Notes under the pieces: model-generated
The model's input: only the letters and a program-made list of their open reading frames with translations
The model's database searches: none
What the model was told of the DNA's origin: nothing
Assembly (NCBI GenBank): GCA_046482545.1
Contig: JAWOEX010000021.1
Span: 64,001-128,000, forward strand
Length of the DNA: 64,000 nucleotides
DNA from: Candidatus Thorarchaeota archaeon
Lineage (GTDB): Archaea; Asgardarchaeota; Thorarchaeia; Thorarchaeales; Thorarchaeaceae
Direction of reading: 5' to 3'
Part shown: in pieces, positions 1-64,000 of the stretch
How positions within the stretch are numbered: the first letter of the stretch is position 1
How the letters are laid out: every line of letters starts with the position of its first letter
Made by a program: the position numbers and the translations under genes

Positions 1-315
1 CCCACGACGCGTTTCATCATTATCAATCAAATCATCATGAAGAAGCGAACCGTTGTGAAGAAACTCCACGGAACATGCTGCAAGATAGAGATGCTCCACT
101 TCGTTCCGTTCCTTAATCGCCTTGTAACCGGTAGAGACAAGAATGGGGCGCAGTCGTTTACCGCCGCGCATCATGTATTCTTTCACATGACCATAGTACT
201 TTCTGTGAACGTCACCGAGTCTACTGACCTCCTCGATTCTTGAATCCAAGTACTCTTCCAAGGCTTCATTTACCAATTCATATTCGGTATCCACAATCTC
301 TTGATAGCCTGTCAA
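1..315 (-). CDS. idsA: Polyprenyl diphosphate (GGPP) synthase, 5' part; runs off the window start
   Basis: Not in the ORF track. Manual minus-strand translation from TTG at 315 (GGAGGA upstream): MTGYQEIVDTEYELVNEALEEYL...MMRGGKRLRPILV...SVEFLHNGSLLHDDLIDNDETRRG, containing the GGKRLRP and first DDxxD/RRG motifs of trans-isoprenyl diphosphate synthases. Confidence 0.9.
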   Translation of the reverse strand, partial: MTGYQEIVDTEYELVNEALEEYLDSRIEEVSRLGDVHRKYYGHVKEYMMRGGKRLRPILVSTGYKAIKERNEVEHLYLAACSVEFLHNGSLLHDDLIDNDETRRG

Positions 316-507
316 GGTCGCTCCTCCGCACTTGATACTCTGGATTCAGATAATTCCTCCTTTTTAGCATTTCTCAATCTGTCGAAGTACATTACAACAT
401 TAAGCTTAGTCTATGAAAGGGCAATGGAGATGTCGAAGCGAATTCAGACGAGTCGAAAAGGCATCAAGATTAGGCTTATTTGCCTAGTTTTACCCATACA
501 TCGTGAT

Positions 508-1947
508 ATGAAAACAGTACCCTCTCGAATTCTTCTGGCTATGATTCTCACCATGATTGTGACAGCTGGTGTATCGACATTTCCAGTAAGAGCGGTAGGA
601 GAATACAAGCTTGTCCAAATCGATCCAAGTAATCATGTCCCAGACTATTATGCGGTTGAAATCCCCTGGTTTCAACAAGAAAACAGTATATCATGTGGGC
701 CAGCTTGCCTCAAAATGGTTTTCGCTAAGCATGATTGGACAATTATCGAAGAAGAGATTCAGCAAGCCGCTAACATGAAGCCATCTCATGGTGGGACTTT
801 GACGACTGATATGGTCAGAGCTGCACATTTCAGCAACAGGAGTACAGCCCTTGATAATGCAAGTCTTCGCGGTTACACATCCAAACCTTGTGGAAGTGAT
901 TCAGTGGGCTCACGACCAACCGACGAAAACAAGGTCGATATGCTCAAACAATTCTTGCTTCAGGAACAAAGCCCCATACTCTTGATGTGGTACACCGTAG
1001 CTCACAATTACGGTCATTACAGGATACTGCGAGCATACGATGATAGATCAGAAACTCTCTACTTTGCTGATCCTATGGGCTACAATGCCACCCTTGGAGT
1101 GAATTGGACCCTGCCCTATGATGAGTTCATCAACGACTGGTGGTCATATAGCGGCTATTGGTTGCAAGTCATTTCTGATTGGAATATCGAGATATCTGTA
1201 AATGAGTCGGTATCTGAGCCATCAAGTTATGCCGTGAATGCAACAATCAGTACAGGGATAGAACAGAATCTTAGAGACCCACAATCAATTCTTCGGGCCT
1301 GTTCAGCTAGACTAAACCTTCCAAACGGCTGGGAACTGAACTCGGGAACCAGTGAGACACCAATTGAATTCAACCAGCAAGGTGTCACGTCCGTTCGATG
1401 GGAAATAACTCAACAGGATAGAAGTGAGCAAGGCAATATCACGGTAACTGCTAGGGGCCGTATTGGCGGACAAACTGCATCCTATGACTCATACGAAGAC
1501 CTGATCTGCACATCAGAGGGCGTAGACATTTTTGCGCTTCAGAAACCATCCCTTGGGAAGATTAACATAGGGCATACAGATGAGGGCTTAGAAGTTCTAG
1601 CGAGCATAAGAAATCCAAATCTTGTCAGAAGCTGTAAGCTGCTTTGGAGAAATAATCCCACCAATTGGAAAACAGTACCTATGGAAGCAGTTGATTCAGA
1701 GTCGTATTCTGCTAGTATGACAATTCCTGAGCCGAGAATGGAGAAGAATGAATCGGTTCAAATCAGGTTCGTTCTTACTGATGAGAACAGTGAATTGACA
1801 CAGACAGCAGCATATGAGTACAGATTCTATGAGTCGCCTGTTACAGTCGTCCCTATGATAATAGGAGGTGTAGTAATAGTGACTGTTGTCGCAATAATCG
1901 TACTACTACATCAAATCGGACTTCTTAGACTGAATGCACAAGAGTAG
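508..1947 (+). CDS. Secreted, C-terminally membrane-anchored C39-like (papain-fold) cysteine peptidase
   Basis: Signal-peptide-like N-terminus from MKTVPSRILLAMIL; QQENSISCGPACLKMV (Q..C), YGHYRIL (His), YFADP (Asp); C-terminal hydrophobic helix. Start chosen at ATG 508 within ORF 301..1947. Confidence 0.75.
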   Translation: MKTVPSRILLAMILTMIVTAGVSTFPVRAVGEYKLVQIDPSNHVPDYYAVEIPWFQQENSISCGPACLKMVFAKHDWTIIEEEIQQAANMKPSHGGTLTTDMVRAAHFSNRSTALDNASLRGYTSKPCGSDSVGSRPTDENKVDMLKQFLLQEQSPILLMWYTVAHNYGHYRILRAYDDRSETLYFADPMGYNATLGVNWTLPYDEFINDWWSYSGYWLQVISDWNIEISVNESVSEPSSYAVNATISTGIEQNLRDPQSILRACSARLNLPNGWELNSGTSETPIEFNQQGVTSVRWEITQQDRSEQGNITVTARGRIGGQTASYDSYEDLICTSEGVDIFALQKPSLGKINIGHTDEGLEVLASIRNPNLVRSCKLLWRNNPTNWKTVPMEAVDSESYSASMTIPEPRMEKNESVQIRFVLTDENSELTQTAAYEYRFYESPVTVVPMIIGGVVIVTVVAIIVLLHQIGLLRLNAQE

Positions 1948-2000
1948 TAGTTCATGTAGAAGGATATTGGGCCATCAACACCGGGGCTGCTGCTTTGACC

Positions 2001-2915
2001 TTATACGTAGAGTCTTCCCCGTAAGACAGTTACAGCCTTACCGCTGACCTTGACTTGGTTAATCTTCTCTTCATTACCTCTGATTTCCACGTACACCTTC
2101 CCTGGACGGCCAACAAAGTCTCCTTGTTCAATTACTATGCTGGTAACTGGATTAGAAGAATCCATCATACCGTATTTTACCATGTATGACGCCATCCCAC
2201 CCGCTGCAGACCCGCTTACTGGATCCTCGGGAACACCTAGACCAGGCGCAAAATGACGGGCATGAGCATCAGAAGTTTCCTCCCTTGCATCACGGGTGAA
2301 AACCTGAATAGAAACGTAATCGGAATCCTTGCGTAGCTCCTGAAGAGCTTTCCAGTCAGGACGAATTCTCTCAAGAGATCTGTATGTATTGACAGGAATC
2401 ATCAGGTGAGGAGTCCCAGTCGAGACAGTTTGAATGGGCTTCGGGGACATGATATCTGCAAGAGTCAAGCCAAGGGCGTTTGCATATTCCTTCGGATCGT
2501 AGCTTGTCAAGAATTGTGGGGGTTGATGCGTAATCTGAATTTCATAAACCTGAGAGCGTTCGTTTTGAACCACCTCTACTTCAAAGACACCTGTATTGGT
2601 TTCAAACGTAAACATTGTGATGTGATTCGTGGCCTGAGCGATGCCTTCACTCAGCAATGCATTAAACGCAGCTACAGTTGCATGACCTGAGAAATTGATT
2701 TCACGGTCTGGTGTCATGTACCTGAACCGATAATCGGCTATATCAGAATCCGATACGTAGACTGTTTCCCTTACATTGAACTCCCGCGAGATTTTGTGCA
2801 TCATTTCCCTGCCAAGCTCATCAGCACCTAGAATGACTGTTGCAGGATTGCCTCCGAAGGGCACGTCGGTAAATGCATCAACATGCACAACATCGAATTC
2901 ATATTCGTGAGACAT
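2001..2915 (-). CDS. PhzF family (diaminopimelate epimerase-like) isomerase
   Basis: VDAFTDVPFGGNPA, EINFSGHAT, EDPVSGSAAG, IEQGDFVGRPG motifs. Confidence 0.9.
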   Translation of the reverse strand: MSHEYEFDVVHVDAFTDVPFGGNPATVILGADELGREMMHKISREFNVRETVYVSDSDIADYRFRYMTPDREINFSGHATVAAFNALLSEGIAQATNHITMFTFETNTGVFEVEVVQNERSQVYEIQITHQPPQFLTSYDPKEYANALGLTLADIMSPKPIQTVSTGTPHLMIPVNTYRSLERIRPDWKALQELRKDSDYVSIQVFTRDAREETSDAHARHFAPGLGVPEDPVSGSAAGGMASYMVKYGMMDSSNPVTSIVIEQGDFVGRPGKVYVEIRGNEEKINQVKVSGKAVTVLRGRLYV

Positions 2916-3380
2916 CTTATGGGCATCTCCTTGAAGCATTATTATTCAGTACGCTAATTAACGATTCCATTGGCCTCATAGTATGAATGAAGCGGAACAA
3001 GAACAATCATTCATCATTTCCAGCAGAGAGAGAATATGAAACCTAAACCATGATTGAATGAGATACAACAGCGGCATGCGAATATCAGCATCAAGCGGAT
3101 TTTCATTCGTCTCGTCAACCTGAAATAACTGACTACTGATGTCTAGTAAAATCCAAGGGTTGGATATGACCTGATTATGAAACAGCCGCTCAGCATCTCT
3201 TGTTCTTATGTATTCGAGTCCTACATCAGGCTAATTCTCATCATTTTGACTCGCATCGTATTCGTTGTGTCAGATAATACTGTTTGCTGAACTGTGGTGC
3301 TGAACAAGCGTCCGGATGCAAAAAGGGGAATCTAGGCAATCAGGCCGCACAACATTATTATTTGTAGACTATGTGCTAAG

Positions 3381-4200
3381 GGCCAAGTGGGTATCCGTCT
3401 CCACGGAGCACGGAGGTTGAGGGTGTTGAATTTGCCTTCACCTAACAGAGAACAGCAATCATCGGACACAGGGTATCAAGTCCTGGAGAGTCCGCGGCTG
3501 TTCACCATGTCCAGACGGACCTCCTCAGCTACGGTGACAAGGCTGAGGTGGGTGATCATGACCACGCCGTGGCAAGAACTGTGGAAGACCTCGCTGTCAC
3601 CGGGAGTGATGATCCGGGATGACGACAGGAGGAGGAAGCCAGGACCGCGGGAGGAATCCCATTCCGATGAACGTAGACAAAGCCCTGCTAACTCACGGGC
3701 CTACGGGTACCTTGGGGGCGGTGACGCTGGCAGGGGAAGGCCGGAACACAGAAGTTTCAAACAGTGTACGCAACTGTAAGAAACAGGTCATCTGGAGCTC
3801 CTCACTAGGAGGGAGCTGGCGGGACATAGATTGCGAAGAATGTTCACCTAGGGGCACTCGGCTGCTAACGCAGCTGAGTATGTTGAACTCTTCGATAGGA
3901 ACACCGTTGCCCGCCAGAGTTCCCAGAGAACCTGTAGTAGTCATATCAATTAGACTCATTGGCGACAACTCCACAGTTGCCGGTTTTCGAGGGCTCCAGG
4001 TTCACCTTACAATCTGTTTCTTGTAATTGAGTGAGAGCAACTTCGTAAGACTTCTGTACTCCACCTAGTCGATAATGAAGAGCTGACTGCGTCAAGTAAG
4101 CTCTCAATGCATTTGAAGGTCTGGATCAAGAAAAGTAGGAAGCAGTACTTAGATGCTCACCGGGAAGGCCAGAAAGAGAGTGCAGATGCAAAGAATCCAA
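3381..4200 (+). ncRNA. Putative large structured non-coding RNA of unknown family (core 3381-4024, probable 3' extension to ~4200)
   Basis: GC-richer than its flanks, no credible ORF. More than 10 helices readable by eye, including nested long-range pairs 3778-3789/4012-4023, 3816-3823/3910-3917, 3450-3456/3497-3503 and 3928-3934/3997-4003. Non-Watson-Crick positions are G-U on the + strand. TATA-like TTATTATT at ~3355. Confidence 0.7.
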
Positions 4201-4224
4201 TTGAATTTGTAGATAATAGAAACA

Positions 4225-4358
4225 AAGCAAAAAGGTGGCGACCACGCGATCGTGGTAGGAGGGGGGAGTTTCGTAATTGAGGGCATGTAACGAAAAACTA
4301 GACGCGTGATCGCCTCAATTCATTCATGCCATTCCAACTACGTTTTCTTTCCTATCAC
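4225..4358 (-). ncRNA. Putative small structured RNA, copy 1
   Basis: 52-nt core (4252-4303) identical to copy 2, enclosed by 12-bp stem 4237-4248/4303-4314 whose single C-A on + is G-U on -. U-rich 3' tail on the minus strand; TATA-like element at 4382-4389. Confidence 0.7.
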
Positions 4359-4634
4359 GAATTTTGTATACCGCCGACTTCTTATTAAACTTCCGATTGT
4401 AGACTAGTTTAGTAGACTTTAACTTCTATGGAACTCGGTTACTCTTTCGAAGTATCAAGTCTGAGTTTTTTGGTATTCGAAAATATTGGGAAAGAAGATG
4501 CATGAAAGTCTACAAAAGCGTAACCAAAGTCGAAGCCAGAAGAACTTCTAGAGGCATAGAAGGTGACGAGTGCGCGGATATAGTGGTAGGAGGGGGGAGT
4601 TTCGTAATTGAGGGCATGTAACGAAAAACTAGAC
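4252..4634. repeat. Perfect 52-bp direct repeat, two copies (4252-4303 and 4583-4634)
   Basis: GTGGTAGGAGGGGGGAGTTTCGTAATTGAGGGCATGTAACGAAAAACTAGAC occurs twice, 331 bp apart. Confidence 0.95.
4376..4395 (-). promoter_or_regulatory. Probable BRE/TATA promoter of small RNA copy 1
   Basis: Minus strand CGGAAG-TTTAATAAGAAGTC; the 13-mer TTAATAAGAAGTC is shared with copy 2 at an equivalent distance from the predicted 5' end. Confidence 0.6.
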
Positions 4635-4684
4635 CACGCACTCGCCTTGTTTATTCGTCATACCCTATGTTTTCCACCAATCAC
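4555..4684 (-). ncRNA. Putative small structured RNA, copy 2
   Basis: 52-nt core (4583-4634) enclosed by 13-bp stem 4565-4577/4634-4646 of different sequence from copy 1; two A-C/C-A on + are G-U on -. Same promoter motif at 4701-4713. Confidence 0.7.
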
Positions 4685-4700
4685 AGGGTTCTAGAAAATG

Positions 4701-4719
4701 GACTTCTTATTAACTTTTG
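4701..4719 (-). promoter_or_regulatory. Probable BRE/TATA promoter of small RNA copy 2
   Basis: Minus strand CAAAAG-TTAATAAGAAGTC. Confidence 0.6.
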
Positions 4720-4831
4720 TAAAGCAGACCATTTTAACTCGGGTAAGACAAAGATGAATCAGAATGGGTTTAATCTATCAAGATTGTTCTCAAATGATGG
4801 AATGGGGGGAACGCCCCTAGAGTATTCATTC

Positions 4832-6481
4832 TTACTCGTAGGGGTGTGAGATGCTTTCCTCTTCCATTTTGTCAGGGCGACTGCGTTTCCTCCACTCCTT
4901 TATTGGCATACTGAACTTGTCCTCAACCCTGTCACGATGGATAGTATTCATAGTGCAGAATGGGATGATTCTTCCGTCAGGAACACTGTAATTGATATCA
5001 CAGTGCTGCACACGCTCCAAGTCGAAATTGTACGGATCTTGGAAGTGCATCATACCAATCATGATAATGCGGTGCATAAACTCAGATAGTGAGTCATAAT
5101 CGCCTTTCTTCAGAAAAGCACCAAGCAAATCTTTCATCAATCCTTTTCGCTTGACATGGCGCAGTCCTGCGGCTAGTTTGGCTTTGGCCCGCTTGCCGGC
5201 AGCGAACTTCCCATCCGCATAGAGATTGCAGATGCCTTCCATAAGCTCAATGAATTTATCCACATCGATAAGATTGGTAATCGGCTCGTATCTCCCATCT
5301 TCATTGATGTAAATGAAGGTAGCCATACCACAGGCAAAGTGAGCACTAAGTTCCAATTGTGGAGTTCCTTTCATGAGCCCCATTGCTCGACCGATAGGCA
5401 TCATTCCCGGCACCGGATACCATTCTGATGCGGGAATTTTGCCATCAGTCTGTTCTTCGATTTTGTGAATCACATCGGGGATTGTTATTCGCATTTCTTG
5501 CCGCTTCTCATAATCAATCCGTCCTGTGATGCTGACAGGCTGGAAGTTCACACAACGAACAACGTCCTGGTTCTCCACAGCAAACTCGATAATATCGCCA
5601 ACCTGATCATCGTTTACACCTCGTACAACTGTAGGGACAAGGACAATCGAATCTAGGCCCACCTCTCTGCAGTTTTCGATGGCCTGCTTCTTCAACGGCA
5701 GCAGGTTCATCCCTCGTGCCGCTTCATAGGGCTCGGGTGTCACACCATCAAACTGCATGTAGATTGTCGACAGACCAGCTTCTTCGAGCTCTTTGGTATA
5801 TTCAAGTGATTTACCAAGGCGTATGGCATTGGTTGCAATCTCAGTATGCTTGAAACCAACGTCTTTGGCCCAGCGAAGATACTGTGGAAGATGCTTGCTG
5901 ACGGTAGGTTCGCCCCCTGCAAATTGAAGTGCTGGAGTTGGAACAGGCTTGTTGCTTCGAAGGTTCTTCATCATTTCTAGAACCTCTTCAGGAGTTGGCT
6001 CATACACTTCACCAGATTCTGCGGCGTGAGCGAAACAAATGGGGCATCGGAGGTTACACCTATTGGTGACATCAAGAAGAGCAAGTGCAGTATGCGATTT
6101 GTGCTCTGGGCACTGACCACAATCTTCTGGACAACCGTGTACAGTCTCTGTGCGAGGGTTATCAAGGCCTACTGTTTTGTACCACCACTTCTGGGCTTTC
6201 CTGAACATGTCGGCATCGCCCCAGTAGACATCTATAAACTCTCCATGTTTCTCACATTCTTTCTTGTACATAACCTTGCCATCTTCTTCGTAAAGAGTAG
6301 CATCAATGACATTAACCTCATCATCTGCTAACAGGCAATCAGGGCATATGGATTGGGTAGTATATGGTAGCTGACGTATCTCGTGTTTCTCAACGTGAAA
6401 TCGTGAGATATCATGCTCTTCATCTTCGAAAGGAAGCTCACTAGAAGGAACTGGTTCAATATCTGGTTCCATGAAAATCAA
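4832..6481 (-). CDS. tes: Radical SAM tetraether lipid synthase (Tes / GDGT-MAS, MJ0619 family)
   Basis: N-terminal SICPDC...CEKHG, GCPEDCGQCPEHKSHTAL, radical SAM CNLRCPIC, GGEPT, C-terminal FQDPYNFDLERVQHCDINY..DGRIIPFC. Confidence 0.85.
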   Translation of the reverse strand: MIFMEPDIEPVPSSELPFEDEEHDISRFHVEKHEIRQLPYTTQSICPDCLLADDEVNVIDATLYEEDGKVMYKKECEKHGEFIDVYWGDADMFRKAQKWWYKTVGLDNPRTETVHGCPEDCGQCPEHKSHTALALLDVTNRCNLRCPICFAHAAESGEVYEPTPEEVLEMMKNLRSNKPVPTPALQFAGGEPTVSKHLPQYLRWAKDVGFKHTEIATNAIRLGKSLEYTKELEEAGLSTIYMQFDGVTPEPYEAARGMNLLPLKKQAIENCREVGLDSIVLVPTVVRGVNDDQVGDIIEFAVENQDVVRCVNFQPVSITGRIDYEKRQEMRITIPDVIHKIEEQTDGKIPASEWYPVPGMMPIGRAMGLMKGTPQLELSAHFACGMATFIYINEDGRYEPITNLIDVDKFIELMEGICNLYADGKFAAGKRAKAKLAAGLRHVKRKGLMKDLLGAFLKKGDYDSLSEFMHRIIMIGMMHFQDPYNFDLERVQHCDINYSVPDGRIIPFCTMNTIHRDRVEDKFSMPIKEWRKRSRPDKMEEESISHPYE

Positions 6482-6598
6482 ATCCTTGCTTATCTTTTGC
6501 CACCACTGAACGGAGTGGTATTCTATTGGTAGACCTTCTAGAATGAATATAACCTTTATCCAACGAATTATAATCTTAATCGTCGGAGTCTTGCGGAG

Positions 6599-6952
6599 TT
6601 AAGTCTCCATAACGAGAACATATCCCTTGGTAAAGGCCCCTCTTGAGGCGTTCTTCTTTTTCCGGATCTTTTCAATAGCTGCTTTCTCAATTCCTCTAAG
6701 CTTCAGAAGAGTATCAATTGCCTCAATGATATCAGCGATTTCTTCGACCTCCCCGGACTCCGAAAGCTCTATAGCTTCCTCCACAATCTTGGCGCGAAGC
6801 AATTCATCCATTTCTTCACGTGATGCGATTCGAATCCTTGGTTCTTCACCACTCTGATGAATTAATTCCGGTATTTTATCCCGCACGAGTTTCTCTCGTG
6901 TCAAAATCAAATCACCATTTGTTTGTTTCAATTCACTAAAGCACAAGCGCAA
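6599..6952 (-). CDS. MazG-like / phosphoribosyl-ATP pyrophosphohydrolase-like NTP pyrophosphatase
   Basis: KLVRDKIPELI...KIVEEAIEL...EEIADIIE...KNASRGAF pattern; true start probably somewhat downstream of 6952. Confidence 0.8.
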   Translation of the reverse strand: MRLCFSELKQTNGDLILTREKLVRDKIPELIHQSGEEPRIRIASREEMDELLRAKIVEEAIELSESGEVEEIADIIEAIDTLLKLRGIEKAAIEKIRKKKNASRGAFTKGYVLVMET

Positions 6953-7604
6953 CTTCTAATTGATCGTCAGCAATACTTGTAAATTCATCAAATGCCGCTT
7001 CAATCTTATCAGAGATTTCTGATGACCATACCTCGCCGGCTCCACGAGATACATTGTCTGCCATCTTCTCAAAGGGAAGAAATTGGAGGTGTCTATCTGC
7101 ATCAACGGATAGTGTCCCTATCCATTGCCCTTCTTCAAGAATCTCATACATTGGTGAGCGATCCCGCAATTCTGTAGCAGGAATAGCAACCCAGAAGAAG
7201 GATAATCCGTTGAACTGCGCGGCTTTTCCCACTCCGATAACGTAGCTGTCCATCTCACCCTTGGCCATTTCTAAGTCATAGAGAATACCTATGCGACAAT
7301 TCAGGCATTGATTGAATTCTATACCATCCCCACTCGAATCCATGTATGCTATACCGTTCTTCTCAACGTTATTGTCGTTACAATGCGGACAGAGATTGAT
7401 GCCCCAACGAACCTCTTGATAGTCTTCAAGAGCACCGTTGAGGATTCTCTGTCTTGCATTACTAAAAGCAGATTGGACTGCTTCGATTCCTTTGTTCTCC
7501 ATTTTTTCTCGAATGGCAGACCAAACTTCAAGCAGATTCTGCCACCTAATTTGCAAGATAAGGTCTGCTAATTCGTCAAGCGATTTTTCAGATAGATTAG
7601 CCAA
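6936..7604 (-). CDS. Hypothetical protein with zinc-ribbon-like CxxC pair
   Basis: 222-aa ORF with CPHC...CLNC; overlaps the next gene in operon fashion. Confidence 0.6.
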   Translation of the reverse strand: MANLSEKSLDELADLILQIRWQNLLEVWSAIREKMENKGIEAVQSAFSNARQRILNGALEDYQEVRWGINLCPHCNDNNVEKNGIAYMDSSGDGIEFNQCLNCRIGILYDLEMAKGEMDSYVIGVGKAAQFNGLSFFWVAIPATELRDRSPMYEILEEGQWIGTLSVDADRHLQFLPFEKMADNVSRGAGEVWSSEISDKIEAAFDEFTSIADDQLEVALVL

Positions 7605-7944
7605 CTTTGATCACCTTGAAACTACGCAATCATTAACAACAGATGTAATGATGCGCAATTAAGAGTTCCCTAGATGACCCTCACGAGAGAGCTAAGAATG
7701 GGAAAATGTTCTCCAATAATCTCCACGAAGTAGACAAGTTTTCCTAGCCTAAGGTTTTTAACTGACACAGACTTCACAAAATTGCGAAAGATCACTAGGT
7801 GAGACAAGGATGGATAGCCAAATCAGATAGGCATACAAGTTTACCTGATTCATTCAGCAACAATGCTGTCTCGCCGATGCACAAGACAAAGACCCACCTT
7901 TGTGCTTTCTTATTCAGAGAATACTATTCAGAGAGTAGACTATA

Positions 7945-10900
7945 ATGACCGAGTTGCCAAAACGATACTCCCCAGTCGAAGTCGAGCATGAGATACTTAA
8001 GTTCTGGAAGGAAAATGATATCTATCAGAAGACAGTAGATTACAGGAAATCTGGACCTCGCTGGAATTTCTTGGAAGGCCCACCCACTACAAACGGCTTC
8101 ATGCATGTAGGTCACGCTAGGGGACGCGCGATGAAAGACGCGCAGTTACGCTACATGACCATGAAAGGATACAATGTGTGGAGACGAGGGGGTTGGGACA
8201 TGCAAGGACTCCCTGTTGAACTCGAAGTAGAAAAGAACGAAGGCATTGCAGAAAAGGGAGAAATAGAATCTGCGATGGGTCTTGACCAGTTTGTTCAGAA
8301 ATGCAAAGACCTTGTAGATTACTATCTTGAGGGATGGGTGGAGGATTCCAGACGGTTAGGTCTTTGGCTCGATTACGAGAAAGCCTACAAGACGAGACGG
8401 GATGATTACATAGAGCATGTGTGGCATTTCCTGAAGCTTGCTAGTGAAGAGGGATTGCTGGGAAGAGGCTACAGAGTCAATCCGATATGCCCAAGATGTG
8501 TGACTGCGCTTTCCGGTCACGAGGTATCACAAGGCTATCAGACAAAAACAGACCCTTCGATATATGTCAAATTCAAAAGAAAGGGGACAGAAAACGAGTA
8601 CCTTGTGATATGGACAACTACTCCCTTTACCATCATATCAAACGAGATGGTATCTGTCCACCCAGAGTATGATTATGTAAAAGTGAAAGTAGATGACGAG
8701 TACTGGTGGCTCGTTGAAGATTTAATGGATACAGTTCTCGAAAAGGCAGGCATCAAAGATTTCGAAATAGTTGAGAAAATAGGGGGTGATGAAATGCTCG
8801 GGTGGAAATACGAGCATCCATTCGAAGACGAAGTCGAGTGGCACCAAAACCACAACGAGCAATACATGCATGCGGTTGTGACAGGCAGGCATGTTACCGT
8901 TGATGAAGGTACAGGGCTGGTTCATACTGCGCCTGGTTTTGGACCCGATGACTTCGACATAGGACAGGAATTTGGTGTACCTGTTTTTTGTCCAGTTACC
9001 AAACAGGGACGGTTTACTGACGAAGTTCCCATGTTCGAAGGGAAATACGTTTTCGATACAAATGATGTCGTTCCAGAGCAGCTGGATGAAAAAGGCCTAC
9101 TGCTTCATCAAGAGACCGTAGACCATGAATATCCTCATTGCTGGCGATGTGATACCCCCCTAATCTATCTAGCAGATAATACCCAGTGGTTCCTCAAGAT
9201 GAGGGGAGTACGAGAAAGACTTGTTGAAAAGAACCAAGAAATCGAGTGGACACCTGGATGGGCAGGCTCAGGACGTTTTGGCGATTGGGTGGCAAACGCT
9301 GATGACTGGTGCATATCGAGATCTAGAGTGTGGGGATCACCACTGCCAGTATGGGTTTGTGATGAATGTCAGGAAGAGTCGGTTATAGGTTCACGGAAAG
9401 AGTTGAGAGAAAAAGCAGTCGAATTTCCTGAGGAATTCGAAATGCATAGACCTTGGGTTGACAAAGTGTTGCTCGAATGTCCTGAGTGTGGAGGTGTCAT
9501 GCACCGAGAAAGCTTTGTCACCGACTGTTGGCTTGATTCAGGCATGGCTCATTCTGCTAGCGTGGATTATCTCAGTGATGAAACACTATTCCCTGAACTA
9601 TTCCCCTATGATTTTATCACCGAAGCTGTCGATCAATCAAGGGGCTGGTTCTACAGCCTCCTCTATACTGGAGTAGTAATGCATGGAGAAGCTCCATTCC
9701 AAGCTTGCGTAAGTCAGGGACATGTTCTCGATGAACACGGAGGAAAGATGAGCAAGTCAAAAGGAAATGTCGTATGGGCTGAAGATGCCTTCGAGAATGT
9801 TGGTGCAGATCCATTTAGGATTTTCATGCTAAGCAGGTCAGCACCTTGGACAAGAGTCAATTACAGCACGAAGGAAGTCAATCACGTAACAAAGCGACTT
9901 GATATTTTCTGGAATGTTTTCCTCTTTGCGGAGACGTACATGGACCTCGATGAGTTTGTATACAATGAGGAGCGTATGCTTTCTGGTCTTTCAAATGCCA
10001 AGCTGGAGGAGAAATGGCTTGTATCACGAGTTCAAAGTGTCCTTAGTGAGTTCCATGGATATATGAACGAATATCTCTATCATCATGCCTCTCGGGTGCT
10101 CCTTGATTTCATAACAGACGATTTGAGCAGGGTGTATTTACCACTAGTGAAGAGAAGAGTCTGGTTAGAAAGTGATAACCCTGAGAAGCTGATGACGTAC
10201 GATGTTCTGTTTTACACACTACAAACAATGCTGCATTGCATCAATATATTCACTCCCTATCTAGCCGAGAAACTGCATCAAGATTTCCTGATGAGGTTCT
10301 CTAAGAATCAGCCAGAGTCAATTAACATGACAGATATGCCAGAGGTTGATGAGTCCTATCTGGATCAAGAACTTGAAGCCACCTTTGATGTTTTAGAGGA
10401 GCTCCGTTCCGCGGCCAGTCACGCACGCAACAAGAGCGGAATAAAACTCAGGCACCCTGTGAAGAAGGTGATGTTTGTTCCTGCATCCGAAGATGCAGCG
10501 GAAAGAGCTAGAAATCTTCATGAGATACTCTTGGAGGATTTGAACACAAGAGAATTCGAAGTCATTGACCCAGAACAGGCATCCCAATTTGTTGAGCTAG
10601 AAGCAGACCCCAACTATGAGAGCCTTGGCCCCAAGTTCAAAGGAAAGACAGACGCAGTGGTAGCCGCTCTAACAGAAGCAGATGCTGCCAATCTGAAGAA
10701 GGAATTCGACAAGGGAACAGCCAGCCTAGAAGTAGATGGCGAGAAAGTTAAACTTGAATCTACTGATGTGACCTTCCGTGAGGAACTGGTTGGTAAGCTA
10801 AGCAGTTCAGATAGCAGAGTTGGAACAGTCTACGTGGATAACACACGAACGAAAGAACTTGAAGCTGAAGGTCTGGTCCGTGATGTGACTAGAAGAGTAC

Positions 10901-11142
10901 AGGTTATGAGAAAGGAAATGGATCTAGATGTGGAAGAGATGCTCAATCTTGCTCTCAAGTTTTCTGATGAAGAATCCATCGAGCTAACGAAGATATTCGC
11001 AGACTACCTAGCTACGGAGACTCGTGCCGAATCCATGGATCTCCTTGGACCCGATGATGAAACGGACTGGGACATCTTTGAGTATGTCAAGGAATGGGAC
11101 ATAGACGATCTTACGCTGAAGGTAGGTATGACTTCGAAGTAA
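7945..11142 (+). CDS. ileS: Isoleucyl-tRNA synthetase (archaeal/eukaryotic type)
   Basis: EGPPTTNG-HVGH, WTTTPF, GTGLVH, DWCISRSRVWG, DQSRGWF, KMSKS. Confidence 0.97.
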   Translation: MTELPKRYSPVEVEHEILKFWKENDIYQKTVDYRKSGPRWNFLEGPPTTNGFMHVGHARGRAMKDAQLRYMTMKGYNVWRRGGWDMQGLPVELEVEKNEGIAEKGEIESAMGLDQFVQKCKDLVDYYLEGWVEDSRRLGLWLDYEKAYKTRRDDYIEHVWHFLKLASEEGLLGRGYRVNPICPRCVTALSGHEVSQGYQTKTDPSIYVKFKRKGTENEYLVIWTTTPFTIISNEMVSVHPEYDYVKVKVDDEYWWLVEDLMDTVLEKAGIKDFEIVEKIGGDEMLGWKYEHPFEDEVEWHQNHNEQYMHAVVTGRHVTVDEGTGLVHTAPGFGPDDFDIGQEFGVPVFCPVTKQGRFTDEVPMFEGKYVFDTNDVVPEQLDEKGLLLHQETVDHEYPHCWRCDTPLIYLADNTQWFLKMRGVRERLVEKNQEIEWTPGWAGSGRFGDWVANADDWCISRSRVWGSPLPVWVCDECQEESVIGSRKELREKAVEFPEEFEMHRPWVDKVLLECPECGGVMHRESFVTDCWLDSGMAHSASVDYLSDETLFPELFPYDFITEAVDQSRGWFYSLLYTGVVMHGEAPFQACVSQGHVLDEHGGKMSKSKGNVVWAEDAFENVGADPFRIFMLSRSAPWTRVNYSTKEVNHVTKRLDIFWNVFLFAETYMDLDEFVYNEERMLSGLSNAKLEEKWLVSRVQSVLSEFHGYMNEYLYHHASRVLLDFITDDLSRVYLPLVKRRVWLESDNPEKLMTYDVLFYTLQTMLHCINIFTPYLAEKLHQDFLMRFSKNQPESINMTDMPEVDESYLDQELEATFDVLEELRSAASHARNKSGIKLRHPVKKVMFVPASEDAAERARNLHEILLEDLNTREFEVIDPEQASQFVELEADPNYESLGPKFKGKTDAVVAALTEADAANLKKEFDKGTASLEVDGEKVKLESTDVTFREELVGKLSSSDSRVGTVYVDNTRTKELEAEGLVRDVTRRVQVMRKEMDLDVEEMLNLALKFSDEESIELTKIFADYLATETRAESMDLLGPDDETDWDIFEYVKEWDIDDLTLKVGMTSK

Positions 11143-11162
11143 TATCGAATCGACAAAGCATA

Positions 11163-12485
11163 CTATGAGAGAACATCAATGAGCTCATAGAAGAACTCGG
11201 CATTCTCTTCAATGGATGGCAATAACACCCATTCATTTGCTCCATGTAGGTTATCACCTATCGGACCAAAATCGAACACTTGGGTATTCTTTTCTGCAAA
11301 ATAACGCGAATCAGAAGCGCCTCCACCTTCAATCAAGCGTATCCTAATTCCGACACGATCAAGAGCTTTTCGAGCTGCTTTGATTAGTTGCGAGTTTGGA
11401 TCAGAATCAACATAGCCTTGGCCAGCACCAACCGTGAGAGATGCCACTTCAGCTTTTCCCCTCAGGGCTTCTTGGAATGCATGCTTCACACTCTTTGAGT
11501 CGTTAGTCATAGCCCGCACATCCAAGTAGAGATCCCATTCATCATCCTTCAATTCAAGCAGATTTGGTGAAACAACCTTCCCCATATCGGAATGTTCAGT
11601 TGAAAAGGCAGCTTGAGCCACCGGCAATGCCGCTCGGAGCAAGTCAGTGAGCCCCTGATCGTATTCAACAGTCTCGCCCGATTCATTAGCGTGTACTATC
11701 TTCAGCTCTATCCAGTCCGGAATCACATTTGATTTGACAAACGCACCATCTATCTCAACTACTCCTGCGAATGGGTTCAAATCGAGATATTTTGACGCAG
11801 CGAGCAAAGCATGTCTATCCACGCCTGGTCGCTGGTAAGCTGAATGTCGGGTGTCGCTGCCGAAGAGGTCAGTCCGGAATCGCTTTGTCTCAATCTCGCC
11901 TCGTATCTCAGAGGTCTCGCTCTGTACCTTGACGTGAGTCGGCAAAGCATTGCGTCTTCGGTGAATGATTACCTGCCCAATACCATCTGCGACCACAACA
12001 TAATCCGGCAGGAGATCATGTGCTTCCAGATACTTTCTGAGATTGCCAGCGCCATGAGCGCCACCAATTTCCTCATCGCCAGTAGCCGCCAGCATAATGG
12101 TCATAGACGGATTGACATTTTTTAGCTTCTCTGCCAGAAGAAGCATTGATACGATATTGCCCTTGTCATCGCACGTTCCGCGTCCATACGCACGATTGTC
12201 CTTAAGTACAAGCTCGAAAGGGTCGGTTTTCCAACCTTCTCCTGCCGGAACGGTGTCAAAGTGAGCTAGAAAAAGTAGCTTCGTGTCCCCATCACCTTTT
12301 CGTCCAAAGGCACTCCAGTATCCTTCCGATTCTAGAATCTCCGTTTCAAATCCAAATTCTTGGATTGTGTTGGTTATGTAGTTGGGACATGCGGATGTGG
12401 CTTTCTTTCCCTTGTCTCTGTCAGAAACTGTGTTAATTTCAACAAGTGTCTTCAGCTCGGATAATGAATCGAGAACCATAAGCAA
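11163..12485 (-). CDS. M20/ArgE-DapE family metallopeptidase/deacylase
   Basis: AHFDTVP, GRGTCDDKG, DEEIGG, GGASDSR, HGANE. Confidence 0.9.
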   Translation of the reverse strand: MLMVLDSLSELKTLVEINTVSDRDKGKKATSACPNYITNTIQEFGFETEILESEGYWSAFGRKGDGDTKLLFLAHFDTVPAGEGWKTDPFELVLKDNRAYGRGTCDDKGNIVSMLLLAEKLKNVNPSMTIMLAATGDEEIGGAHGAGNLRKYLEAHDLLPDYVVVADGIGQVIIHRRRNALPTHVKVQSETSEIRGEIETKRFRTDLFGSDTRHSAYQRPGVDRHALLAASKYLDLNPFAGVVEIDGAFVKSNVIPDWIELKIVHANESGETVEYDQGLTDLLRAALPVAQAAFSTEHSDMGKVVSPNLLELKDDEWDLYLDVRAMTNDSKSVKHAFQEALRGKAEVASLTVGAGQGYVDSDPNSQLIKAARKALDRVGIRIRLIEGGGASDSRYFAEKNTQVFDFGPIGDNLHGANEWVLLPSIEENAEFFYELIDVLS

Positions 12486-12545
12486 TCATGATATTGTTGA
12501 CACGGTGTATGAAAAGTTATTCCAAATGCAAAAAGAGGATAGCTG

Positions 12546-12566
12546 GAGCGCAGACTGACCGCGCTC
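12546..12566 (-). terminator. Hairpin immediately downstream of the EF-2 paralog
   Basis: GAGCGC...GCGCTC inverted repeat followed on the minus strand by a T run (AAAAA at ~12530 on +). Confidence 0.4.
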
Positions 12567-12585
12567 TTGCATTCCCTACAGGAGA

Positions 12586-14805
12586 CTAACCTGTACGTTT
12601 GTAGATGTACCTGCTCCAGGCACCCAAGTTGGGTAATTCTTTTGGCATTCCTTTGCGCTCACGAATTTCCAGAATCTTCTCCTCTTGCATGTTACTTGGC
12701 AATGGCTCGAAGCCTTTGAACTCATATCCAAAGAAGCTCTTGCCGGCAGTAGCGCTACGGAACTCATCAGCTATGCCGATTGTCTCAGCTGTGGGCAAGG
12801 TGCCCTTTACTGTGACAGCGTCTTCCTCGCCTTCTATTGTGATTATCTGACCCCGATGCGAGGTGAGTACCTTGATAACACCGCCCTGTGTCTCAGGGGG
12901 GGTCTTGATGTCAACATTAAGGATAGGCTCATACAAACCCGGTCGCCCGGTCAGGAATCCCATGTTGAGACCAGCACGTGTCATAGTAGCTATCTCGCTG
13001 TATCCTGTGTGGGCGGGATCGGTATGGACAGTAGCATCTGTCAGCACAACCTTTGCCCCCATAACAGGTTCATTCGCAAGGGGTCCAGAATCTACAAACT
13101 CGCGGAATGAACCTGTGACGTATGGTTCAATCCGATCGAACCTCTGTACACCCTTCATGCCATCAACTAGCATACAGTTTTCGTAGATATCAATAATTTT
13201 TCTGGCGACTTTAGGATCCCAGTCTGCTTCATCCCGTAGAATTCTGGCACGTTCCTTTTCGTCCATATCTGCAGTGATTTTCTTCTTGCGAATCAATTCA
13301 ACTGTTTCTTCGTTCATGGGTTCGAGATGCATTTCCAAGCGGTTGTGACCATTTGGTGACTTGGTGAAGAACTCATCTCCCCGCTCAGTCATTTTCTCAC
13401 GATACACAATAATTGGTTCTGAGACAATGATTGGTACCTGCTCATTGATACGACGGGTGAGAATTTCAATCTGAAGGGGATCAATCCCATCAAGCCTATA
13501 CTCTCCGGATTCCTCGTCATGGAAGAATCGGGCAGTGGGATCTGCCATAATCCATTTCTTGACAACATCACCAAGCTTGGCAATATCCTGAGGATCCTTG
13601 GGTTTGATGCTTCGACTTACAACTGGTTCACTTACATATTCGATAGCTTCGAAGCCTTTCATATCTGAACCGGCATCAACGAAACTCTCACCTGATGGAC
13701 AGATGAAACCGAATATCGAGAATAGATTTCCAGCTGGTATCTCTTCCATGGGCAGGATGTCTGTAATCTCTTGAACACCTAGACGCTTTACCCTCGCTCG
13801 CTTCTTCATGTTGATTAGCTTAATATCTTGTCCAGCTTTAAGAGTACCTGAGAAAACTCGACCGATAAGTGTTGGTCTCTTGCTTTTCGGATCGACATAT
13901 ATCTTTGTAATCATACCCAGCAGGGGACCGTTTCGGTCACATTCAAGTAGTGATTTGCCTTCAGGACTTTCGGGGTCTCCCTTCCAAATTCTTGGAATCT
14001 TGAATTTCTGGGCTTCCTTCGGGTTGGGAAGGTGTTTAACCATCATTTCAAGAAGGGCATCATCAAGCGGAAGGTTTTCTCTGAGCCATCGCTCATCACC
14101 GTCACTGTATTTCTCGAAGACTATATCGGGCTTTATTTCCTTGTCCTTTAGAGTCTCCATAGTGAATGCCCATCCAGTCTTGGCACTCCCAATAGCAACA
14201 CTTCCGTCCTCGAAAGAAACTCGCCAGTCAAATTCCGGAGGTGAATATTTCTTAATTAACTCGTTGACCTTTGCTACAATGATATCGATTCGCTCATAGA
14301 CTTTCTTGGGAGGTAGCTTGAGTTCGTTGATTAAACGGTCAACTTTGTTAACATACAGAACTGGCTTGCATCCCTCACCACCAACTGCGAGACGGATGTT
14401 AGTCTCAGTCTGTGTCATTACTCCTTCTAGAGCATCAACCAAGATGACTACACCATCACTGGCACGAAGGGCACGTGAAACCTCACCCGTGAATGAGAGG
14501 TGTCCTGGAGTGTCCGAAAGTTGAACAAGATACTCCTCACCCTCTATCTCGAAGTTGAGCAACACGACTGAGGTGAAAATGGTTATACCACGTTCCTGTT
14601 CTTCCTCGTCGCTGTCCGTCATTAACGCTTCGCCGGCAGATGCGTCGCTCATAAGACCTGCTCGACGCATAAGATAATCCGTAGTTGTCGTTTTTCCGTG
14701 GTCTATGTGTGCACTTATCGAAATAATCCGTTTATGTTTGTAATCATCTGACTTGATGAGCCTTCTAATGGCATCTGGCTCCTTGATTTTGACCAATATA
14801 ATCAC
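12586..14805 (-). CDS. fusA: Translation elongation factor 2, probably the Asgard paralog aEF-2p
   Basis: AHIDHGKTT, ERGITI, DTPGH, NKVD; domain IV SPNGHN; diphthamide loop reads HTDPAHTG rather than HRG; not located in the ribosomal (str) operon. Confidence 0.9.
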   Translation of the reverse strand: MIILVKIKEPDAIRRLIKSDDYKHKRIISISAHIDHGKTTTTDYLMRRAGLMSDASAGEALMTDSDEEEQERGITIFTSVVLLNFEIEGEEYLVQLSDTPGHLSFTGEVSRALRASDGVVILVDALEGVMTQTETNIRLAVGGEGCKPVLYVNKVDRLINELKLPPKKVYERIDIIVAKVNELIKKYSPPEFDWRVSFEDGSVAIGSAKTGWAFTMETLKDKEIKPDIVFEKYSDGDERWLRENLPLDDALLEMMVKHLPNPKEAQKFKIPRIWKGDPESPEGKSLLECDRNGPLLGMITKIYVDPKSKRPTLIGRVFSGTLKAGQDIKLINMKKRARVKRLGVQEITDILPMEEIPAGNLFSIFGFICPSGESFVDAGSDMKGFEAIEYVSEPVVSRSIKPKDPQDIAKLGDVVKKWIMADPTARFFHDEESGEYRLDGIDPLQIEILTRRINEQVPIIVSEPIIVYREKMTERGDEFFTKSPNGHNRLEMHLEPMNEETVELIRKKKITADMDEKERARILRDEADWDPKVARKIIDIYENCMLVDGMKGVQRFDRIEPYVTGSFREFVDSGPLANEPVMGAKVVLTDATVHTDPAHTGYSEIATMTRAGLNMGFLTGRPGLYEPILNVDIKTPPETQGGVIKVLTSHRGQIITIEGEEDAVTVKGTLPTAETIGIADEFRSATAGKSFFGYEFKGFEPLPSNMQEEKILEIRERKGMPKELPNLGAWSRYIYKRTG

Positions 14806-14946
14806 CCGGTAATTTTGATATCATTTTCCCAACTGCTGAAGTTTATCCATACGAGAAAACTCTGTTGGGATGGCTCCGGCGGTGTCACCGGCAGCGTAAG
14901 AGGTCACGACATTGCTGGTCTTAAAAGATTATCGTCAAGGCAGCTA

Positions 14947-15726
14947 CTATTTGCTGGCTACCACAACAATTCGTTCGGAACTTGCGCTATAAGGCATCTT
15001 TGGCATCTTATTCGAACCATAGAGCTCAGTTTTCTTGAATCCAATATCCTCAAGCATTGTTTTGATTTCAAGTGCGCTGTAGATGCGGACATTATTGTTC
15101 GCCAAGGCATCCTGATTCATCGATATGAGTCGGTTTCCTTCAATATCAATGAATGTTGCTGGCTTTCCTCTCAGCACACTTGAAGCTGCATCAAGGGTGT
15201 GCGGCCGACTGAGGAGATATCCGCCATCGAGTTCGGTCCAAGTCTGTTGGAAATCTGGTAGGTTATATGGGTTGAGCAAATCGAGAAGCAAGTGTCCATC
15301 TTCAACAAGTCCATCGAAGGATCCTTGCAATACCCGTTTGTTCTCTCCATGATCGAAGAAGCCGAAACTGTGGCTTAGCAGTACTGCAGCATCAAACTCA
15401 TCTTCGAATTCCATTTCACGCATATCACCAACATGGAAATCGACTTTTACGGCTTGCTGTTTTGCACTCTCCTCGGCGACTGAGATTAGAGTCTCTGAAA
15501 GGTCAAATGCAGAGACTTCCAAGTTTCTCTTTGCGAACTTAATGGCATGATTTCCAGCACCGCAGGCTATATCAAGAACTCTGTTACCTTCTTGCAAATC
15601 CATAACTTCAATGCAGAACTCGGCCAGCATCTCATCATATTTTTCGATACCCTGAATAGAATTCCTGTGTTTCACACGGAAGATTTCCGCCCAAAATTCG
15701 TCCCAGCCAAGCTCTATGTGTTCCAT
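14947..15726 (-). CDS. Class I SAM-dependent methyltransferase
   Basis: VLDIACGAGNHA, FDLS, GDMR..F.DEFD, SFGFF; start at MEHIEL. Confidence 0.9.
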   Translation of the reverse strand: MEHIELGWDEFWAEIFRVKHRNSIQGIEKYDEMLAEFCIEVMDLQEGNRVLDIACGAGNHAIKFAKRNLEVSAFDLSETLISVAEESAKQQAVKVDFHVGDMREMEFEDEFDAAVLLSHSFGFFDHGENKRVLQGSFDGLVEDGHLLLDLLNPYNLPDFQQTWTELDGGYLLSRPHTLDAASSVLRGKPATFIDIEGNRLISMNQDALANNNVRIYSALEIKTMLEDIGFKKTELYGSNKMPKMPYSASSERIVVVASK

Positions 15727-15937
15727 AGGAGTCAACCGACATAGATTGTGCCTGCCAGAGAAATATGAAGCTTTGCATGAAAACAATCCTATGTAAAAAG
15801 TCAATCAAGAGGCAAAAAGCAGGAATACTCTAATTTCTGAAATGCCGAATTCAGAAATCATTATTCCTTCTTATGACAACACATATTCGTAGCCACAGAC
15901 TCATCACACAGGTCTCATGAAAACAGTCAGAAGAATT

Positions 15938-16037
15938 TGGTGGAGATCTCCCGTACCTGTTGCTCTTCGCCGGGAGGGACGTAGATATACCAACAGGAGA
16001 CTTGTCAATTAGCCTCTTTGTACGGGATTATTTCTCC
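15938..16037 (-). ncRNA. Putative 100-nt three-way-junction RNA with tRNA-like 3'-ACCA
   Basis: Helices GGAGA/UCUCC-ACCA, UCCCGUA/UACGGGA, AGGCU/AGUCU and CCUGUUG/CAACAGG; TTTATA box 24-29 nt upstream (16061-16066). Confidence 0.6.
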
Positions 16038-16211
16038 AGTTACGTATAACCAATAAGACCTATAAACCTATAGATTTTCGCTAAATTGATAGAAATATTC
16101 TAACAATATTTGTTTTTTTATGGGTTTTCTTCTTGTATATATTAGGAAATATACTATTTGATTTACAAAGCCAATCTGAGTCCGATAAAGTTGATAGCAG
16201 AGAGAAAGAAA

Positions 16212-16287
16212 TGGTAGCCCCGCCAGGATTCGAACCTAGGTCAGCGGGACCAGAACCCGCCATGCTGGACCACTACACCACGGGGCT
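16212..16287 (-). tRNA. tRNA-Gln(CUG), CCA genomically encoded
   Basis: AGCCCCG..CGGGGCU-ACCA acceptor with the A1-U72 pair typical of archaeal tRNA-Gln; anticodon arm GCGGG-UUCUGGU-CCCGC; GGUUCGAAU T-loop; 76 nt. Confidence 0.97.
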
Positions 16288-16486
16288 ATGCTCAGTGACT
16301 CCTGAAAGCAGCCAAAATCCTGCTTCAATACCGTGCCACCATTAGAGACAATATTACCTTTTCGTTTAGGTGTGTGTCATATTAGGAAGTTCTGACCAGT
16401 TTCCTGTGGGATATCAGGATTTTCTGAGAATAAGAAAAAGGCCTTAGGGGATAACTCATTAATCCGTCTACAGCTCCCGAATTTGA

Positions 16487-17227
16487 ATGGCCATGCCTCT
16501 TTGGAGTGAGCTCACATACAATCAATTCATCAAAGCAAGTAAGAACACCGAAACAGCTATTCTCATTACCGGGGCGGTTGAAACACATGGGACCCATCTT
16601 CCCCTTGGAACCGACTGCATACTTCCATCATACCTTGCTGAGAAGGTTGCTAAAAAGACAGATGCACTTGTTCTCCCGACCATACCTTTCGGAGATAGCT
16701 GGTCTTTCCTACCTTTCAAGGGTACAATTTCAATCCAGCCAGATAACCTGACTAGATTTTATCAAGATATTATGTCTTCAGTTTTTGATGCTGGATTCAG
16801 GTTCATCATTGCGCTTAATGGCCATGGTGGTAATTATTCATCACTTCAACAGGCAGCAAAAAAGGCAACAGAAAAAGGAGCGCACTCTGTCATCATTGTA
16901 AATTGGTGGCGAGACCTGGGGGAGGATACACGCAATGAAGTGCTTGAGACTGAAATTGGTCATGCGGCTGAAGACGAAACGTCTGAAGTAATGGCTGTCC
17001 GTCCTGAGCTGGTAAGTATTGGTTCGGCAGTTTCTGGACGGGTGAAGTCAAAATTCAGAATTGTTTCAGCCATACATAGGGATGATCTTTTTCCAAACGG
17101 AATGCACGGTGAACCCAAGAAGGCGACTTCTGAAAAGGGTAGAAGGATACTAGAAGCAGCCGAAAAAGAACTCATCGAGCTGGTCGGTGAACTGGAACAG
17201 GGCAGATTTCCGATTGATAGAACCTGA
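16487..17227 (+). CDS. Creatininase family amidohydrolase
   Basis: GAVETHGTHLPLGTD, NGHGGN, HAAEDETS, ATSEKG. Confidence 0.92.
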   Translation: MAMPLWSELTYNQFIKASKNTETAILITGAVETHGTHLPLGTDCILPSYLAEKVAKKTDALVLPTIPFGDSWSFLPFKGTISIQPDNLTRFYQDIMSSVFDAGFRFIIALNGHGGNYSSLQQAAKKATEKGAHSVIIVNWWRDLGEDTRNEVLETEIGHAAEDETSEVMAVRPELVSIGSAVSGRVKSKFRIVSAIHRDDLFPNGMHGEPKKATSEKGRRILEAAEKELIELVGELEQGRFPIDRT

Positions 17228-17229
17228 TC

Positions 17230-18144
17230 CTACATGCCAATCTTGAATACCAGCGCATCACGCAATACCCGCTGAAACATGCGAACTAGGTTTTTGCCTT
17301 CAGTGGCAATCGTCTCAAAGACCGGAAAGCCCTCTAAATCAAGCATTTGTACTAGATAGTCAGGAGGGAGAGCATTAGGAAGATCCCGTTTATTGAGAGA
17401 AACAATGATGGGCATCGTGCTTACACGATCGGTACCTAGAGCTATTCTCAATTCTTCAATAGAAGCAAGATTCTCATTCATGGACTCGGGTCTGGAATCA
17501 GCCATGAATATAATACCATCGGCATCTTTCAGTACACTGATTCTGCTCCTAGCATGCCTTCTCTGACCTGCTACGGTAAAGACATCAAATACAATATTGC
17601 TACCTCTTGCAGCAATCGGAAGAAAATCAAAGAAAGTCGTCCTGCCGAGATCATCAGATATCTCGACCATTTTACGCTGACTCAAAGAGGGAATATTAGC
17701 AAACAACCATCGTAGAGCTGTTGTTTTACCAGAGAGAGACGGGCCATAGAATACAATCTTGATGTGGATTCTGCCCTCTTCGTCCCTCTTCAGAAGCCTG
17801 CCGGGGACAATCTCTTCAGGAGTATGAGGCTTGATTTTCGCTTCTTCTGCTAGTTGTTGTGTCTTCTCTGTGTCTATCTGCAATGTTTCTGCCCTTGCAG
17901 AAACCGTGCCAGTTGGGGAAACGGGCAAGTCTATAGCCGATAGCGGCTGCTCAGAAGGACTTGTGGATGCCGCGTCAAAGGAGGTTTCCTCGTATTCATT
18001 TCGCTTCTCAACAGTCTCCTCTGATTTACTTTCCTTTCCGACCGCTCTCTTAAGGCGGTCTACTATCCTCCTGAATAGAGACAACTGCTTGCAACCTCCA
18101 TTGGCTTGAACTGCCTGCTCCATTATCCGCGAATGTATAGGCAA
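17230..18144 (-). CDS. MglA-like small GTPase with N-terminal low-complexity extension
   Basis: KIVFYGPSLSGKTT, RTTFFDFLP, TVAGQ (MglA-type G3), DGIIFMADS, NKRDLPNA. Confidence 0.85.
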   Translation of the reverse strand: MPIHSRIMEQAVQANGGCKQLSLFRRIVDRLKRAVGKESKSEETVEKRNEYEETSFDAASTSPSEQPLSAIDLPVSPTGTVSARAETLQIDTEKTQQLAEEAKIKPHTPEEIVPGRLLKRDEEGRIHIKIVFYGPSLSGKTTALRWLFANIPSLSQRKMVEISDDLGRTTFFDFLPIAARGSNIVFDVFTVAGQRRHARSRISVLKDADGIIFMADSRPESMNENLASIEELRIALGTDRVSTMPIIVSLNKRDLPNALPPDYLVQMLDLEGFPVFETIATEGKNLVRMFQRVLRDALVFKIGM

Positions 18145-18248
18145 TAGGGTGATATGGCGAGACTTAAACTTTAGGTGGGTTTGTTTGACTTAAGCATTAG
18201 GTGGACAAATTTATCAAAGAAGCATGTTCTTCCGTTTTTTGAACCGCT

Positions 18249-19373
18249 ATGTCATCTTCAATTGGTCAGGACTTCATTGATAACCAATTTCCAACGCTTA
18301 CTTCTATGACGTACCTAAATAATGCATCAGTGGGTATACCTCCTGCAAGGATGAGCTCTGCGATTCAGAAATACCTAGAAGACAGAGCCGTAGTACGCAG
18401 GGATTTTGAAGATACCCTAGCTCTGTTCAAGGATGTGCGAAACAAGCTCGCCCGTTTGTTAGGGGGTAAGCGAAATCAGTATGGTCTTGTTCCAAGCACT
18501 AGTGCGGGATTGAATGCGATAGCACACAGTATCGCATATCCAGCCGGCTCTAATGTGGTGATATGCGACCTTGAGTTTCCTGCGAACTACATTCCATGGC
18601 AAAATGTGAAACAGGCCCATGGTGCTGAATTAAGGGTAGTTGAATCTGCTGATGGAGCAGTACCAACAGAACAGTTTGCTAAAGCAGTTGATGAGAATAC
18701 GAGAGTACTAGCGGTCAGCCTAGTACAGTTTGGTACCGGCTACAAATCAAATCTAGAAGAACTAGGGAAGATAATTCATGCGGTTGGTGGCTACTTGGTG
18801 GTTGATATCATTCAGGCAGCTGGCTGTTTAGATATTGATCTCGTACATTCCAATGTGGATTTCGCTGCTGGACAGAGTGCCAAGTGGCTTATAGGCCCTA
18901 TCGGAGCGGGCTATGTTTATGCTGATGAATCTGTTGTGGAAGAGGTACAGCCAATTACCGCTGGCTGGTGGGGTGTTGAAGACTTAGTAGACTTTACGTA
19001 CCGTGAACGCAAACCATTACCCGATGCAAGGCGTTTCCAAGGAGGTTCCTTAGCAATGATGGGATATGTTGGATTCAGAGAATCTCTTGATGTTCTGCTG
19101 GAACTCAATGCGAAAGCTCGAGAGCAGGCAGCACTGGACTGTGCAGACTACCTCAGAAAAAGACTCAGAGAGGAAGAAATCGACTATTACGGATTCGATG
19201 AAGAAAATAGGTCGGCGATTGTTTCATGTACACCTGAAAATCCCGAGATCCTGAATGAGAAACTGAATGAGCATAGAGTATACTGCTCAGTACGAAATGG
19301 CAGACTCAGAGTTTCGCCACATTTCTATAACACGAGACATGATATAGACACGCTGATGCGATACGTTGTGTGA
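18249..19373 (+). CDS. Aminotransferase class V PLP-dependent enzyme
   Basis: YLNNAS, DLEFPAN, DIIQAAG, SAKWLIGP (PLP lysine), LRVSPHFYN. Confidence 0.9.
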   Translation: MSSSIGQDFIDNQFPTLTSMTYLNNASVGIPPARMSSAIQKYLEDRAVVRRDFEDTLALFKDVRNKLARLLGGKRNQYGLVPSTSAGLNAIAHSIAYPAGSNVVICDLEFPANYIPWQNVKQAHGAELRVVESADGAVPTEQFAKAVDENTRVLAVSLVQFGTGYKSNLEELGKIIHAVGGYLVVDIIQAAGCLDIDLVHSNVDFAAGQSAKWLIGPIGAGYVYADESVVEEVQPITAGWWGVEDLVDFTYRERKPLPDARRFQGGSLAMMGYVGFRESLDVLLELNAKAREQAALDCADYLRKRLREEEIDYYGFDEENRSAIVSCTPENPEILNEKLNEHRVYCSVRNGRLRVSPHFYNTRHDIDTLMRYVV

Positions 19374-20058
19374 AACCATGTTTGAAGAAATAAATAACAG
19401 CATTCATTTTAGACAAAGTAAATCATTCGACAGTAACATCATCTGGATAGATGGTGGCGAGCGCCAAGCGTTGGTCGATACAGGCACAGGTATGTATCAC
19501 GAGAGTCTACTAAAAGACCTCAAGAAAATTGGTTCATCTGAGCATGAAATTACAGACATCATTTTTACACACAGCCATATCGACCACATTGGAGGTGTTG
19601 TCCCCCTCCTTTCTAGCAATGATTATAGGATGTATTTGCACCGCTCAGAAGGAAAAAGAATCAATTCTGGAAACATGGAACTGACTCTCAGTGACACGTT
19701 CGGGGTGGATCTTCCTCAGTTCAAAATAGGCATACTACTTGATGATCAAGACATAATCGATATTGGCGATGTTAGTCTTAAGGTGCATCATACTCCTGGC
19801 CACTCCTGTGGTTGCATCTGTCTGGAGGTGTTAGGTGAAAACATCATGCTTACAGGAGACACAATGTTCCCAAGCGGAAGCTTTGGTCGAGTTGATTTTC
19901 CAACGGGTGACCCCAGAAAACTAGTGAAATCTCTCAAGAAGCTTAGCGAGATGGAATTCGGAATCGCCCTTCCAGGACACATGCATGCTGTTAGACACGA
20001 TGCCAAAAATGCAGCTCAGCAATCCTACCGGATGGCAAAACGCATGTTCCGGATTTAG
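19366..20058 (+). CDS. MBL-fold metallo-hydrolase
   Basis: VDTG, THSHIDHIGG, TPGHS, TGD, PGH. Confidence 0.92.
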   Translation: MCETMFEEINNSIHFRQSKSFDSNIIWIDGGERQALVDTGTGMYHESLLKDLKKIGSSEHEITDIIFTHSHIDHIGGVVPLLSSNDYRMYLHRSEGKRINSGNMELTLSDTFGVDLPQFKIGILLDDQDIIDIGDVSLKVHHTPGHSCGCICLEVLGENIMLTGDTMFPSGSFGRVDFPTGDPRKLVKSLKKLSEMEFGIALPGHMHAVRHDAKNAAQQSYRMAKRMFRI

Positions 20059-21056
20059 CCCCTAGAAGCTAGGTCAACAAGTCTCTCTGGACGAATTACA
20101 GGCAGCTTCTTTGAATTACTGTCCTCGGCTTGTCGTCTTCTCTCCAAAGCTCTGACTAAGGCTAGTACACTTTTGCTGTAAGGAGTCTCCAATCCCAATC
20201 CCTCTGCTTTGCGGACTATCTCACCCGTGATGAAATCAATCTCCGTTTTTTGTCCTTTCATGATATCCTGTAGCATTGAATTGATGTTGTCAGCAGTAGC
20301 TTTGGCCGTACCAAGGGTATACCTGACTGGGTCGTCTGCATCGAGAGCAATATCGAGTTTTTCGGCTACTTTCGCCGCTTCTTCAACCAAGTTGATGACC
20401 AATCCTCGAAGTTCTCTATCTTTATACACTTCACCATTAGTTAAACCAGTCAGCGCACCAACAGGATTGATCCCACAATTGACTATGGTCTTCGTCCAAA
20501 CTACGGCCTCTATGTCATCAGAACTAGAAGCCTCGAAAGAGGCATCCTGAAGCAGCTTGACTACTTCATCCACTATTTCAGAATTCTCTTCATAATGTGA
20601 GCCAATCTCGGTTATGCCAGTTCCTGTGATTGTCACTTCACCCTTTCCAGTCATCATGGCGCCCATACAAGAGGTGGCACGTAACACTTTTCGGGTGTTC
20701 AATTCCTCAGCAACCAGTTCTTCGGTTCCGATTCCATTCTGAAGGCAGATGAAGTATGTGTTCCCGTCAGCAAGATGCTTCAGTTCTCGGGCAGCTTCCT
20801 GAGTATCATATGACTTCGTGGTTATGAAAACTAAATCCGCATTCTCGATTTCAGTTGGATCTGATGTCGCTTCTATATCAACGGAGTGCTTGCCCAACAC
20901 ACCTTTGATACGAAGCCCGCGTTCCTTGATTGCCTGAACGTGTCGGGGACGAGCAACAAGTGTAACCGAAGCCATCCCAGCAAGCTGGATAAGACCTCCA
21001 TAGAGCGAGCCAAGTGCTCCGGACCCCATAATTGTAACACGAAGATGGTCTTTCAT
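20055..21056 (-). CDS. panE: Ketopantoate reductase
   Basis: GSGALGSLYG, TKSYD, LQNGIG, WTKTIVNCGINP, SMLQDI..G.KTEID; in an operon with PoK/PPS. Confidence 0.93.
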   Translation of the reverse strand: MKDHLRVTIMGSGALGSLYGGLIQLAGMASVTLVARPRHVQAIKERGLRIKGVLGKHSVDIEATSDPTEIENADLVFITTKSYDTQEAARELKHLADGNTYFICLQNGIGTEELVAEELNTRKVLRATSCMGAMMTGKGEVTITGTGITEIGSHYEENSEIVDEVVKLLQDASFEASSSDDIEAVVWTKTIVNCGINPVGALTGLTNGEVYKDRELRGLVINLVEEAAKVAEKLDIALDADDPVRYTLGTAKATADNINSMLQDIMKGQKTEIDFITGEIVRKAEGLGLETPYSKSVLALVRALERRRQAEDSNSKKLPVIRPERLVDLASRG

Positions 21057-21868
21057 GTCAAGGCCTCCTGTTCATCGTTAATCTCTTCTATGATTCTCGT
21101 TTTCGCCATTTTCTTGAGGTGTTCCGTGATGCCTTCGATTGCTATTCTCAGGTTCTCCTTGTTATCAAAGTCATGGACGATTTTGGCAAGTTTCTGCATC
21201 CCATAAGATTTCATCGCTTTGGCCATATCAACCATGATGGGCATTGCTCGAACAATATTGTCAACGATGGTAATGTTCGAGTAAATTGCAGTTCTGCTCA
21301 TAGGATTGAGGTCTATCGTAATGACACGTTTTCCAATCCTTCTAAGCGCTTCGGTCCGATCGCCATCCTCGAGCGGAACAAGCACTGTATCCGCAATGGC
21401 AATGCCTTCCGAATCAACTTTCCGACGATTGCTGCTCAGCTCGGGTATCTTTTCGGATGGACGATCACATGTTCCCAATACTTCCTTTGCACCCGCATCA
21501 GTCAGAGCCTGCAGCATGGCTTCCTCCCGCTCCCTGCGATAGTAAAACAGATTGATTTCAAGAGGTGCTCCTGTTATTTCAGAAAGCTCGACAAGCTCGG
21601 AGGGAACCAAAGCACAAGCATTTCCGTTTACGCTTATGACAGGATGCTCTGAAAGATGAAGAGCAGCAACTGTGGCCTGTGCAGCATCCTTTGCTGAAGG
21701 GGTAGTCTTTTCGCCAATCAAATAGTCGAACGCCTCTCCACGACCATGGGCTAGTAGCCCTGCTGTTGCCACAATATTGTCTTCATGTCCCTCAATAATC
21801 TGTTCCCTGATATCGAGCGATACCTTTCGAGGATGATCATCCGGTACCACTATCTTCTCCACATTCAC
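21053..21868 (-). CDS. pps: Archaeal 4-phosphopantoate--beta-alanine ligase (phosphopantothenate synthetase)
   Basis: HPRKVSL, AHGRGEAFDYLIGE, SVNGN, VPLEDGDR, IDLNPMSRT. Confidence 0.95.
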   Translation of the reverse strand: MNVEKIVVPDDHPRKVSLDIREQIIEGHEDNIVATAGLLAHGRGEAFDYLIGEKTTPSAKDAAQATVAALHLSEHPVISVNGNACALVPSELVELSEITGAPLEINLFYYRREREEAMLQALTDAGAKEVLGTCDRPSEKIPELSSNRRKVDSEGIAIADTVLVPLEDGDRTEALRRIGKRVITIDLNPMSRTAIYSNITIVDNIVRAMPIMVDMAKAMKSYGMQKLAKIVHDFDNKENLRIAIEGITEHLKKMAKTRIIEEINDEQEALT

Positions 21869-22761
21869 TCTAGCCTACCTCCATGTGATGAAATCGAAGT
21901 AACAATGATATGTTCATCTGTCCAATGTTCCCGCAGAATACGTCTAGCCGTTCTCCAATTCTGTTCACATAGGCAGAATACAGAGTCTCCGAGCATAACC
22001 ATACCGCTCCGACCCAAACCAGCCGATTTCAAATCGGACAAAGCAGCCTGAACCCTCGGAGTCACGAGGCCAACAGCATCAGAAAATTGTTGAGAGCATG
22101 ATACAAACATGTCTACTGTAGGATCGGATATGATTTGCTTAACTAGCCGCTGCCCAGTTGCATTGATACGTTCTCGATGAGTAGAATCTGTAAGTATCTT
22201 TTCTGTTTCTAATCCAGAAGATCCTGCAAGAATAACATGGGTCCTCTCACGATATGGAATCGATTTAGTCTGTCCTATACCAGGAGCTCCTGGTTTCGTC
22301 CTAATTTCGAATCCACCAGCGGTCTGTGCAATGACATCTCCAAGACCAGTATGATGTTTGACTTCTGCAACATGAGCATATTTCGCCGCTGAGATGATGT
22401 CTTCAGATCCGAAAAGTATCTTCTGGACAGCAATGGCAGTGCCCAGAGCACCAGCCCCTGAAGCTCCAAAACCAGCACCGATTACTAATGGGGACTCATG
22501 TGTCACATTAACATCATGCTCGATACCTTTATCGGCCAACATAGAGCTCACAACTTCTTTCGATACGACTCCACTAATCGGTTCTCCATTGTACTTGATA
22601 CTCACACGAGAAGCAGTAGAATCCAAGAGATGGACAGTAGTCCTAATGCCAGACTCTACCGAGAAGCCAGCACCCATAGAACCACAATGGAGAGGATCAC
22701 TAGCATCATCTTGTATCACAAAGAACCCGGTCACATGTCCAGGAACAAAAGCTGTGGCCAT
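21865..22761 (-). CDS. pok: Pantoate kinase (GHMP family)
   Basis: FVPGHVTGFF, GSMGAG, GAGFGASGAG, AHVAEV..HTGLGDV, MVMLGDSVF. Confidence 0.93.
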   Translation of the reverse strand: MATAFVPGHVTGFFVIQDDASDPLHCGSMGAGFSVESGIRTTVHLLDSTASRVSIKYNGEPISGVVSKEVVSSMLADKGIEHDVNVTHESPLVIGAGFGASGAGALGTAIAVQKILFGSEDIISAAKYAHVAEVKHHTGLGDVIAQTAGGFEIRTKPGAPGIGQTKSIPYRERTHVILAGSSGLETEKILTDSTHRERINATGQRLVKQIISDPTVDMFVSCSQQFSDAVGLVTPRVQAALSDLKSAGLGRSGMVMLGDSVFCLCEQNWRTARRILREHWTDEHIIVTSISSHGGRLE

Positions 22762-22873
22762 GTTTGAATTCGATTGTTCTCGTGTCAATTTCGCTTTCAA
22801 GGCATCTTACGAGCTTGTCGTTATATAAATGACCATGCAATTATGCATAGTGTATATACAATATATACAACTT

Positions 22874-23683
22874 TCAGCCATCAAAAGGAACAAGACTGGT
22901 GTATTTCTTGACGCGCGGGTCATCAGAAGGTTCAGCTGGATAAGCCCACCGGGCGTCTATATCTCGCCCGCTCAAATCGTACACATCAAAGCTGCCAGAA
23001 GACCACGTGAGGGGGCTGAAACCAAGTAAAAGAGTCTGTGTACGCCAACTGCTAACAACCAAGTGATTGTGCATATTTGTAGTAGGGACAACTAGAAATG
23101 CGTTTGATAATTCCATGAGAAGGCTTGTACTTATGCGATAGAAGAAGCTGTAGATTCTTCGATGTTCATCACTGCCTCGACTCCGCAAATCATTCAGATA
23201 TCGATATATTGTCTCGTCATGGACCTGCGGATCCATAACATCAGACAGCTCTTCCACGTCAACTACAACAGTAGTCTCAAAATAGTACGCAAGTGGGAAC
23301 TCAGTTATATGAAAAAGCAAGAATTTATCCTCTGTAATCGTCCGGTAAAGGTGCTGGAAAATGGATTGCTTCGAATAGAGCATGCTGGCATCTAAGTCAG
23401 CAGGCTCAAAATTGCCTGCCTCATCAGAAACCGTTAGTCTGAACATATCGTCCAGCATATCACCGTCATAGCCGATTCTCACCAAATGATACGGCTCTTC
23501 TCCATTTTCCTGCATCATGTCTTGAGATATGAGCCATTTGTTGAAATCATGCTGGAATATATCTACTTCGTCATCATCGTCAACTACAAATAGGCTCTGG
23601 CTTGGACTACCAAAGGCTGACACCGTCTTTTCGTATGCTTGGTAGCGAGCTTTCTTCTCCGGTGGTTCAGGCATCGAGAGCAC
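22874..23683 (-). CDS. Hypothetical protein
   Basis: 269-aa ORF with an SD-like GGAGGG upstream; no recognisable motif. Confidence 0.6.
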   Translation of the reverse strand: MLSMPEPPEKKARYQAYEKTVSAFGSPSQSLFVVDDDDEVDIFQHDFNKWLISQDMMQENGEEPYHLVRIGYDGDMLDDMFRLTVSDEAGNFEPADLDASMLYSKQSIFQHLYRTITEDKFLLFHITEFPLAYYFETTVVVDVEELSDVMDPQVHDETIYRYLNDLRSRGSDEHRRIYSFFYRISTSLLMELSNAFLVVPTTNMHNHLVVSSWRTQTLLLGFSPLTWSSGSFDVYDLSGRDIDARWAYPAEPSDDPRVKKYTSLVPFDG

Positions 23684-24153
23684 CCCTCCGGAATATTAGA
23701 ACCGAGTCCAGCAAGTCTTTAGCACCCACCAATCAGACAGCACATTGTGCAGGTAGCACTGCAACGCCCCTGCTGCAATCAACCGATTCATTTGATTCAA
23801 TTGTAGATAACTTTTGGTCAGGTATTCCTTGCACCAGCGGTAACGTGTTGGTTCAGTCCGCCTCATATATTCTTTGCCTTGCAGGGGGTACTTTGTAGGG
23901 AGTCATACCAAGATATCGGAATGATTCATGCTTTTGCTCCTGATTGTCAGGATTCATGCTTTTAAATAATGAATTGACGGCTCATCTATTCTTCTCACAA
24001 CAATTCCGCCTACTTTTTCCACAGAGCCCTTACAGGGTGGACTTATTGTAGTTAAAATGTCGTTTTTACACTCAATTCGTATTCAAAGCCGGATTATTGT
24101 GTGCGGCGCTCAGTTTATCAGTAATGAATACCTTGAGGGGGTGTGTGCTGACC

Positions 24154-25392
24154 ATGAAACACACCTCCAAGTTGATTACAGGCAGCTACAGCGACTTACT
24201 AGTAGGTAAGAGAATAGCTCTTTGTGTAACAGGTAGTGTTGCAGCAGTTACGACAACGTCATTGGCCCGGTTATTGATGCGTCATGGAGCTGATGTCCAC
24301 TGTGTTATGACAGAGGCATCCAGACAAATCATCCACCCTTACTTGCTGGAATGGGCAACGGGTAACGAAGTAATTACCCACCTGACCGGGAAAATAGAGC
24401 ATGTGACTTTGGCTGGAAAACATCCGGATAGAGTAGACTTGGTCATCATCTCTCCATCCACAGCTAATACAATTGGCAAAGTAGCGAATGGCATAGATGA
24501 TACTCCAGTTACGACAACGGTTTCATCTGCAATCGGAGCAGGTATACCGACGCTAGTAGTTCCTGCAATGCATCAGTCGATGTATGACCATCCGGCAGTG
24601 GTAGAGAACATAGAGAAGCTGAGAGGTTGGGGGATAAGAGTTCTGGCTCCAAGACTTGAGGAGGGAAAAGCCAAGATTCCTACTACTGAGACCATACTGG
24701 AATACGCCCTTCAGATGGCTACTGCAAACGATATGGAAGGTCGGAAGTTTGTCATAACTGCCGGTCCAACGAGAGCATGGCTCGATGGTGTTCGGTTTCT
24801 TACCAACCCCTCCACCGGGAAAATGGGAATCGCTTTGGCTGATGAAGCCTGTTCACGTGGAGCAGATGTAGATTTGATTATTGGCCCCACAGCTGAACGT
24901 CCTCCTTCGCTCGTTAATGTGGTATCAGTTGAGACTCCCGAAGAGATGCTGGAAGCAGTAATGCAGTCACTTTCTGCTGAGAGAGCTGATGCGTTAATAT
25001 CAGCGGCTGCTGTTTTGGACTATCAACCCACGAAGAAGATAGAAGGAAAAATGAAATCCGAAGAAGAAGGGCGTCACATTGATCTTGTCGCCACTCCAAA
25101 AATAATCGAGGAGGTTCGAGAGAGATATAGCGACCTCTTGATTGTAGGATTCAAGGTAGAAGTGGATGTCGAAGAAAAGGAGTTGGAAAAAAGGGCACAA
25201 AAAAAGATTCAATCAGGGATATGCAATCTGGTAGTCGCCAATGATGCCGCAAAGAAAGGGGTCGCCTTCGGTACAGACACAAATCAAGTCATACTGGTTG
25301 GAGAAAGTGATTTTGTTCAGAAGACTCCGAAGAAGAGCAAGAGAGACGTCGCCCGAATCATCCTTGAGGAAGTCATCAGAAGAATTGAGTAG
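24154..25392 (+). CDS. coaBC: Bifunctional phosphopantothenoylcysteine decarboxylase/synthetase
   Basis: VTGSVAA, PSTANTIGKVANGIDD, PAMHQSMY, TAGPT...VRFLTNPSTGKMG, AAAVLDY, VGFKVE, VAND. Confidence 0.95.
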   Translation: MKHTSKLITGSYSDLLVGKRIALCVTGSVAAVTTTSLARLLMRHGADVHCVMTEASRQIIHPYLLEWATGNEVITHLTGKIEHVTLAGKHPDRVDLVIISPSTANTIGKVANGIDDTPVTTTVSSAIGAGIPTLVVPAMHQSMYDHPAVVENIEKLRGWGIRVLAPRLEEGKAKIPTTETILEYALQMATANDMEGRKFVITAGPTRAWLDGVRFLTNPSTGKMGIALADEACSRGADVDLIIGPTAERPPSLVNVVSVETPEEMLEAVMQSLSAERADALISAAAVLDYQPTKKIEGKMKSEEEGRHIDLVATPKIIEEVRERYSDLLIVGFKVEVDVEEKELEKRAQKKIQSGICNLVVANDAAKKGVAFGTDTNQVILVGESDFVQKTPKKSKRDVARIILEEVIRRIE

Positions 25393-25436
25393 GGATTCAA
25401 GTCTGTAGATATAGCTCATATACTAATTTACACATG

Positions 25437-25799
25437 CTACAATACGTCGGCAAGGCTTTCGGACATCCTTTCCATATCTACAAAGATTAGCCCTAATTGT
25501 GCATCAGCCCTAGCTAGAACAAGTAATAGAGCACTTTCACCCACTGATGTCATTAATGTGTAGCCTTTGTCACCTTTAACATAGATTTCCATCAGCTCTC
25601 CACGATTCAGTTCCCTTGTAGCTTTTTCACCTAGCGAAAGCATGGCAGCACTTATGGCAGCGACTCGTTCCTGTTCACTCTCTGGGAGCGCTGCAGATAT
25701 CATGAGACCATCAAGAGAAACTAGAGCAGCACCCTGAACACCCGGAGTGCTATCGAATTCGCGGATTGTCGAATTTATCTTATCAACGCGGCTTGACAA
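25437..25799 (-). CDS. Roadblock/LC7 (MglB-like) protein
   Basis: GVQGAALVSLDGLMISAALP...RVAAISAAMLSLGE...LGLIF. Confidence 0.93.
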   Translation of the reverse strand: MSSRVDKINSTIREFDSTPGVQGAALVSLDGLMISAALPESEQERVAAISAAMLSLGEKATRELNRGELMEIYVKGDKGYTLMTSVGESALLLVLARADAQLGLIFVDMERMSESLADVL

Positions 25800-25894
25800 T
25801 GTGGGTTACCTCTATTATATAACAGCGCTATGGGTAAAAGACTTCACGGTCTATAAAATCTTGCTATGATTAAAGAGAAACTAAGTTTTGTAGG

Positions 25895-28800
25895 CTATTC
25901 AACCCCAAAGAACTCTCTGATGTCGAACTCTTCGTCTTCTTCTTCCTGTTCTTTCTTGGTTTTCCGATTCTTTGGCGGGGAATATGTATCGCCACCGAGG
26001 TCTATAATCTTCTCTCCTTTCCGTCGTTTCCGATAAGACCAAGCACCCAATATGACCAAAGCGCCGATTCCAACAATGGTGACTGCCAGCCAAGGAGATG
26101 GACGAATATAGAGGTAATCGTTAAACTGAAGGGTAAGCGTATCATAACCGGTCTTTCTTGCATTCAAGATGAGGTCATAGTAGCCGGTTCTATTGGCAGT
26201 CCATTTCTCATCAAGAACAATCTCATAGGTCCCTGTACCCGCAGCTCTGGCTTCGACTTGGATAGAACCAATCCTTGCTTGAACTTCAGCATCTGAAACG
26301 GCATTACCATTCCTGTCCGTGATGAAGAAGGATATTGTGACACGGTCTCCCTCCCATATGATTTCCTGAGAAAGCCCTATTCTTGTGAGCATCAGAGACG
26401 GCTGCTGGTACCACAGTGCGGCATTCTCAAGGAAAGCACTCTTCGAATTCCCTGTAGGACTGAGAGTTGTAAGTGCTACCTTTCCAAATCCATCTACGCC
26501 AGCTAGGAGGACGGGGTAATTCTCAGTACCAGCTAGTACGGTTAAATTGGATTCATAGCTCGTAAAAGTACCTAGATGAGTAATATTTTCACCTAGAGAA
26601 TTGGGTGACGTAATGAGCGGGTGTTGCGGTTCTGCTAATGTGAACTGTGAACCTGCCAATCTATCAGAGAATGAGAAGCTCCACGGTAACCAAGTGGCAT
26701 TTCCATCGATTCCCATGATAATCAGAGATCCACCATAATATACGTAGTCAAGAATCTCATTGGTATACTGGGGCATCCAATCTGAGAACAACGCAAGCGA
26801 AGCTGGTTCTATCAGAACGGATCGTCGTAAATTAAGCAACCACATGAAATCTGAACTGTTGGATTCCGAATAGAACTCATGTTCAATTGCCAATTCGTTG
26901 AGAGTAGCAGGAATATAATTGGTATGACCAAGAACAGCAACAGAAGGAATGCCACGGCCGGGAGTGTGACCATCATAGTTTTCAGATGAGGGGTCGCTAG
27001 AGGCAATCCGTGGCGTTGAATCTGGTTCATAGAGATTGATGCCGGGGTCGCCAAACAAGATGTATTGATTGGCATAGTCCACAGGGTTGCCATTCAGGTG
27101 ATTGGAGTAATCCATAGAGACAGCATGAAGAGCAGACGTTAGAGCATTGCCGGTAGCACTGCCATTTGCTAGCGACTCGATGACAAGAGTTGATAACAAT
27201 CCGGCTGCTCTAAAATAAACTGTTCTGGGAGAGGCCATGACCCCTACTGCACCATGTTCCATCAGCGTTACGGGTAGTTTTGAGCCGCCGAGCAAACAAG
27301 CAGTGATAAACACAATAGGCGAGCCAATATTGTCAATCGCCCTTGACAATTCATCAGTTGTTCTCATAACATGGTGAGCTTTTTCAGATGGGAAAGCTAC
27401 AGGATTGACGAGTCGGTCGTTGTCCTCATCACTTTCGCGGTTCGATACGCTTTCTTCGAAACCATAGGGGCTGTCTGCATCTCGGAGTGAGAAATAACCA
27501 ACACCATTGGGTCGGGCTGGGGGGTCAGCCGGATATCTGGTGAGTGTTCCATGTGTACTAAGTGCCCATAGAGACACTTGGGATGCTATACTGTCAAAAA
27601 CCTCGTTCACACCAACGTGCATTCGTGTATTGAAACCCATATTTTCCAAAGGACTCTGAGTGTCCTCTACTTGGTAAATGTCATGAATATTGCCGAAATT
27701 GTCGGAATAGCTGGCCCCGTCTGTATACGCATATAGTGAGAGTAGTGTGTCATCGGAGGATTCAGCAGTGTGGAACAGGAAACGGTGTAGGATGGCTTTA
27801 GAAATCATGACTGAGGCTAGCTCAGCATTTCTTGCTGGTATTCTGCCAGGTGAGAAATGTGTTTGTAGTGACCTGTCAAAACTCGGTTTTATGAGATTGA
27901 TTGGTGAGATGATAACAGCTGACTGACCTACAGAAGAATTGTAGGCTCCTCGTTCATCCAAAAAGGATTCGAAAGTATCTACGTTTCGGCGCATTGTATA
28001 CATATTTGGTATCCGGTCGTCATACCAGCCATTTTCGGTTCTCGTCGAATACCGACTGGTAACATAGATTTCGATTTCAGGGCCAATTTTGTATGGCGCC
28101 CAAGTACTCTCGGCCATTGTCGTGACTGCGTTATCCTCTCCACAGAGTGAGAAAACAGGAGCACCATGAAATGCACCCGATAGAGCGGCCGCAGGATAGA
28201 ATTCATTACCCGTTCCTCGAGGAACTGTGGCAACAATATCGTTGTTCTTTGAAAGATTCTTAATACAGTCGCTAACCATAGGGTGGTTTTCCAGAACTGT
28301 CAAGATACCTGTTGACTCTAGCTGTGATTCGACTTCTGCTGAATGCACATCATACGGATCAACAAGAAAGACAACATCAGAGTCCAGTCTGTTTAAAGCG
28401 TTTAGAGTAACCGCTGGTACACTTTGCTCTTCGGTGTACAGCAGGGGCGCGTTCATGAGAGATGCCAGGACTGCAGCATTCGCAGCGCTTTCGAAATACA
28501 CATCTGGATTGGTTTGCAGTTTCTCTGTCTGCCAGTTTAGTTCGATATTGTTGGTTTCACCATTGGGATCCATCCAAGCACCGACAGCTTTCCAAGAACC
28601 AGCACGCGGATAGGGTATTTCAATGGAATTGAGGCCTGCTCCCGAAAGAAGACTCCCAGCAGGTGCCCATTGAACCATTCTCCCCGATGGGTCCATCAAT
28701 GCAAGATTGATGTTGGTCCCTGCATTATCCCAGTCAGCTGTCAGATTGAGCCACTTGGTATTCGGAGGTACGGTAATTTCTTGTGAAAATCCGGGGTAAT

Positions 28801-29728
28801 ATGAAATGTCACAGTCCATTTCCACAGGAGCCGAGGGAATTGATTCAATCCCAATTTCCATGGTGTACTCTCCATCCAATCTCTTTGGCAGCCAGAAATG
28901 GAGTGGGACGAGTTCGTCTACAAAGTCAGGATCCCGCTGATATCGAGTTTGAAGGGCGAGAGAATAATCAATTACAACACCATTCGGGTCAATCAGCTTG
29001 TGGGTGAAATAATCAGTGCCCGCCCAATCAAATGAACCATATAGCCATCCAGCATCGGTTGGGGGAGTAAATGGAATGCTAGCACCGCTACTTGGTGAAA
29101 CTGTTGCAGATGTGTTATAGGATTGAGGGCTAGAACCATCCAATGAATGAGTTGAAGTTCCAGACGTTGTATTCAGGTTAGGCATAGCATCATTAGCAAT
29201 CCCAATGACAACTGCATCTGAAGACGTCCAGTCTGATAGCGCAAGCTGGGCAGCAATCTCAGCCGATGAATCACCTTCGATATGAGGGAATATCTCTTTA
29301 CCGAACGAGTCTCGGAGAGCCATGCTTTCCTGAATCGAATAATCGCCAATTGTAAGGAGTTGTTCTAATCCTCCATCAACTGACAGGTAATCCGCCCAAT
29401 CATCTATCAGCCAATCCTGTGAATCTGAACTTGACGATAAGATTACGGGCGATACATACTTGGTTCCGTCATAGTTGAATACGCTAGTTGGTACGGCTGC
29501 CATGTAAGAAAACTCATCGATGTATGAATTCGAATCAGGAGATACGAATACCGCACGACGCAATGCGGTGGAATTCTGTTCCTGAGCATTCGATGTAGCG
29601 AATTCTGCAGCTGCTTCTGATTGCGTCGAATACAAAACTCGAAATGAGGCGGCAAACGGTAGGAATAAGATGCTCAAGAGAAAAATGGTTGCAATCAATG
29701 AACGAGGTGCCTTCTTTCGATCGAGCAA
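25895..29728 (-). CDS. Large secreted/membrane-anchored surface protein with putative C25 (gingipain/caspase-fold) peptidase domain
   Basis: Signal peptide; cell-wall-binding-2-like segments (SSAEIAAQLA, AAVLASLMNAPLLYT); STHGT...ITACLLG...YILFGDP; C-terminal TM plus basic/acidic tail. Confidence 0.6.
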   Translation of the reverse strand: MLDRKKAPRSLIATIFLLSILFLPFAASFRVLYSTQSEAAAEFATSNAQEQNSTALRRAVFVSPDSNSYIDEFSYMAAVPTSVFNYDGTKYVSPVILSSSSDSQDWLIDDWADYLSVDGGLEQLLTIGDYSIQESMALRDSFGKEIFPHIEGDSSAEIAAQLALSDWTSSDAVVIGIANDAMPNLNTTSGTSTHSLDGSSPQSYNTSATVSPSSGASIPFTPPTDAGWLYGSFDWAGTDYFTHKLIDPNGVVIDYSLALQTRYQRDPDFVDELVPLHFWLPKRLDGEYTMEIGIESIPSAPVEMDCDISYYPGFSQEITVPPNTKWLNLTADWDNAGTNINLALMDPSGRMVQWAPAGSLLSGAGLNSIEIPYPRAGSWKAVGAWMDPNGETNNIELNWQTEKLQTNPDVYFESAANAAVLASLMNAPLLYTEEQSVPAVTLNALNRLDSDVVFLVDPYDVHSAEVESQLESTGILTVLENHPMVSDCIKNLSKNNDIVATVPRGTGNEFYPAAALSGAFHGAPVFSLCGEDNAVTTMAESTWAPYKIGPEIEIYVTSRYSTRTENGWYDDRIPNMYTMRRNVDTFESFLDERGAYNSSVGQSAVIISPINLIKPSFDRSLQTHFSPGRIPARNAELASVMISKAILHRFLFHTAESSDDTLLSLYAYTDGASYSDNFGNIHDIYQVEDTQSPLENMGFNTRMHVGVNEVFDSIASQVSLWALSTHGTLTRYPADPPARPNGVGYFSLRDADSPYGFEESVSNRESDEDNDRLVNPVAFPSEKAHHVMRTTDELSRAIDNIGSPIVFITACLLGGSKLPVTLMEHGAVGVMASPRTVYFRAAGLLSTLVIESLANGSATGNALTSALHAVSMDYSNHLNGNPVDYANQYILFGDPGINLYEPDSTPRIASSDPSSENYDGHTPGRGIPSVAVLGHTNYIPATLNELAIEHEFYSESNSSDFMWLLNLRRSVLIEPASLALFSDWMPQYTNEILDYVYYGGSLIIMGIDGNATWLPWSFSFSDRLAGSQFTLAEPQHPLITSPNSLGENITHLGTFTSYESNLTVLAGTENYPVLLAGVDGFGKVALTTLSPTGNSKSAFLENAALWYQQPSLMLTRIGLSQEIIWEGDRVTISFFITDRNGNAVSDAEVQARIGSIQVEARAAGTGTYEIVLDEKWTANRTGYYDLILNARKTGYDTLTLQFNDYLYIRPSPWLAVTIVGIGALVILGAWSYRKRRKGEKIIDLGGDTYSPPKNRKTKKEQEEEDEEFDIREFFGVE

Positions 29729-29868
29729 TCTAAGGGATCTCCTTTCTTCAAGTACTCGGATTTGCCCGACTACAAATAGCCTTTTCCCAACTGGCCTGAA
29801 AGAATACTTCCATGTTGAGTGAAATCAGACATTATTCTCAATAGAGGCGTTTTGGTCATATTTTGTCC

Positions 29869-30717
29869 TTAGATACCGGGTACTTCCCCGAAATCGTCAT
29901 CATCTTCTTCTTCGTCCGGAAGGGCGTCAAACACCGCATCGGTTCTCTTCCTTAATCGACGACGAGTTGCTTTCGGTATGTCCCAATACTTGCTCTCGGC
30001 CCTCTCGATAACTTCACGTGTAATCTCATATAGTTCGGCCTCGAAATAGTTCTCCGAGGCTTCTACGAAGTATTCAGCCGATTTCTTCTGGTTATTCTGT
30101 AGTTCGCAAATATCACCCAAGAGCGAAAGGGCATCTCCAATCCCGGCCTTGTCATCAATTTCTTCATAGATCTTCAGAGCTTTCTTGAACTCCCGCTCCG
30201 CCTTGTCCCACTCTTCTTGATCTGCCCTAGCATTACCCAAATCCATTCTGACGCTTGCCATGCCCTGCTTATTGTCCAAGTCTTTGTATATGCGCTTGGC
30301 TTTTCTGAACAGGCTAATAGCTTCATCAAATTCATCAAGACCAAGCTTGGTCAATGCAAGAGCATACATCGCATCAGCAGTTCCACTTTCATCTGAAGCT
30401 TGTTCGAACATATCAATTGCAGATTCGAGGGTCTTTTCGGAGGCTTCCAGCTCTTCATTGTTCATCTGGGCCACGCCGAGGTTGTACAACGCATCACCCC
30501 GCCCCTCTTTATCTCCCAGACTCTCGAAAATCTCAAGTGCCTGCCCGAAGCCATTGAGAGCCTCGTCAAATTCACCGATGCTCATGTAATAGTTACCGGC
30601 CGTATTGAAAGCGCGAGCTGCTAATTCTTCTTCCCCCGCCTCCTTTGCAGCCCTAGCCCGTTCCATCAGTTGTACCGGATCAAAGTCCGCGTCTTCTTCG
30701 CTCATGAGGCTCACCAT
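29869..30717 (-). CDS. Tetratricopeptide-repeat protein
   Basis: Repeats of A..LYNLG......A.......A.... Confidence 0.88.
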   Translation of the reverse strand: MVSLMSEEDADFDPVQLMERARAAKEAGEEELAARAFNTAGNYYMSIGEFDEALNGFGQALEIFESLGDKEGRGDALYNLGVAQMNNEELEASEKTLESAIDMFEQASDESGTADAMYALALTKLGLDEFDEAISLFRKAKRIYKDLDNKQGMASVRMDLGNARADQEEWDKAEREFKKALKIYEEIDDKAGIGDALSLLGDICELQNNQKKSAEYFVEASENYFEAELYEITREVIERAESKYWDIPKATRRRLRKRTDAVFDALPDEEEDDDDFGEVPGI

Positions 30718-30772
30718 TCAACTCATAGATTCAGAGGATTTGACTTACTTTTGATTCTTTCTGATTGTAGTT

Positions 30773-31477
30773 CTAGCTAGACTGCATAACTAGAACCGGG
30801 TTTTCAAGCAATGGTTGGAGTGAGTCTTCCACCACAAACCGCTTGTCCCCGACATCCACTTCAAGGAGTTTTCTCAGCTCAAATCTGCGAAGATGGCCAA
30901 CTGCTTGTTCGCGCGATATGTTCAAATCAGACATAAGTCCCTGCAGACCATCGTCCGCACCACTATATTCAGCGAACTTTGCAAAAATTTCGCTCCACTG
31001 CATCATTGATAAGTAGAGCAGAGTACGTAGAGCATTTTCTACGTTCTTGCCCGTCCTTGCGGAACACGGAATAACCGGAAGTCCGGCTAGAAATTTCATG
31101 CTTTTCCGCAGTCCATCTACTCGTCTCGCTTCTTCCAAGTCTTGTTTGTTGGCAGCAACAACACAGGGTACACCTGGAAGAAAAAACGCAATTTCCCTGA
31201 AGAAGAGCTTCGCCCTGGCATCCGCTTCAGAGTCAACACTGTCGACCACAAAGATGATGCCATCTGCCCCCGAACTGAGAATCTTCCTCATTGTGCGAAA
31301 TCGCAACAGCCCGGGTGTTCCGAAGAGGAAGACAGGGATTTCAGAAATCTCGACTGTTGCATGATCCATAGCTATTGTAGTACCCCTTCGTTCAATATTG
31401 ATACAATTGCCATCGCTTAGGTTGTGAATGAGTTTACTTTTCCCAGTAGAATGGCTACCCGTAACGACGATTTTCAT
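30773..31477 (-). CDS. Small GTPase (ATP_bind_1/MglA-like) with C-terminal winged-helix-like extension
   Basis: GSHSTGKS, TTIAMDH, FGTPG, DGIIFVVDS, NKQD, CSA. Confidence 0.85.
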   Translation of the reverse strand: MKIVVTGSHSTGKSKLIHNLSDGNCINIERRGTTIAMDHATVEISEIPVFLFGTPGLLRFRTMRKILSSGADGIIFVVDSVDSEADARAKLFFREIAFFLPGVPCVVAANKQDLEEARRVDGLRKSMKFLAGLPVIPCSARTGKNVENALRTLLYLSMMQWSEIFAKFAEYSGADDGLQGLMSDLNISREQAVGHLRRFELRKLLEVDVGDKRFVVEDSLQPLLENPVLVMQSS

Positions 31478-31497
31478 TTTGAATTTGCACCTATGTG

Positions 31498-31562
31498 TGG
31501 AACGAATTTCGTCCCAGCCATATGGAACGAACTTCGCCGTTAACTGAGTGGAACAGACTTCA
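31498..31562. promoter_or_regulatory. Three 14-bp imperfect direct repeats upstream of the GTPase-TPR operon
   Basis: TGGAACGAATTTCG (31498), TGGAACGAACTTCG (31523), TGGAACAGACTTCA (31549). Confidence 0.55.
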
Positions 31563-32116
31563 CAATTAAATCATTTGTCGTTGGCTAGGGGAATTCGGGA
31601 CGAAAAATCCAGATGAGATGAGCAGTCTGTCGAAGGCAATGTCGATAATTGTCATACCTATTAACAAAGCAGTTATATCGTCAAAACACGTATTTTTATG
31701 TGTAATATCACTTGGAGTGAAATCTGAATGGCACAAGTTAAGAAAGATATGAAGCACGACTTCTGGTTGTTTCATGATGCAGAAGTGCAGGAGATTCTTG
31801 AGCTGCGAAAGTTCATACCTCCCCAGCTTGATACGGAGTCGCTTGACGGCATAGACAAGCTCTTCGACGAACTTAACCATCTGTTAGATTGAAATCAGCC
31901 CAGTTGGGTATGATTCAAAACTGGTGTACTCCCAGACGGTCAACTCGGACACAACTCAGTAGCTATTTCTTCCCAGTTATCGGCACGAGATGTGAACTCC
32001 CCGTCTCTGTTCTTGCCATCGATAGACGGTAACAAAGAGTATAGGAACTCTATCTCAAAAATGACGCTTCATAAGCCTTATAGCATGACTTACATCAGCT
32101 TTAGATTGAGTAGGTT

Positions 32117-33571
32117 TTGGTCACTTTGAATGCGGAGAAGGTCGGCAATCTCACGTACGAAATCCCAAAGGGTACACAGGACTGCATGAAAGTTCCGGTG
32201 CGAATCTATGCATCAAGTCAGTTAATCCAGCAGATTCGCGGAGATAAGACACTAAATCAGGCCACAAATGTGGCGTGTCTCCCGGGAATTTACAAACACA
32301 GTACGGTATTGCCTGATGGTCACCAAGGGTACGGGTTCCCGATTGGCGGAGTTGCAGCATTGGATTATGAAGAGGGTGTTGTATCCCCAGGTGGAGTCGG
32401 ATATGATATCAACTGTGGTGTTCGGGTTCTCAGGACAAATATGGATGAGAAAGATGTGCGCCCAAAAATCAATGCCCTCATCAATCGGCTCTATTCTGAT
32501 GTTCCTACTGGTGTTGGTCGAAAGGGAAAAATCCGACTAGATACAGACAGAGAAATCGATAATGTACTTGAAGGCGGCGCCGAATGGGCTGTGGAAAACG
32601 GCTTTGGCTGGGAGGGAGATCTAAAGCATACGGAAGCCAATGGAAATCTCGAAATGGCCGATGCCAGTAAGGTATCCGACCACGCCAAGGGCAGAGGAAA
32701 GCCCCAAGTCGGAACCCTCGGCTCGGGTAATCACTTCCTGGAGATACAGCGAGTTGACCAAATCTACAATGAGGAAGCTGCTAAAGCGATGGGCATAACA
32801 CGAGAAGGGCAAGTCACCATTATGATTCATAGCGGATCAAGAGGCTTCGGACACCAAGTTTGTAGTGATTACATAAAGAACATGACCAGAGCCATGAAGA
32901 AGTACAACATTGATGTCCCCGATAGACAGCTCTGTAGTGCACCAGTCACCTCACCAGAAGGACAAGCGTATCTGGGTGCTATGGCTGCAGCAGCTAATTA
33001 CGCTTGGGCCAACAGACAGGCCATGATGCACTGGACGCGCGAAGCATTTTCAAAAGTACTGGGAAATACTCCCGAAGATATGGATATGCATCTGATATAC
33101 GATGTTGCCCATAACATGGCGAAAATAGAGGAACACGAAATCGACGGGAAGACTCGGAAGGTCGTCGTGCACAGAAAAGGTGCAACCCGTGCATTCCCGC
33201 CACATCATGAAGAAACACCCACCGCATACAAGCAGATTGGACAGCCCGTGCTCATCCCTGGAACCATGGGCACTGCATCCTATGTGCTTGTTGGTGATCA
33301 GCAAGGCATGGAACTCAGTTTTGGTTCAACAGCTCATGGCGCAGGTCGAATCATGAGCAGAACACAGGCAAAGCGAGACTTCTATGGCCGAGATGTTCAG
33401 CGAAGACTGGGCGGCGAGGGTATCGTGATTAAGGCGCAGAAGGGTGCGGTCATAGCTGAGGAGAGCCCGGGAGCTTACAAGGACGTAGACGAAGTCGTTC
33501 GAGTCTCAGATGAACTAGGAATAGCTACCAAAGTTCTTAGATTGACTCCAATGGGTGTCATCAAGGGCTAG
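32117..33571 (+). CDS. rtcB: tRNA-splicing ligase RtcB
   Basis: PDGHQGYGFPIGG, GYDINCG, GTLGSGNHFLE, HSGSRG, HRKGAT, STAHGAGR. Confidence 0.97.
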   Translation: MVTLNAEKVGNLTYEIPKGTQDCMKVPVRIYASSQLIQQIRGDKTLNQATNVACLPGIYKHSTVLPDGHQGYGFPIGGVAALDYEEGVVSPGGVGYDINCGVRVLRTNMDEKDVRPKINALINRLYSDVPTGVGRKGKIRLDTDREIDNVLEGGAEWAVENGFGWEGDLKHTEANGNLEMADASKVSDHAKGRGKPQVGTLGSGNHFLEIQRVDQIYNEEAAKAMGITREGQVTIMIHSGSRGFGHQVCSDYIKNMTRAMKKYNIDVPDRQLCSAPVTSPEGQAYLGAMAAAANYAWANRQAMMHWTREAFSKVLGNTPEDMDMHLIYDVAHNMAKIEEHEIDGKTRKVVVHRKGATRAFPPHHEETPTAYKQIGQPVLIPGTMGTASYVLVGDQQGMELSFGSTAHGAGRIMSRTQAKRDFYGRDVQRRLGGEGIVIKAQKGAVIAEESPGAYKDVDEVVRVSDELGIATKVLRLTPMGVIKG

Positions 33572-34482
33572 AGTTTAGCTTGTGACGAGCTGCCTTTGCT
33601 AGCAACTTCGACAAGAACAAGAGCAACACCAAAAAGAATAGTACAAAACCATAGGGCAGTAGTGGGATGGGGGGTTTCGCCTAGGAATAGCATGGCAAGA
33701 ATGGTGGCACCAATCGGCTCACCGAGTACTGCTGCTGAAACAACATAGGCAGGCACAAGGGTCAGCAGATAGTTGTTCACAGAATGACCAAGAGCGGTGG
33801 GGAAGATAGCCAAAGCGAGAAAGAGGATTACTTCGGTCGGCTCCAGTATCAAGATATCTACGCCTGCAAGAAACGAGAAGATGAGTGTTACAATGGCTGC
33901 TGTGAAGTATACAACCGAGGTGTAGACTGAAACAGGCAAGCCTCTGGCATATTTGCGTCCACCTATGAAATAGAGAGCAAGGAAAACAGCGCCAAATAAA
34001 GCTAGAAGATCTCCAAGTAATGCACTCCCGCCAACCAATTCGAAGTCGTTCCAAGCGAGCATAACTGCACCAACTACAGCTATGACTATTCCAGCCCACG
34101 ACTTCTTGCCAAGTTTTTCATTCAAGACAAAAGTGGAGAGAATGGCTGTGAATATCGGTGCTGAATCAACGAGAACAACGCTGGCGGCCACTGTGGTTAG
34201 AAACAATGACGTGAACCAAGTCGAAAAGTGAAGGCTTAGCACAACTCCGATGATAACGAGCCACTTCCAGGTTTTTTTCATTTTGTCGCTCTGATATTCT
34301 GCTGTCTCACCCCTGAAAACAGCCAATCCTGCCATGAGGATGGAGCCATAGAGTGTTCGCCAGAAAACGATGGCCAACGGTGGTGAAGTGCTAAATCTAA
34401 TCAGGATGCTGGCACTCGAAACCATTGAAACTGATAACACCAGAAGGAGAACTATCCTGACAACATCTCTTTCCTCCCTCAC
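33568..34482 (-). CDS. DMT/EamA family transporter
   Basis: About 10 TM helices in two EamA repeats; GDLLALFGA, EPIGAT. Confidence 0.9.
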   Translation of the reverse strand: MREERDVVRIVLLLVLSVSMVSSASILIRFSTSPPLAIVFWRTLYGSILMAGLAVFRGETAEYQSDKMKKTWKWLVIIGVVLSLHFSTWFTSLFLTTVAASVVLVDSAPIFTAILSTFVLNEKLGKKSWAGIVIAVVGAVMLAWNDFELVGGSALLGDLLALFGAVFLALYFIGGRKYARGLPVSVYTSVVYFTAAIVTLIFSFLAGVDILILEPTEVILFLALAIFPTALGHSVNNYLLTLVPAYVVSAAVLGEPIGATILAMLFLGETPHPTTALWFCTILFGVALVLVEVASKGSSSQAKL

Positions 34483-34494
34483 AAAATCACAACC

Positions 34495-34989
34495 TTACAC
34501 CGTTAATTTGGCACCACATTTCACGCAATGGCTCTTATTCTCTGTAATGCTTGCGACTTCAGAGCTACATGAACTACAACGCTTGATTACAAGATTGTGT
34601 AAATTGAGTCTCCCTAAAACAGTCCGAACTTCTTCTAAATCACCATATTGGAAAAGGGCAGTTCCGCTTGCTCCTGAAACCATATATGATAGGGGCTTGG
34701 CATCGCTATGGCGGAATAGAAGCAAGGGTTTTCCAAGTTCTATCGCCAGCATGAGTTCCATACCAACACCATGTGATGCACTCGAAACCTCAGCAATTAC
34801 AAAATTCGCTGCCCGGACCTTTCGAATATCCCTTTGAAATATCTCAGTAGGTTCAGCTGGGCCAAGAAATTGGGGGGCAAAGACATCTATTTCTGCATCG
34901 CGCAGAATATCAACTATGCTCTCATAGAAACCGTCCTTTCGACTGTCTTCGTCAATGATGGGACCAGAAAGGTAACAAAGAGTCGTCGT
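34495..34989 (-). CDS. Nucleoside 2-deoxyribosyltransferase / DNPH1-like N-glycosidase with C-terminal zinc ribbon; no canonical in-frame start
   Basis: Frame of ORF 34495..34761 extends upstream: TTTLCYLSGPI...EIFQRDIRKVRAANFVIAEVSSASHGVGMEL..A.ELGKP; C-terminal CSSC...CVKC. Confidence 0.75.
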   Translation of the reverse strand, partial: TTTLCYLSGPIIDEDSRKDGFYESIVDILRDAEIDVFAPQFLGPAEPTEIFQRDIRKVRAANFVIAEVSSASHGVGMELMLAIELGKPLLLFRHSDAKPLSYMVSGASGTALFQYGDLEEVRTVLGRLNLHNLVIKRCSSCSSEVASITENKSHCVKCGAKLTV

Positions 34990-35027
34990 AGGTCATCTCC
35001 ACGGCAGCTATTTCTAGAAGGTTGTAA

Positions 35028-35396
35028 TCAATCCTCGCTATTTCGAGTTGTATCTAAGATTTCCGAAAGCTCAGGCAAACCTTCATCACTTTCTAGAACT
35101 TCATAGCTACCAGACCGGCCTAGCGAAATCTGAATCTTTCCTTTGTACTGCTTTGCCCACCCATCCGAAATCTGTAGTACCTTTCCAGCCTTGATGTCGG
35201 AACCCTCTCCAAAGCCCCACAATGTGAACACAGCGGTTCCAGTCTCATCGCCCACCAAAACCTCGGTCAATTGCGTCTTCCGGCCGCTTCGCGTTCTTAT
35301 AATCCGAGCTGGCGCTACAGATACAACACGGACAGTCAATTCGGGTATACCGCTTTGGGGTTCAACATCCTCAACTTTCATCTTTGGTCTGTCCAC
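35028..35396 (-). CDS. ssb: Single-OB-fold ssDNA-binding protein
   Basis: VLVGDETGTAVFTLWG...IKAGKVLQISDGWAKQYKGKIQISLGRSG. Confidence 0.88.
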   Translation of the reverse strand: MDRPKMKVEDVEPQSGIPELTVRVVSVAPARIIRTRSGRKTQLTEVLVGDETGTAVFTLWGFGEGSDIKAGKVLQISDGWAKQYKGKIQISLGRSGSYEVLESDEGLPELSEILDTTRNSED

Positions 35397-35504
35397 TTAT
35401 CTCTATTCAGGGGGTGCATAAATCAGTGTTACGAGAGACACATAAATGTGCTCTTGAACAAAGCGGGTTGCACGAATTCCAATCGGATAACCATAAGCTC
35501 TAGA

Positions 35505-37337
35505 TTATATCTCTTCCAGTTCCTCGTTATCTTCTTCTTTACTGCCTCTTTTCGCTAGTTTCTTCCGGTCTTTTCGTGCTTTTTCATTCTCTTTCTTAGA
35601 ATTCATCTCGCCAAAGATTTCTTCCATTTCACGGATAGATTCTGAATCAGGGTCTACTGGAGTGGAGGGTTCTTCATCGCACTCCACAGAGTTGGTCATA
35701 CACTCAATCTCGCCAAGAACGAATTCAAGCTCTTGCCTGACATCTTCCCCAAGTTCAGCTGTGGTTTCCTCTTCGTCTTCTTTCGGCAATGTTTCATTAC
35801 TGGAAAAAGCCTCGAGAGCCGCATCAATTTCTTCTCCAGTAGCTGTTTCTAAATCTGAAGCAACAATGTCATCAGCATCAAGAGCTTCTGAAATGATTTC
35901 TTTTGCCATTTCACGTCCGTTCTCAACCGTCTGTTTCTGTCTGATCTGATGATAATCTAGGACACCAGTCTCCCACTCTGCCTTCCCTACAATTGCTGTT
36001 TCTCCTTGTTCTTTAGCTTCAACCATTTCCGATTCCAATTGCCATTTTATATCGATTTGCTCTGCTGTCTGCTCATCAGAAATGGGTGCTTGCTCTGCAG
36101 TAGTCTCTAATGAAAATGCAGTGGCCTCTTTTTGTTCGGAACCTTTCTGCTCAATGGAAATCGCTTGGTCTTCCACAGTCGCTTCAGCGGTTTTCTCAGA
36201 AACATCCGTCCGGGTTGGAATCTCCGTTTCTGTTGATATATCTGAAACAGACTCTTCTTCCGGTGTATCTTCTTCGACAACTTCGACGACTTCTTCTATA
36301 ACCTCATACTCCCCGTCACTTTCTTCTACAACTCGCCCTTCTTCATCAACAAGAACCGTCTCCACAACCTCAAGCTCTTCTTCCTCCTCTTCCTCCTCTT
36401 CCTTCTTTTCCTCCTCTATCTCTCGGATTACCTCGCTGGGTTCTGCATCCACAAAGGTGAGTACTTCTGAAGGTGGTAGGTCGGGTACAGATACACCGAC
36501 AAACTGCGCAGCTGCATTCATAAGAAGCCTTAGCATTTCTTCGCGACGATCCTTATCTATGGCAACCATTGGATAGGTTGGCACCCCAAGTATTTTCTGA
36601 ATCACACCAGGCTTCATCGCCTTGGGTTTGTCCTGCTTGTTGGCTATAGCAAAAATAGGAACTTTGGGGGCATCACGGCGAATCATCTTGAGTATATCTT
36701 TGCTGATGATAACATTTCTCAGAGTAGAATCACAGACAAGGAAAATCACATCAGCACCATGGAAGTAGAACTTCCATAGCTTTCTGAATCTCTCCTGACC
36801 CGCGAAGTCCCACAAAACAAGGCTGTAGTTTCCGAAACGAATGTTTTCAACAGTTTCAAGATTGAGCGCGATTGTTGGAACATATTGCAGCGGAGGGGTA
36901 TCGCCTAGGAGGAGATGGAGGGTTGTGGTTTTTCCTACACCACCCTCCCCAACTAGTGCTATCTTCAACCGCGTCGTAACGGCGTCCTGGATGAGCTCTT
37001 CATAATTGTCAACAATGAATCGTAGACCTTTGTCGAGGTTCTTGGTGAGTATCTTCGAGGCTTCATTAATTCGATCTCGAATATTTCCTTCATCCTCTGA
37101 TTCATCAGTTGCAAATATTAGAAGCAGGTCAGAATCGATTTCTGAGGCCATGAATTTGTCATTGCCTATACTTAGAGGCAGTTCTGGGGTCAGCTCTGTA
37201 CCTGATTGCTTTTGAATTTCTTCACGGGTGTCAATGAATGATTCTATCTGCTCGGTTTTCACTTCTACCGGCCAATAACTTGAATGGGCAATGATTTCGC
37301 CTGCAGGCTTCTTGACTAGGTATGTATTGTGAATCAC
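35505..37337 (-). CDS. Arf/Rab-like small GTPase with N-terminal longin/roadblock-like domain and very long acidic tail
   Basis: GEGGVGKTT, YVPTI, WDFAGQERF, NKQD; ~120-aa N-terminal alpha/beta domain; ~310-aa Glu-rich C-terminus. Confidence 0.85.
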   Translation of the reverse strand: MIHNTYLVKKPAGEIIAHSSYWPVEVKTEQIESFIDTREEIQKQSGTELTPELPLSIGNDKFMASEIDSDLLLIFATDESEDEGNIRDRINEASKILTKNLDKGLRFIVDNYEELIQDAVTTRLKIALVGEGGVGKTTTLHLLLGDTPPLQYVPTIALNLETVENIRFGNYSLVLWDFAGQERFRKLWKFYFHGADVIFLVCDSTLRNVIISKDILKMIRRDAPKVPIFAIANKQDKPKAMKPGVIQKILGVPTYPMVAIDKDRREEMLRLLMNAAAQFVGVSVPDLPPSEVLTFVDAEPSEVIREIEEEKKEEEEEEEEELEVVETVLVDEEGRVVEESDGEYEVIEEVVEVVEEDTPEEESVSDISTETEIPTRTDVSEKTAEATVEDQAISIEQKGSEQKEATAFSLETTAEQAPISDEQTAEQIDIKWQLESEMVEAKEQGETAIVGKAEWETGVLDYHQIRQKQTVENGREMAKEIISEALDADDIVASDLETATGEEIDAALEAFSSNETLPKEDEEETTAELGEDVRQELEFVLGEIECMTNSVECDEEPSTPVDPDSESIREMEEIFGEMNSKKENEKARKDRKKLAKRGSKEEDNEELEEI

Positions 37338-37482
37338 TACTCATCACCGCTTGACAGGGTTGTCTTTACCGGACATTACTATCATCTTTCTGAGGACCAA
37401 ATTAAGTCTTGGTTGTCTATTGTAAGCTTATTCTAGTGGTACTAATATCACCTATGTAAGATTATAGTCTGAGGTAGTCGTA

Positions 37483-38400
37483 GTGGTTACCACTGAATGC
37501 ATTATTGAAAGAGGAAAGCCAAGAAATCTCGAATTGATTGCCGAGAGAATGGCTGACCTATACAATGCTGTTGAAGGATATGATAATCCAGAGTTTAGCC
37601 CTAAAGACAAAGCATTCTTTCGAGAGAAATATGCATCTCTTGACATAGAAAGGAATCTTGTTCTTGCATGGGGGCCTCAGCGACGGATCGTTGGAATGGG
37701 AAGAATCTATCAAATTGGCACAGCCGCTATCGGTGTCTCTGTCAACGTAAGACCGAGTTCCCGAGGAGAAGGTATTGGTTCAAGACTGTTTGAGCAGGTT
37801 CTGAAAGAAGCTAGGTCTCGCGAATATAAAAAAATTAGAACGATGATTCCAAGTTATCGTCCCTACGCCCTAAATCTCGCCAAAGAACAAGGTTTCAAAA
37901 GAGTCGAGACAAGAATTAGAATGTGTACCACGATTGTGGATGATTCACTCACTCATGAAGAGGATACTGAGTTACACATCAGTGAAATCCAGTTACAAGA
38001 GGATATAGAAAGCTGGAAAGAACTGCAGGATTCACTTTTCAGGGATTCACTCCTTTACGAGCCAATGAGTGTTGATATCCTCTCCACGTTTCGTCAGAAA
38101 CCGGGATTCATCGGCCTCCTCGCCTATAAAAAGAACGAACCTATTGGATATTGTACGGGGTGGGAAACGAACCCATCCGATTTCTTCGTATTTGGAATAG
38201 GGGTGGCTGAAGAGTTTCACCACCAGGGCTATGGAACCATACTACTTGGAACTGCTCTACGTAAAGCTACGAAGCGAGGGGTGTCAAAATCAAGTCTTTC
38301 CGTTGAAGCTGATAATCAACAAGCAATTCAATTCTACAAGAAGAAATTCAACTATAGGGAGAAGTACAGGCACATCCATTTTGAGGTAGATGTAAAATAG
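37483..38400 (+). CDS. Tandem GNAT N-acetyltransferase
   Basis: VRPSSRGEGIGSRL and VAEEFHHQGYGTIL motif A copies; NQQAIQFY. Confidence 0.88.
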   Translation: MVTTECIIERGKPRNLELIAERMADLYNAVEGYDNPEFSPKDKAFFREKYASLDIERNLVLAWGPQRRIVGMGRIYQIGTAAIGVSVNVRPSSRGEGIGSRLFEQVLKEARSREYKKIRTMIPSYRPYALNLAKEQGFKRVETRIRMCTTIVDDSLTHEEDTELHISEIQLQEDIESWKELQDSLFRDSLLYEPMSVDILSTFRQKPGFIGLLAYKKNEPIGYCTGWETNPSDFFVFGIGVAEEFHHQGYGTILLGTALRKATKRGVSKSSLSVEADNQQAIQFYKKKFNYREKYRHIHFEVDVK

Positions 38401-38678
38401 AATCAGGCACAAGCGAATAGAAAAACAGGCGACTCGTATCAGCAGGCCTTTTCCAGTCTTAGAGCACCCATTTTCCAAGATACATGTCATACGTTGCAGC
38501 TGGAATTGTTTTCCCAACTGTTCAAGGGAATTAATGCAAGAAAACCTGAACTGATTTTGGAACCGTGCGTGTTTCGCTACAGGTTTCACTTCGTAGGGAA
38601 AAACCATGTATCTTGGACAACAAGAGAGTTCTACCAGTCAACAAGAAGTTATTAATCAGTAGATGAATCACCCGTAAG

Positions 38679-39818
38679 TCAACGGGGGAAATTGTCTCTG
38701 AGCAATCGCAGGTGCTGTTCGACCATCTCCATCTGCCGTGTGTCTTCCGGATCCTTCTCAAGCTCTTGAACAAGAGTCTGCAGGAAGTACTCTGGGAAGA
38801 ACAGCCGTACACGGATGTCGTTCAGTAAAAATAGCCAGCGATCGTATTCGCCAGACGGTTCTTTGCGGCGTTTCTCAGATACAACACGGTATTTTTTCAG
38901 AGTCTGTATAGCCTGTCTCAGCTCCTTTGGCGGAATACCAAGCGTTGCTTCAAGCTCCGGAATATTGATTGGACGTTGTCTAAGAATGCTCAACACGTCA
39001 TAGCAGTCGGGATCTGACAGGATTTCTGCTATTGCCACCGTGTCTTCCGCAGTCTTTTGCCATTCGGTCAGGAACTCAAGCACTTCAGTCTTGTATTCAG
39101 CGGCTAGCTCAGGGTCAAGAACTTCAGAAGCAGCTTCCATAGACAGTAATGGTGGTGCTCGGAAAACTTCTAAATCTTTAATCATAAATACGCAAGTTCT
39201 GCCTATCTCATCAACCCATTCTACTTTTGCTATCCCGAGCTCTTCAAAGGGAGCAAGAATCGAATCAACACTGACACTAGGGAGTCCTGTGACCATCTTC
39301 AGCCATTCTTCAAGATCCTCCTTTGAGATGCCCCCTTTCCACAGCTTTGGAAATACGGCCCGAGAAACCTCATCAGCAAACAGTCGGGCCAGTCTGGACT
39401 CGTCAGCCATTCCTGCAAGGCGAATAATCCGGCGATACGTATTCTCAAGCTCTTCTTGCATCTCTGCATCGGTCATCGATACGACTGCGCTCATGAGTGG
39501 GGAAACCACTGATGTGATTGCAGCCTCGTATACCTTCGGATCCTCTGAAGGACCTAGTAACAACGATATACAGTATTGTTCTTCCTCTCGTACAATACCG
39601 GTATAATACGAAGCAACATTGTATTCTTCTCCACCGATGCGAACCGAAAGTGTGGAGAATCCAGCTGCAGCTTCTCCCATTGCATGAGACGTAAAAATTC
39701 GCATGGCTTCAGTGTTAAGGTCTTCTTGATAGTATTCGGCAAAATCCTCCGGCACCTTGGCCTTGAGAACAGCCCCTATCTTGCTATCCCAGTCAATCAA
39801 CAGCATGGCGACAGGCAT
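38679..39818 (-). CDS. Longin/uDENN-like domain protein with C-terminal winged-helix regions
   Basis: N-terminal LLIDWDSKIGAVLKAKVP resembles uDENN/longin beta1-beta2; C-terminal INIPELEATLGIPPKELRQAIQTLKKY is HTH-like. Confidence 0.6.
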   Translation of the reverse strand: MPVAMLLIDWDSKIGAVLKAKVPEDFAEYYQEDLNTEAMRIFTSHAMGEAAAGFSTLSVRIGGEEYNVASYYTGIVREEEQYCISLLLGPSEDPKVYEAAITSVVSPLMSAVVSMTDAEMQEELENTYRRIIRLAGMADESRLARLFADEVSRAVFPKLWKGGISKEDLEEWLKMVTGLPSVSVDSILAPFEELGIAKVEWVDEIGRTCVFMIKDLEVFRAPPLLSMEAASEVLDPELAAEYKTEVLEFLTEWQKTAEDTVAIAEILSDPDCYDVLSILRQRPINIPELEATLGIPPKELRQAIQTLKKYRVVSEKRRKEPSGEYDRWLFLLNDIRVRLFFPEYFLQTLVQELEKDPEDTRQMEMVEQHLRLLRDNFPR

Positions 39819-39875
39819 TTTTCTTCCCTCTTCGGGCCTACGAACAGCTGGGTTGTTTAAATCTACGTTAGTACT

Positions 39876-39910
39876 GAACGTGAGCTACATTTGTATCGAA
39901 CGTGAGCTAC
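39876..39910. promoter_or_regulatory. Perfect 13-bp direct repeat (operator-like) upstream of the longin-like gene
   Basis: GAACGTGAGCTAC at 39876 and 39898 (22-bp period), adjacent to minus-strand TTTTTATC at ~39911-39918. Confidence 0.6.
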
Positions 39911-40264
39911 GATAAAAAGCTTGTCGCTAATCACTTCGCATTAGAATAATCGTTACATAAGTATCTGTAGTGTCCAGGAATCTATATCAAAGAAATCAGA
40001 TTATCAGGTATTGGCTTATCTGTAGGATATCTGTCTGGCAAGTGTCTGAAGAAGACTTTCAATGAAGAGAACATAGGGGGCTCCATTAATCTCTGTGAGC
40101 CATCTCACTTTTTGTTTCAACATCAAATCACATCGCGACTAATTTTGCCGCCTCTTTCTGAACTCTTTTGTTCATCTGATAATTCGTGAGAAGATGACAA
40201 GTCTTATATGTTCCACGAGACCCATTGTAGGATAACATATCCTATGATTTGGTGGATAAATGTC

Positions 40265-40828
40265 ATGAAAAGGGCGTTGGTCCTCGTTTGCCTGCTTGTA
40301 TCCTTTACGCATTTCTTTGCTCCTATAACCAAAATCAGTACATCTAATCATGTACCAGCTGCCGCGAGAATAGAACTGACAATCGATTTTGGCAACGGAA
40401 CAGAACTAGTCTATTCTCAGGTAGAGGCAGAAACTGTTCTTGATGCGATTCGAAACGTCACATCAGTCGAAGTAGATTGGTATGGAGACCGAGCCTTTGT
40501 GACATCAATAGCAGGTGTGACAAACGAGGCAGAAACTGGTCTATGGTGGCAATACTGGGTAAATGGTCATCTGGGATCGGTGGCAGCAAACAAATACGAT
40601 CTCAATGACAATGACACAGTTGCTTGGCGCCGAATTCCACCAGAGTATACTGCCGCCACACAAAACAGCAGTGATCCTTTAGCCCTTCTTGCTTTGATAA
40701 TTCTGCCAATTATTGGGATATCTGCAATATTAGGTATGTACATCAGGAGACACGAAAATGATCAACAAAACAATAATCGCATTACTAATGATAACTTTGG
40801 TTTTCACCCCCCTTATGTCAACCACTGA
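40265..40828 (+). CDS. DUF4430 (transcobalamin-like C-terminal domain) membrane-anchored protein
   Basis: FVTSIAGV...WWQYWVNG....VAANKYDLNDNDTVAW; signal peptide and C-terminal TM. Confidence 0.8.
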   Translation: MKRALVLVCLLVSFTHFFAPITKISTSNHVPAAARIELTIDFGNGTELVYSQVEAETVLDAIRNVTSVEVDWYGDRAFVTSIAGVTNEAETGLWWQYWVNGHLGSVAANKYDLNDNDTVAWRRIPPEYTAATQNSSDPLALLALIILPIIGISAILGMYIRRHENDQQNNNRITNDNFGFHPPYVNH

Positions 40829-41498
40829 GTACCATACAATCCTCCAACCCACGTCAAATGGCGAGACTACCATTTCATGGAGCATTGAAGAAAGCCCAGA
40901 TGTACCAGTTGAGTGGGGATGGAGCGGTGAAGGAGCTTGGATGACAGAGGAGGAATCTTCAATGACCTTCCGCATCACCAACATTACTGACGTTGTCGAA
41001 GGTACTCTACACATTGGCAATCTAACCATAACCACCAATGATACCACCATCGCGAGGGAACTCGTCATTGGAGTCTGGGGTTTGACACCTTTCTTCCCCG
41101 GGCTGGTCGTACCAATAGGCGACGAAAATATGCAAATCTTAAACGAAACAGCCAGAGCCTCTGCAGAAAGAGTATCAGGGAACTATATGAACGGGACAAT
41201 GATTGTATCAGAGCAAGCGATTGAAGTAGATGACACAAGCTATGAGTGCATCACCTTCGACTATGAACAGGATTCTTCTGGATATGCCCAACCACAGATT
41301 ACCCATCTTGCATACGATTGTGAAACAGGGGTCCTTGTATGGGCAAACACTAGCTACTCGTTTGGTACACCTTACAATCTGTGTCTTTCGCTTGAAATGA
41401 TAGCCCCACCATCTCCGAGCTCCATTCTTGCACTTGTGGGGATTGCAGTAATCGCTGTTGTTGCAATTATTATCATAATCAAGGTACGAGAGGGATAA
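40758..41498 (+). CDS. Secreted, C-terminally anchored hypothetical protein
   Basis: N-terminal signal and C-terminal TM; beta-rich. Confidence 0.7.
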   Translation: MINKTIIALLMITLVFTPLMSTTEYHTILQPTSNGETTISWSIEESPDVPVEWGWSGEGAWMTEEESSMTFRITNITDVVEGTLHIGNLTITTNDTTIARELVIGVWGLTPFFPGLVVPIGDENMQILNETARASAERVSGNYMNGTMIVSEQAIEVDDTSYECITFDYEQDSSGYAQPQITHLAYDCETGVLVWANTSYSFGTPYNLCLSLEMIAPPSPSSILALVGIAVIAVVAIIIIIKVREG

Positions 41499-41522
41499 TC
41501 CTGCAGTAATGAAGGGATAGAC

Positions 41523-42158
41523 ATGAATCGGGGGCATTTAGAGCAGTACCACATCCGCCGAACGCGGTACGTTCCGATTGCCTCCCTAATGACCGCGCTC
41601 GCCCTCATAGGCATGTATGCACTTGTTGGTATCCCCAATGTTGAGCTAGGAACAGTCATTCTCTTCGTCACAGCGCTAGTATTCGGACTAAAAATGGGAA
41701 TAGGCAGCATGTTGATAACGGCTGCCCTCTATGGATCATTGAATCCATGGGGTGGGCTTATTCCACAGATATGGATTAGTCAAGTGTTAGGATGGCTTTT
41801 GATTGTAATAGTTGGAAGCCTTCTCGGACATTCAGGGCCCAACTTAAAGCAATCACAACGAAACGGATTAGAGTTCTTTATACTCGGTGCTTTTCTAACA
41901 ATCTATTTTGATGCGGTAACAAATCTTGGATATTCGCTGTCAACAGGTATTCCCTACGCCACCGCACTTATAGTGGGACTGCCCCTTATGGTGATTCATG
42001 TACTATCAAATGCTTTCCTCTTTGGGATTGTCGTTCCCCAACTTGAGTCAACCATAAGAAGGGAGTTTGGTAATGATATATGGGAGCCCGTTATCAAAAA
42101 TGATGACACAAACAATCCGAAAACTGTGGAAGCATCTCACTTGATAAAAGAGGGGTAG
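41523..42158 (+). CDS. ECF transporter S component, CbrT-like (probable cobalamin uptake)
   Basis: About 6 TM; IPNVELGT..F....FG pattern, HVLSNA; next to the DUF4430 gene. Confidence 0.7.
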   Translation: MNRGHLEQYHIRRTRYVPIASLMTALALIGMYALVGIPNVELGTVILFVTALVFGLKMGIGSMLITAALYGSLNPWGGLIPQIWISQVLGWLLIVIVGSLLGHSGPNLKQSQRNGLEFFILGAFLTIYFDAVTNLGYSLSTGIPYATALIVGLPLMVIHVLSNAFLFGIVVPQLESTIRREFGNDIWEPVIKNDDTNNPKTVEASHLIKEG

Positions 42159-42166
42159 ATGAACTC

Positions 42167-42805
42167 TTGCATTGGAAAGAACAGATTAAGAAGCTTGTAC
42201 AGCCAGCGGAGGGGCGTGTGTCTCCCGCCTTCAAACCGCACCATGTTGCTGTTGCAATTGTGATGATTGGTCGAAGACAACCCCTTGGGCGATACGAACT
42301 CTGTGACACCATGTCAATTGGTGAGGGGAGTGCCAGAACTCTGCTAAGACGCCTAGGAGAAAGGGATTACATCACAGCCGAGGGACGACAAGGGCAGAAA
42401 CTGACACATACAGGTCAAGAGATATTCGAGGCAATGATCAATGATATTCCGCGAGGGCTCTATCTGGATGTTGAAGGGCTCGCAATGTATGAAATCTCCT
42501 ACGGCAATTTGGTGAAACAGAAGGCGGAAGAGGTCACGGATGGTATAAGACAACGTGATGAAGCAATAATCCAAGGAGGCTATGGTGAAGCAGGAGCAAC
42601 AACATTGGTCTGCAAGGAGGGACTGCTGCTCATGCCGCCGAATAATTTCAACCCTCTCCTCAAATACGAAGACGAGACACTACTAATTATGGATAGTTTG
42701 CGACCCAAGGATGGGGATGTAGTAGTAATTGGATCAGCGAATAATAGTGGACTGGCAAGAGAAATCGCAATGGCATCTTCTATGACGCTCCTTGGTGAGG
42801 AATAG
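42167..42805 (+). CDS. Archaeal wHTH protein, DUF4443-like
   Basis: PLGRYELCDTMSIGEGSARTLLRRL; GIRQRDEAI..G..GATTL. Confidence 0.75.
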   Translation: MHWKEQIKKLVQPAEGRVSPAFKPHHVAVAIVMIGRRQPLGRYELCDTMSIGEGSARTLLRRLGERDYITAEGRQGQKLTHTGQEIFEAMINDIPRGLYLDVEGLAMYEISYGNLVKQKAEEVTDGIRQRDEAIIQGGYGEAGATTLVCKEGLLLMPPNNFNPLLKYEDETLLIMDSLRPKDGDVVVIGSANNSGLAREIAMASSMTLLGEE

Positions 42806-42807
42806 GC

Positions 42808-43614
42808 ATGCAATCTGACATTTACGGCAACGTGCCGGACATAGTTATAGATGTCCACGAAACGAAGGGCAAGCGGAAGAACGCAGTGAAGCATCTTATG
42901 TCCATGTTGGACAAAGAAGAAATTAACTATACAGTAGAAAAGCTGCCGATTGGCGATGTTCTAGGCACTGACGGGATTGCAATCGAGCGAAAAACCGTAA
43001 ATGATCTTGTGCATACCTTGACAGGAAGCAAATCTGGCGTCCCACGTCTTAAGAAACAGATGGACGCTCTTCTTGAATATGAGCAACCATACTTACTCAT
43101 TGAGAACTTGCTTGCAGTCCGCCGCGACCCGATGAAAGGATGTGTGTATATCCCCTTTTCTTCAAAGAAGACGAAAAAGAAAGGGGGATATTACGTGACC
43201 ATGGAGCGTGCAAGTTTCATCCATCCAAATTCGCTGGATGGATTGATTGATAGCATACGTGATCGCGGTATTGATATTCTAGAGGGTTTCAACGCGCTTC
43301 ATTCAGCTGGACTTCTTTTCGGTATCCTAAATGAACAAGACTGGGATGAAAGAGAGGTTACGCGGTTACCTGTAATTAGGACCCGGAAAGGGCTTGATAG
43401 CATGAGCGATGAACAGGAGTTCTTTGTGGCAGGTTTCCCTAACATCAACGCTGTCAGAGCAAAACAACTCTTGGAAAAATTCGGGAGCCCTTTCGAGGTT
43501 GTTACACGTACAGACGAATGGGGAGAAGTTCACGGAATAGGGCCCAAGACCGTTGAGGGGGTACGGAAAATGCTGTTTTCTAGTTATGAACCAGAGAAAG
43601 AAGACACGCCGTAG
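42808..43614 (+). CDS. xpf: Short XPF/ERCC4-type structure-specific nuclease (nuclease + HhH2, no helicase)
   Basis: IDVHE, LPIGD, IERKTVND, C-terminal FPNINAVRAKQLLEKFGS and VHGIGPKT HhH motifs. Confidence 0.85.
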   Translation: MQSDIYGNVPDIVIDVHETKGKRKNAVKHLMSMLDKEEINYTVEKLPIGDVLGTDGIAIERKTVNDLVHTLTGSKSGVPRLKKQMDALLEYEQPYLLIENLLAVRRDPMKGCVYIPFSSKKTKKKGGYYVTMERASFIHPNSLDGLIDSIRDRGIDILEGFNALHSAGLLFGILNEQDWDEREVTRLPVIRTRKGLDSMSDEQEFFVAGFPNINAVRAKQLLEKFGSPFEVVTRTDEWGEVHGIGPKTVEGVRKMLFSSYEPEKEDTP

Positions 43615-43676
43615 CATTTAATAAACGATAACTATTTTATGACCAAATAATAGTTACAAAACAAGGATGGTTACAT

Positions 43677-44765
43677 ATGGGCGACGATGTACGTATAGCC
43701 ATAGCTGGACTGGGAAATTGTGCCTCTGCACTCATACAGGGTGTGCATTACTACAAAGATGCAAAAGCAGATGAAGAGGTTCCGGGCCTAATGCATGTTG
43801 ACTTTGGGGGATATTTTCCGAAACACCTCAAGTTTGTGGCGGCTTTCGAAGCAAATGAGCGGAAGATAGGCAAAGATATCTCTGAAGCAATTTGGGAAGA
43901 CCCAAATTGTTGTGAGAATTTTGTACCTGATTTACCCAAAACAGGTGTCGAGGTATTACCTGGCCCAATTTCGGATGGTGTTGCAGACCACATGATGGAT
44001 TCATTCTATGCCTATGATGATGATATTGAGCCCGTTGATGTGGCTGAAGAGCTCAAAGAAGCAGAAGCCGATATGTTGATTAACTATCTACCTGTGGGAA
44101 GCGCTGAAGGGGCACGGATATATGCAAAGGCGGCTCTCGAAGCCGGTGTTGCATTTGTCAATGCTATCCCCGAGTTTATTGTTTCCGACCCGAATGACCC
44201 AATAACCACGCAGTTCAGGGAGAAAGGCATACCATGTGCTGGTGATGATATCAAAAGCCAGCTAGGTGCTACCATTCTGCACAGAGTCTTGGCACAGCTG
44301 TTTGACAAGCGTGGTCTGATTGTTAATAATACATATCAGCTGAATATTGGAGGTAATACTGACTTCGAAAATATGCAGGTTGAGGATCGGCTGAGCAGCA
44401 AGCGAGTCAGTAAGACAGAAGCGGTCACAAGCTGCGTCAAGTATCATCTACCGACCAAAATCGGTCCGAGTGACTATGTCCCATTCCTTGACGATAATAA
44501 GATATGCTACATCTCCATGCGAGCCAATTCGTTCGGAGACCTTCCAGTAGATGTGGATCTCAAGCTTTCAGTTCAGGACTCACCAAACAGTGCTGGAGTC
44601 ATCATTGATGTGGCCAGAGCAATAAAGATAGCACTTGACCGGGGTGTAGGTGGCGAACTCTCAAGCATCAGTTCATACTCGTTCAAACACCCAAGATATC
44701 AAATTGATGACTTTGAGGCACGAAAGAGAGTAGATGAATTCATAGCTGGAGAAAGAGAGCGCTAG
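43677..44765 (+). CDS. ino1: myo-inositol-1-phosphate synthase
   Basis: GLGNCASALIQG, NYLPVGS, GDDIKSQLGAT, QLNIGGNTDF, SKRVSKT, DSPNSAG. Confidence 0.96.
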   Translation: MGDDVRIAIAGLGNCASALIQGVHYYKDAKADEEVPGLMHVDFGGYFPKHLKFVAAFEANERKIGKDISEAIWEDPNCCENFVPDLPKTGVEVLPGPISDGVADHMMDSFYAYDDDIEPVDVAEELKEAEADMLINYLPVGSAEGARIYAKAALEAGVAFVNAIPEFIVSDPNDPITTQFREKGIPCAGDDIKSQLGATILHRVLAQLFDKRGLIVNNTYQLNIGGNTDFENMQVEDRLSSKRVSKTEAVTSCVKYHLPTKIGPSDYVPFLDDNKICYISMRANSFGDLPVDVDLKLSVQDSPNSAGVIIDVARAIKIALDRGVGGELSSISSYSFKHPRYQIDDFEARKRVDEFIAGERER

Positions 44766-44798
44766 GTGTACAGAACAGTACCCTAGCCTTTCCCCCAT

Positions 44799-45923
44799 CT
44801 ATATTTCCGTGAAGCTTTTCGCTTTATCTTCATCAAGTCGTTGGATAACCTCGACTAATAACCTCACAGCGTTTTCCACATCATCGAAATCAAGCATTCC
44901 ATGATGAGAATGAATATGTCTTGTGGGTATACCTATGAACAATGAGGGGGCACCCATGCCGGTTATATGGATAATACCAGCATCTGTACCACCACTCTTC
45001 AAGAACGCCGGCTGATGCTTCACGCCAATTTCCTCAGCGATATCTAAAACGAATCTTCTAAATCTAGGGTTCGGTATCATTGAACCGTCGCCAGCAGAAA
45101 TCGAGACGCCATTGCCCATCTTCTGGACGAGATCTTTTGCACCGGGAACATCACCGGATATGTCAACGTCGAGGGCGAAACCTAAATCAGGTTTGACCAT
45201 TTGTGCAGCCGTCCTAGCTCCTCGAAGACCCACTTCTTCCTGTGCGGTGGATACAGCATAAATGGTATTGGGATGATTCAGGTTATTGGTGCTAAGACGA
45301 CGTAACACTTCTAACACAATGAAAACACCAATTCTATCGTCGAAGGCTTTTGCCACCCCGACGATGGTTTCATGAGTAGTTTCTTCCTCATTATCATCGT
45401 CTTCCTCTTTCCGAATCCGATCCATTGTTCGGAATTGTGCGTGGGGTACAGCTGGGTCGCCAACTTGGATACCTAACCCCTCTACTTCCTCCTTGGAACT
45501 GCAGCCAATATCGATATACATGTCTTTCATTTTAACTGGTTTCTTCCTTGTTTCATCATCCAGCACATGTGGAGGTGGGGCCCCAATCACCCCGATTATT
45601 TTGTCGTCCCCATTAGATGGTTTGATAACAACCTCATGAGTTAGCAATGTCTGATCCCACCAGCCTCCTAAGCTGTGGAATTTCAAGAAACCATCTTTTT
45701 TTATCTCAGTAACAACGAAGCCTATTTCATCGATATGCCCTGCAAGCATGATTTTTGGTCCAGAATCTCCGCGTTTGAAAATGACAGAGCCCATCCTATC
45801 ATACAACACTTCGTCTGCAAATTCCTCTCCATAATCTCGTGCAAGCCTCTGAGCCTCATGTTCAAAACCACTAGGGCCAAAGGCATTGCATAGACGCTCC
45901 AAAAAATCGATATCTAAGTCCAT
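44799..45923 (-). CDS. M42 family (TET) aminopeptidase
   Basis: GPSGFE, GHIDEIG, KAFDDRIG, QEEVGLRGA, GGTDAG, RHIHSH. Confidence 0.95.
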   Translation of the reverse strand: MDLDIDFLERLCNAFGPSGFEHEAQRLARDYGEEFADEVLYDRMGSVIFKRGDSGPKIMLAGHIDEIGFVVTEIKKDGFLKFHSLGGWWDQTLLTHEVVIKPSNGDDKIIGVIGAPPPHVLDDETRKKPVKMKDMYIDIGCSSKEEVEGLGIQVGDPAVPHAQFRTMDRIRKEEDDDNEEETTHETIVGVAKAFDDRIGVFIVLEVLRRLSTNNLNHPNTIYAVSTAQEEVGLRGARTAAQMVKPDLGFALDVDISGDVPGAKDLVQKMGNGVSISAGDGSMIPNPRFRRFVLDIAEEIGVKHQPAFLKSGGTDAGIIHITGMGAPSLFIGIPTRHIHSHHGMLDFDDVENAVRLLVEVIQRLDEDKAKSFTEI

Positions 45924-46059
45924 TATTACACTTCATCCTTCTTGTGCTATCACGCAGGAATTCACTATAATTATGCTTATCGGCAGGACCAATCAAAGAA
46001 TATAGAATAATATCATCTAGTCATGATTTTCGGCATATAAGAAGCAAGAATGGGTAGGT

Positions 46060-46626
46060 TTACAGTACCACGTTTTTTGCAAGCATCTCAAAAGCTTCTT
46101 CCACGTTCTGACCTGTTAGGGCACTGGTTTCCAGATACCCCGCTAAATCCTTCTTGATAACATATTCACGAGCTACTTCGGAACTGATAGTCCGTTGATC
46201 GTCCAAATCAACTTTGTTGGCCAGTACAATGATTGGAATGGACTCGTCTAGGGCTTTCTCGGTTTCTGCAATCCAATTGTCAAGAACATTGAATGTTGAT
46301 TTCCGGGTGGTGTCGAAGACCAGCAAGGCTCCCTTTGCCCCGCGATAGTAGCTGTTTCGGATGAAGTCAAATCGCTTTTGTCCTGCCAAATCCCATATGA
46401 GAAGCTTAACTCGCTTCTCATTGCCACTTGAATCGTTTACCGGTACTATCTTCACGGCGAATTGGCTTCCAATGGTTACTATGTATTGTTCAGTAAAGCG
46501 GTTGGTTAGAAATCGGTTGACTAGAGCGGTCTTTCCGCTACCTCCAGCTCCTATCATGACCACTTTTCGTACAACGTGGAAATCTTGAGATGGTGAATTT
46601 GACACCGAATAATCCATTTCAATCAT
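46060..46626 (-). CDS. Rab-like small GTPase
   Basis: GAGGSGKT, YIVTIGSQF, IWDLAGQKRF..IRNSYYRGA, NKVDL, ETSA. Confidence 0.93.
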   Translation of the reverse strand: MIEMDYSVSNSPSQDFHVVRKVVMIGAGGSGKTALVNRFLTNRFTEQYIVTIGSQFAVKIVPVNDSSGNEKRVKLLIWDLAGQKRFDFIRNSYYRGAKGALLVFDTTRKSTFNVLDNWIAETEKALDESIPIIVLANKVDLDDQRTISSEVAREYVIKKDLAGYLETSALTGQNVEEAFEMLAKNVVL

Positions 46627-46845
46627 CCCATAGCCTTCGTCTTAGACAATTCATGTTGGTACAAGGGAAGCGTTTAGGCCTTATTTCTATATGATACATA
46701 TAGCCTTTTTCGGGTCAGACAATCACTGCGCATTGAGACATCTAGACAATCAGGATTGGCGCGTTATTTTCTCCATTACACTACGAACCAGAAGATATTA
46801 TATCGCTACGAAGAGCTAGAATTTTACGCCGGGAGGATGACGAAG

Positions 46846-47034
46846 ATGCAATTGGTAACAGTAAAAATGAATCAACTTTACATTAAATCGCTAGACAAGC
46901 TTGTTGAACTAGGCATGTATCCTTCCCGTAGCGAAGCTATACGAGTTGCAATACGAGATCTCCTGCAGAAAGAACTATGGCCGGAGGAGGGCATGCCAGC
47001 TAAACAAGAGCTGCGTGCTGAGACCTCCGAATAG
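46846..47034 (+). CDS. Ribbon-helix-helix (CopG/Arc/MetJ) regulator
   Basis: MQLVTVKM...LDKLVELGMYPSRSEAIRVAIRDLL; GGAGG upstream. Confidence 0.9.
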   Translation: MQLVTVKMNQLYIKSLDKLVELGMYPSRSEAIRVAIRDLLQKELWPEEGMPAKQELRAETSE

Positions 47035-47123
47035 GGGCCTAATCAGGAATAATATATAAGCGAAACAACTAACACAATATACTTTAGTAGCACAATTCAA
47101 AGAGAAAACGGGGCACGAGAATA

Positions 47124-47654
47124 ATGAATCTGGGAATTCTTCTGAAGAGTATGAAACTAGCCTTTCGATCGAAGAGACGCGTTCTTTCATTCATAGTCAT
47201 TTATTCAATACTCATCGTGCTGGTAGCAAAAGGGATTCAAGGTTCAGCTGGTTCCCTTCTGGAAATGCTCTTGTGGCCCCTGACTGCGCTGGTGGTTGCA
47301 ACAGTGTATGCCATATTGATATCGCAGTTCCGTAAGCGTGATGTAAGCATCCTCAAATGCATCGGCTGGACAAATCACGATGTGATGCTTCTGGTGGTAG
47401 GTGAGGTGGTTGTCGTTTCATTAGCCGCGTTTTTCCTAGTTTTCCAAGTCAGTGTCGAAATCCTAGGGTTGGTTGCCTATTTTGAGGGGTTGGACACAGG
47501 ACTCCTCCAAATGCTACTGGACCTTATCGCAGTCGAATGGCAGCCAATGCTCGTTACACTCATCTATATCGTAGTGCTACAGCTTCCAGGAGTCGGTCTA
47601 GCACATTACCGCATGATGAAAATACCGCCTATGCAGGCGCTAAGGGAGGAATAG
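47124..47654 (+). CDS. Short FtsX-like ABC permease
   Basis: RKRDVSILKCIGWT..V..LVVGE and C-terminal IPPMQALREE. Confidence 0.8.
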   Translation: MNLGILLKSMKLAFRSKRRVLSFIVIYSILIVLVAKGIQGSAGSLLEMLLWPLTALVVATVYAILISQFRKRDVSILKCIGWTNHDVMLLVVGEVVVVSLAAFFLVFQVSVEILGLVAYFEGLDTGLLQMLLDLIAVEWQPMLVTLIYIVVLQLPGVGLAHYRMMKIPPMQALREE

Positions 47655-47656
47655 GC

Positions 47657-48343
47657 ATGACTAATCCAATCCTAAGAGCAGAAGAAGTGAACAAGGAGTA
47701 CGGTCGGGGAAAGAAGACAGTAGCTGCACTCAAGAGTGTTGATATAGAAGTAGCCCCGGGCGAGTTTGTGGCGGTCCATGGACCATCTGGATGTGGTAAG
47801 TCAACTCTCTTGCATGTCATGGCTGGACTCGAACAGCCAACTTCTGGTCGAATTCTGATTGATGGCGTTGATGTAACATTGGTCAGTGAAAGGGACCTTC
47901 CACGCCTCCGCGCAAAGAAGATTGGATTTGTCTTTCAATCATTCCTCCTCATCGAAGATTTGACCTCATTTGAGAACGTACAGTCAGTTTTGTGGCCAGA
48001 TGAGGAATTGAACAAGAAGAAACAGGAAGCGAAGGCCCTTCGAGTATTGCGCGAAGTTGATATGTTAGAACGTAAAGATCATTTTCCACGCCAACTTAGC
48101 GGCGGAGAACAACAACGGGTAGCCATAGCTCGTGCACTTGTTAATGATCCGCCGATTCTCTTTTGCGATGAACCCACGGGCAATCTTGACTCAGAAAGTG
48201 GCGAGTCAATCATGAAAATCATCGCCAAGCTGAACAAGGAAAAAGGTATGACTGTAATTCTTGTTACGCACGATGAAAGTCTGGCAAAATTCGCCCAGAG
48301 AATCCTTCGTATGAAAGATGGCGTAATCACCTCCGATAAGTAA
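47657..48343 (+). CDS. LolD/MacB-type ABC ATPase
   Basis: GPSGCGKST, LSGGEQQRVAIARAL, DEPTGNLD, VTHD. Confidence 0.95.
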   Translation: MTNPILRAEEVNKEYGRGKKTVAALKSVDIEVAPGEFVAVHGPSGCGKSTLLHVMAGLEQPTSGRILIDGVDVTLVSERDLPRLRAKKIGFVFQSFLLIEDLTSFENVQSVLWPDEELNKKKQEAKALRVLREVDMLERKDHFPRQLSGGEQQRVAIARALVNDPPILFCDEPTGNLDSESGESIMKIIAKLNKEKGMTVILVTHDESLAKFAQRILRMKDGVITSDK

Positions 48344-48427
48344 AGAAAATTGCGGATAATTTGCAGTGGCTAAGGTTTTGGAGCAATAGAGAGAATTTGT
48401 CAGAAAATGAAGAGTGTGTAGGAATCC

Positions 48428-49255
48428 ATGGCCATTGAGGATTGTAAGGAAGCTCAGGCTATTGCAGAGGCAAGAGCCAAAGAGGGTAAAAACAAAGTTG
48501 CTATGAATTTATTCTACAAGACAGCAGAATGCTGGAACCGCTGGGAATCGTTTGTGAAGGCTGCTCAAGCGTATGAAAGAGCGTACGAACACGGGATGTT
48601 GTGCCATGAGTACAGTACTGCAATTGACTATCTCCTCAAGGGAGCAATGGCGTGGATAAGACAAGGAGAATACGAGAAGTTTGAACTTGATTATCAAATA
48701 GCTGCTGAAGGGCATATTATGGCTGCAGAGAAAGACAAGAACCCCCAACACTTCATTGAGGGGGCGTTCTGTGCCATCGTTGGAGGAGATATAGATTTCG
48801 CCAAGGAGCTTATCCATGCGTCAGTAGAGACCTTGAAAGGAACTGCAAAGGAAAAAACAAACCTTGCCTTGATGCTTCTTGAATATCAGTTCGGTGATGC
48901 TGACAGATACATCGAATCTGCTCTAAAGAGAGTGCTCGATAGGAAAGGGGTGAAGAAAGTTCGACAAATTTTTACATTGACCTTTGAAGGATTTGTGCGA
49001 ACTTCTCTAGAATCTGAAGCGGCTGTAACTGTTACAAGCCTTTCAGAAAGCACAGGGTTGTCAGAGAATGTAGTGGAATCGCTTGTCAGAAGAGGCACAA
49101 GAAATGGACACATTCCTGCATTTCTTGATGAGGAAGCCCTCGAACTGATAGTTGATTCGGACCGCTTCGACCTGTCGAGGCTGAAACGAAGAAAAGGACC
49201 TATACAAAGCCGTGAACTGGAGGATCCAGGAGCTTGGGATATGGAACTAGACTGA
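48428..49255 (+). CDS. Helical-repeat (alpha-SNAP/TPR-like) protein with C-terminal PCI-like winged helix
   Basis: N-terminal A..Y..AA helical repeats; VTVTSLSESTGLSENVVESLVRRGTRNGHIPAFLD matches the PCI consensus spacing. Confidence 0.6.
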   Translation: MAIEDCKEAQAIAEARAKEGKNKVAMNLFYKTAECWNRWESFVKAAQAYERAYEHGMLCHEYSTAIDYLLKGAMAWIRQGEYEKFELDYQIAAEGHIMAAEKDKNPQHFIEGAFCAIVGGDIDFAKELIHASVETLKGTAKEKTNLALMLLEYQFGDADRYIESALKRVLDRKGVKKVRQIFTLTFEGFVRTSLESEAAVTVTSLSESTGLSENVVESLVRRGTRNGHIPAFLDEEALELIVDSDRFDLSRLKRRKGPIQSRELEDPGAWDMELD

Positions 49256-49414
49256 TATACTTTGTCTGTAACCATCAAAACTTTCGCAGTTTTGAAGGTT
49301 ACCTCAGAAAGATTTTTACCACAACTAAACCGGTTATGTTTAAGAATCAATAAATATGCAATAACGTTTTTAGTATGGGTTCAGAATTGCGCAACAACGC
49401 GCCTGGTGATATGA

Positions 49415-49633
49415 ATGTCTGAAGGGCTAAGGTGGTTCCGGTGTCCAGTTTGCAAGAAGACAATATACTGGAAGCTGCCAACTGACACCCTAAAACAAGT
49501 AGAGCGATTTCCAGCACCTCTTGTGATTAAACACGAAGATCACTACCTCATCGTTTATGTTGACAGTCATTATCAGCTGGCTGACACGGAAATAGCTGTA
49601 GCATTTGTCGAGGGCATGGGCGAGCAGGAATAG
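49415..49633 (+). CDS. Small putative Zn-binding protein
   Basis: FRCPVC...HEDH..IVYVD; GGTGA SD upstream. Confidence 0.7.
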   Translation: MSEGLRWFRCPVCKKTIYWKLPTDTLKQVERFPAPLVIKHEDHYLIVYVDSHYQLADTEIAVAFVEGMGEQE

Positions 49634-49694
49634 CGGAATCTCATTTTATGATTCTAGCATCCTCTTTTTTGCGGAACACCAGAAAACCGTTCAT

Positions 49695-50246
49695 TCAGAT
49701 TTTGTCAAGTCCGTTATCCAGAGCCCATTCAAGGACTTGTTGAGCCTGAGAACTGGATAGTCTCCACCCGCGCAGATTAGATACGAGTTTACGGATACCA
49801 CCTAACCAATCTCGAAGCACACTGTTGACTCGTGCTCGAAGTGATTCGTCCTCCAATTCTTCCAGAAGAGGCAAGAACTTGCCAACCAGACTTTGGGACA
49901 GAGCCAGAACGGTTTCAACCCTTGCTAGCCACTCCTCACGTGGGAGGCCATCGAGGGTCTGAGCCACAGAGAGGTGATAATCATATTGAGCTGTCAAGTA
50001 TCTCAAACGCCAGCTTAAAAATTCAATAAGTAAAGTAGCATGAGCATTACTCGGAGCAGTTTTGATTACTAAGTCAAGAAAACGCTGTGTCATCGCATCA
50101 GCTGACTGGCTGGCATCGAAATACAGGGCTATCGCTTGCTGGTAGTCTTGGCTCGTCAGATAGTCTGCAGCTTCTTTTGTTGCTTCCTTGAACCGTTGGA
50201 TGACCTCTTTTGTCGGTTTACCTTCAGCGTATTCCATCTTGGTCAC
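49695..50246 (-). CDS. Hypothetical alpha-helical protein
   Basis: 183-aa ORF, amphipathic helical pattern. Confidence 0.65.
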   Translation of the reverse strand: MTKMEYAEGKPTKEVIQRFKEATKEAADYLTSQDYQQAIALYFDASQSADAMTQRFLDLVIKTAPSNAHATLLIEFLSWRLRYLTAQYDYHLSVAQTLDGLPREEWLARVETVLALSQSLVGKFLPLLEELEDESLRARVNSVLRDWLGGIRKLVSNLRGWRLSSSQAQQVLEWALDNGLDKI

Positions 50247-50258
50247 ACACTACTATGG

Positions 50259-50663
50259 CTATTCGTGGAGGTGGTGGAGCTCGGTCTCTAATACCACATC
50301 GAGCTGGTCCAACCAACCTCGAAAGTCTTCCATTTTATCCTCTGGTTTTCTAGAAAAGTAACCTTCCCATACACATTTGTCACTTAATGGACAAAAGCCT
50401 GTTGAATGAATTAGGCGTAATTTGAGTTCTCGCATCCGTTTCAGGAGAAGGTGTGAAACCTCCTCAAAGGATGAAACCATGACACATACGCGCAGCAAAG
50501 AAATCTCGGAGTTTTGAACCGGAATCAACCGGATAAAATTGCTTCGCGTTCCAATGAGTAAAACAGTTTCTCCTTCTTTGAAGCCCACATCATTTTGGAG
50601 CGCTCCAAGGCTGATTCTACCATCCAGTACTGTAGCAAGAATTCCGTTCGTCAGCTCCTTCAT
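50259..50663 (-). CDS. Hypothetical protein, AbrB-like N-terminus plus ACT-like domain
   Basis: DGRISL...VGFKEGETV followed by a beta-alpha-beta-beta-alpha-beta-like pattern; GGAG SD. Confidence 0.5.
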   Translation of the reverse strand: MKELTNGILATVLDGRISLGALQNDVGFKEGETVLLIGTRSNFIRLIPVQNSEISLLRVCVMVSSFEEVSHLLLKRMRELKLRLIHSTGFCPLSDKCVWEGYFSRKPEDKMEDFRGWLDQLDVVLETELHHLHE

Positions 50664-50985
50664 TCATAGCACACTCCTTGCCCACCCGGTTGCTAATCGT
50701 AGTTCTTGATCTCATAGCCAACGCCACTCCGTCCAATCGGATTCGGTCGGAACAACAGCGACATCTCTGTAACCAAGCAATTGCGCACTGTCGAGTATAG
50801 GTTCTCGATATCTGCAGAAATGTTCCCATCCTGCCTTAATAAGTTGAACATAATCCATTTCAACAAGCACACATTCATCCTACTAACTTCTGTTAGTCAA
50901 TTTAGCCCAAGTTTCTTGCGCTTTGCTTCTATATTGTAAATATCAACTGGTAGTGATATGTATGTTTTTTGCAGATATGGCTAAG

Positions 50986-51966
50986 TTAGAGTGGTGGTTC
51001 ATTGAGCCGCTTATATTCATCTGTTGCATTGGTCCAGTTGATGAAATCCTGACTTGGAGGGCGCTCTTCATACAAGCGCTGTCTATCCGCTTCTAGACAG
51101 CTGATATCTTCGCGTTCCAGCTCAGCCATACACAAGACGCAATTGCCGCTTTCCTCTGCGGCGTTCATACTTGGCTTGAGCCATTCTTTCCAACTAAGTG
51201 AGCGCATGAGATGATGGTCCACAACTAGTGTTTCCACAGCATTTGCAAGCGTAACCAAACAAAAGAGAGCTGTTTGTCGATTTTGTTCATCAAATAAATG
51301 TCTCGGTAGATAAATCGGCGGGCCACCGACTATCATGACATCCGAATTCAATGATAACAGATATGACAGAGTTTTCCTGTTCGATGGGCCCTGAATATCT
51401 GGCGCAAAAACTACTGTGGCGTCCTTGTGCTTTACACAGGTGACGACCACATAGCCCAATGGCTTAGCGTCAGGGCCATGTGGTAACGATTCACTATAAG
51501 AAACGGTCGTATCACCAAATTCGAATTCTCTACCATCCGTCCAGACCAGTTCCTCAGCAGCATCGCCAACATGTTTTCTGAAATAGTAAGCTCTCTTCCG
51601 CTGGGATGGGTTGATGTTATCACGGTGGTCTTTGAGCAAGACTCGCTTGTTCTCAAACATGTGATTGGTGTCTTCTAGCGAACTGAAGTTATAGCGATAA
51701 TTTGTAAACGTCGGCCGAACATGATCATAGTGATAGTGCGATATTGAGAGTACATCGGATTTTCTTGCCAATTCAAAAATGTCTGCAAGAGCGGTTTTCA
51801 GAGCATCATACTCCAGAGGGTGCGGCTCCAAACCAAAACGCATTGCCAGACCAGCTGACGGATCAAAGAGAATGGTGATGTCAGGAGTTGTAACTTGAGT
51901 ACAGAGCGACCTTACACCCATGCTTTCAGAGGCTACAGCATGAATCTCGGTATCTCCTATCTTCAA
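50986..51966 (-). CDS. UPF0282 family MBL-fold hydrolase
   Basis: ASESMGVRS, SHYHYDH, INPSQRKRA, PHG, DIQGP, DHHLMR. Confidence 0.9.
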   Translation of the reverse strand: MKIGDTEIHAVASESMGVRSLCTQVTTPDITILFDPSAGLAMRFGLEPHPLEYDALKTALADIFELARKSDVLSISHYHYDHVRPTFTNYRYNFSSLEDTNHMFENKRVLLKDHRDNINPSQRKRAYYFRKHVGDAAEELVWTDGREFEFGDTTVSYSESLPHGPDAKPLGYVVVTCVKHKDATVVFAPDIQGPSNRKTLSYLLSLNSDVMIVGGPPIYLPRHLFDEQNRQTALFCLVTLANAVETLVVDHHLMRSLSWKEWLKPSMNAAEESGNCVLCMAELEREDISCLEADRQRLYEERPPSQDFINWTNATDEYKRLNEPPL

Positions 51967-52487
51967 CGTGATACCTTCCGAAAATATCCCAGTATATAGT
52001 CAGATCCGGATTTTGTAAGCTCGGCCTCGTATGATCGAGTCACCGGGTTATTGAGTTCAAACGTTGCAAACATTTGCCAATCACTGGGTATCAATTCATC
52101 CTTTCGTTGCCTAATATCATCTACACTAAAGGGGCCAATTGTTCCTTCCCGATGGTTTTCCTTGAAATCATCAACCACAGCACTGTTAACGAAAATCAAG
52201 AAATGTTCCAAGAGATTTCCTGCCGTATCAACAAGGCGTTCCGAAACGAGTCCCTGGTATTTGTATTCCTTCACAGACGTTGCCTCTGTCTCCTCTTGTA
52301 CCTCCCTGAGTGCAGCTTCCTTGACATGCTCACCGGGCTCGATTTTTCCACCAACAAGACTTAACAAATTCTCATACGGAGCTCTCTTACGCTTCATGAA
52401 GAGGTAACTGTCCTGCTGCTTGAGAATCGTAACGACAATAGGCGTGATTCCAGGCACTTCAAGTCCCTCTTGTGCAATCTCTCTCAT
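51963..52487 (-). CDS. NUDIX hydrolase
   Basis: GGKIEPGEHVKEAALREVQEET Nudix box. Confidence 0.92.
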   Translation of the reverse strand: MREIAQEGLEVPGITPIVVTILKQQDSYLFMKRKRAPYENLLSLVGGKIEPGEHVKEAALREVQEETEATSVKEYKYQGLVSERLVDTAGNLLEHFLIFVNSAVVDDFKENHREGTIGPFSVDDIRQRKDELIPSDWQMFATFELNNPVTRSYEAELTKSGSDYILGYFRKVSR

Positions 52488-52600
52488 ACTGACTGAATAT
52501 GGCAATTTAAATTTGAATGGTTTAAGAAGCCTACCTGCAGGAAAACAGAAAGCCAAGATTCATAGACCCTCAGCCATCTCCTTTTCTTCGGGTTTCAATA

Positions 52601-54061
52601 GTGGGTGCATTACTGGATGAAGAAGTCAGGAAAAAAGTCCTGAACAAAATCACGCCTACCAAAGAAGAAATTCTTAACCAACAGAAAATGATAGCTAGAC
52701 TTTCTAATCAATTGGAAACGTATGGGAAACGGCGGGGAATTAAGTATGAAACCATAGAAGCCCATGGTTCCACAGGTAAGAAGCAGACTCAGCTTAAAGG
52801 ATCCTCAGATATCGATTTGTTTGTAGCTTTGAATCCAAGCGATTATGATAGGATTCTCTCTTTATCCCAAGATGAGAGAGACAGAAAGCTCACTGAATTG
52901 TTGGATGGATTTGTTGATAACTGGTTCTACCCTGCGTTCAAAGAGCTGAACCCCACCAAACTCCAAAAAATCTATTCTGAGCATCCTTACCTTTCGCTTC
53001 ACTTGGAAGGACAGGAGATTGATGTTGTTTGTTGCTTCAATTTGTCAAGAGATGAGATTGCAGCAGAAGGAACAATTACGGCGGTGGATCGAACACTCCA
53101 TCACACTAGCTATATCATCAAACATTTGAAGAAATCCATGCGATCAGATATTCGGATACTCAAATCATTCGTCAGGGCTGCTCACGTATACGGAGATAAA
53201 TGCGCTATTGGAAGAATGGGATTTACGGGTTACGCTCTGGAACTCTTAGTCATCAACTCTGGTGATTTTGAAGGGGCTATTAGGCAAATCAAAGCATTAG
53301 AAAAGAAACCTATTGACCCTGCGGATAGGTCTCTCGATGAGCTGAAGAACAAACATGAATTTCATGACGACTACATCTTCATAATTGACCCAACGGATTA
53401 TGATAGAAACGTTGCAGCTAGTTTCGATTCGAGAGGATACAAATGGCTCAAATTGCGTTGTGATGAGTTACTGAAGACTGCGAAAAGGGCAGAAGAACAT
53501 AACATGGTTCATCTACTGATTGAGGGAGAAATTCCCACAGAGCCACTACCACAGTGGCTGAAGCCTCACTCACTTTCTGTTGAATTTCAATCAGTCCAAC
53601 CAGTGCACTACACCATCTTGAGGGATAAGCTATACAAGCTAGCGAGCAAAATTGTTGCACGCATGAAAGAGGAAAGAACCGGCGAGAAGAGATTTGGGAA
53701 GACTCTAGCTGAAGTCTATTTTGAAAATGATAGATTCGCTCTTGGTATTGTGGTGGAAAAAGCCAATATCTCGCCGGAGTATGACCGAAAGGGGCCCCCG
53801 TTAAAGATGGATGAAGCTTGCACGAAATTTATGAAAGCGAACTCTCAAGTTTTCAAGCAGGGAGGTTATCTTTGGTCCAAGGAAAAGAGAAAATTCACCT
53901 CCGCAAATGCATTCTTCCAGTATTTAGTAAAAAGAGAGACCATAAAGGGCTTAGAACGGACCAAGAAATCAATTGTTTCAGACCGAGTATTGAACACGCT
54001 TTATCGTTATGTCATGCAGGTGGAAGAAATTCCAGTTGAGAGAGGTAATCAGATTGGCTAA
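52601..54061 (+). CDS. cca: Class I (archaeal) CCA-adding enzyme
   Basis: GS...T.L.G.SDIDLFV, YSEHPY, TAVDRT..H, GFTGYALELL, IIDPTD..RNVAA, GPP. Confidence 0.93.
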   Translation: MGALLDEEVRKKVLNKITPTKEEILNQQKMIARLSNQLETYGKRRGIKYETIEAHGSTGKKQTQLKGSSDIDLFVALNPSDYDRILSLSQDERDRKLTELLDGFVDNWFYPAFKELNPTKLQKIYSEHPYLSLHLEGQEIDVVCCFNLSRDEIAAEGTITAVDRTLHHTSYIIKHLKKSMRSDIRILKSFVRAAHVYGDKCAIGRMGFTGYALELLVINSGDFEGAIRQIKALEKKPIDPADRSLDELKNKHEFHDDYIFIIDPTDYDRNVAASFDSRGYKWLKLRCDELLKTAKRAEEHNMVHLLIEGEIPTEPLPQWLKPHSLSVEFQSVQPVHYTILRDKLYKLASKIVARMKEERTGEKRFGKTLAEVYFENDRFALGIVVEKANISPEYDRKGPPLKMDEACTKFMKANSQVFKQGGYLWSKEKRKFTSANAFFQYLVKRETIKGLERTKKSIVSDRVLNTLYRYVMQVEEIPVERGNQIG

Positions 54062-55127
54062 CAGAAATGTCACGATTGTAACAAATAGAGACATAGGTCT
54101 CCATCAAGCTCCCTTCCCAAAGCCCCACTTGGAGGCCTTCGAAACACCTCTAAGAGTAGAAATTATCGAAGACCATCTGCTCAAAAGCGGTCTTCTAACC
54201 AGTTCGGATATTGTTGAAGTGCCACGTGCATCACCACGAGAGATTTTGGACGTTCATACCCCTTATGTGCTTGACAGCGTTACGATAATGAGTGACCTCG
54301 GAAGTGGTGTGTTAGGAGAATCAGCATATGCAAGCCCCGGACTGCTGCGAAGTGCCCTTGGTGCGGTTGGAGGCAGTATTGGAGCCATGCAAATGGTTAC
54401 CGAGCAGGATGCAATACATGCATTTGCACTGATAAGGCCGCCAGGTCACCATGCATCAACATCGTCGCCAATGGGCCTCTGTTTCTTCAACAACATGGCT
54501 ATCGCAGTTAAGCACGCATTACAAAAGGAGGGAATAGAACGGATTTCTATTCTTGATTTTGATAATCATCATGGCAATGGAACCTCTGAAATATTCTATT
54601 CGGAAGAGAAAGTACAGTATATTTCCATCCACGAATACGATTACGATATGTGTGGAGTAGGGCATTATCACGAAATTGGACATGCAGATGCTGTCGGGAC
54701 TAATATCAATATCCCGCTAGTAGATATGTCACCCGATGTTTCCTACGAGCAAGCACTCGAAAGAATCATTGTACCAGCCATCCAAAGATTCGAGCCTTCT
54801 TTGATCGGAGTTTCAGCGGGTTATGACGCCCACTACGCGGACCCAGTCGGTAACATGAATGTAGATTCAAGCACCTTTTGGCGCTTTGGAAAAGAGGTGT
54901 CTCACCTTGTTGAATCAACAAGTGCCATCGGGTCGTTTTGGACTTTGGAAGGAGGGTACAATCTCTTTACCCTTGGCCTGTCTGTTGAAGCCAGCCTACG
55001 AGGTCTTCGAGGGGAAGAAATGCCGGTTCTTAGAGATCAAATAGAGAGGACAATAGACAGCAATGTTATAGAGAGGAATGGGGATATCATAGACATCGTC
55101 CAAGAAACTATCGAACTCCATCGATAG
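54054..55127 (+). CDS. Histone deacetylase family protein
   Basis: RPPGHHA, GLCFFNNMA, DFDNHHGNGT, SAGYDAH..DP, LEGGY; TTG start overlapping cca. Confidence 0.93.
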   Translation: MANRNVTIVTNRDIGLHQAPFPKPHLEAFETPLRVEIIEDHLLKSGLLTSSDIVEVPRASPREILDVHTPYVLDSVTIMSDLGSGVLGESAYASPGLLRSALGAVGGSIGAMQMVTEQDAIHAFALIRPPGHHASTSSPMGLCFFNNMAIAVKHALQKEGIERISILDFDNHHGNGTSEIFYSEEKVQYISIHEYDYDMCGVGHYHEIGHADAVGTNINIPLVDMSPDVSYEQALERIIVPAIQRFEPSLIGVSAGYDAHYADPVGNMNVDSSTFWRFGKEVSHLVESTSAIGSFWTLEGGYNLFTLGLSVEASLRGLRGEEMPVLRDQIERTIDSNVIERNGDIIDIVQETIELHR

Positions 55128-55204
55128 CAACCCCCAAAAGAATCCCACACAAACTGAAAGATTTTAAGTTCCTAATTCAGACAACATCTTAGAGGAACCA
55201 AATA

Positions 55205-55498
55205 GTGGCAAAAAAGAGACGATCCGGCGGACGTAGCAAAAACAAGTCGGGCAGAACAGGAACAGTCCAATGCTCTAAATGTGGAGCAATTGTTCCTGCT
55301 GACAAAGCAAAGAAGTATACAAGAACAGTATCTCCAGTTGATCCTCAGCTTGCTCGCGAGCTGCGAGAACAGGGAGCTTACATTCGGACTAGCAGAAGAA
55401 CTGAGTATTACTGCATAAGTTGTGCTGTCCATTATGGTAAGGTGAATATCCGCTCTGAGGAAGACCGAAGAGACATAAATGACAGATATCACAGGTAG
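55205..55498 (+). CDS. rps26e: 30S ribosomal protein S26e
   Basis: KKRRSGGRSK..GR..VQCSKCGAIVPADKAKK...YCISCAVH. Confidence 0.96.
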   Translation: MAKKRRSGGRSKNKSGRTGTVQCSKCGAIVPADKAKKYTRTVSPVDPQLARELREQGAYIRTSRRTEYYCISCAVHYGKVNIRSEEDRRDINDRYHR

Positions 55499-55576
55499 AT
55501 TCCAAAACACACAATGCAATTTGCGTCTGGATTAACTTCAAGCACATGATGCGTCCCTTTGATAGGGGTATGCCAT

Positions 55577-56167
55577 ATGCCGATATCCATCTTTCTCAGG
55601 TTTGTTTTGACTTTTCCAGATATATCAACCAAGGGAGATTTCCTCCTCCGAGACCTTCCCGGATCAGGTAATAGAATGGATGTCCTCTGTAGATGTCTTT
55701 CCGCTTGTTTTGGTTGGGGACCAACAATAATCCCAACAAAGGAAATCGGACTTAGGGCAATTCTATCCAATAGTATAACTCTCGTATTTTCGAGTCCAGA
55801 GAATCCAGCCAAGATGGGTGAGACAGACTGGGCAAGAGGCATCCGAGATGCCCTAAAGGGTAATCCGCCAGAATACATATCTGTTCTTGACTTGGACCTA
55901 GAAGAGAACATCAAGGATTTGATTGATTATTCATCCTCACATCTCTGGCTTTTACACGAGCAAGGTAAAAATAGCATACAGACATGGAAAGCTGCTCTGC
56001 AGAACAGTTTTATTCTAGGGTCCCACAAAGGCTACGACTCACATGCGCTCAAAGTAGCAAGAGAATATGGTATTCCCCAGCTTTCAGTCGGGCCGTTACC
56101 CTATCTCGGTAGCCATTGTATCGCAAGTGTTATCACAGAAGCAGAAAGGAGGAAAAACGATGTCTGA
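55577..56167 (+). CDS. trmY: tRNA (pseudouridine54-N1)-methyltransferase, SPOUT
   Basis: LRDLPGSGNRMDVLCRC, LHEQG, FILGSHKG, LSVGP..YLGSHCI. Confidence 0.85.
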   Translation: MPISIFLRFVLTFPDISTKGDFLLRDLPGSGNRMDVLCRCLSACFGWGPTIIPTKEIGLRAILSNSITLVFSSPENPAKMGETDWARGIRDALKGNPPEYISVLDLDLEENIKDLIDYSSSHLWLLHEQGKNSIQTWKAALQNSFILGSHKGYDSHALKVAREYGIPQLSVGPLPYLGSHCIASVITEAERRKNDV

Positions 56168-56528
56168 CTCAGAACTCGTAGATATGGAAAATCCCCCGAA
56201 GGCCATCGATAGGCTCGTAGATGCCAATACAAAAGGAATGCTCTGGATCTATATACTTCGTTTGTTGCAAGAACGACCACACTACGGCTATGAGATAAAA
56301 GAACTTGTCACAGAAAGATTCGGGTTCTCGCCTGCCACAGTCAGTGGATATGCCATCATTTACCGCCTTAAGAGAGATGGGTTAATAGAGGAAGAAGAAG
56401 GAGAGGAGTCCACTAGGAAATATTACGGAATAACCGACAGGGGGAGTAGGGCTATGAAAGAAGCCAAAAAATTTCTTCAAACGACGCTAGACACCGTTTT
56501 CGATATGACGCCGTTAGATGATGAATAG
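56160..56528 (+). CDS. PadR family transcriptional regulator
   Basis: ILRLLQERPHYGYEI...Y.IIYRLKRDGLI...RKYYGITDRG. Confidence 0.92.
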   Translation: MSDSELVDMENPPKAIDRLVDANTKGMLWIYILRLLQERPHYGYEIKELVTERFGFSPATVSGYAIIYRLKRDGLIEEEEGEESTRKYYGITDRGSRAMKEAKKFLQTTLDTVFDMTPLDDE

Positions 56529-56590
56529 CCCTGTAAAGTCACAATTTTTCTTCTGGTTTTTTCACAACACACCTAGAAAAGGCGATTAGA

Positions 56591-57298
56591 TTAACTTCTT
56601 TCTGAGGGGGGCTCGCTGCGCGCTTCAATCTGCATCTTTGCGTAGCTCAACCTCTGCCCAACCGTAATATGAGACAGAATGCCTACTATAACAACAAAAA
56701 ATGCTAGTATATTTGGAATATCCAATGTCGAAATTACAAAATCTGATGCGGAAGGTGGGAAAAATGCTAGTATCTGCAGCCAGATATTTGTTTCAGGTAC
56801 AGCTAACAGGATTATTCCAAGCATAACCAACAGAAGCTTCTCTTGTCTCTCTGCAAGTCCTACAGCACAGTCATCCATGCCACCAACAGATTCAGCTTTA
56901 GCTCGAGAAAAGCTGGCCATTATCATACCGAATAATGTGAAAAAGCCCCAGAACCAAGGAACATACTTACCGGGTGAACCAGCAGGGCCTAGCATCAGTC
57001 CGAGGAGGAAAAGAAACTCGGCATATCTATCCAATGTATGATCGAAAGTAGCTCCAAAAGGAGTTGCCAAATCCGCGGCTCTGGCAACAGCGCCATCGAA
57101 CATGTCAAGCACGATGGCAAATATCATCACAGCTAGGCCAATGAGTAAAGAGCCAGCATAAAAGAAATATGTACTAGTCAAAGCGACTAAAACAGTCAAC
57201 CCAGTAATCATGTTGGGTGTCAAACCAGTTCTGGCAAGAAATCTCCCTATAGGCATCATAGCTCGTTTATACTGTTTTCGAAGCTTTCCTAGTACCAT
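56591..57298 (-). CDS. CDP-alcohol phosphatidyltransferase (archaetidylinositol-phosphate synthase-like)
   Basis: TPNMIT, DMFDGAVARA..ATPFGATFDHTLDRYAE, SFSRAKAES, GLAERQE. Confidence 0.9.
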   Translation of the reverse strand: MVLGKLRKQYKRAMMPIGRFLARTGLTPNMITGLTVLVALTSTYFFYAGSLLIGLAVMIFAIVLDMFDGAVARAADLATPFGATFDHTLDRYAEFLFLLGLMLGPAGSPGKYVPWFWGFFTLFGMIMASFSRAKAESVGGMDDCAVGLAERQEKLLLVMLGIILLAVPETNIWLQILAFFPPSASDFVISTLDIPNILAFFVVIVGILSHITVGQRLSYAKMQIEARSEPPSERS

Positions 57299-57367
57299 CT
57301 ATCATTCCCTTTCCTTAAAGATATGCCGCGCCATTTGGAAATATAATATACATCTTGTGGAGGGGTA

Positions 57368-59041
57368 TCAATCGCTCTGTAAGACATCCTTTAGTCGATT
57401 AACTACCCACTCTCGGCCTAGAAGGTTTACGAATGGTCCCAGTCTTGGCCCAGATCTGCGGGATATCAAGAGCCTGTAAAATACACCAAAAGCTTGTCCC
57501 ACTTTGAGACCGATTTCCCGCGCATTATCGAAGACTGCGGCCTGGATCTCTTCATCTTCCAGTGGGCCAGTTTTAAGCAGGTTGAGCATCTTCCGGAGAA
57601 ACTCTCTCTCGTTTGCAGTAAGGTTTTTGGTAAATTCCTCTGACACTGTATCCCTGATGCTCACTCTATCACGGTTAGAACCAAACTCTTTCACCCAGTT
57701 CTTCGCTCTCTCCAATCGGGTACGGATAAGAGAGGTCATATCTTCAGATACACATTCAACATCGTATTGTTTCTTGATAGCCTCTTCACAACGGCTCATA
57801 ACGGCCTCGGGTCCAAGGAAAGCCTCGAGCTGAGATACAACGATTGCAAACTTGAACGGAAGGCGAGGGGTATAATCTTCACTTACAGAATGAACTTGGG
57901 TAAGAGGATATATCAAGCGGGCCAACTCTATCTCTTCTTCGGTGGCTTCCTCTATCCTGTAGTAGAGTCGCTCAAACCTGTCATATTCATCGATAAGCTC
58001 GGGCAGGCGTTCTGGTTCGATGTTTATTGCTCGTTTCAAATCGGTTTTGAGCATGAGATATCTGTAAACCTCTGGTGGCGCGATTTCAGCCCATGCTTTG
58101 GGAGTGAATATGATTCCCTCAGAAGTTGCCATATCCCGACCACCAATACGAACCCATTCGTAGGAAACCTTCACCGGGCCCTGCTTATCGAAAACTCTAC
58201 GTGAAACTTCTAGGCCAGTATCATACGATCCTCCTTTTACTGAATGATCCTTGCCAGCCGGTTCGCATGTAACATCATAGATATACCACTTCGCAGGCCA
58301 ATCAACCCTCCAAGTAAGCTTGACTTTGACTTCTTCAAGAGGTAATGTATCGGAATATCCACATTCCTGACACTCGAACGTTACCGAATCCTTCTCTTCA
58401 TCATAGTATGTCACTCTGTTTGGTTCAATTGTACCCTTTGTGCCAGACTGAAGATGCCCACATTTAGGACAGACAACTGATACAGGATACCATGACTCCA
58501 TTCCTTTCAGGTATTCCTTACGTTGATTCTCATCAAAATCGCTTGCCACATATTCGACCATTATCTCTCTGATTGTCTCAGTATGACGAAGACATATCCT
58601 CACAGCCTCCAGCATTTCTTCTGTCTCGTAAATCTTGCTTGTCCAAACAACATCAGGATTAACACCAAAATCTGGAAAAGTTTCAATCAACTCGTTAGCA
58701 TAATGGGCTCCGAAGCTCTCACAGCACCCAAATTCATCAGGTATCCGTGAATAAGGAATGCCAGACCATTCATCTATCGGTAGAGAGACGCCATCGGGAA
58801 AAGAACGAATTGGATCATAATCATCAACAACAAACATCATTCTCGCGTTTTTCCCCAAATCCTGAAGTCTTCGCGTAATCACATCTGCAATGATTATTTC
58901 CCGCATGAATCCAATATGAATGCTGCCGCTTGGACTCTTACCTGTGGACAGCAAGTACTGCTCGGTATCACGTTCCAAGACTTCTTCGACAACATCGTCA
59001 ATCCAGTGAATAGAAAATTCATCTTCGACTTGCGGGGGCAT
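57368..59041 (-). CDS. lysS: Class I lysyl-tRNA synthetase
   Basis: HWID, SPSGSIHIG, KLTWRVDWPAKW, EPAGKDH, DMATSEG (KMSKS equivalent), GPRLG. Confidence 0.96.
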   Translation of the reverse strand: MPPQVEDEFSIHWIDDVVEEVLERDTEQYLLSTGKSPSGSIHIGFMREIIIADVITRRLQDLGKNARMMFVVDDYDPIRSFPDGVSLPIDEWSGIPYSRIPDEFGCCESFGAHYANELIETFPDFGVNPDVVWTSKIYETEEMLEAVRICLRHTETIREIMVEYVASDFDENQRKEYLKGMESWYPVSVVCPKCGHLQSGTKGTIEPNRVTYYDEEKDSVTFECQECGYSDTLPLEEVKVKLTWRVDWPAKWYIYDVTCEPAGKDHSVKGGSYDTGLEVSRRVFDKQGPVKVSYEWVRIGGRDMATSEGIIFTPKAWAEIAPPEVYRYLMLKTDLKRAINIEPERLPELIDEYDRFERLYYRIEEATEEEIELARLIYPLTQVHSVSEDYTPRLPFKFAIVVSQLEAFLGPEAVMSRCEEAIKKQYDVECVSEDMTSLIRTRLERAKNWVKEFGSNRDRVSIRDTVSEEFTKNLTANEREFLRKMLNLLKTGPLEDEEIQAAVFDNAREIGLKVGQAFGVFYRLLISRRSGPRLGPFVNLLGREWVVNRLKDVLQSD

Positions 59042-59088
59042 TCTTCATCCTCATGTTGGGGCTTCAAGAACCGCCTAAATAGATTGCT

Positions 59089-60963
59089 CTATATTGCAAA
59101 TTCAGATACTATCAGATTTCGAGACTCAGAAGTGAAGATGAGATATACCGGTATGGCGGCCAATACAACCACTACACCTACTGCCAGCAACATCATTGCA
59201 ACAGAAATAGGAAGATAGAGAATGGATGGAACCGCAGCCTCTGGAACAAGAAAATATATGCTGAAAAGAATTGCTCCGAGTATAGCTGGGATTCCTGATT
59301 TCATCCCCATTTCAATGCCTTCAGCAATCATGGTTTGAGCAATGAAGCTCGGTTTTGCACCAACAGACCGCATGATGGTGTAGTCCCGTAATCTGCCAAA
59401 AACTGATACGAGTAAATAATTCATCAAGCTCAATAACGCACTTGCTAAGGCCATTATTGCTAGTGGTTGAAGAAGGGTCCAAATACCAGCAACGTACTCT
59501 ATATTGCCTTCGAGCGTTTGTTGTTGATGATGAACAGCCAATCCATAGTCAGAGGCGGTATCCTCAATTTGCGACATGAGTGTTGGATTATAGTCATCCA
59601 GCTGAACCAGAAAGAGATTCGGCCCAGATACACCCCAGATATCCTGCATTTCCGAAAAGGAAATCATTGCGACCATACCGCCATTCAGGATATCAAAGGT
59701 AATCGCAGCTACATCGAAGGAAACCCCTTCAACACCCAAGCTCTGTATCATAGGATCTTCGAACAGGGTGTTTGCCATCCTGCCACCAATTGCGGTCTTT
59801 CGTGTCCCTGCAAACTCTCCAAGAGAAAGCTTCTCCTCTTCCCCTTCGAAATACCAGTCTGATATGCAGTTCTCCCAGTGAATACCTACAATCAAAGCGG
59901 AACCAGTTCTGTCACCGCCTATCCGTTCGTATTCACCGGTTTCAGGATTTTGAATATAAGCGGGACCCTCGGAGACAGAAGTATAGTCAATCAGCCGTGC
60001 CTCCGTTTTCATAATCCCGCTCATATTCCCGAGTTTGTCCATCATTTCATTGGATATCAAATCCGCATCATCTAGATAACTGAACGAATCATTGAGTGTA
60101 TCACCCGAGAAGGAATACGCGGAGTAATATCTGGCTAGCAGGTCTGGATTCCCTATGGCTACCACATTGGTTCCCATCGCTCGTGAAACATAGGTGTCTG
60201 TAGTTGTCTGCACAACACCCCCACCAACCCACAGCAGGGATGCGAGCGCAATACTCAGGCCAACTGCCACTACTATTTTCTTTGAATCGGCAATCTTGCG
60301 GCTAAATCCCCGTGTCGCCACTCTGAAAGAGAGGCCAAAGGAATCAAAGAATCCTCGTTTGTGCACCTCTGTGGCCGCATTAGGATTCATCGCAGAGACC
60401 GGCGATTCGTGGACAGCATCATAAATGGGTTTCTGAGCTGCAACGTAACCACTGCCGGTATAGATGAGAGCGAGAATTAGCAATTGAAACCAAGGAAATT
60501 CAAAAGTAAATTGGGCACCTGGCAGCATGGTGCCAAGCCACATCATACCACCTAAGTAGAACATAGTGCCAAAAGCAAAACCAAGAACCAGACTGCCGAT
60601 TATCAGAATCATTGCCTGAGCCATGAAGTGATCAAACACAGTGTCCATCAGGGTTCCAATCGATTTCATCAGTCCAATATCCTTACGTCTACTGCTCATC
60701 TCTAGAGAAACTGTACTCGTTATTACAACAGCACCGAGAAGGATGACAAGAATTAACGAGGTCCAAATGAATCCCTCAAAGAATACAGTCAGCGAGGAGG
60801 TTGAAGCTTCAGAGGTTATCAAGAACGTAATGTCAAGCAGTACATTACCAAACAGGAATAAGAAAACGGTTGCTGCTACCACCGTAGTCATGGTAGCCAT
60901 CACAAGAGCAGTACGTAGAGGTCTTCTTTTGAGATCTTGTGATGCGTGGTCTTGTCTATGCAT
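59089..60963 (-). CDS. FtsX/MacB-like ABC permease (two FtsX domains)
   Basis: RRKDIGLMKSIG and RLRDYTIMRSVGA motifs; multiple TMs with an extracytoplasmic loop. Confidence 0.88.
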   Translation of the reverse strand: MHRQDHASQDLKRRPLRTALVMATMTTVVAATVFLFLFGNVLLDITFLITSEASTSSLTVFFEGFIWTSLILVILLGAVVITSTVSLEMSSRRKDIGLMKSIGTLMDTVFDHFMAQAMILIIGSLVLGFAFGTMFYLGGMMWLGTMLPGAQFTFEFPWFQLLILALIYTGSGYVAAQKPIYDAVHESPVSAMNPNAATEVHKRGFFDSFGLSFRVATRGFSRKIADSKKIVVAVGLSIALASLLWVGGGVVQTTTDTYVSRAMGTNVVAIGNPDLLARYYSAYSFSGDTLNDSFSYLDDADLISNEMMDKLGNMSGIMKTEARLIDYTSVSEGPAYIQNPETGEYERIGGDRTGSALIVGIHWENCISDWYFEGEEEKLSLGEFAGTRKTAIGGRMANTLFEDPMIQSLGVEGVSFDVAAITFDILNGGMVAMISFSEMQDIWGVSGPNLFLVQLDDYNPTLMSQIEDTASDYGLAVHHQQQTLEGNIEYVAGIWTLLQPLAIMALASALLSLMNYLLVSVFGRLRDYTIMRSVGAKPSFIAQTMIAEGIEMGMKSGIPAILGAILFSIYFLVPEAAVPSILYLPISVAMMLLAVGVVVVLAAIPVYLIFTSESRNLIVSEFAI

Positions 60964-61705
60964 TAGGTATCAGCTCTCCGTCTACCATCTCAAATCTACG
61001 GACATCATCAAGCGACAACAACTGTTGATCATGTGTCATAGTTACCACTGTCTTTCCTTCTTGGTTCAAGGCAGTAAGCAGGTCCCTAACCATCTGTGCA
61101 GTATCTACGTCAAGATTGGCAGTAGGTTCATCAGCAAGAATTACAGGCGGATCATTTGCCATTGCCCGAGCAATAGCTACTCTCTGTTGTTCTCCAGAGC
61201 TGAGCTGCCAAGGAAGATGATCTTCGCGATGAGACAGTCCTACCCGTTCAAGCAAATCAGAAGCATCAGACTGTATGGTGTTGAGTTCTCGCTCAGAAAG
61301 CTGCATAGGAAACATCACGTTCTCAAGGGCAGTTAGGGTAGAAATCAGGTTGTAACTCTGAAATATGAAACCTGTATATGTTAGTCTAAAGGTTGCTCTG
61401 AAGGCTTCATCATAGTCACCTATTGGCACATCCAACACGTGAACTCTGCCAGAGGTTACATAATCGATGCAGCCAATGATATTGAGCAATGTTGTCTTGC
61501 CTGAACCTGAAGGGCCACTGATTGCCACAAAGTCTCCTGGAATAATTTCCATAGTCACATTCTGTAGCGCATCAATTTTTCGATTACCAAGTTCATAAGT
61601 TCTATAGACTTTATCCAGCCTGACCGCATGTGTAGCTCCCTCCAAGTCATCCAAGTTAAGCTCAGTATCAGCTTCATTGCTACCAAGCAAAGTGTCTTCA
61701 GACAT
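60956..61705 (-). CDS. LolD/MacB-type ABC ATPase
   Basis: GPSGSGKTT, LSSGEQQRVAIARA, DEPTANLD. Confidence 0.95.
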   Translation of the reverse strand: MSEDTLLGSNEADTELNLDDLEGATHAVRLDKVYRTYELGNRKIDALQNVTMEIIPGDFVAISGPSGSGKTTLLNIIGCIDYVTSGRVHVLDVPIGDYDEAFRATFRLTYTGFIFQSYNLISTLTALENVMFPMQLSERELNTIQSDASDLLERVGLSHREDHLPWQLSSGEQQRVAIARAMANDPPVILADEPTANLDVDTAQMVRDLLTALNQEGKTVVTMTHDQQLLSLDDVRRFEMVDGELIPNA

Positions 61706-61779
61706 TGTTGTTTTCCTCGCAGCCTACATTTTGGTCGGATTGATTCCTATGTCATTAGAGCATGTAGATTGCTTTTGAA

Positions 61780-62544
61780 TCACTTCAGAGAAAGACCCAG
61801 TTCAGATATGGCTTCCGATGCCCATTCCTTCACAACTAGAGGCTTCTCTCTTCCAAATACCTTTAGCTTCTGGACTATATCCGCGTCCAACAGGCTGCTA
61901 ACATAATATGAAACCAAACTCTTGTCCAGTGAAAGAATCCGACTAAGTTCTGCCTGTGTAATCTCAGAATTGGTTAAGCACTTTTCCACAATGGAAGCGA
62001 CCGTCGGATTTCGAATTAGTGCAGCGAGTTCTAGGTTTCGCTTTTCCGATGTGAAGCCAGAGATGAAGAGATGACGCGTATTGCCCATTCTGTGGGAAAC
62101 TACGAGTCCGGCGTCTTCCATATTAGAAAGATGGTATTGAAGCGCACCCATGGCACAATCCAAGTGTCGTCTCAATTCACGCAAATGGATACCGGGAAAA
62201 TTCTCAATCTCATCCAGAATTCTCGCTCTTAATGTGACACCCTGTTCTTTTTCTCCTGCATCGACCGAGATGGTTCCTATAACCAGTATAGATGGTATAA
62301 TATTGCCCAGAGTGTTGGTAAGGGTGTTGTCCATTATTACAGATGTACCCATCCTCATTGATGCAAAGCTCATATCACAGTCAACAGCTGCTTGATGCAT
62401 AGATGCAACCTCACTAATTTCGTCAGCTGAAATTACTGCTGAGCCTCTCTGAACACTAGAAATCAAGAAGACCGCAAGACCGGACATCATGAGAACCATT
62501 ACTGTCGCAGCCAACAGTCCTTTGGTACTTTTTCCAACACTCAT
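61780..62544 (-). CDS. Membrane-tethered double winged-helix regulator (COG3398-like)
   Basis: N-terminal hydrophobic segments; PGIHLRELRRHL..MGALQYHL and ITQAELSRILSLDKSLVSYYV. Confidence 0.8.
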   Translation of the reverse strand: MSVGKSTKGLLAATVMVLMMSGLAVFLISSVQRGSAVISADEISEVASMHQAAVDCDMSFASMRMGTSVIMDNTLTNTLGNIIPSILVIGTISVDAGEKEQGVTLRARILDEIENFPGIHLRELRRHLDCAMGALQYHLSNMEDAGLVVSHRMGNTRHLFISGFTSEKRNLELAALIRNPTVASIVEKCLTNSEITQAELSRILSLDKSLVSYYVSSLLDADIVQKLKVFGREKPLVVKEWASEAISELGLSLK

Positions 62545-62621
62545 TGTTTTTTACCGTGCATCAGATATTATCCTTTACAATTAAGGGATACGTTTGTTAC
62601 ATCGCCGTACGAGCACCTACT

Positions 62622-63176
62622 TTATCCTCGCGGGGGGTAACTCATCTTAATGTGGAAGGTACAGGTTTCGTCCCCGATTGCCATGCATGTTTCTTCCTCA
62701 ATCTGCAGTGTCTCGTATTCAATACGGTTATAGTCAGTCAGGTATTCCATAATCGATTCAATGAAACCCCGCAAGTAGTAGCAAGCCGGCTCATCAGATT
62801 CCATACTAGCAGCATAAGGATTCTCCTTGATTTCGATTATTGCTTCCTCATCAAGAAATAGCTTGTAGAGCTTGGCTATTTCAATTTCTCCAAAAGGTAC
62901 TATCAGCCGCTCCAAGGCCATAGCAATGAATTCAATTATTCCTTTGAAATCGCCAGGGGGAGTCTGCTCTCCTATCTTAAAATATTCCCGTTGTGCTTCC
63001 AATCCGGCTAGCCTTCCAGCACTATAGTAGAGGTCTCTAACGCGATCGGGAAATAGGACCTCAATTCTAGCACCGAGTTTTGTCCAAGTCTTTGCAAAAA
63101 AGGCCTTCATAAGCTCAGTCGAATCGAGCCGTCCCTTCCACCATTCTATGGTTTTTTTATCTGACATCAGGAGCAC
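62622..63176 (-). CDS. V4R domain protein
   Basis: LYYSAGRLAG, PACYYLRGFIES, EETCMAIGDETCTF. Confidence 0.88.
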   Translation of the reverse strand: MLLMSDKKTIEWWKGRLDSTELMKAFFAKTWTKLGARIEVLFPDRVRDLYYSAGRLAGLEAQREYFKIGEQTPPGDFKGIIEFIAMALERLIVPFGEIEIAKLYKLFLDEEAIIEIKENPYAASMESDEPACYYLRGFIESIMEYLTDYNRIEYETLQIEEETCMAIGDETCTFHIKMSYPPRG

Positions 63177-63238
63177 TCCATAGTGAATGTTGCTATCTTC
63201 TCATAAGTGCTTTATTGTGATTTCTATCATTAGAGGCA

Positions 63239-63715
63239 TCACCAGACAAGCCGCACATTCCATATGCAGCGGTCAGAGCCCGTTGCCCTAGACATTTCTT
63301 GAAAGACTTTGGCATCAACACCCTTGAGTTCTAATATGGACTCCAAGATGCCACTGAAGATTTCTCCATAGCCAAAACCCCTCATGCCTTCAAGATGTAC
63401 ATCTTGGCACCATACACATTCTTCATCTGTTATTCGTACACTTCCTCGAGCTGTATCCATATCGATTTCATCTGGCTTCCTGTCGTAAAGGGCTCTGAAC
63501 ACTACCTCAACTAGCTTTGATACATCTTCTCGAGTTTGGATAGTTTCTGGTGTGTTCTCGGCAATATCTGAGTTGAGATACAAGTTGGTAGATATATCTC
63601 GCCCCACCTTCCGAAGTTGTTCGTTGGCTTTTTCGATACTGTCAGTGGAAGCCAAAACCCGGTCAACAATTCGAGAGTAAAGAGTTACCAGTAGTGGATT
63701 TTTAACGCTAACCAT
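63239..63715 (-). CDS. V4R / TRAPP Bet3-like protein
   Basis: EQLRKVGRDI...VFRALYDRKPD...YGEIFSGILESILELKGV..V resembles the Bet3/Trs fold pattern; SRATGSDRC.W. Confidence 0.65.
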   Translation of the reverse strand: MVSVKNPLLVTLYSRIVDRVLASTDSIEKANEQLRKVGRDISTNLYLNSDIAENTPETIQTREDVSKLVEVVFRALYDRKPDEIDMDTARGSVRITDEECVWCQDVHLEGMRGFGYGEIFSGILESILELKGVDAKVFQEMSRATGSDRCIWNVRLVW

Positions 63716-63745
63716 TTTGGGTTGACCTCTAACTTAATTCGTGAG

Positions 63746-64000
63746 TTACAAGGTTCTGCCAATCATGACAAGACCATCTTTCCTGTATTTCCCAATTGTC
63801 CGAATAACCTTATTGAGAGGTGTATCAGTCATCTCAGCGATTTGTTCTGGTGTATGATGCCCATCACAGAGGCTGATAATGTTCTGATCTTCTGAATCAA
63901 CTTCCGACTCCTTGCCTTCGTACATGGGACATTTGACAAAGCGACCCATAGCACGTTCGACCTCTTGATCTTTCTCTGCACGCGGAAGGTCAACAATTCG
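63746..64000 (-). CDS. C-terminal part of a protein ending in a winged helix; runs off the window end
   Basis: Frame open to 64000 (RIVDLPRAEKDQEVERAMGRF...); LCDGHHTPEQIAEMT.......TIGKY..DGLV. Confidence 0.7.
   Translation of the reverse strand, partial: RIVDLPRAEKDQEVERAMGRFVKCPMYEGKESEVDSEDQNIISLCDGHHTPEQIAEMTDTPLNKVIRTIGKYRKDGLVMIGRTL

Follow-up and report, generated by a model that had tools for sequence, protein, structure and literature searches.

The window analysed here is a stretch of 64,000 nucleotides of a Candidatus Thorarchaeota genome, and its longest gap between open reading frames (ORFs) of at least 140 aa extends from 2940 to 4831 (1892 bp, the runner-up measuring 739 bp). 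On the left, the gap is bounded by a gene of the phzF family (2001-2939, minus strand; Pfam PF02567, E 1e-64), which lies downstream of the small RNAs described below and keeps its synteny with the small RNA throughout the family of genomes; its product reads NFSGHA at a site where PhzF proteins usually carry a cysteine (FCGHA). On the right, upstream of the small RNAs, lies a radical SAM gene (4832-6481, minus strand; PF04055 and PF23545), presumably of the tetraether lipid synthase type and here called tes on the basis of its domain layout. The initial annotation had described the gap as an island without a credible protein gene, in which a densely helical plus-strand RNA converges on two duplicated minus-strand RNAs. 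The gap is as exceptional as it was said to be, but it is not free of protein genes, as it contains a homolog of a protein gene at 3792-3999 and a broken ORF at approximately 2976-3241. The latter (2976-3241, minus strand) is frameshifted near its start in this genome, is open (76-78 aa) in two relatives of the same genus (G001 and G002), belongs to no known family and is supported by 27% amino acid identity over 66 aa (E 1e-5). Within 2976-3340 (minus strand), a common TGA and about 30 more conserved codons lie in frame upstream of the small ORF of G001 and G002, suggesting that this stretch is the remnant of a longer gene. Two plus-strand ORFs of 130-135 aa in the gap gave no Pfam match, and both run through the repeat and the gene fragment discussed below. 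Searching the 2940-4830 region against Rfam gave chance-level hits only. RNase P RNA (RF00373) and SRP RNA (RF01857) had no match at the gap, and the true genes of this genome are located on contigs C34 and C28.

The two minus-strand units are copies of one small RNA, with a 55-nt core in common at 98% identity. Copy 1 (4230-4358) comprises a leader, a closing stem (4303-4314 with 4237-4248), an invariant loop and ACC followed by a U-rich tail, and copy 2 (4556-4684) a leader, a closing stem (4634-4646 with 4565-4577) and the same loop. A TATA-like box precedes each of them by about 25 nt (4382-4389 and 4707-4713, respectively), which bears out their separate promotion, and the G-U pairs of the closing stem agree with the proposed minus-strand assignment. 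The minus-strand folds are more stable than those of shuffled sequences (z -3.75 and -3.19).

The 55-nt core occurs in 27/27 genomes of the family. A profile search of a 141-genome sample of the phylum recovered the small RNA in all 23 genomes of the family (23/23), in the one genome of its sister family (1/1) and in none of the other families; it is a Thorarchaeota-wide family without members in the other Asgard families searched. Genomes carry from one to nine or more copies, the third copy of this genome being located on contig C24. At 21 loci of other genera the interval from tes to phzF, mostly 340-870 bp long, contains a single copy, and duplication of the small RNA at the locus was seen in the genus studied here. 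The closing stem covaries, with two-sided changes at 9 of 12 pairs, a result equalled by 0/500 shuffles on three measures, and far lower values were obtained with slid controls. The loop (~55 nt, U- and C-rich) is near-invariant, hairpin inserts being accepted only between four fixed modules, and in most copies a TATA-like box is placed 60-135 nt upstream of the loop. Both copies of the window belong to a subfamily with a leader; in a second subfamily the promoter directly precedes the stem and the leader is missing. Based on its distribution across the family, its covarying stem and its own promoters, it is very likely that the small units are functional RNAs.

An Rfam search with a small RNA of the second subfamily returned chance matches only, no description was found in the literature searched, the coverage of which is incomplete, and a pattern search of viral contigs found no copy; the small RNA is an undescribed family. 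With regard to expression, an 87-nt adapter-bounded metatranscriptome contig matches copy 1 at 4262-4348 with a depth of 25, compared to 2-9 for neighbouring unique contigs of the run, which lends weak support to transcription of the small RNA. Such contigs attest to the presence of the organism and carry no strand, end or level, and uncovered parts prove nothing. Hairpins inserted within the invariant loop were observed in the second small RNA of G001 (L147) and of G002 (L056:1384-1610, with two inserts), and similar inserts occur in L060 and in the C24 paralogue.

The loop shares CCUCCUAC with the 3' tail of the 16S rRNA, and two of its modules can pair with the variable leader (p<=0.05) in 37% and 32%, respectively, of 38 leadered copies, kin among these not being independent. 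Based on these two observations, the loop can be read as a pairing surface for Shine-Dalgarno (SD)-like sequences. It may be proposed, with slightly less than even confidence, that the small RNA acts in trans by pairing with G-rich, SD-like sequences and that the leader can mask the loop. In this model the variable stem would hold the near-invariant U- and C-rich loop open, and the G-rich, SD-like sequences frequent in the small RNA's own 5' leader could mask it. The family, its stem and its synteny are observations, to which the pairing role is added as a proposal. C-rich base-pairing sRNAs such as RsaE/RoxS and RNAIII mask ribosome-binding sites, and the feature that characterizes C-rich anti-SD sRNAs, a conserved C-rich loop lying exposed in an RNA with its own promoter, is present here. 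With RsaE/RoxS and RNAIII the small RNA has in common its own promoter, the exposed C-rich loop and the existence of several paralogues; in contrast, it shows no sequence or Rfam similarity to them, is closed by one long stem and has a far more invariant loop. Two points count against the pairing model: GGAGG precedes the start of only ~7% of long genes, which weakens a pure anti-SD role, and a near-invariant loop of 55 nt is more than SD pairing needs.

This invariance, unchanged over ~55 nt with hairpins tolerated only between the four modules, is what the main rival to the pairing model would explain, namely, that the small RNA acts chiefly by binding protein or by catalysis, in a fixed tertiary fold held by leader-loop pseudoknots, rather than by pairing with mRNA. 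The repeated presence in the leaders of complements to two of the modules fits such a fold as well, but the existence of the leaderless second subfamily implies that the pseudoknots are dispensable, no match to a ribozyme or to Rfam was obtained and no Ro60/TROVE protein was detected in the genome (98.9% complete); we hold this rival in some doubt, with a substantial probability nonetheless. A third possibility is that the small RNA serves as an rRNA guide or chaperone of the H/ACA or snR30 type, as might be indicated by the ACA or ACC with a short tail behind the stem and by a 15-bp match to 16S rRNA (including G-U pairs). It is improbable, since shuffled sequences formed duplexes as good as the best ones with 16S, 23S, tRNA, RNase P and SRP RNA in 15, 4, 11, 27, and 18 of 30 cases, respectively (the 16S and tRNA sets being incomplete, with two 16S pieces and just 21 tRNAs recovered), the loop contains no K-turn strands and is identical in all paralogues, unlike that of guides, and the stem is longer than the 14-16-nt rule allows.

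Archaeal H/ACA guide RNAs have an ACA-like tail and Y RNAs a pyrimidine-rich loop, and the small RNA resembles both in that its ends are paired into one stem, with the tail as a further likeness to the former (ACA after the stem in one subfamily, ACC in the window copies) and the loop to the latter. With no pairing to rRNA or tRNA above shuffles, no K-turn and no Ro60, both an archaeal H/ACA guide and a Y RNA are unlikely. The two 16S pieces of this genome (C2:258-1487 and C33:32736-33583) overlap partly and differ at several sites, and may represent paralogues, a strain mixture or contamination.

The plus-strand unit is of a different nature. The initial annotation presented 3381-4200 as one densely helical unit with no transposase, reverse transcriptase, Cas gene or integrase nearby, and neither the single unit nor the lack of a mobile-element link was confirmed: the whole stretch reaches z -2.6 compared to shuffles, but only 3790-4006 is unusually stable (z -3.85), with 3381-3500, 3475-3790, and 4006-4220 at chance, and the core of the unit belongs to a dispersed repeat that is linked to tnpB genes at other sites of this genome. 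The segment 3475-3797 gives 81 BLAST matches in the genome at E<1e-4 (54 of at least 250 nt; 70-93% identity), which correspond to a protein-less element of ~560 bp with sharp ends and more than 50 copies. Left and right ends form 36 pairs spaced 532-583 bp apart, the element family occupies ~31 kb of the genome, and 11 of 25 short full copies are flanked by an exact 5-bp target duplication, e.g., CAAGA or CTGGA. In six copies the right end and the scaffold overlap the 3' end of a tnpB gene, and two parents of ~8 kb, containing tnpB and a giant gene on the opposite strand, possess both the left and the right end and are flanked by exact 5-bp duplications. The ~560-bp element is the right end plus omegaRNA scaffold of the 8-kb TnpB transposons of this genome. 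According to a structure derived from the alignment without R-scape, 37 of the 132 consensus pairs of the scaffold show two-sided changes among 28 copies (92% paired), as expected for a guide-RNA scaffold; Rfam searches with the tnpB-linked scaffold gave chance matches only.

The TnpB proteins of this family have a glycine at the position of the RuvC-II glutamate (IGRL) and an alternative glutamate (PENWTS), and retain the RuvC-I and RuvC-III aspartates and the zinc finger. Relatives of this genome's TnpB carry the label Thorarchaeota, from which a Thorarchaeota-type Asgard host follows. At RuvC-II they are like the TnpBs with a rearranged RuvC-II described as RIIr clades (PMC10691335), a likeness at the level of motifs. 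The same study reported the motif GTTCACTCA downstream of the tnpB genes linked to aCas1 in Asgard archaea (PMC10691335). In many copies of the present genome GTTCACTCA follows a variable stretch downstream of tnpB, as it does in the aCas1-TnpB systems Cas1H-Asgard-1/-2, likewise from Asgard hosts (PMC10691335), and the window copy has a variant hairpin in its place. Those systems encode aCas1; here, in contrast, no Cas1 was detected with Pfam or CRISPR-Cas1 profiles in the genome or beside 54 related tnpB loci, where a divergent aCas1 could escape such profiles, and the search did not recover the enzyme responsible for moving the element.

Protein-less elements carrying omegaRNAs have been reported (Meers et al., PMC10055086), as have standalone omegaRNAs (PMC10691335). 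The element described here is similar to the PATE-like TnpB derivatives (PMC10055086) in being protein-less and multicopy, with left and right ends and a structured RNA that overlaps the tnpB 3' end in the parents and whose guide would derive from the flank; it differs from them in its 5-bp target duplication, inverted-repeat-like ends, ~430-nt scaffold and 8-kb parents with a giant protein of no assigned function. These duplications and ends are not those of an IS200/IS605 element, which makes no target duplication, uses a Y1 transposase and has asymmetric hairpin ends.

The window copy of the element comprises the core and right end (3475-3791, plus strand; 90% identity to the ~560-bp consensus, with the match starting at consensus position 243, reaching the right end and bordered there by CTGGA). 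This copy is a truncated relic without the intact left end needed for renewed movement. It breaks 6 of the 89 core pairs of the scaffold fold, which is typical of copies, and its 20-nt flank has no exact target elsewhere in the genome. Upstream, 3348-3474 (plus strand) contains a TATA-like box (~3353-3362) and an old, diverged 5' domain kept in the relatives of the genus, with 72-81% identity to G001/G002 over 52-90 nt and only ~50% to young element copies; judging from its resemblance to the 5' part of the element's omegaRNA, it is probably homologous to that part. The identity to the best copy steps from ~50% to 90-100% at ~3470. At the orthologous locus of G001 and G002 the 5' part (3348-3437) and 3790-4000 are kept and ~280 nt of the core are missing. 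Considering that four-fold sites are 36-47% identical between this genome and G001/G002 and that the core is 90% identical to young copies, the young core in the window would most simply reflect a recent re-insertion at a CTGGA site or a gene conversion. The 3' junction is spanned by two contigs from the metatranscriptome with 100% identity and no read was seen to bridge the 5' junction (~3475), where a local misassembly could have occurred; the high depth on 3475-3760 is due to other copies of the element. At 4000-4065 (minus strand) another right end of this element was recognized, decayed and oriented towards the first one; it matches element ends at 74-83% and the end of the consensus at 69% over 55 nt.

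Between these two inward-facing transposon ends lies a frameshifted fragment of ~210 nt of a radical-SAM-like gene (3792-3999, plus strand), with a terminal closing helix whose arms are the CTGGA target sites of the element. The copy of G001 matches the radical-SAM-like protein with 39% identity over 43 aa (E 3e-7), and at the DNA level the fragment is 52-56% identical to the gene of a further genome, G004 (z 6.5-8.5), where the match lies inside a 311-aa ORF of a small family labelled radical-SAM-like by motif resemblance and having no Pfam match. Relative to the protein gene, the fragment of the genus contains several frameshifts. A covariance model of 3786-4010 run on 80 genomes of the family recovered only the genus and two copies in G004; pattern searches of metagenomes for the 210-nt domain found none, and no radical-SAM-like gene of this kind was found in viral contigs. 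More broken fragments of the same gene, from before and after the piece in the window, were noticed in this genome at C3:5129-5224 and C30:6129-6440. G004 harbours two paralogous pairs of radical-SAM-like genes (contigs C19 and C67; L161/L162), in which a 13-bp inverted repeat closes the stretch homologous to 3792-3999.

In spite of its origin, the fragment is 83% identical in G001/G002, compared to 36-47% at four-fold sites. This conservation at near-saturated neutral divergence, along with the stable fold of the region, raises the possibility that the 5' domain and the 210-nt fragment form a domesticated, genus-specific structured RNA (~370 nt in G001/G002) into which the young core was inserted in this genome. 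One-base indels rule out selection at the protein level, two pairs show two-sided changes, both arms of the closing helix have changed together relative to the G004 gene, the G004 paralogues are identical at 72 of 72 synonymous codons in this stretch vs 68-76% outside it, and unique contigs were obtained in 4/4 RNA runs. Conversely, only three sequences are available, the closing helix is missing in five more distant genes of the radical-SAM-like family, gene conversion can also account for the identity of the G004 paralogues, and cover in the RNA runs is as low as on neighbouring spacers, where DNA carry-over is possible. Weighing both sides, we place domestication just below an even chance; it is compatible with the explanation favoured below.

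Whether the three RNAs act together, e.g., as a scaffold or ribozyme plus guides or antagonists in an RNA-only system, can be judged from their distribution and pairing. The units lie next to each other and converge in three genomes of the genus and part of the large unit is constrained, as this proposal would have it. Still, the expected co-occurrence fails both outside the genus, where none of the 21 loci with one small RNA (0/21) has any trace of the large unit, and within it, as G001/G002 lack the 280-nt core, which is a mobile repeat. The covariance model finds just the genus and the coding homolog of G004 among the 80 genomes, and pairing between the small-RNA loop and the large unit does not exceed that of shuffled sequences (20/30 as good). 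An RNA-only system is very improbable, being already largely refuted by the phylogenetic pattern; of the units claimed as functional RNAs, the small ones keep that status and the large one loses it as a new large ncRNA, consisting of an omegaRNA copy and a gene fragment.

Altogether, it is probable that two unrelated things lie side by side, an old small-RNA gene and a composite relic of transposon and gene fragment. An old Thorarchaeota small-RNA gene between tes and phzF would have been duplicated in this genus, and the ancestor of the genus would have gained, downstream of it, a composite of two tail-to-tail copies of the TnpB derivative flanking a piece of the radical-SAM-like gene. In the simplest history, two insertions in opposite directions into that gene gave rise to the composite, which moved to the gap and decayed; the right copy would have been reduced to its end, and the left one would have lost its core in G001/G002 and carry in this genome a young core acquired by CTGGA re-insertion or gene conversion. 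Transcription of the plus strand would yield an omegaRNA scaffold with a guide reading into the gene fragment. The parts of the composite are observed and the order of events is reconstructed from them. We consider unlikely a more far-reaching account, according to which the small RNA is a new, lineage-defining Asgard class with a switchable fold, its loop masked by the leader through two pseudoknots in one subfamily and exposed in the leaderless one, controlling translation or binding a conserved protein, and the adjacent transposon ends turned the gene fragment into a new conserved structured RNA.

To our knowledge, RNA regulators have hardly been described from the archaeal relatives of eukaryotes. 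The small RNA is present in every Thorarchaeota genome searched, has no match in the RNA database and has a loop whose conservation greatly exceeds that of neutral sites. The large unit belongs to a kind already known and the claim of a multi-RNA machine falls; the locus shows that the guide-RNA repeat of a transposon can mimic a "large ncRNA", and it may also illustrate, in nature, how the capture of a protein-gene fragment gives rise to a new RNA gene.

As for the parents of the element, the tnpB of this clade is divergently paired with a giant protein (1400-1960 aa, with a PD-(D/E)xK-like motif) at 40 of the 54 tnpB loci, and also within the 8-kb elements. In this genome (G000) such loci are located at C28:2911-8799 (L157), C28:136704-141473, C20:230621-234817, and C23:117546-122100, with others at L148-L151 and L202-L216. 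The giant protein has no match in Pfam, PDB or the Atlas, and might serve as the missing transposase or as a partner nuclease guided by RNA. In two elements, a conserved ORF of 224 aa is located between tnpB and the giant gene (L248, G000 C28:135866-136537, and L247:2079-2751).

Follow-up and report, generated by a model that had tools for sequence, protein, structure and literature searches.

Does an intergenic stretch in a Thorarchaeota genome (3.05 Mb, 98.9% complete) encode one large structured RNA of a new class? The question is raised by positions 3381-4200 of the window (the whole stretch of 64,000 nucleotides of DNA that was analysed, to which all coordinates without a contig or locus name refer). 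The initial annotation, made from the sequence alone, had read this region on the + strand as a single ornate RNA of 650-820 nt with nested long-range helices, which might represent an archaeal or Asgard counterpart of the bacterial OLE, ROOL and GOLLD RNAs. Our answer is that 3381-4200 is a species-specific composite, mostly transposon debris, and not a new large RNA class. The composite that we consider the best explanation, and hold with high confidence, consists of RNA debris of an aCas1-TnpB transposon (3475-3790) and a separate, constrained host relic. The transposon part most likely stems from a long omega-type RNA, of which it is a truncated copy; the group of Asgard transposons concerned has been named but little described.

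The region lies within 1.9 kb of intergenic DNA flanked by a PhzF-like gene (2001-2939, - strand) and a radical-SAM gene (4832-6481, - strand), and its GC content rises to 53-58% across 3401-4000. Two ORFs within it, 3387-3779 and 3619-4026, were judged incidental, the former overlapping the region of the tnpB tail frame. Its parts are the following:

3353-3362, + strand: TATA-like box whose position is shared by two sister species; may be the promoter of the host locus
3381-3474, + strand: 5' host segment, without folding signal; no homology detectable with the 5' part that the transposon RNA lacks here
3475-3790, + strand: 3' 320 nt of the transposon RNA with the right end, aCas1-TnpB family (profile columns ~116-436)
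3754-3790, + strand: terminal hairpin (3754-3784) and sub-terminal TGTAAGA repeat; element end
3791-3796, no strand: target core TCTGGA, of the form TC-NN-GA; a single copy in the empty locus of each sister species
3791-3810, + strand: putative TnpB guide by analogy, if the copy is transcribed through its end
3790-4006, + strand: single-copy, genus-conserved, structured, non-coding host segment with an 11-bp closing helix (3790-3800/3992-4002)
4012-4065, - strand: decayed second right end of the same transposon in reverse orientation, absent from sister species G002
4066-4200, no strand: AT-richer spacer outside any supported RNA, folding at chance level

In both sister species (G001 and G002) the orthologous locus lies between the same flanking genes and lacks the 3475-3790 repeat, i.e., it is the empty form, in which a TATA box is followed by ~125 nt, the sequence GGA-TCTGGA and the counterpart of the 3790-4006 segment. 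A DNA search of 41 genomes identified 3475-3797 as a dispersed repeat and found one match to 3775-4006 in each of the two sister species, while 4066-4200 had no homologue in its own genome or in the other genomes. On the 5' side, 3346-3440 is ~71% identical to the sister species, and 3348-3437 aligns with G002 at 72%. We also considered 3381-3474 as a diverged 5' domain of the transposon RNA and rejected this, since the model match at 3377-3515 is carried by bases after 3475; the 5' segments of the sister species had no match to the model of this domain. The reversed end at 4012-4065 matches the right-end profile with an E value of 3e-5 and is 80% identical to a right end on contig C28; the G001 contig ends before this point.

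Over the host segment 3790-4006, identity with both sister species is 84%. The corresponding values are 47% and 36% for fourfold sites in the adjacent genes and 47-55% for other stretches of the intergenic DNA. It carries single-base indels and shows neither a conserved frame nor codon bias, and protein coding was rejected on both strands because the indels break the frames. A model of the segment recovered the three orthologues and two weak matches inside a coding gene of another Thorarchaeota; as non-coding DNA it was found in no other genus. The matched gene is a member of a multicopy family of patchy distribution, which encodes radical-SAM-like proteins of ~311 aa. The segment is colinear with codons ~103-190 of this family, with E 3e-8 in the case of G002 and 39.5% over 43 aa in that of G001. 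This colinearity, together with the indels and the conservation, argues that 3790-4006 is a non-coding relic of a radical-SAM-like gene that is under constraint at the nucleotide level. Our best guess is a structured RNA that is specific to the genus and transcribed from the conserved TATA box, and we regard it as slightly more probable than not that the segment is functional. An RNase MRP-like reading was rejected, because the candidate conserved regions are misordered and the pairing is not kept in G002.

A wider reading, which we consider a serious contender though slightly on the improbable side, takes the whole empty host locus (~3386-3474 plus 3790-4006, ~345 nt) as a functional, genus-specific RNA exapted from the radical-SAM-like gene, with the transposon insertion tolerated as an extra arm; it can be compatible with the transposon-debris explanation. 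The excess conservation, the indels and the lack of codon bias speak for it, as do folding z-scores of -4.2 and -3.5 and the fact that in one subfamily of the radical-SAM-like genes the corresponding coding stretch forms the same closing helix when folded (z -2.4 to -4.0) and varies little between two paralogues. The 10-bp hairpin at 3856-3879, which the initial annotation had picked out, is kept in three genomes through a two-sided change and G-U swaps. Against it, the comparison comprises three sequences only, in which many changes outside this hairpin break predicted pairs, such that support for the structure beyond the hairpin and the closing helix is thin. The interior reaches a z-score of only -1.4 in G002, and a fold as good as that of the host segment was seen in 2 of 40 windows taken at random from the genome. 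The non-coding form is also confined to one genus, and in its own genome it is interrupted by the transposon. If it is transcribed, the ~215-nt segment would be a structured RNA born from a coding gene, in one genus only.

With respect to the radical-SAM-like genes themselves, one genome (G004) carries three copies, 92-100% identical, of a gene pair of 311 and ~330 aa without Pfam match (L086:141-2041, L092 and L093). Within L086, the coding stretch 484-713 folds with a 13-bp closing helix, and two paralogues differ there at ~6 of 300 positions, compared with 11-24 per 100 elsewhere. Fragments of the 311-aa gene are also found in the genome of the window (C3:5143-5227 and C30:6129-6446).

The repeat to which 3475-3790 belongs is abundant: its own genome holds ~91 pieces, 40 of them full-length, which amount to 27 kb. 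The region has matches in 24 of 24 genomes of the family, partly via a neighbouring 52-nt motif, and in 0 of 15 more distant genomes; a model of the RNA 5' domain, run against 17 family genomes and 103 other Asgard genomes, matched 12 of the former and none of the latter. Full copies extend ~115 nt further to the 5' side than the copy in the window, and upstream of them lies either a ~110-bp left end or tnpB, the latter immediately upstream in six copies. The full RNA of ~435 nt overlaps the last ~70-85 codons of tnpB and then extends to the right end of the element, with a 3' border that is sharp against the variable flank.

An alignment of 34 copies from many genomes yielded a structure of 95 pairs in 18 helices, with 96.4% of the cells paired and two-sided changes at 49 of the 95 pairs and in 16 of the 18 helices. 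None of 500 shuffles came as high, and slid controls gave 40-45%; these covariation controls are inflated by the relatedness of the aligned sequences. Sequence conservation is also raised in the 5' two thirds of the RNA by the coding overlap in autonomous copies. A 63-sequence alignment is concordant with this structure and adds a terminal hairpin. Two of the helices that the initial annotation had proposed, CCUCAGC/GCUGAGG (3523-3548) and CCCUGCUA/UGGCAGGG (3683-3735), belong here and covary in the family. Two GNRA loops are kept in 33-34 of the 34 sequences, and G-U pairs are frequent. Frequent G-U pairs and conserved GNRA loops are features of an RNA rather than of a DNA signal. We infer that the ~435-nt molecule, which lies at the 3' end of tnpB, is a putative omega RNA of TnpB. 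A literature search found no paper on it.

The element itself has defined ends, with the motifs TCTTACA (left) and TGTAAGA (right) placed nine bases inside a flanking TC-NN-GA hexamer. A full copy is arranged as left end, cargo, tnpB and the ~435-nt RNA up to the right end; two copies of 8.2 and 8.3 kb carry tnpB and a divergent ORF with a Cas1 fold inside the same ends, and the majority of copies are gene-less elements of ~560-600 bp with these ends. The 6-bp core is present on both sides in 19 elements, and its central two bases are identical across the sides in 11 of 15 pairs (2.2 expected). A longer target duplication was rejected, because 8-12-bp matches are few and the bases are common to sibling copies as part of the left end. 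When the element and one core are taken out, ORFs of 240-501 aa are regained for five elements, in both orientations, and an in-register empty site is seen between species. Two arrangements were observed in the own genome (G000): gene-less copies lie head to head at C20:181319-182451, and at C22:202876-204530 there is a composite in which a left end on the outside has its core in common with an inner copy's right end, 1.65 kb away, which suggests the capture of host DNA. At L045:6476-8326, two ORFs that by eye resemble an AbiEi/AbiEii-type toxin-antitoxin pair lie directly upstream of a tnpB copy.

The conventional recombinases were searched for as well. No ORF of the two full elements is a Y1 TnpA, and the single Y1 gene of the genome lies elsewhere; there was no PF00239 match to a serine recombinase in the 98.9%-complete genome or among the ORFs of the full elements; no tyrosine recombinase was matched in the own genome; and the ORF lists of both 8-kb elements contain no PolB gene. 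The pair of tnpB and the Cas1-like gene recurs at two further loci of the own genome and in four other genomes.

The TnpB of these elements (544-560 aa) matches PF07282 and has a TnpB/Cas12f fold, with a tail (470-542) that is predicted to be disordered. The catalytic residues RuvC I D241 and RuvC III D436 are invariant, the canonical RuvC II glutamate is replaced by G344, and an invariant E402 is found in a later loop, such that cutting would depend on E402 as an alternative. This arrangement corresponds to the rearranged RuvC sites with an alternative glutamate that have been proposed for such TnpBs (PMC10691335), which makes nuclease activity plausible at the sequence level.

The Cas1-like protein is 1410 or 1655 aa long in the two full elements and 1400-1980 aa overall. 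It combines an N-terminal Cas1 fold with a PD-(D/E)XK motif, and its gene is divergent from tnpB; the giants of 1410-1960 aa at L039:3610-8577, L040:2589-6821, L041:4044-8645 and L042:2914-8799 are always in this orientation. Within the N-terminal 300 residues, E, H and D are invariant in Cas1-like motifs. The seven best matches of the N-terminal model among 48,161 chains are all Cas1, with Z 7.6-9.2 over 131-173 residues; the model has a mean pLDDT of 57, and these Z values are slightly above the chance range for helical folds. Foldseek likewise placed Cas1 at the top, in weak agreement. Pfam Cas1 had no match in the genome or the element proteins, the domain had no match by sequence to solved structures, and the C-terminal two thirds of the giants are without Pfam match. 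The protein is thus a candidate integrase on the basis of fold and motifs.

Which known system does this element resemble? According to the main text of Altae-Tran et al. (2023, PMC10691335, citing Makarova et al. 2020), Asgard aCas1-TnpB loci contain TnpBs linked to the Cas1 variants Cas1H-Asgard-1 and -2, which were suggested to be the transposases, and a GTTCACTCA motif follows a hypervariable segment downstream of tnpB. The family here likewise lives in an Asgard host, pairs tnpB with a diverged gene of Cas1 fold and has terminal repeats; the right ends of many members also carry the GTTCACTCA motif. We have assigned it to this group because both the Cas1-linked tnpB and the motif fit that description. 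The main text of that paper is silent on the structure and length of an RNA, on gene-less copies and on a target core; the family here shows a covarying RNA of ~435 nt, dozens of gene-less copies of ~560 bp and a TC-NN-GA core of 6 bp that is duplicated.

Like the omega RNAs or reRNAs of IS200/IS605 and IS607 elements (ISDra2; PMC10821889, PMC10055086), the RNA is structured, overlaps the 3' end of tnpB, runs to the right end and has a partner of TnpB/Cas12f fold. However, at ~435 nt it is considerably longer than the 231-nt omega RNA of ISDra2 (PMC10821889), and it has no Rfam match. The partner of tnpB is a Cas1-like protein instead of a Y1 or serine TnpA, and the family further differs by inverted sub-terminal repeats, the glycine in RuvC II and a duplicated core, whereas IS200/IS605 elements make no target duplication. 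With casposons (PMC9939771) the family shares a candidate Cas1-fold integrase, inverted terminal motifs and a target duplication. It differs from them in that PolB is absent from the two 8-kb elements, the duplication is 6 bp rather than 15 bp, targets are dispersed, tnpB is carried along, and the Cas1 domain is fused into a protein of 1400-1980 aa. OLE, ROOL and GOLLD are alike in size and number of helices only; there is no covariance-model match and no single conserved unit, and the main part is a dispersed repeat.

By analogy with IS200/IS605, the RNA would be transcribed through the right end and bind TnpB, using bases of the right flank as guide. In IS200/IS605, TnpB-guided cutting of element-free alleles restores the element (PMC10055086); TnpB would likewise cut such alleles here, so that the element is restored or retained. 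The Cas1-like protein would move gene-less copies in trans. These copies may keep the RNA because each would need its own guide, with both proteins borrowed in trans. The guide may be the right flank or the internal hypervariable segment, as has been suggested for the latter (PMC10691335). In the window, the putative guide at 3791-3810 matches its own locus only.

The family thus has a concrete model, in which the RNA scaffold is about twice as large as that of ISDra2, the ends are defined, the target core measures 6 bp and gene-less copies are numerous. This makes TnpB guiding and Cas1-type integration testable and bears on the union of the ancestors of Cas1 and Cas12. An extension, which we think unlikely, is that the additional domains of the ~435-nt RNA also engage the Cas1-like integrase, such that insertion or excision would be RNA-dependent, with the window again holding a truncated copy. 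If this were true, a single transposon would unite, in the absence of a CRISPR array, an integrase of the Cas1 type with a Cas12-like nuclease and an RNA common to both.

The copy in the window is broken and adds little beyond the transposon family. It lacks the left end, tnpB and the first ~115 nt of the RNA, and carries a shorter hairpin variant without the GTTCACTCA motif. Its start corresponds to profile column ~116-121, and five other copies begin likewise (columns 113-128), near an internal TCNNGA-like site. The left junction falls on an ATC common to the host target and the RNA, which makes a normal insertion at TCTGGA followed by a ~235-bp microhomology deletion at ATC the simplest history that we can envisage. 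Since the left end and the 5' helices are lost, this copy should be immobile and is probably a defective scaffold.

The DNA run X1, which may be the source sample, bridges the left junction. RNA-library contigs, which give no strand, start or level, cover 3710-4127 (X4) and 3710-3924 (X3) and thus run across the transposon end and the host segment; 3710-4127 is near mismatch-free, which is a weak hint of transcription at most, as DNA may be present in the libraries. There is no such contig over 3005-3474, which proves nothing, and the high read depth over 3475-3790 is the sum over many copies.

We now return to the reading of the whole 650-820-nt stretch as one ornate non-coding RNA, a new Asgard class like OLE, ROOL or GOLLD. 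The complementary segments listed for it are all present where they had been placed, except that the arm given as 3778-3789 is really 3777-3788. The + strand of 3381-4200 does fold better than shuffles (-295 kcal/mol, z -2.96 from only 20 shuffles; z -1.38 for the - strand), with 41 stems of at least 7 bp as compared to 25.5 +/- 4.2 in shuffles. The conserved TATA box upstream and the RNA-library contigs that bridge the transposon end and the host segment, of unknown strand and possibly DNA, also favour it. However, resolved by segment the z-scores are -0.15 (3381-3474), -0.67 (3475-3793), -4.21 (3791-4006) and +0.31 (4007-4200), i.e., the first and last segments fold at chance, and the parts differ in history, given that the sisters lack 3475-3790 and G002 also lacks 4012-4065.

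Helices within single parts are in some cases kept in homologues (3523-3548, 3683-3735 and 3856-3879), but the long-range ones that cross the borders between parts are not. The 3450-3503 helix spans the junction of host and transposon, shuffling its 5' side gave an equally good fold in 62 of 1000 cases, and its 3' strand pairs otherwise in the family (3492-3498/3566-3572 and 3500-3506/3551-3562). The ~245-nt domain proposed between 3777-3788 and 4012-4023 is closed by a 12-bp helix because 4012-4065 is a decayed right end on the - strand, so that two transposon right ends lie face to face. Its inner helix GAACCUG/CAGGUUC (3928-4003) is not kept in G002. For the helices at 4032-4106 and 4108-4190 no homologue was found, and stems of this kind are as frequent as chance would have it (2 observed, 2.5 expected).

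Rfam had nothing relevant to 3381-4200, either at the gathering threshold or at E up to 10, and the OLE, ROOL and GOLLD models had no match there. Identity with RNase P RNA, which had been raised as a check, is not borne out: RF00373 had no match, and the RNase P RNA of this genome is on contig C34 (156.5 bits). An SRP RNA reading was rejected as well, as the SRP RNA of the genome is on another contig. The single RNA thus dissolves into the transposon RNA in truncated form, a segment of the host and the remains of a second transposon end, in a locus whose sisters lack the insertions. What stands of the proposed class is that Asgard non-coding DNA here holds a real large RNA structure; the novelty of the class does not. 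The one-RNA reading is largely refuted, and we grant it very little probability.

Two readings of the multicopy RNA fare equally poorly. A self-splicing intron fused to a transposon, as in IStrons, would fit the size (435 nt, at least 18 helices, about twice the 231-nt scaffold of ISDra2; PMC10821889), but is highly improbable, since Rfam has no group I or II match, the structure lies entirely at the 3' end after tnpB, the gene-embedded copies are antisense in three cases and sense in two, and 14 of 19 copies are outside any long ORF. That the conserved folds are single-stranded DNA or recombination signals for transposition would agree with the whole region being kept beside the right end in gene-less copies, but 5'-truncated copies recur and the G-U pairs and GNRA loops point to RNA, such that this reading, too, deserves scarcely any weight.

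Finally, two conserved elements were observed in the vicinity. Upstream, 3183-3245 (- strand) is 77% conserved with G002, where it can be read as the start of a small ORF that is interrupted in the window. Downstream, a near-invariant core of ~51 nt occurs twice (4253-4303 and 4584-4634), with closing stems that vary in sequence and keep their pairing. This core occurs family-wide and in one sister-family genome, usually next to the PhzF-like gene, and structured insertions in or ahead of it are present in one G002 copy (L033:1418) and in L026. One contig from an RNA library, with an adapter at each end, spans 4262-4348.

Follow-up and report, generated by a model that had tools for sequence, protein, structure and literature searches.

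A probable small RNA gene family with a near-invariant core in Thorarchaeia

The locus

Between the tetraether lipid synthase gene tes and a PhzF-family gene, the window (the whole 64,000-nt stretch of Thorarchaeota DNA that was analysed) carries two copies of a short element on the minus strand (Table 1). Their 52-nt cores are 100% identical and lie 331 nt apart, and each is enclosed by a different closing stem and preceded by its own TATA-like box. The identity of the cores, as well as the pairing of stems that differ in sequence (12 bp in copy 1 and 13 bp in copy 2), had been claimed in an earlier note on this DNA and was confirmed, and the stem also covaries among class I copies of the family. 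The note also described the rest of the 331-bp unit as diverged apart from a 13-bp TATA-containing motif. That motif is indeed common to both copies, at a distance of 325 nt, but both leaders additionally keep blocks that are complementary to the core. The predicted minus-strand folds of copies 1 and 2 are more stable than all 200 shuffles (z -4.4 and -5.6, respectively), and the plus-strand folds give z of about -1.3 against shuffles. A third, divergent copy is present in the host genome (G000) at C24:24083-24190 on the minus strand.

Table 1. Coordinates of the two copies, their parts and the flanking genes in the window
Feature	Position	Strand	Remark
PhzF-family gene	2001-2939	-	usual downstream neighbour of the main locus
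Copy 1 ACC tail and U-tract	4229-4236	-	ACC at 4234-4236; probable 3' end/terminator
Copy 1 closing stem, 3' arm	4237-4248	-	
Copy 1 invariant core	4252-4303	-	U-run, predicted inner hairpin, motifs A and B
Copy 1 motif B	4252-4269	-	
Copy 1 motif A	4279-4287	-	
Copy 1 closing stem, 5' arm	4303-4314	-	12 bp with 4237-4248
Copy 1 5' leader, about 45 nt	4315-4360	-	putative start, from TATA spacing
Copy 1 leader anti-core blocks	4325-4330, 4335-4342	-	complement of motif A
Copy 1 leader anti-core block	4351-4358	-	pairs with motif B
Copy 1 TATA-like box	4376-4388	-	in shared 13-bp motif; putative promoter
Copy 2 ACC tail and pyrimidine tract	4558-4564	-	ACC at 4562-4564
Copy 2 closing stem, 3' arm	4565-4577	-	
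Copy 2 invariant core	4583-4634	-	
Copy 2 motif B	4583-4600	-	
Copy 2 motif A	4610-4618	-	
Copy 2 closing stem, 5' arm	4634-4646	-	13 bp with 4565-4577
Copy 2 5' leader	4647-4688	-	putative start; folds as own hairpin
Copy 2 weaker anti-A block	4659-4666	-	in leader hairpin arm
Copy 2 weaker anti-B block	4674-4684	-	in leader hairpin arm
Copy 2 TATA-like box	4701-4713	-	in shared 13-bp motif; putative promoter
tes (tetraether lipid synthase)	4832-6481	-	usual upstream neighbour of the main locus; NF045702, 649.7 bits (cut-off 450)

Anatomy of the element

Three classes of the element can be told apart. Both window copies belong to class I, in which the closing stem comprises 12-14 bp and starts with GGCG. 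In this class the TATA-like boxes are concentrated 72-84 nt before the stem, a spacing that implies a leader of approximately 45 nt. The G000 copy on contig C24 belongs to class III. In classes II and III the stems are longer, start with GUGG or GGUGG and are preceded by a TATA-like box at about 28 nt, so that no leader is expected; the class II stem is also interrupted. The stem-closed body is predicted to measure about 82-100 nt, reaching about 130 nt when the class I leader is included. All classes keep a nearly invariant U4 run, motif A (CAUGCCCUCA) and motif B (ACUCCCCCCUCCUACC), and the stem is mostly followed by ACC. The fourth tail base in 124 automatically parsed copies, some with mis-parsed ends, gives ACCU in 58, ACCC in 17 and ACCA in one.

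In 38 class I sequences, 96.9% of the cells of the closing stem are paired and 10 of its 14 pairs exhibit double changes, a level reached by none of 500 shuffles and far above that of slid controls. The same count found no compensatory change in the inner hairpin, the 3' arm of which is absent from class III, the most divergent class, and the linker between motifs A and B varies from 3 nt to a hairpin of 17-30 nt. The inner hairpin put forward in the earlier note is thus predicted by folding but finds no support in covariation, and the conserved core appears to consist of motifs A and B rather than of the hairpin. The alignments show a variable but paired closing stem which, together with the ACC tail, holds open a loop carrying the two near-invariant motifs. 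Judged from the same alignments, the covariation of the stem, with its tolerance of G-U pairs, is such as to fix one strand. Both the conservation and the covarying stem support the proposal of small RNA genes whose core is under strong selection, and the element almost certainly represents a functional RNA gene family.

Distribution and synteny

No Rfam match was found over the element at E values up to 5-10. BLAST detected it in 35 of 36 genomes of the host family and in the one sister-family genome; in the only genome missed (G001) the copy is cut by a contig end, and a class III copy is also present. A search with a sequence profile recovered the element in 26 of 26 family genomes and again in the sister-family genome, and gave seven weak matches among 123 other Asgard genomes. 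Those of the seven that were inspected look like chance: the best lies within a coding gene in antisense orientation, lacks a closing stem and was not found in two congeners, and the others lack motif B. A pattern scan of GTDB returned 114 matches, and among the 80 listed the titles are mostly Thorarchaeota, with Promethearchaeota as well and one Hermodarchaeota whose copy looks Thorarchaeal. IMG/VR yielded no exact match to the pattern. Exactly the same 50-nt core is found in 27 of the 30 best loci, and the copy number ranges from one to about ten per genome. The search of the host genome and of other Asgard genomes that the earlier note proposed thus gives three copies in G000 and a family that is Thorarchaeia-wide. 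As far as genome searches indicate, this is a multi-copy family present in every Thorarchaeia genome searched and not convincingly in other Asgard groups. In the literature covered, mostly open-access, neither a description of this RNA nor a paper on small non-coding RNAs of Thorarchaeota was found.

Across genera, the main locus lies downstream of tes and usually upstream of phzF, and other paralog groups keep their own neighbours, namely OsmC, metallo-beta-lactamase and membrane-protein genes. Such synteny argues for vertical inheritance and against a MITE or other non-autonomous transposon, for which many scattered, non-syntenic copies would be expected; the earlier note had named dozens of scattered copies with target-site duplications as the finding that would speak for a MITE, and G000 contains only three. 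No partner gene consistently adjacent across the paralog groups was found.

Several individual loci are of separate interest. The copies L039, L064 and L073, which represent one paralog group and the only copy of the sister-family genome (G037), adjoin a metallo-beta-lactamase gene, and this locus is possibly the oldest of the family. The metallo-beta-lactamase gene at L039 gives a weak tRNase Z match that falls below the Pfam cut-off. In L042, L050, L066, L068 and L074 the stem arms derive from different paralogs or have been lost, which may reflect either misassembly across the identical core or recombination, and the L068 copy adjoins an IS110 transposase.

BHB-type inserts

Homologous copies of the element in all three classes contain inserts of the BHB type. 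Ten distinct inserts of 30-32 nt were identified at six core positions, and removal restores the core sequence of the family in all ten, restoration being itself a requirement of the search. Seven have canonical BHB geometry (a 4-bp central helix, two 3-nt bulges and a flanking helix) under the rule that demands four central pairs and a flanking helix of at least 2 bp (bioRxiv 10.64898/2026.10.13.758758). The non-canonical three comprise two with 4/4 central pairs and a 1-bp flank and one with 3/4 pairs and a 5-bp flank. For the six inserts tested, 0-0.7% of shuffled versions satisfy the rule; when moved to other sites, the insert itself satisfies it at 0 to 16 of 69 positions.

Both window copies are intronless. 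The orthologue of copy 2, uninterrupted in G000, is interrupted by a 31-nt BHB insert in both congeneric genomes (L002:1393-1536 and the end of L094), suggesting from genome comparison that this insert was gained or lost within one genus; the G002 orthologue contains a second, non-BHB hairpin insert as well. Two other hairpins inserted in the A-B linker do not resemble BHB introns. The C24 copy of G000 has a non-BHB hairpin of 17-18 nt between motifs A and B, as do G001 and G002, which is possibly a fixed intron remnant.

Archaeal BHB introns are known in tRNA, rRNA and cbf5 mRNA (PMC2738675). The inserts described here resemble those of archaeal and Asgard tRNAs in being short hairpins with a 4-bp helix and two 3-nt bulges (PMC2738675; bioRxiv 10.64898/2026.10.13.758758) and in having been gained repeatedly at different positions, but their host is a small RNA that is neither tRNA, rRNA nor mRNA, and no paper on such a host was found in the mostly open-access literature covered. 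Given what is known of EndA (PMC2738675), the presence of the inserts implies that the minus strand is transcribed into an RNA in which the exact sequence of the core is important, and the restoration of the core upon their removal points to a spliced RNA rather than a MITE.

Leader complementarity and predicted self-masking

The 5' leader contains two conserved blocks that are complementary to AUGCCC of motif A and UCCUACC of motif B. The anti-B block was found in 60 of 72 class I leaders, compared with 20% of shuffles and 4 of 72 regions further upstream, and both blocks occur in 46 of 72 leaders, compared with 1.5% of shuffles; these counts include related genomes, so that the independence of the leaders is overstated. 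The variants of the anti-B block (GUAGG in 33, GUGGG in 27, GUUGG in three and GUCGG in one) differ almost exclusively by A to G opposite U and are thus G-U-compatible. In ten leaders, GUAGGA and GGGCAU are nearly fixed around a freely varying 6-nt spacer. The mean duplex z for motif B is -1.7 in class I leaders versus -0.2 upstream of leaderless copies. By inspection, the class II 5' end, commonly GUGGUCAGG, is itself complementary to motif B with one bulge.

In folding predictions, class I motif B has a pairing value of 0.70 in the nascent RNA and of 0.05 at full length, once the 3' arm has been made; for classes II and III the drop is from 0.57 to 0.10. With the 5' part shuffled, nascent pairing of motif B still amounts to 0.47 in class I and 0.35 in classes II and III, which indicates that the masking effect is partly compositional, and that of motif A (0.61 versus 0.56 when shuffled) is barely above its control. 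For window copy 1 at full length, the fold in which leader and core are paired reaches -42.9 kcal/mol, compared with -28.4 kcal/mol when the terminal stem is enforced. The predicted minimum of this copy is therefore leader-paired even at full length, and the leader may need to be removed. On the basis of these models, the 5' end appears to mask the core motifs until transcription finishes.

Traces in RNA libraries

Among RNA-library assemblies, words of the region occur in 24 runs belonging to 16 studies, in most of them at a small share, and contigs from four RNA studies cover the element. An RNA contig in X1 matches 4539-4673 of the window without any difference, and an 84-nt RNA contig in X11 derives from a relative. 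In run X2 the element is covered at a depth like that of tes, and DNA carry-over is possible. Since the contigs give no strand, ends or level, and the X2 depth does not set the element apart from tes, the support that they lend to expression is weak.

Comparison with known RNA classes

The unpaired, conserved C-rich motif, the presence of several copies, the own promoter and terminator and the proposed action on ribosome-binding sites are shared with RsaE of Staphylococcus and Bacillaceae (PMC2790875) and the multicopy LhrC1-5 of Listeria (PMC4132741). There is no sequence or Rfam relationship to these RNAs, and the Thorarchaeal element differs in its single long end-closing stem with an ACC tail, its approximately 50 invariant nucleotides, the masking of the motifs by the 5' end and the BHB inserts of some copies; its target is, moreover, a proposed one. 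The Methanosarcina mazei sRNA41 and sRNA154 are likewise trans-encoded archaeal sRNAs that, according to the parts of a review consulted (PMC5867862), were reported or proposed to mask ribosome-binding sites. No sequence shared with them was found, their targets have been identified, and the same parts of that review describe neither introns nor leader masking. The element may work like C-rich sRNAs, although it is a member of no family tested.

Y RNAs (see also bioRxiv 10.1101/312249) are similar in their length of approximately 90 nt, paired ends, pyrimidine-rich internal loop, U-rich 3' end and several paralogs. By inspection, the element has no conserved bulged-C helix for Ro binding, and Ro60 (TROVE) was found in 0 of 61 genomes, with positive controls in Deinococcus and Bacteroides, so that a Y RNA was rejected. 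A tRNA was dismissed given the lack of any ARAGORN or Rfam match and a fold consisting of one closing stem and a large loop. An H/ACA guide RNA is contradicted by the class I tail, which is ACC and not ACA, by the absence of a tandem G-A motif on inspection and by the lack of significant rRNA pairing, while boxes C (RUGAUGA) and D (CUGA) of C/D guide RNAs are absent from the core by inspection. The AUGA_GA quartet that marks SECIS elements in selenoprotein 3' UTRs (PMC11227280) has no counterpart here, tes has no internal stop and paralogs often follow divergent genes. Translation of the element as a micro-ORF (MPSITKLPPPTT) was also discarded, as some copies have AUA in place of AUG and the frame is disrupted between paralogs by the length of the linker. 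A surrogate for a missing 5S, RNase P or SRP RNA is not needed, all three being encoded elsewhere in the genome. Motif B shares 9 nt with the Thor CR-I of RNase P RNA but there is no CR-V, and with an intact RNase P gene on contig C34 of the host genome, the idea of an RNase P RNA fragment was set aside.

Search for targets

The earlier note suggested that the CCUCC tract pairs with Shine-Dalgarno sites. The host genome does use GGAGG, with 72 occurrences at the Shine-Dalgarno position versus four further upstream, which makes the idea possible, but no start region clearly beats the coding controls: in a duplex scan of the start regions of one whole genome, the best value was -23.7 kcal/mol versus -22.6 kcal/mol in controls. 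A five-base tract also cannot explain an invariant core of 50 nt. No conserved target in trans was found in rRNA, RNase P, SRP or 5S RNA, pre-16S leaders or start regions. Two of 35 duplex scans against rRNA, 5S, RNase P and SRP RNAs gave z beyond -2 (-2.8 and -2.9), and both sites were judged to be chance or not conserved; a match of 10 bp immediately before the 5' end of 16S rRNA is confined to the host genus. A bipartite pattern resembling the leader blocks, searched family-wide, matches about once per genome, scattered over unrelated genes, and none of the matches lies at an evident start codon.

Two different 16S-like matches were observed on separate contigs of G000 (C2:258-1487 and C33:32736-33583), one of which has an atypical 5' part; a second operon, a fragment or contamination may account for them.

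Interpretation

The reading that we tentatively prefer, with a confidence somewhat short of even, is that of a base-pairing RNA with two seeds that are masked while it is being made and are then released to pair in trans. The element would be transcribed from its own TATA box and, where the core is interrupted, spliced by EndA and RtcB. During synthesis, the 5' end would pair with motifs A and B; synthesis of the 3' arm would then let the closing stem zip and free both motifs, the leader being refolded or removed. The freed motifs could then serve as a two-part seed for a G-rich RNA similar to the leader blocks (GURGG, 5-7 nt, GGGYAU). The most plausible targets would be ribosome-binding regions, with translation being blocked as by C-rich sRNAs. 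The near-invariance of motif B, predicted to be largely unpaired in the full-length RNA (0.05-0.10), is in line with such a role, but a tRNA-like invariance over 50 nt exceeds what a short seed needs and counts against this reading.

Such invariance across genera speaks for a housekeeping RNA bound to protein or to the ribosome, a possible, if somewhat less probable, explanation. The U-run and C-rich motifs would be contact sites, for instance for Sm-like or KH-domain proteins or the small subunit, the stem and ACC tail a stabilizing handle, and the leader pairing would only guide folding. The near-constant U4 run, the occurrence in every genome of the group searched and the lack of an RNA target agree with it; the variable copy number (one to about ten), the lack of a partner gene consistently adjacent across paralog groups and the absence of Ro60/TROVE from the 61 genomes do not. 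It is doubtful, though conceivable, that the element belongs to an undescribed class of housekeeping small RNA with tRNA-level conservation and maturation by tRNA splicing, switched on by co-transcriptional strand displacement and acting on translation initiation generally or as a dedicated RNP. If the leader-core pairings were themselves the active fold, the element would be a compact double pseudoknot that functions as aptamer, sensor or ribozyme, and the leaderless classes would be a variant of it. Two short conserved pairings around a free spacer and the leader-paired minimum predicted for copy 1 are compatible with this, but classes II and III keep motifs A and B intact without any leader, no Rfam ribozyme or riboswitch matches, and the downstream genes differ among paralogs, all of which makes it improbable. 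A tRNA-mimicking minihelix, from which RNase P removes the leader and whose ACC is completed to ACCA, seems more improbable still; it would either be charged or serve as a decoy for the enzymes of tRNA processing. It would account for a stem that starts with G, has 12-14 bp in class I copies and precedes A-C-C, for the resemblance to host tRNA genes, which end in ACCA and a pyrimidine tract, for the tRNA-type introns and for the similar end of a second Thorarchaeal RNA at 15938-16037. It is opposed by the lack of a T-loop, D-loop or ARAGORN call, by the longer and interrupted class II stem and by a fourth tail base that is A in one of 124 copies, whereas CCA is encoded by most of the host tRNA genes listed, and it leaves the invariant loop unexplained. 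Least credible is an element that acts as DNA, such as a MITE, an attachment site or a replication signal. The variable copy number, the few chimeric or decayed-looking copies and the one beside an IS110 transposase could be taken as signs of mobility, but G000 has only three copies, several paralog groups are syntenic across genera, the G-U-tolerant covariation fixes one strand, BHB inserts make sense only in RNA, and IMG/VR holds no exact match.

As every searched genome of the group carries the RNA and its core hardly varies, its role is probably central. Should a general function in translation prove true, an anti-Shine-Dalgarno block and an anti-AUG-like block would be combined in one loop, rather than the RNA regulating a few mRNAs. 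Inserts of the tRNA type in a small RNA would extend the hosts of BHB splicing beyond tRNA, rRNA and cbf5 mRNA, and the ten inserts would offer a natural series of EndA substrates for the question of how such introns arrive, which was left open by a 2026 preprint (bioRxiv 10.64898/2026.10.13.758758). The conserved anti-core blocks allow the appearance of a target to be predicted concretely, and they provide a switch that is accessible to in vitro tests with an RNA of 90-130 nt.

Neighbouring elements

An ORF-poor dispersed repeat of approximately 320-350 nt lies at 3445-3797 of the window. It has roughly 55 copies in the host genome, occurs in 26 of 36 family genomes, has no Rfam match and is covered very deeply in RNA-library contigs when summed over copies. 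Its 5' part has what we take to be a resemblance to an IS200/IS605-type right end. A joint system of this repeat and the small RNA was rejected, since other genera lack the repeat between the RNA and phzF, and since the site at which it pairs best varies.

Another uncatalogued RNA, approximately 100 nt long, was observed at 15938-16037 on the minus strand. It has its own TATA-like box, a closing stem (GGAGA/UCUCC), a tail of the ACC/ACU type and a conserved apical hairpin, and BLAST matches to it occur in 23 of the 36 family genomes. Apart from a short C-rich stretch and the architecture of its ends, it shares no motif with the family of the 52-nt core.

Follow-up and report, generated by a model that had tools for sequence, protein, structure and literature searches.

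Two small RNA genes lie in tandem on the minus strand of the analysed window, a 64,000-nt stretch of a Candidatus Thorarchaeota contig. Copy 1 (4358-4233) and copy 2 (4684-4561) are paralogues of an old, vertically inherited and well-expressed small RNA of the Thorarchaeia, and the pairing of a 5' leader with the core, real but optional within the family, reaches its extreme here. The range of the family, covariation of its outer stem, RNA contigs that contain the leader, enriched complementarity between leader and core, and the geometry of introns in homologues were established in the present analysis. Tentatively, and as the first choice among several readings, the RNA is interpreted as an anti-Shine-Dalgarno (anti-SD) regulator with an optional antagonist, the leader, in cis.

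The two copies have a 55-nt repeat in common (98% identity), 331 nt apart (Table 1). A TATA-like box precedes the first leader G by about 30 nt in each of them; in leaderless homologues, the same motif was found 26-30 nt before a start that coincides with the outer stem (P1). The 3' end of the copy 1 RNA was placed at approximately 4233, past the coordinate (4249) given in the earlier, sequence-only reading of this DNA.

Table 1. Positions of the two small RNA genes and of their upstream neighbour in the window.
Feature	Position	Strand	Remarks
Copy 2 promoter	4706..4719	-	BRE-like purine run; TATA-like TTAATAAG (4713-4706), 29 nt before predicted start
Copy 2 leader, 38 nt	4647..4684	-	Predicted to pair with box A region or to form a weak self-fold; near-bistable
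Copy 2 P1 5' arm	4634..4646	-	Pairs with 4577-4565
Copy 2 box A	4609..4628	-	U-run, GUUAC, AUGCCCUCA; near-invariant; BHB-type introns at box A in homologues
Copy 2 box B	4584..4601	-	C-rich, anti-Shine-Dalgarno-like
Copy 2 P1 3' arm (4577-4565) and ACCU tail (4564-4561)	4561..4577	-	
Copy 2 micro-ORF MTNKQGECVV*	4629..4661	-	Present, not conserved
Copy 1 promoter	4381..4395	-	BRE-like run and TATA TTTAATAAG (4389-4381); identical in G002 orthologue
Copy 1 leader, 44 nt	4315..4358	-	Predicted to cover boxes A and B in an interrupted rod (about 32 bp)
Copy 1 P1 5' arm	4303..4314	-	Pairs with 4248-4237
Copy 1 box A	4278..4297	-	
Copy 1 box B	4253..4270	-	C-rich, anti-Shine-Dalgarno-like
Copy 1 P1 3' arm (4248-4237), ACCU tail (4236-4233) and U-tract	4229..4248	-	Likely terminator
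Copy 1 micro-ORF MNELRRSRV*	4298..4327	-	Present, not conserved
Tetraether lipid synthase Tes, full-length	4832..6481	-	NF045702, 650 bits; upstream neighbour of RNA pair

The plan of the RNA was constant in 145 distinct copies: P1, a short linker, box A, a 1-11-nt spacer, box B, the 3' arm of P1 and an ACC tail, which reads ACC(U/C) or, in some copies, AAC. P1 varies in length from 12 to 17 bp. Ten of its 14 pairs change on both sides while 97% of cells remain paired, and its covariation exceeded that of all 500 shuffles (0/500) and of every slid control. No covariation was found for the inner hairpin, whose 3' arm is absent in subtype III, indicating that the boxes are conserved as sequence and not as structure. 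About 38 core letters are near-invariant across the whole class, with little conserved pairing among them, and fully invariant letters are limited to two anti-purine motifs, U.CCCUCA and CCCCUCCUA; the length of the C-run varies from 4 to 9. Box B is identical to the conserved 16S anti-SD tail CACCUCCUA in 8 of 9 letters. Linkers CUAGU and CGAUU(N)CCC, which flank the core in all subtype I copies, resemble the ends of tRNA D- and T-loops, a hint that the frame could be tRNA-derived.

A core sequence model detected the family in 86 of 87 Thorarchaeia genomes, at 1-13 copies per genome; the sole genome without a match was 52% complete. An absence from genome G001 was only apparent, reflecting a contig break and low sensitivity. 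Outside the class, model R1 found no copy in 122 other Asgard genomes, model R2 gave just structureless matches at chance level in 39 non-Thorarchaeia Asgard genomes, and pattern matches in non-archaeal and viral sequences and contigs were no more frequent than chance. Covariance models of Rfam 15 produced no match at E<=1 in window positions 1-12000 and none at E<=10 over the small RNA in five homologue loci. As judged from these searches, the RNA belongs to no catalogued family.

Three ancestral loci recur, with subtype I between tes and a PhzF-family gene and subtypes II and III elsewhere. The neighbours are unrelated housekeeping genes, and no dedicated protein gene adjoins the RNA. Upstream of subtype I, tes is retained in most genomes as a conserved position marker; beyond this position, no functional link between tes and the small RNA was found. 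The genome of the window encodes, in addition to the two subtype I copies, one subtype III copy on contig C24 (L003, G000:C24:24080-24195, minus strand), which is leaderless.

Several further observations concern individual loci. In the window, about 1.2 kb (2940-4200) without a convincing gene separates the RNA pair from the PhzF gene, unlike in many relatives, where PhzF follows close behind the small RNA. Genome G024 (13 matches) contains degenerate copies (L075, L078, L079, L080, and L084) in which box A is altered, box B shows an AACCC change and P1 is missing; they look like the recent spread of a truncated form. Four subtype I copies (L044, L063, L102, and L230) have no TATA box, and their P1 begins soon after a same-strand upstream ORF; these copies may be cut out of the 3' end of an mRNA. 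A perfect subtype I copy (L132) belongs to a record whose title names Hermodarchaeota, perhaps through a fault of naming or binning.

Metatranscriptome contigs from salt-lake studies matched both genes with at least 99% identity, at 4251-4352 (run X4), 4262-4348 (X3), and 4571-4677, with one contig at 4585-4677 in run X6; they stem from a related population and reveal neither the strand nor the actual ends of the RNA. Summed contig depth was 25-145 over the two RNA genes, 0 in the spacer, and 0-18 in the flanks; part of the depth over the core stems from homologues, and contig depth cannot rank parts of one gene. The contigs run from the core through the leader to 6-7 nt from the predicted starts, so that the leader belongs to the transcript and the start does not lie downstream of it. 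TATA box, U-tract, and confinement of the (strand-less) RNA contigs to the genes characterize each copy as a stand-alone expressed gene. Low-depth RNA contigs covered window positions 3900-4270. In runs X4 and X6, which belong to two studies, a homologous RNA fragment stopped at the last P1 base before the adapter (window 4249), and copy 2 fragments ended 7 nt earlier; the end at 4249 is a weak hint of a processed 3' end.

A near-invariant single-stranded sequence closed by a covarying stem would also be expected of a ligand-binding or catalytic core, either an orphan aptamer or a ribozyme-like RNA, for which the leader would serve as expression platform or substrate strand. Such an identity is improbable, given stand-alone genes with their own promoter and terminator among unrelated neighbours, the scarcity of conserved pairing in the core, and the lack of Rfam similarity.

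From the letters of the window, each RNA had been proposed to possess a leader complementary to its own core, which would mask the core as part of a two-state switch or pseudoknot. The coordinates, sequences, pairings, and both micro-ORFs of that proposal were reproduced on the minus strand. In copy 1, the minimum-energy fold (-42.7 kcal/mol, z -3.75; z -5.4 when the 3' arm was omitted) places the leader, from G4358 onward, in colinear pairing with the entire core. The copy 2 leader (from G4684) had been assigned to the same core segment, which was correct for the 5' half of the core: its pairing covers box A and 6 nt beyond, and the CCUACCAC segment is left unpaired by the leader. Relative to 300 dinucleotide shuffles of each leader, the energy of the leader-core duplex corresponded to z -5.0 (p 0.003) for copy 1 and z -2.6 (p 0.023) for copy 2. 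In both copies, as proposed, the leader-core fold excludes the inner hairpin and crosses P1.

Complementarity between leader and core was retained in homologues, where it had been suggested as a test: all 28 dissimilar leaders showed z<0, with a mean of -1.84 as compared to -0.02 for downstream flanks. An independent metagenome copy showed the same design. Compared with its orthologue in the same genus, copy 1 is identical at 28 of 36 positions of the leader, versus 8 of 22 in the spacer between TATA box and start, and the changes in the leader sit in unpaired positions or preserve pairing.

The leader is restricted to subtype I. Subtypes II and III have none, and about 30 of the 79 copies examined, including the third copy in the genome, are leaderless. 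When 38 copies with a leader were folded in nested models, P1 dominated in 33, the leader folded on itself in 17, and the leader-masked rod prevailed in 3. GNRA loops were found on only 4-5 of 20 leader hairpins. Nested folding favoured the masked rod of copy 1 by 14 kcal/mol, and this copy is predicted to be locked in it. For copy 2, the P1 fold was favoured by about 3 kcal/mol (-33.3 versus -30.4 kcal/mol), which makes it near-bistable. Two exclusive folds of similar energy, as expected of a two-state switch, are thus predicted for copy 2; those of copy 1 lie 14 kcal/mol apart, and P1 prevails among homologues, in which the potential for leader-core pairing is enriched. Masking of the core rests on real, enriched pairing but does not extend across the family, with two leaderless subtypes and P1 winning in most leadered copies. 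A full pseudoknot is sterically implausible in the modelled copy 1, because about 1 nt joins the base of the ~32-bp rod to the P1 3' arm, whose partner lies in the far loop. In copy 2 and in short-leader homologues, a pseudoknot would be feasible, as box B remains available there to bridge the helix.

The variable occurrence of the leader raises the possibility that its pairing is a by-product, or a mere aid to folding or stability, and that the mature RNA is the P1 domain. This explanation would accommodate the leaderless copies, the dominance of P1, and the self-folding leaders. It would also accommodate leader pairing in a register that differs between lineages, and the lack of an excess of G-U over A-C in leader-core alignments (68 observed, 87 in shuffles). 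Moreover, many leaders look like incomplete copies of the 5' arm of P1, which is rich in G, or form hairpins of their own, and pairing between G-rich clusters and a C-rich core is to be expected anyway. The explanation is nevertheless unlikely, as the enrichment persists under composition-preserving shuffles, orthologues keep paired leader positions while flanks diverge, and about 32 bp in copy 1 extend over the entire core.

The AUG of each leader pairs with the core CAU and opens the micro-ORF that had been read from the sequence (Table 1). A ribosome translating from this AUG to the UAG had been suggested to displace the leader and thereby open the core. Frame conservation, the test attached to that suggestion, failed: the AUG-UAG frame occurs in just 11 of 42 leaders, AUG is absent in 15 of 42, and both same-genus (G002) orthologues have lost the frame. 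The orthologue of copy 2 encodes MKNN* in place of MTNKQGECVV*, and in that of copy 1 the micro-ORF reads through in another frame. The peptides are unrelated among homologues, no consensus SD precedes either leader AUG, and the UAG falls within the linker, a variable element. Pairing with the invariant CAU explains the AUG. Although the frame holds in both window copies and, among the 21 AUG frames of homologues that extend into the core, in 11 (1/3 expected; p ~0.06 by hand, for sequences that are not independent), a translation-coupled switch is very improbable and appears largely refuted by the orthologues. A leader-peptide (uORF) switch was rejected on the same count, as start, frame, and stop are conserved together in just 11 of 42 leaders.

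Seven homologous copies carry a 30-31-nt insertion within box A or box B, at four positions; two of these seven insertions share one genome. Intron-bearing copies include those on G002 C166, G025 C5 and C130, and G017 C129. Removal of the insertion at bulge-helix-bulge (BHB) cut positions restored the consensus core letter for letter in all seven cases. The central helix has 4 of 4 pairs in six insertions, and four of the seven fell into the strict canonical class that was used for Asgard tRNAs, which carry BHB introns (bioRxiv 10.64898/2026.10.13.758758), as compared to about 2% each in a shuffled-intron null. Two genes for EndA catalytic domains were identified in the window's genome. This geometry points to splicing by tRNA endonuclease, which, if it takes place in vivo, would imply a stable RNA whose exact core matters.

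The 4-bp central helix, 3-nt bulges, intron hairpin, and exact exon restoration are features of BHB introns in archaeal RNAs in general. Such introns also occur in archaeal rRNAs and in the cbf5 mRNA. The host described here is, unlike these, neither a tRNA, an rRNA nor an mRNA, and the literature searched contained no report of BHB introns in a comparable small non-coding RNA. The copy 2 orthologue in G002 (L009, G002:C166:1392-1537) contains two insertions, one a canonical BHB and the other a hairpin without a clear central helix. This second insertion, a 17-19-nt hairpin inserted between the boxes of L003, and the insertion in L090 did not fit BHB geometry. A metagenome scan for further intron-bearing copies returned one match, which was intron-free. 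Elsewhere in the genome, a 23S rRNA match of 3304 nt (G000:C2:80561-83864) shows an apparent insertion near position 2560-2640, and 16S genes of several relatives align with gaps (noted beside G000:C2:1-1490), suggesting rRNA introns or expansion segments.

The anti-SD reading was ranked first because of the likeness of box B to the 16S tail, matches in SD windows, and analogy with Yfr1/Yfr2 (PMC6778093) and sRNA162 (PMC3510493). Six-mers complementary to box B were present in the SD window of 158 of 2006 genes and in the control window of 37, comparable to the 164 and 21 genes counted for the 16S tail itself. Complements of box A were not enriched in the SD window (22 versus 25), and no start region exceeded shuffled controls as a specific mRNA target. 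The RNA contains a conserved C-rich motif complementary to SD sequences of its host, the feature by which C-rich anti-SD sRNAs are recognized.

In the proposed mechanism, the working unit would be a domain of 80-100 nt whose stem P1 presents two pyrimidine-rich, near-invariant boxes, box B as a copy of the 16S anti-SD tail and box A as an anti-GAGGG-AUG. These boxes would most likely pair in trans with purine-rich ribosome-binding sites and, in the manner of bacterial C-rich sRNAs, lower the translation of many mRNAs. Subtype I copies would have an antagonist built in, namely a target-like leader of 20-60 nt in front that could pair with the boxes in cis and set the amount of exposed core, with nearly all of it masked in copy 1 and about 70% exposed in copy 2. 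Exposure in vivo would then require refolding, a competing RNA or protein, or removal of the leader; translation of the micro-ORF would not be the trigger.

Against the anti-SD reading, about 38 near-invariant letters and introns excised to the letter amount to a stronger constraint than would be needed for a short seed, and are explained equally well by a core that is catalytic or bound by protein. It is further weakened by the lack of an mRNA above shuffles, the unenriched box A, the masked fold dominating in only 3 of 38 leadered copies, and the missing G-U excess. Placed close behind it, though somewhat unlikely in itself, is a housekeeping RNP or decoy whose boxes bind protein or the translation machinery, a site that the leader would still cover in some copies. 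Binding partners could be, for example, factors reading the 3' end of 16S rRNA, because a helix with CACCU after it is reminiscent of helix 45 and the tail. Class-wide presence, three ancestral loci, extreme invariance, precise BHB-type introns like those of stable RNAs, a conserved ACC tail, and the absence of a target in our searches are consistent with such a role; arguments against it are that an adjoining dedicated protein gene is lacking, that the genome contains neither Ro60/TROVE nor reverse transcriptase, and that the C-run varies from 4 to 9. Incidental pairing, an aptamer or ribozyme, and the translation-coupled switch follow in this order.

Other identities were rejected. As to a function in guiding or chaperoning rRNA, the strongest match in 16S (15 bp, of which 3 G-U) falls within a helix whose sequence, in contrast to the core, varies among 24 Thorarchaeia 16S genes, and the strongest in 23S within the apparent insertion. 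An H/ACA or C/D guide is contradicted by the ACC tail, the absence of the respective boxes, and best rRNA matches in variable segments. Complement runs with tRNAs, 5S, RNase P, and SRP RNA did not exceed chance; the latter three are present elsewhere in the genome, so the small RNA is not derived from them. The candidate of a retron/DRT or reverse-transcriptase template RNA failed on the absence of RVT_1 from the genome and the occurrence of box B only at the three RNA genes, and that of a tRNA-like RNA with a tmRNA-type end on the absence of a T-stem, a tail of ACC(U/C) or AAC, and a P1 of 12-17 bp. Y RNAs and vault RNAs are about 90 nt long, with paired 5' and 3' ends and a large pyrimidine-rich loop, features that the Thorarchaeia RNA shares. 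Unlike a Y RNA, it has no Ro-binding bulged helix, and Ro60/TROVE is absent from the genome (98.9% complete; the positive control was detected in 2 genomes).

RsaE/RoxS, 6C, and cuckoo are bacterial C-rich anti-SD sRNAs. They share with the present RNA an exposed C-rich segment complementary to SD sequences and stand-alone, multi-copy genes, but not homology or the far longer invariant core, and the likeness here derives from sequence, with no target found. In cyanobacteria, the sRNA Yfr1/Yfr10 is blocked by an antagonist, Yfr2, with a complementary purine-rich 5' motif (PMC6778093). Near-universality in one clade, an ultraconserved single-stranded C/U-rich motif, and several paralogues are common to both systems. 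In contrast to Yfr1/Yfr2, the complement resides here in cis on the same RNA, under an archaeal TATA promoter and with introns, and, unlike in Yfr1/Yfr10, two boxes lie in one 50-nt loop closed by a terminal stem, with no Rfam match. In Methanosarcina mazei, a single-stranded region of sRNA162 masks a ribosome-binding site (PMC3510493), the action proposed here for another archaeal sRNA; unlike the Thorarchaeia RNA, sRNA162 has a single specific target, a narrow range, no terminal-stem loop, and no self-masking leader. On present evidence, the RNA would work like C-rich anti-SD sRNAs, from which its proposed cis antagonist and BHB-type introns set it apart.

A more far-reaching interpretation, which we regard as distinctly unlikely, describes an essential RNA present throughout this Asgard class, which would imitate the 3' end of 16S rRNA, mature in a tRNA-like manner (EndA introns, leader removed or refolded), and carry a cis antisense inhibitor, with tandem paralogues at different off/on ratios. 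If true, this would represent a self-inhibited precursor RNA without described counterpart in archaea.

Regulatory small RNAs of Asgard archaea were not encountered in the literature searched here. Presence in practically every Thorarchaeia genome, near-invariance, and the metatranscriptome signal together indicate that the RNA probably has a basic role. The exactness of the BHB-type insertions places the exact core sequence under selection, and through them a small non-coding RNA would be added to the substrates spliced by tRNA endonuclease. The core provides a class-specific marker for RNA surveys, and the leader a natural, testable case of an sRNA that bears its own antagonist.

Follow-up and report, generated by a model that had tools for sequence, protein, structure and literature searches.

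A Structured Small RNA Gene of Thorarchaeota with an Invariant Loop Complementary to the Shine-Dalgarno Region of an Unlinked mRNA

In the Firmicutes, the C-rich-loop small RNAs (sRNAs), namely RsaE/RoxS, the hairpin loops of S. aureus RNAIII, and Listeria LhrC, aim an unpaired UCCC-type motif at the Shine-Dalgarno (SD) sequence and thereby block initiation (PMC2790875; see also PMC4132741). The alphaproteobacterial cuckoo sRNAs are composed of 2 to 4 adjacent hairpins, each with CCUCCUCCC (PMC4615179). Among archaea, M. mazei sRNA41, sRNA154, and sRNA162 act in trans and mask ribosome-binding sites, sRNA154 by way of a loop (PMC5867862). Our literature searches turned up neither a regulatory sRNA nor an sRNA-target pair described from Asgard archaea. 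The Asgard archaea are the lineage closest to eukaryotes, and to our knowledge the targets of archaeal sRNAs are known in just a few cases. CopA/CopT and RNAI/RNAII are plasmid cis-antisense RNAs, and trans-encoded type I antitoxins (IstR-1/tisB) guard hydrophobic toxin peptides. Here we analyze an RNA encoded in a Thorarchaeota genome (G000), within a 64,000-nt stretch of DNA referred to as the window. The covariance models of the named Rfam families RsaE/RoxS, LhrC, and cuckoo gave no match to this RNA, which is designated family A. Its parts and neighbors, in window coordinates, are as follows.

15938..16037, minus strand: small RNA gene, family A, about 96 to 100 nt; fold z of -4.77, homologs in 78/86 family genomes, covariation; ends placed from sequence
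16061..16066 (read 16066-16061), minus strand: TATA box, TTTATA (usually TTTATAGG), 24 to 29 nt upstream of the RNA
16037-16033 with 15946-15942, minus strand: P1 terminal helix GGAGA/UCUCC, followed by ACCA (15941-15938), which is not conserved
16027-16021 with 15955-15949, minus strand: P2 helix UCCCGUA/UACGGGA; 7/7 pairs changed on both sides, 93% of cells paired
15998..16015, minus strand: P3 side arm AGGCU/AGUCU, variable in length and sequence
15956..15997, minus strand: apical arm, with P4 CCUGUUG/CAACAGG (15997-15991 with 15962-15956), an internal loop, P5, P6, and a tip loop
15981-15978 with 15971-15968, minus strand: P6, with tip loop CCUCCC at 15977-15972, from fold prediction
15968..15978, minus strand: putative targeting segment, containing the invariant CCUCCCGGC (15977-15969)
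15925..15937, minus strand: pyrimidine-rich trailer; U/C-rich tracts follow the helix in most homologs
16212..16287, minus strand: tRNA-Gln(CUG), a conserved upstream neighbor separate from the RNA (ARAGORN, Rfam)
15763..15774, minus strand: TATA-like element of the methyltransferase gene (14947-15726), which travels with that gene, 14 to 953 nt from the RNA end

The TATA box and the helices reported in a preliminary description of this locus were all found in place on the minus strand, the first nucleotide of the RNA (G1) being 16037. The minus-strand fold has an energy of -37.3 kcal/mol (z = -4.77), and 0 of 200 shuffled sequences folded equally well; the plus strand of the same segment was unremarkable (z = -1.17). 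Of the 59 distinct homologs, 54 had fold z scores under -2 and 58 were preceded by a TATA-like hexamer, and the distance from the start of the box to G1 was 28 to 30 nt in all 15 homologs measured. Both arms of the three-way junction described earlier are present, but the AGGCU/AGUCU arm is variable, being short or lost in some family A homologs and absent from a sibling family, D. The 28-nt loop assigned to the other arm is not open; the segment folds further through UCU/AGA and CGUC/GGCG helices and exposes just the 6-nt loop CCUCCC. In an alignment of 61 sequences, which was fitted to the model so that the result leans favorable, 84.5% of the cells assigned to pairs were paired, compared with 77.3% in shuffles and about 44 to 51% with slid partners, and both-side changes were seen at 16 of the 23 pairs of the family A fold, including all 7 of P2. 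Compensatory changes thus keep the closed helical scaffold intact. The sequence CCUCCCGGC was unchanged in 59/59 homologs, and in the predicted folds CUCCC was unpaired with a probability above 0.7 in every one of them. Because CCUCCCGGC is invariant even where its 5' stem partner changes, it appears to be kept as sequence, which points to recognition by sequence. The true 3' end probably lies at or just past the terminal helix, within the pyrimidine trailer, and this trailer probably serves as an archaeal terminator.

Searches against known RNAs were negative. Rfam gave no match at the gathering score and none over the RNA at E values up to 10, and, as had been expected, the sole find of ARAGORN and Rfam at the locus was the neighboring tRNA-Gln(CUG). 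A protein-coding reading of the RNA core was ruled out by indels of 1 to 2 nt inside the core, and a divergent SRP or RNase P RNA was rejected in view of the presence of both those genes elsewhere in the genome. An archaeal H/ACA guide RNA was rejected on the basis of the tails, which are mostly ACCU, AUUU, AAAU, ACUC, or CUUC, and the lack of conserved tandem GA pairs; a Y RNA (Ro60 RNP) was rejected because the Ro60/TROVE gene (PF05731) had no match in G000, a 99%-complete genome in which the search controls were positive. A possible likeness of the core to a stretch of human 7SK RNA was dropped in view of its low complexity and the lack of an Rfam match. Among metatranscriptome contigs listed from four assemblies, with patchy cover, none spans 15938-16037. 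By sequence criteria, the locus is an uncatalogued, stand-alone structured small RNA gene of Thorarchaeota (Asgard archaea).

When 185,579 species genomes were scanned for an exact pattern, 45 matches were returned, most of them labeled Candidatus Thorarchaeota and, apart from three weak bacterial ones, the others carrying other Asgard or unnamed archaeal labels. The three bacteria-labeled matches reached just 16 to 25 bits, in two cases solely across the 22-nt pattern, and were not counted as homologs; no viral copies were found by exact pattern. With a covariance model, the RNA was detected in 78/86 Thorarchaeaceae-level genomes (22/23 of the good ones), nearly always as a single copy. Two genomes missed by the model, G054 and G017, have clear homologs at the same locus, so that family A is present in all 16 genera. 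In other Asgard families, among 151 genomes, the covariance model did not find the RNA, an absence that is soft, as the same model missed the true homolog of G025, from the sister family, and barely scored that of G017. A palindrome in the promoter of some homologs occurs once in G000 and hence does not define a regulon.

To find sites that the invariant seed might recognize, we scanned the 86 family genomes for its complement ahead of start codons. The scan returned one recurring gene and context, the leader of a gene for an 89-aa hypothetical protein. The loci concerned, together with those of sibling family D, are the following.

G000, contig C9, 64163-64429, plus strand: candidate target gene, 89 aa; outside the window, unlinked, single-copy, with its own TATA box
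L263, 2164-2430: locus of the 89-aa protein family, which has a run of methionines at the start in Thorarchaeia
G000, contig C41, 3102-3166, minus strand: family D sibling sRNA, 54 to 68 nt, a shorter rod with the same seed; also at L166 and L348-L371

The genome uses SD signals, with an SD-like 4-mer ahead of 522 of 1342 starts compared with 138 in a control window, and the tail of its 16S rRNA is GAUCACCUCCU. The leader of the 89-aa gene forms a short hairpin with the loop GCCGGGAG, and the complement covers the SD sequence GGAGG, which ends 9 to 14 nt ahead of the annotated AUG. The element GCCGGGAGG was found in 61 of 63 orthologous leaders, and the other two keep 8/9 positions; as controls, the best 9-mer was conserved in 10/61 methyltransferase leaders and 3/9 EF-2 leaders. 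By both run length and energy the 89-aa gene start ranked first of 5648 start regions in G000, a specificity check rather than an independent discovery, as the target was found with the seed itself. In G000 the RNA and leader form 11 contiguous Watson-Crick pairs, with an A.C mismatch at one flanking position that is shared by several other genomes, and contiguous pairing ranges from 9 to 15 bp across 61 genomes. Both 5-nt seeds are predicted to be open, with opening costs of 0.01 and 0.04 kcal/mol, and after opening costs the predicted 11-bp family A duplex nets about -13.4 kcal/mol, and that of sibling D -11.9 kcal/mol. Ribosomal, SRP, and RNase P RNAs were also considered as targets and rejected; the best run was 9 nt with two G.U pairs, in 23S rRNA, and was judged to be at chance level. 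On these comparisons, the seed has a conserved complementary site over the predicted SD sequence of an unlinked mRNA. Family D, whose model matches 19/26 family genomes sampled, lies near the alanyl-tRNA synthetase gene in the loci checked, and in some genomes it fits the target leader better than family A does.

The 89-aa protein is single-copy, and across genera its identity to that of G000 is 57 to 71%. No Pfam family matches it, and databases name it a hypothetical protein. The wider family is unannotated and basic and was found in many Asgard families (177/400 genomes searched, with two copies in some). There are also 36 distant clusters. A structure model (pLDDT 78) showed a helix, a strand meander, and a long helix, a predicted soluble charged alpha/beta fold. 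Searches with this model returned nothing at E <=0.001 in Foldseek and Atlas matches below 0.8; with VIA-align the best Z was 7.9, to the Med17 C terminus, followed by the T4 MotA C-terminal domain at Z 5.5 to 5.7, and no match reached Z >=8; none of these matches was drawn on as evidence. Separately, paired RCGTKTAC boxes sit on either side of the 89-aa gene's TATA box (contig C9, 64076-64125) and occur again about 2.3 kb away, past a neighboring geranylgeranyl-reductase-like gene (66398-66445 and 66552-66590). Three of the four close RCGTKTAC pairs in the genome lie in this 89-aa/geranylgeranyl-reductase region, and the boxes are possibly an operator set.

The two partners were also compared across genomes. 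G025 has just four CCUCCCGGC sites. One is the target leader, and a second lies between the locus of tRNA-Gln and EF-2, where an inverted 66-nt RNA with a TATA-like box has the same outline (z = -4.56). The flanks have changed on both partners in this genome, the RNA reading GUGG...AA and the leader UU...CCAC, and the cognate pair forms 15 Watson-Crick pairs, compared with 8 to 10 when the G025 RNA was set against the leaders of 11 other genomes. In G016 the cognate run is 13, against 8 to 11 for noncognate pairs. Some changes involve the sibling RNA: in G070 sibling D has a C-to-U change that matches a G-to-A change inside the 9-mer of the leader, and the sibling D RNA of G015 pairs with the leader over 15 bp. 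In G052 and G070 the leader change is unmatched in family A. On the RNA side, all changes inside the 9-mer are C-to-U, with pairing kept by wobble (G007, G016, G069, and G070). Cognate pairing exceeded shuffled pairing at the genus level (p = 0.005) but not clearly without G025 (p = 0.08), values to be read with the facts that kin are not independent and that the covariation signal between the partners leans on few events. All 14 orthologous loci checked in other Asgard groups lack a complementary site, and the models found no RNA in those groups. The two sequences co-occur by lineage. The co-evolution of the RNA loop and the target leader appears credible from these comparisons.

We propose, with a probability of roughly 0.7, that the RNA is a trans-encoded antisense sRNA that blocks translation of the 89-aa gene by loop-loop pairing. 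The RNA would be transcribed from G1 without 5' processing and would end in the pyrimidine tract. Its open C-rich loop would kiss the open GGGAG loop of the leader, and both weak apical stems would then melt to give a duplex of 10 to 15 bp located 9 to 14 nt upstream of the annotated AUG. Such a duplex would hide the SD sequence from the 16S tail, and translation of the 89-aa protein would be repressed.

Complementarity itself gives neither the sign nor the direction of regulation, and further targets are possible. The same pairing might instead open the leader or protect the transcript (activation or stabilization), or the mRNA might act as a sponge that titrates both sRNAs away from other SD-led mRNAs. 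These outcomes fit all of the complementarity evidence just as well, part of the SD sequence is already hidden by the leader hairpin itself, YYGGGAGG-type sites precede the starts of about 14 other genes, and M. mazei sRNA154 both stabilizes and represses targets (PMC5867862). However, the duplex spans the whole GGAGG and should block the 30S subunit, and when SD masking was examined genome-wide, starts were not enriched for strong pairing (34, versus 27 coding controls, below -14 kcal/mol). We regard such outcomes as unlikely.

We find it quite improbable that the shared 9- to 12-mer is read by a protein, either as a double-stranded DNA operator at both loci or as a C-rich loop bound by an RNA-binding protein. 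Apparent complementarity and joint change at the two loci would be expected of a DNA site as well, and the invariance is unusually strict. Nevertheless, it is the C-rich strand that is transcribed in two sRNA families, the mRNA has the G-rich strand, and both lie in the open loop of a conserved hairpin; the site is about 60 nt downstream of the sRNA start; and the RNA-side changes inside the 9-mer all preserve pairing by wobble.

The preliminary description had read the locus as a tRNA mimic, with the terminal helix and ACCA forming an acceptor-like end for RNase P, tRNase Z, the CCA enzyme, or a synthetase. In this genome the RNA does have a GG-opened 5-bp helix followed by ACCA, an A follows the helix in most homologs, and the gene adjoins a tRNA gene. 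The accompanying statement that the RNA is not itself a tRNA was borne out by ARAGORN, Rfam, and the alignment, there being no cloverleaf, 7-bp acceptor, T-loop, or D-loop, features whose lack also speaks against mimicry. ACCA follows the terminal helix in just 3 of about 60 homologs, all of them in the genus of this genome, the others having ACCU, AUUU, AAAU, ACUC, CUUC, etc., running into pyrimidine tracts, whereas CCA is encoded by about 34 of 36 plausible tRNA genes of G000. Moreover, the SRP RNA and RNase P RNA of this genome end in a helix followed by ACCU or ACUU; since these RNAs end likewise, a helix followed by A-C-C/U is a general end signature here. The TATA spacing sets the start at G1, which would fit a primary start better than one made by RNase P cleavage. 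With CCA not conserved, the suggested maturation by tRNA-processing enzymes was not supported, and the mimicry reading is very improbable.

The surroundings of the gene bear on whether it is independent. The usual order is tRNA-Gln, the RNA, a SAM methyltransferase, and EF-2, and some genomes have inserted genes on either side; the spacing from tRNA-Gln to the RNA ranges from about 130 to 1230 nt. Because of these inserted genes, the methyltransferase's own TATA-like element, and the absence of the methyltransferase from the RNA locus in G015, the RNA is best described as its own gene, neither a leader nor a decayed tRNA. A cis leader or riboswitch of the methyltransferase, or a tRNA/att remnant, outcomes that the preliminary description had named as grounds for abandoning its reading, is thus scarcely plausible: the methyltransferase does follow within about 70 to 210 nt in most genomes, and one tRNA gene has twelve nucleotides of the core within its 3' half, but the methyltransferase can be up to about 950 nt away with open reading frames between, the RNA is inverted relative to EF-2 in G025, decay would not leave helices that covary and a seed that is invariant throughout the genera, and a 12-mer match is calculated to occur by chance about 0.4 times per genome.

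The preliminary description had also grouped this RNA with two RNAs at 4225-4684, here called family B.

Window 4235 to about 4360 and 4561 to about 4690, minus strand, with a third copy at G000, contig C24, 24090-24190: family B RNAs, in which a 53-nt core is the same in many genera of Thorarchaeia

These proved to be real conserved RNAs, present in 83/86 family genomes in one to nine or more copies and also in the sister family; they were not found in the other Asgard genomes searched. They have their own TATA box, and their 5' hairpin is variable. Families A and B have an outline in common, with a TATA box, a closed helix, ACC, and C-rich loops (two of these in family B), but there is no detectable homology between them and the seed is not shared, so that a single functional class is plausible but unproven. 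The family B sequence CCUCCUAC exactly matches the 16S tail together with the bases that follow, and in several homologs the G-rich 5' hairpin could pair with an internal AUGCCC loop; a target search for family B in G000 returned nothing above 10 nt. An adapter-bounded metatranscriptome insert, 4235-4348, from a single contig, ends near the predicted 3' end of one family B RNA and was set aside. At L135 (G002, contig C166, about 1366-1581), a family B copy has two hairpin insertions inside the otherwise invariant core, and at L128 (G024, contig C106, about 8290-8500), the region downstream of tRNA-Gln has a family A copy truncated at its 3' end and, tail to tail with it, a divergent copy of family B. 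Other observations concern the 16S and tRNA genes of G000. Two 16S gene pieces (contig C2, about 790-830, and contig C33, about 33620-33660) have a hairpin insertion of about 27 nt just ahead of the conserved ACTTAAAGGAATTG; the C2 piece has a second insertion near its 3' end, and the two pieces differ at many sites. The insertions are possibly introns or expansion segments. ARAGORN also called a tRNA-Sec gene at contig C34, 60819-60909.

Only tentatively, and as something we consider doubtful as a whole, family A and its sibling may be the RNA arm of an undescribed Asgard switch, in which the 89-aa protein, as a new DNA-binding regulator (in view of the paired RCGTKTAC boxes at its own TATA box and at the neighboring geranylgeranyl-reductase locus) or a new toxin, would be under two trans-encoded kissing-loop RNAs. 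These would belong to a larger set of C-rich RNAs with closed helices, among them the ultraconserved multicopy RNAs at 4225-4684. The pair offers a named candidate target, a predicted duplex of 10 to 15 bp, and natural compensatory variants, which make it testable without culturing Thorarchaeota. It would also single out an unannotated 89-aa family, found in many Asgard groups, as one under tight transcriptional as well as translational control.

Compared with known systems, the RNA shares with bacterial Y RNAs (YrlA type), mascRNA, and the tRNA-like domain of tmRNA a terminal helix that joins the ends and, with Y RNAs, a pyrimidine-rich loop. Unlike the tRNA-like RNAs, it has no T-loop, D-loop, or conserved CCA, and no Ro60/TROVE gene accompanies it. 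As in kissing-loop antisense systems, the hairpin loops of the two partners are complementary, the upper stems are weak, and the target is a dedicated mRNA for a small protein. Here, however, the RNA is unlinked, and, in contrast to the hydrophobic peptides that type I antitoxins guard, the target is a charged 89-aa protein predicted to be soluble and alpha/beta, with no Pfam family and no fold match at Z >=8. The M. mazei sRNAs are unrelated in sequence and lineage and were found by experiment in one genus, whereas the Thorarchaeia pair is known from sequence and is conserved across the family and sister family with compensatory changes. As in the cuckoo RNAs, the loop ends in CCUCCC, a partly anti-SD motif, and the stems vary by compensatory change; unlike them, the RNA is a branched rod with a single apical CCUCCC loop, and its invariant segment extends into GGC. 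The likeness to the Firmicutes C-rich-loop sRNAs lies in an unpaired C-rich motif in the most conserved part, directed at the SD sequence, and in sibling copies. The differences are the lack of sequence or Rfam homology, the archaeal TATA promoter, ends closed by a terminal helix with no terminator hairpin, and one ultraconserved, structured candidate target with a near-perfect predicted duplex of 10 to 15 bp in place of many loose targets. The features found, namely, its own promoter and terminator-like trailer, an unpaired conserved C-rich motif, and a complementary site over an unlinked SD sequence, are those of the functional class; as judged from sequence, the RNA works like the C-rich-loop SD-targeting sRNAs yet belongs to none of their families.
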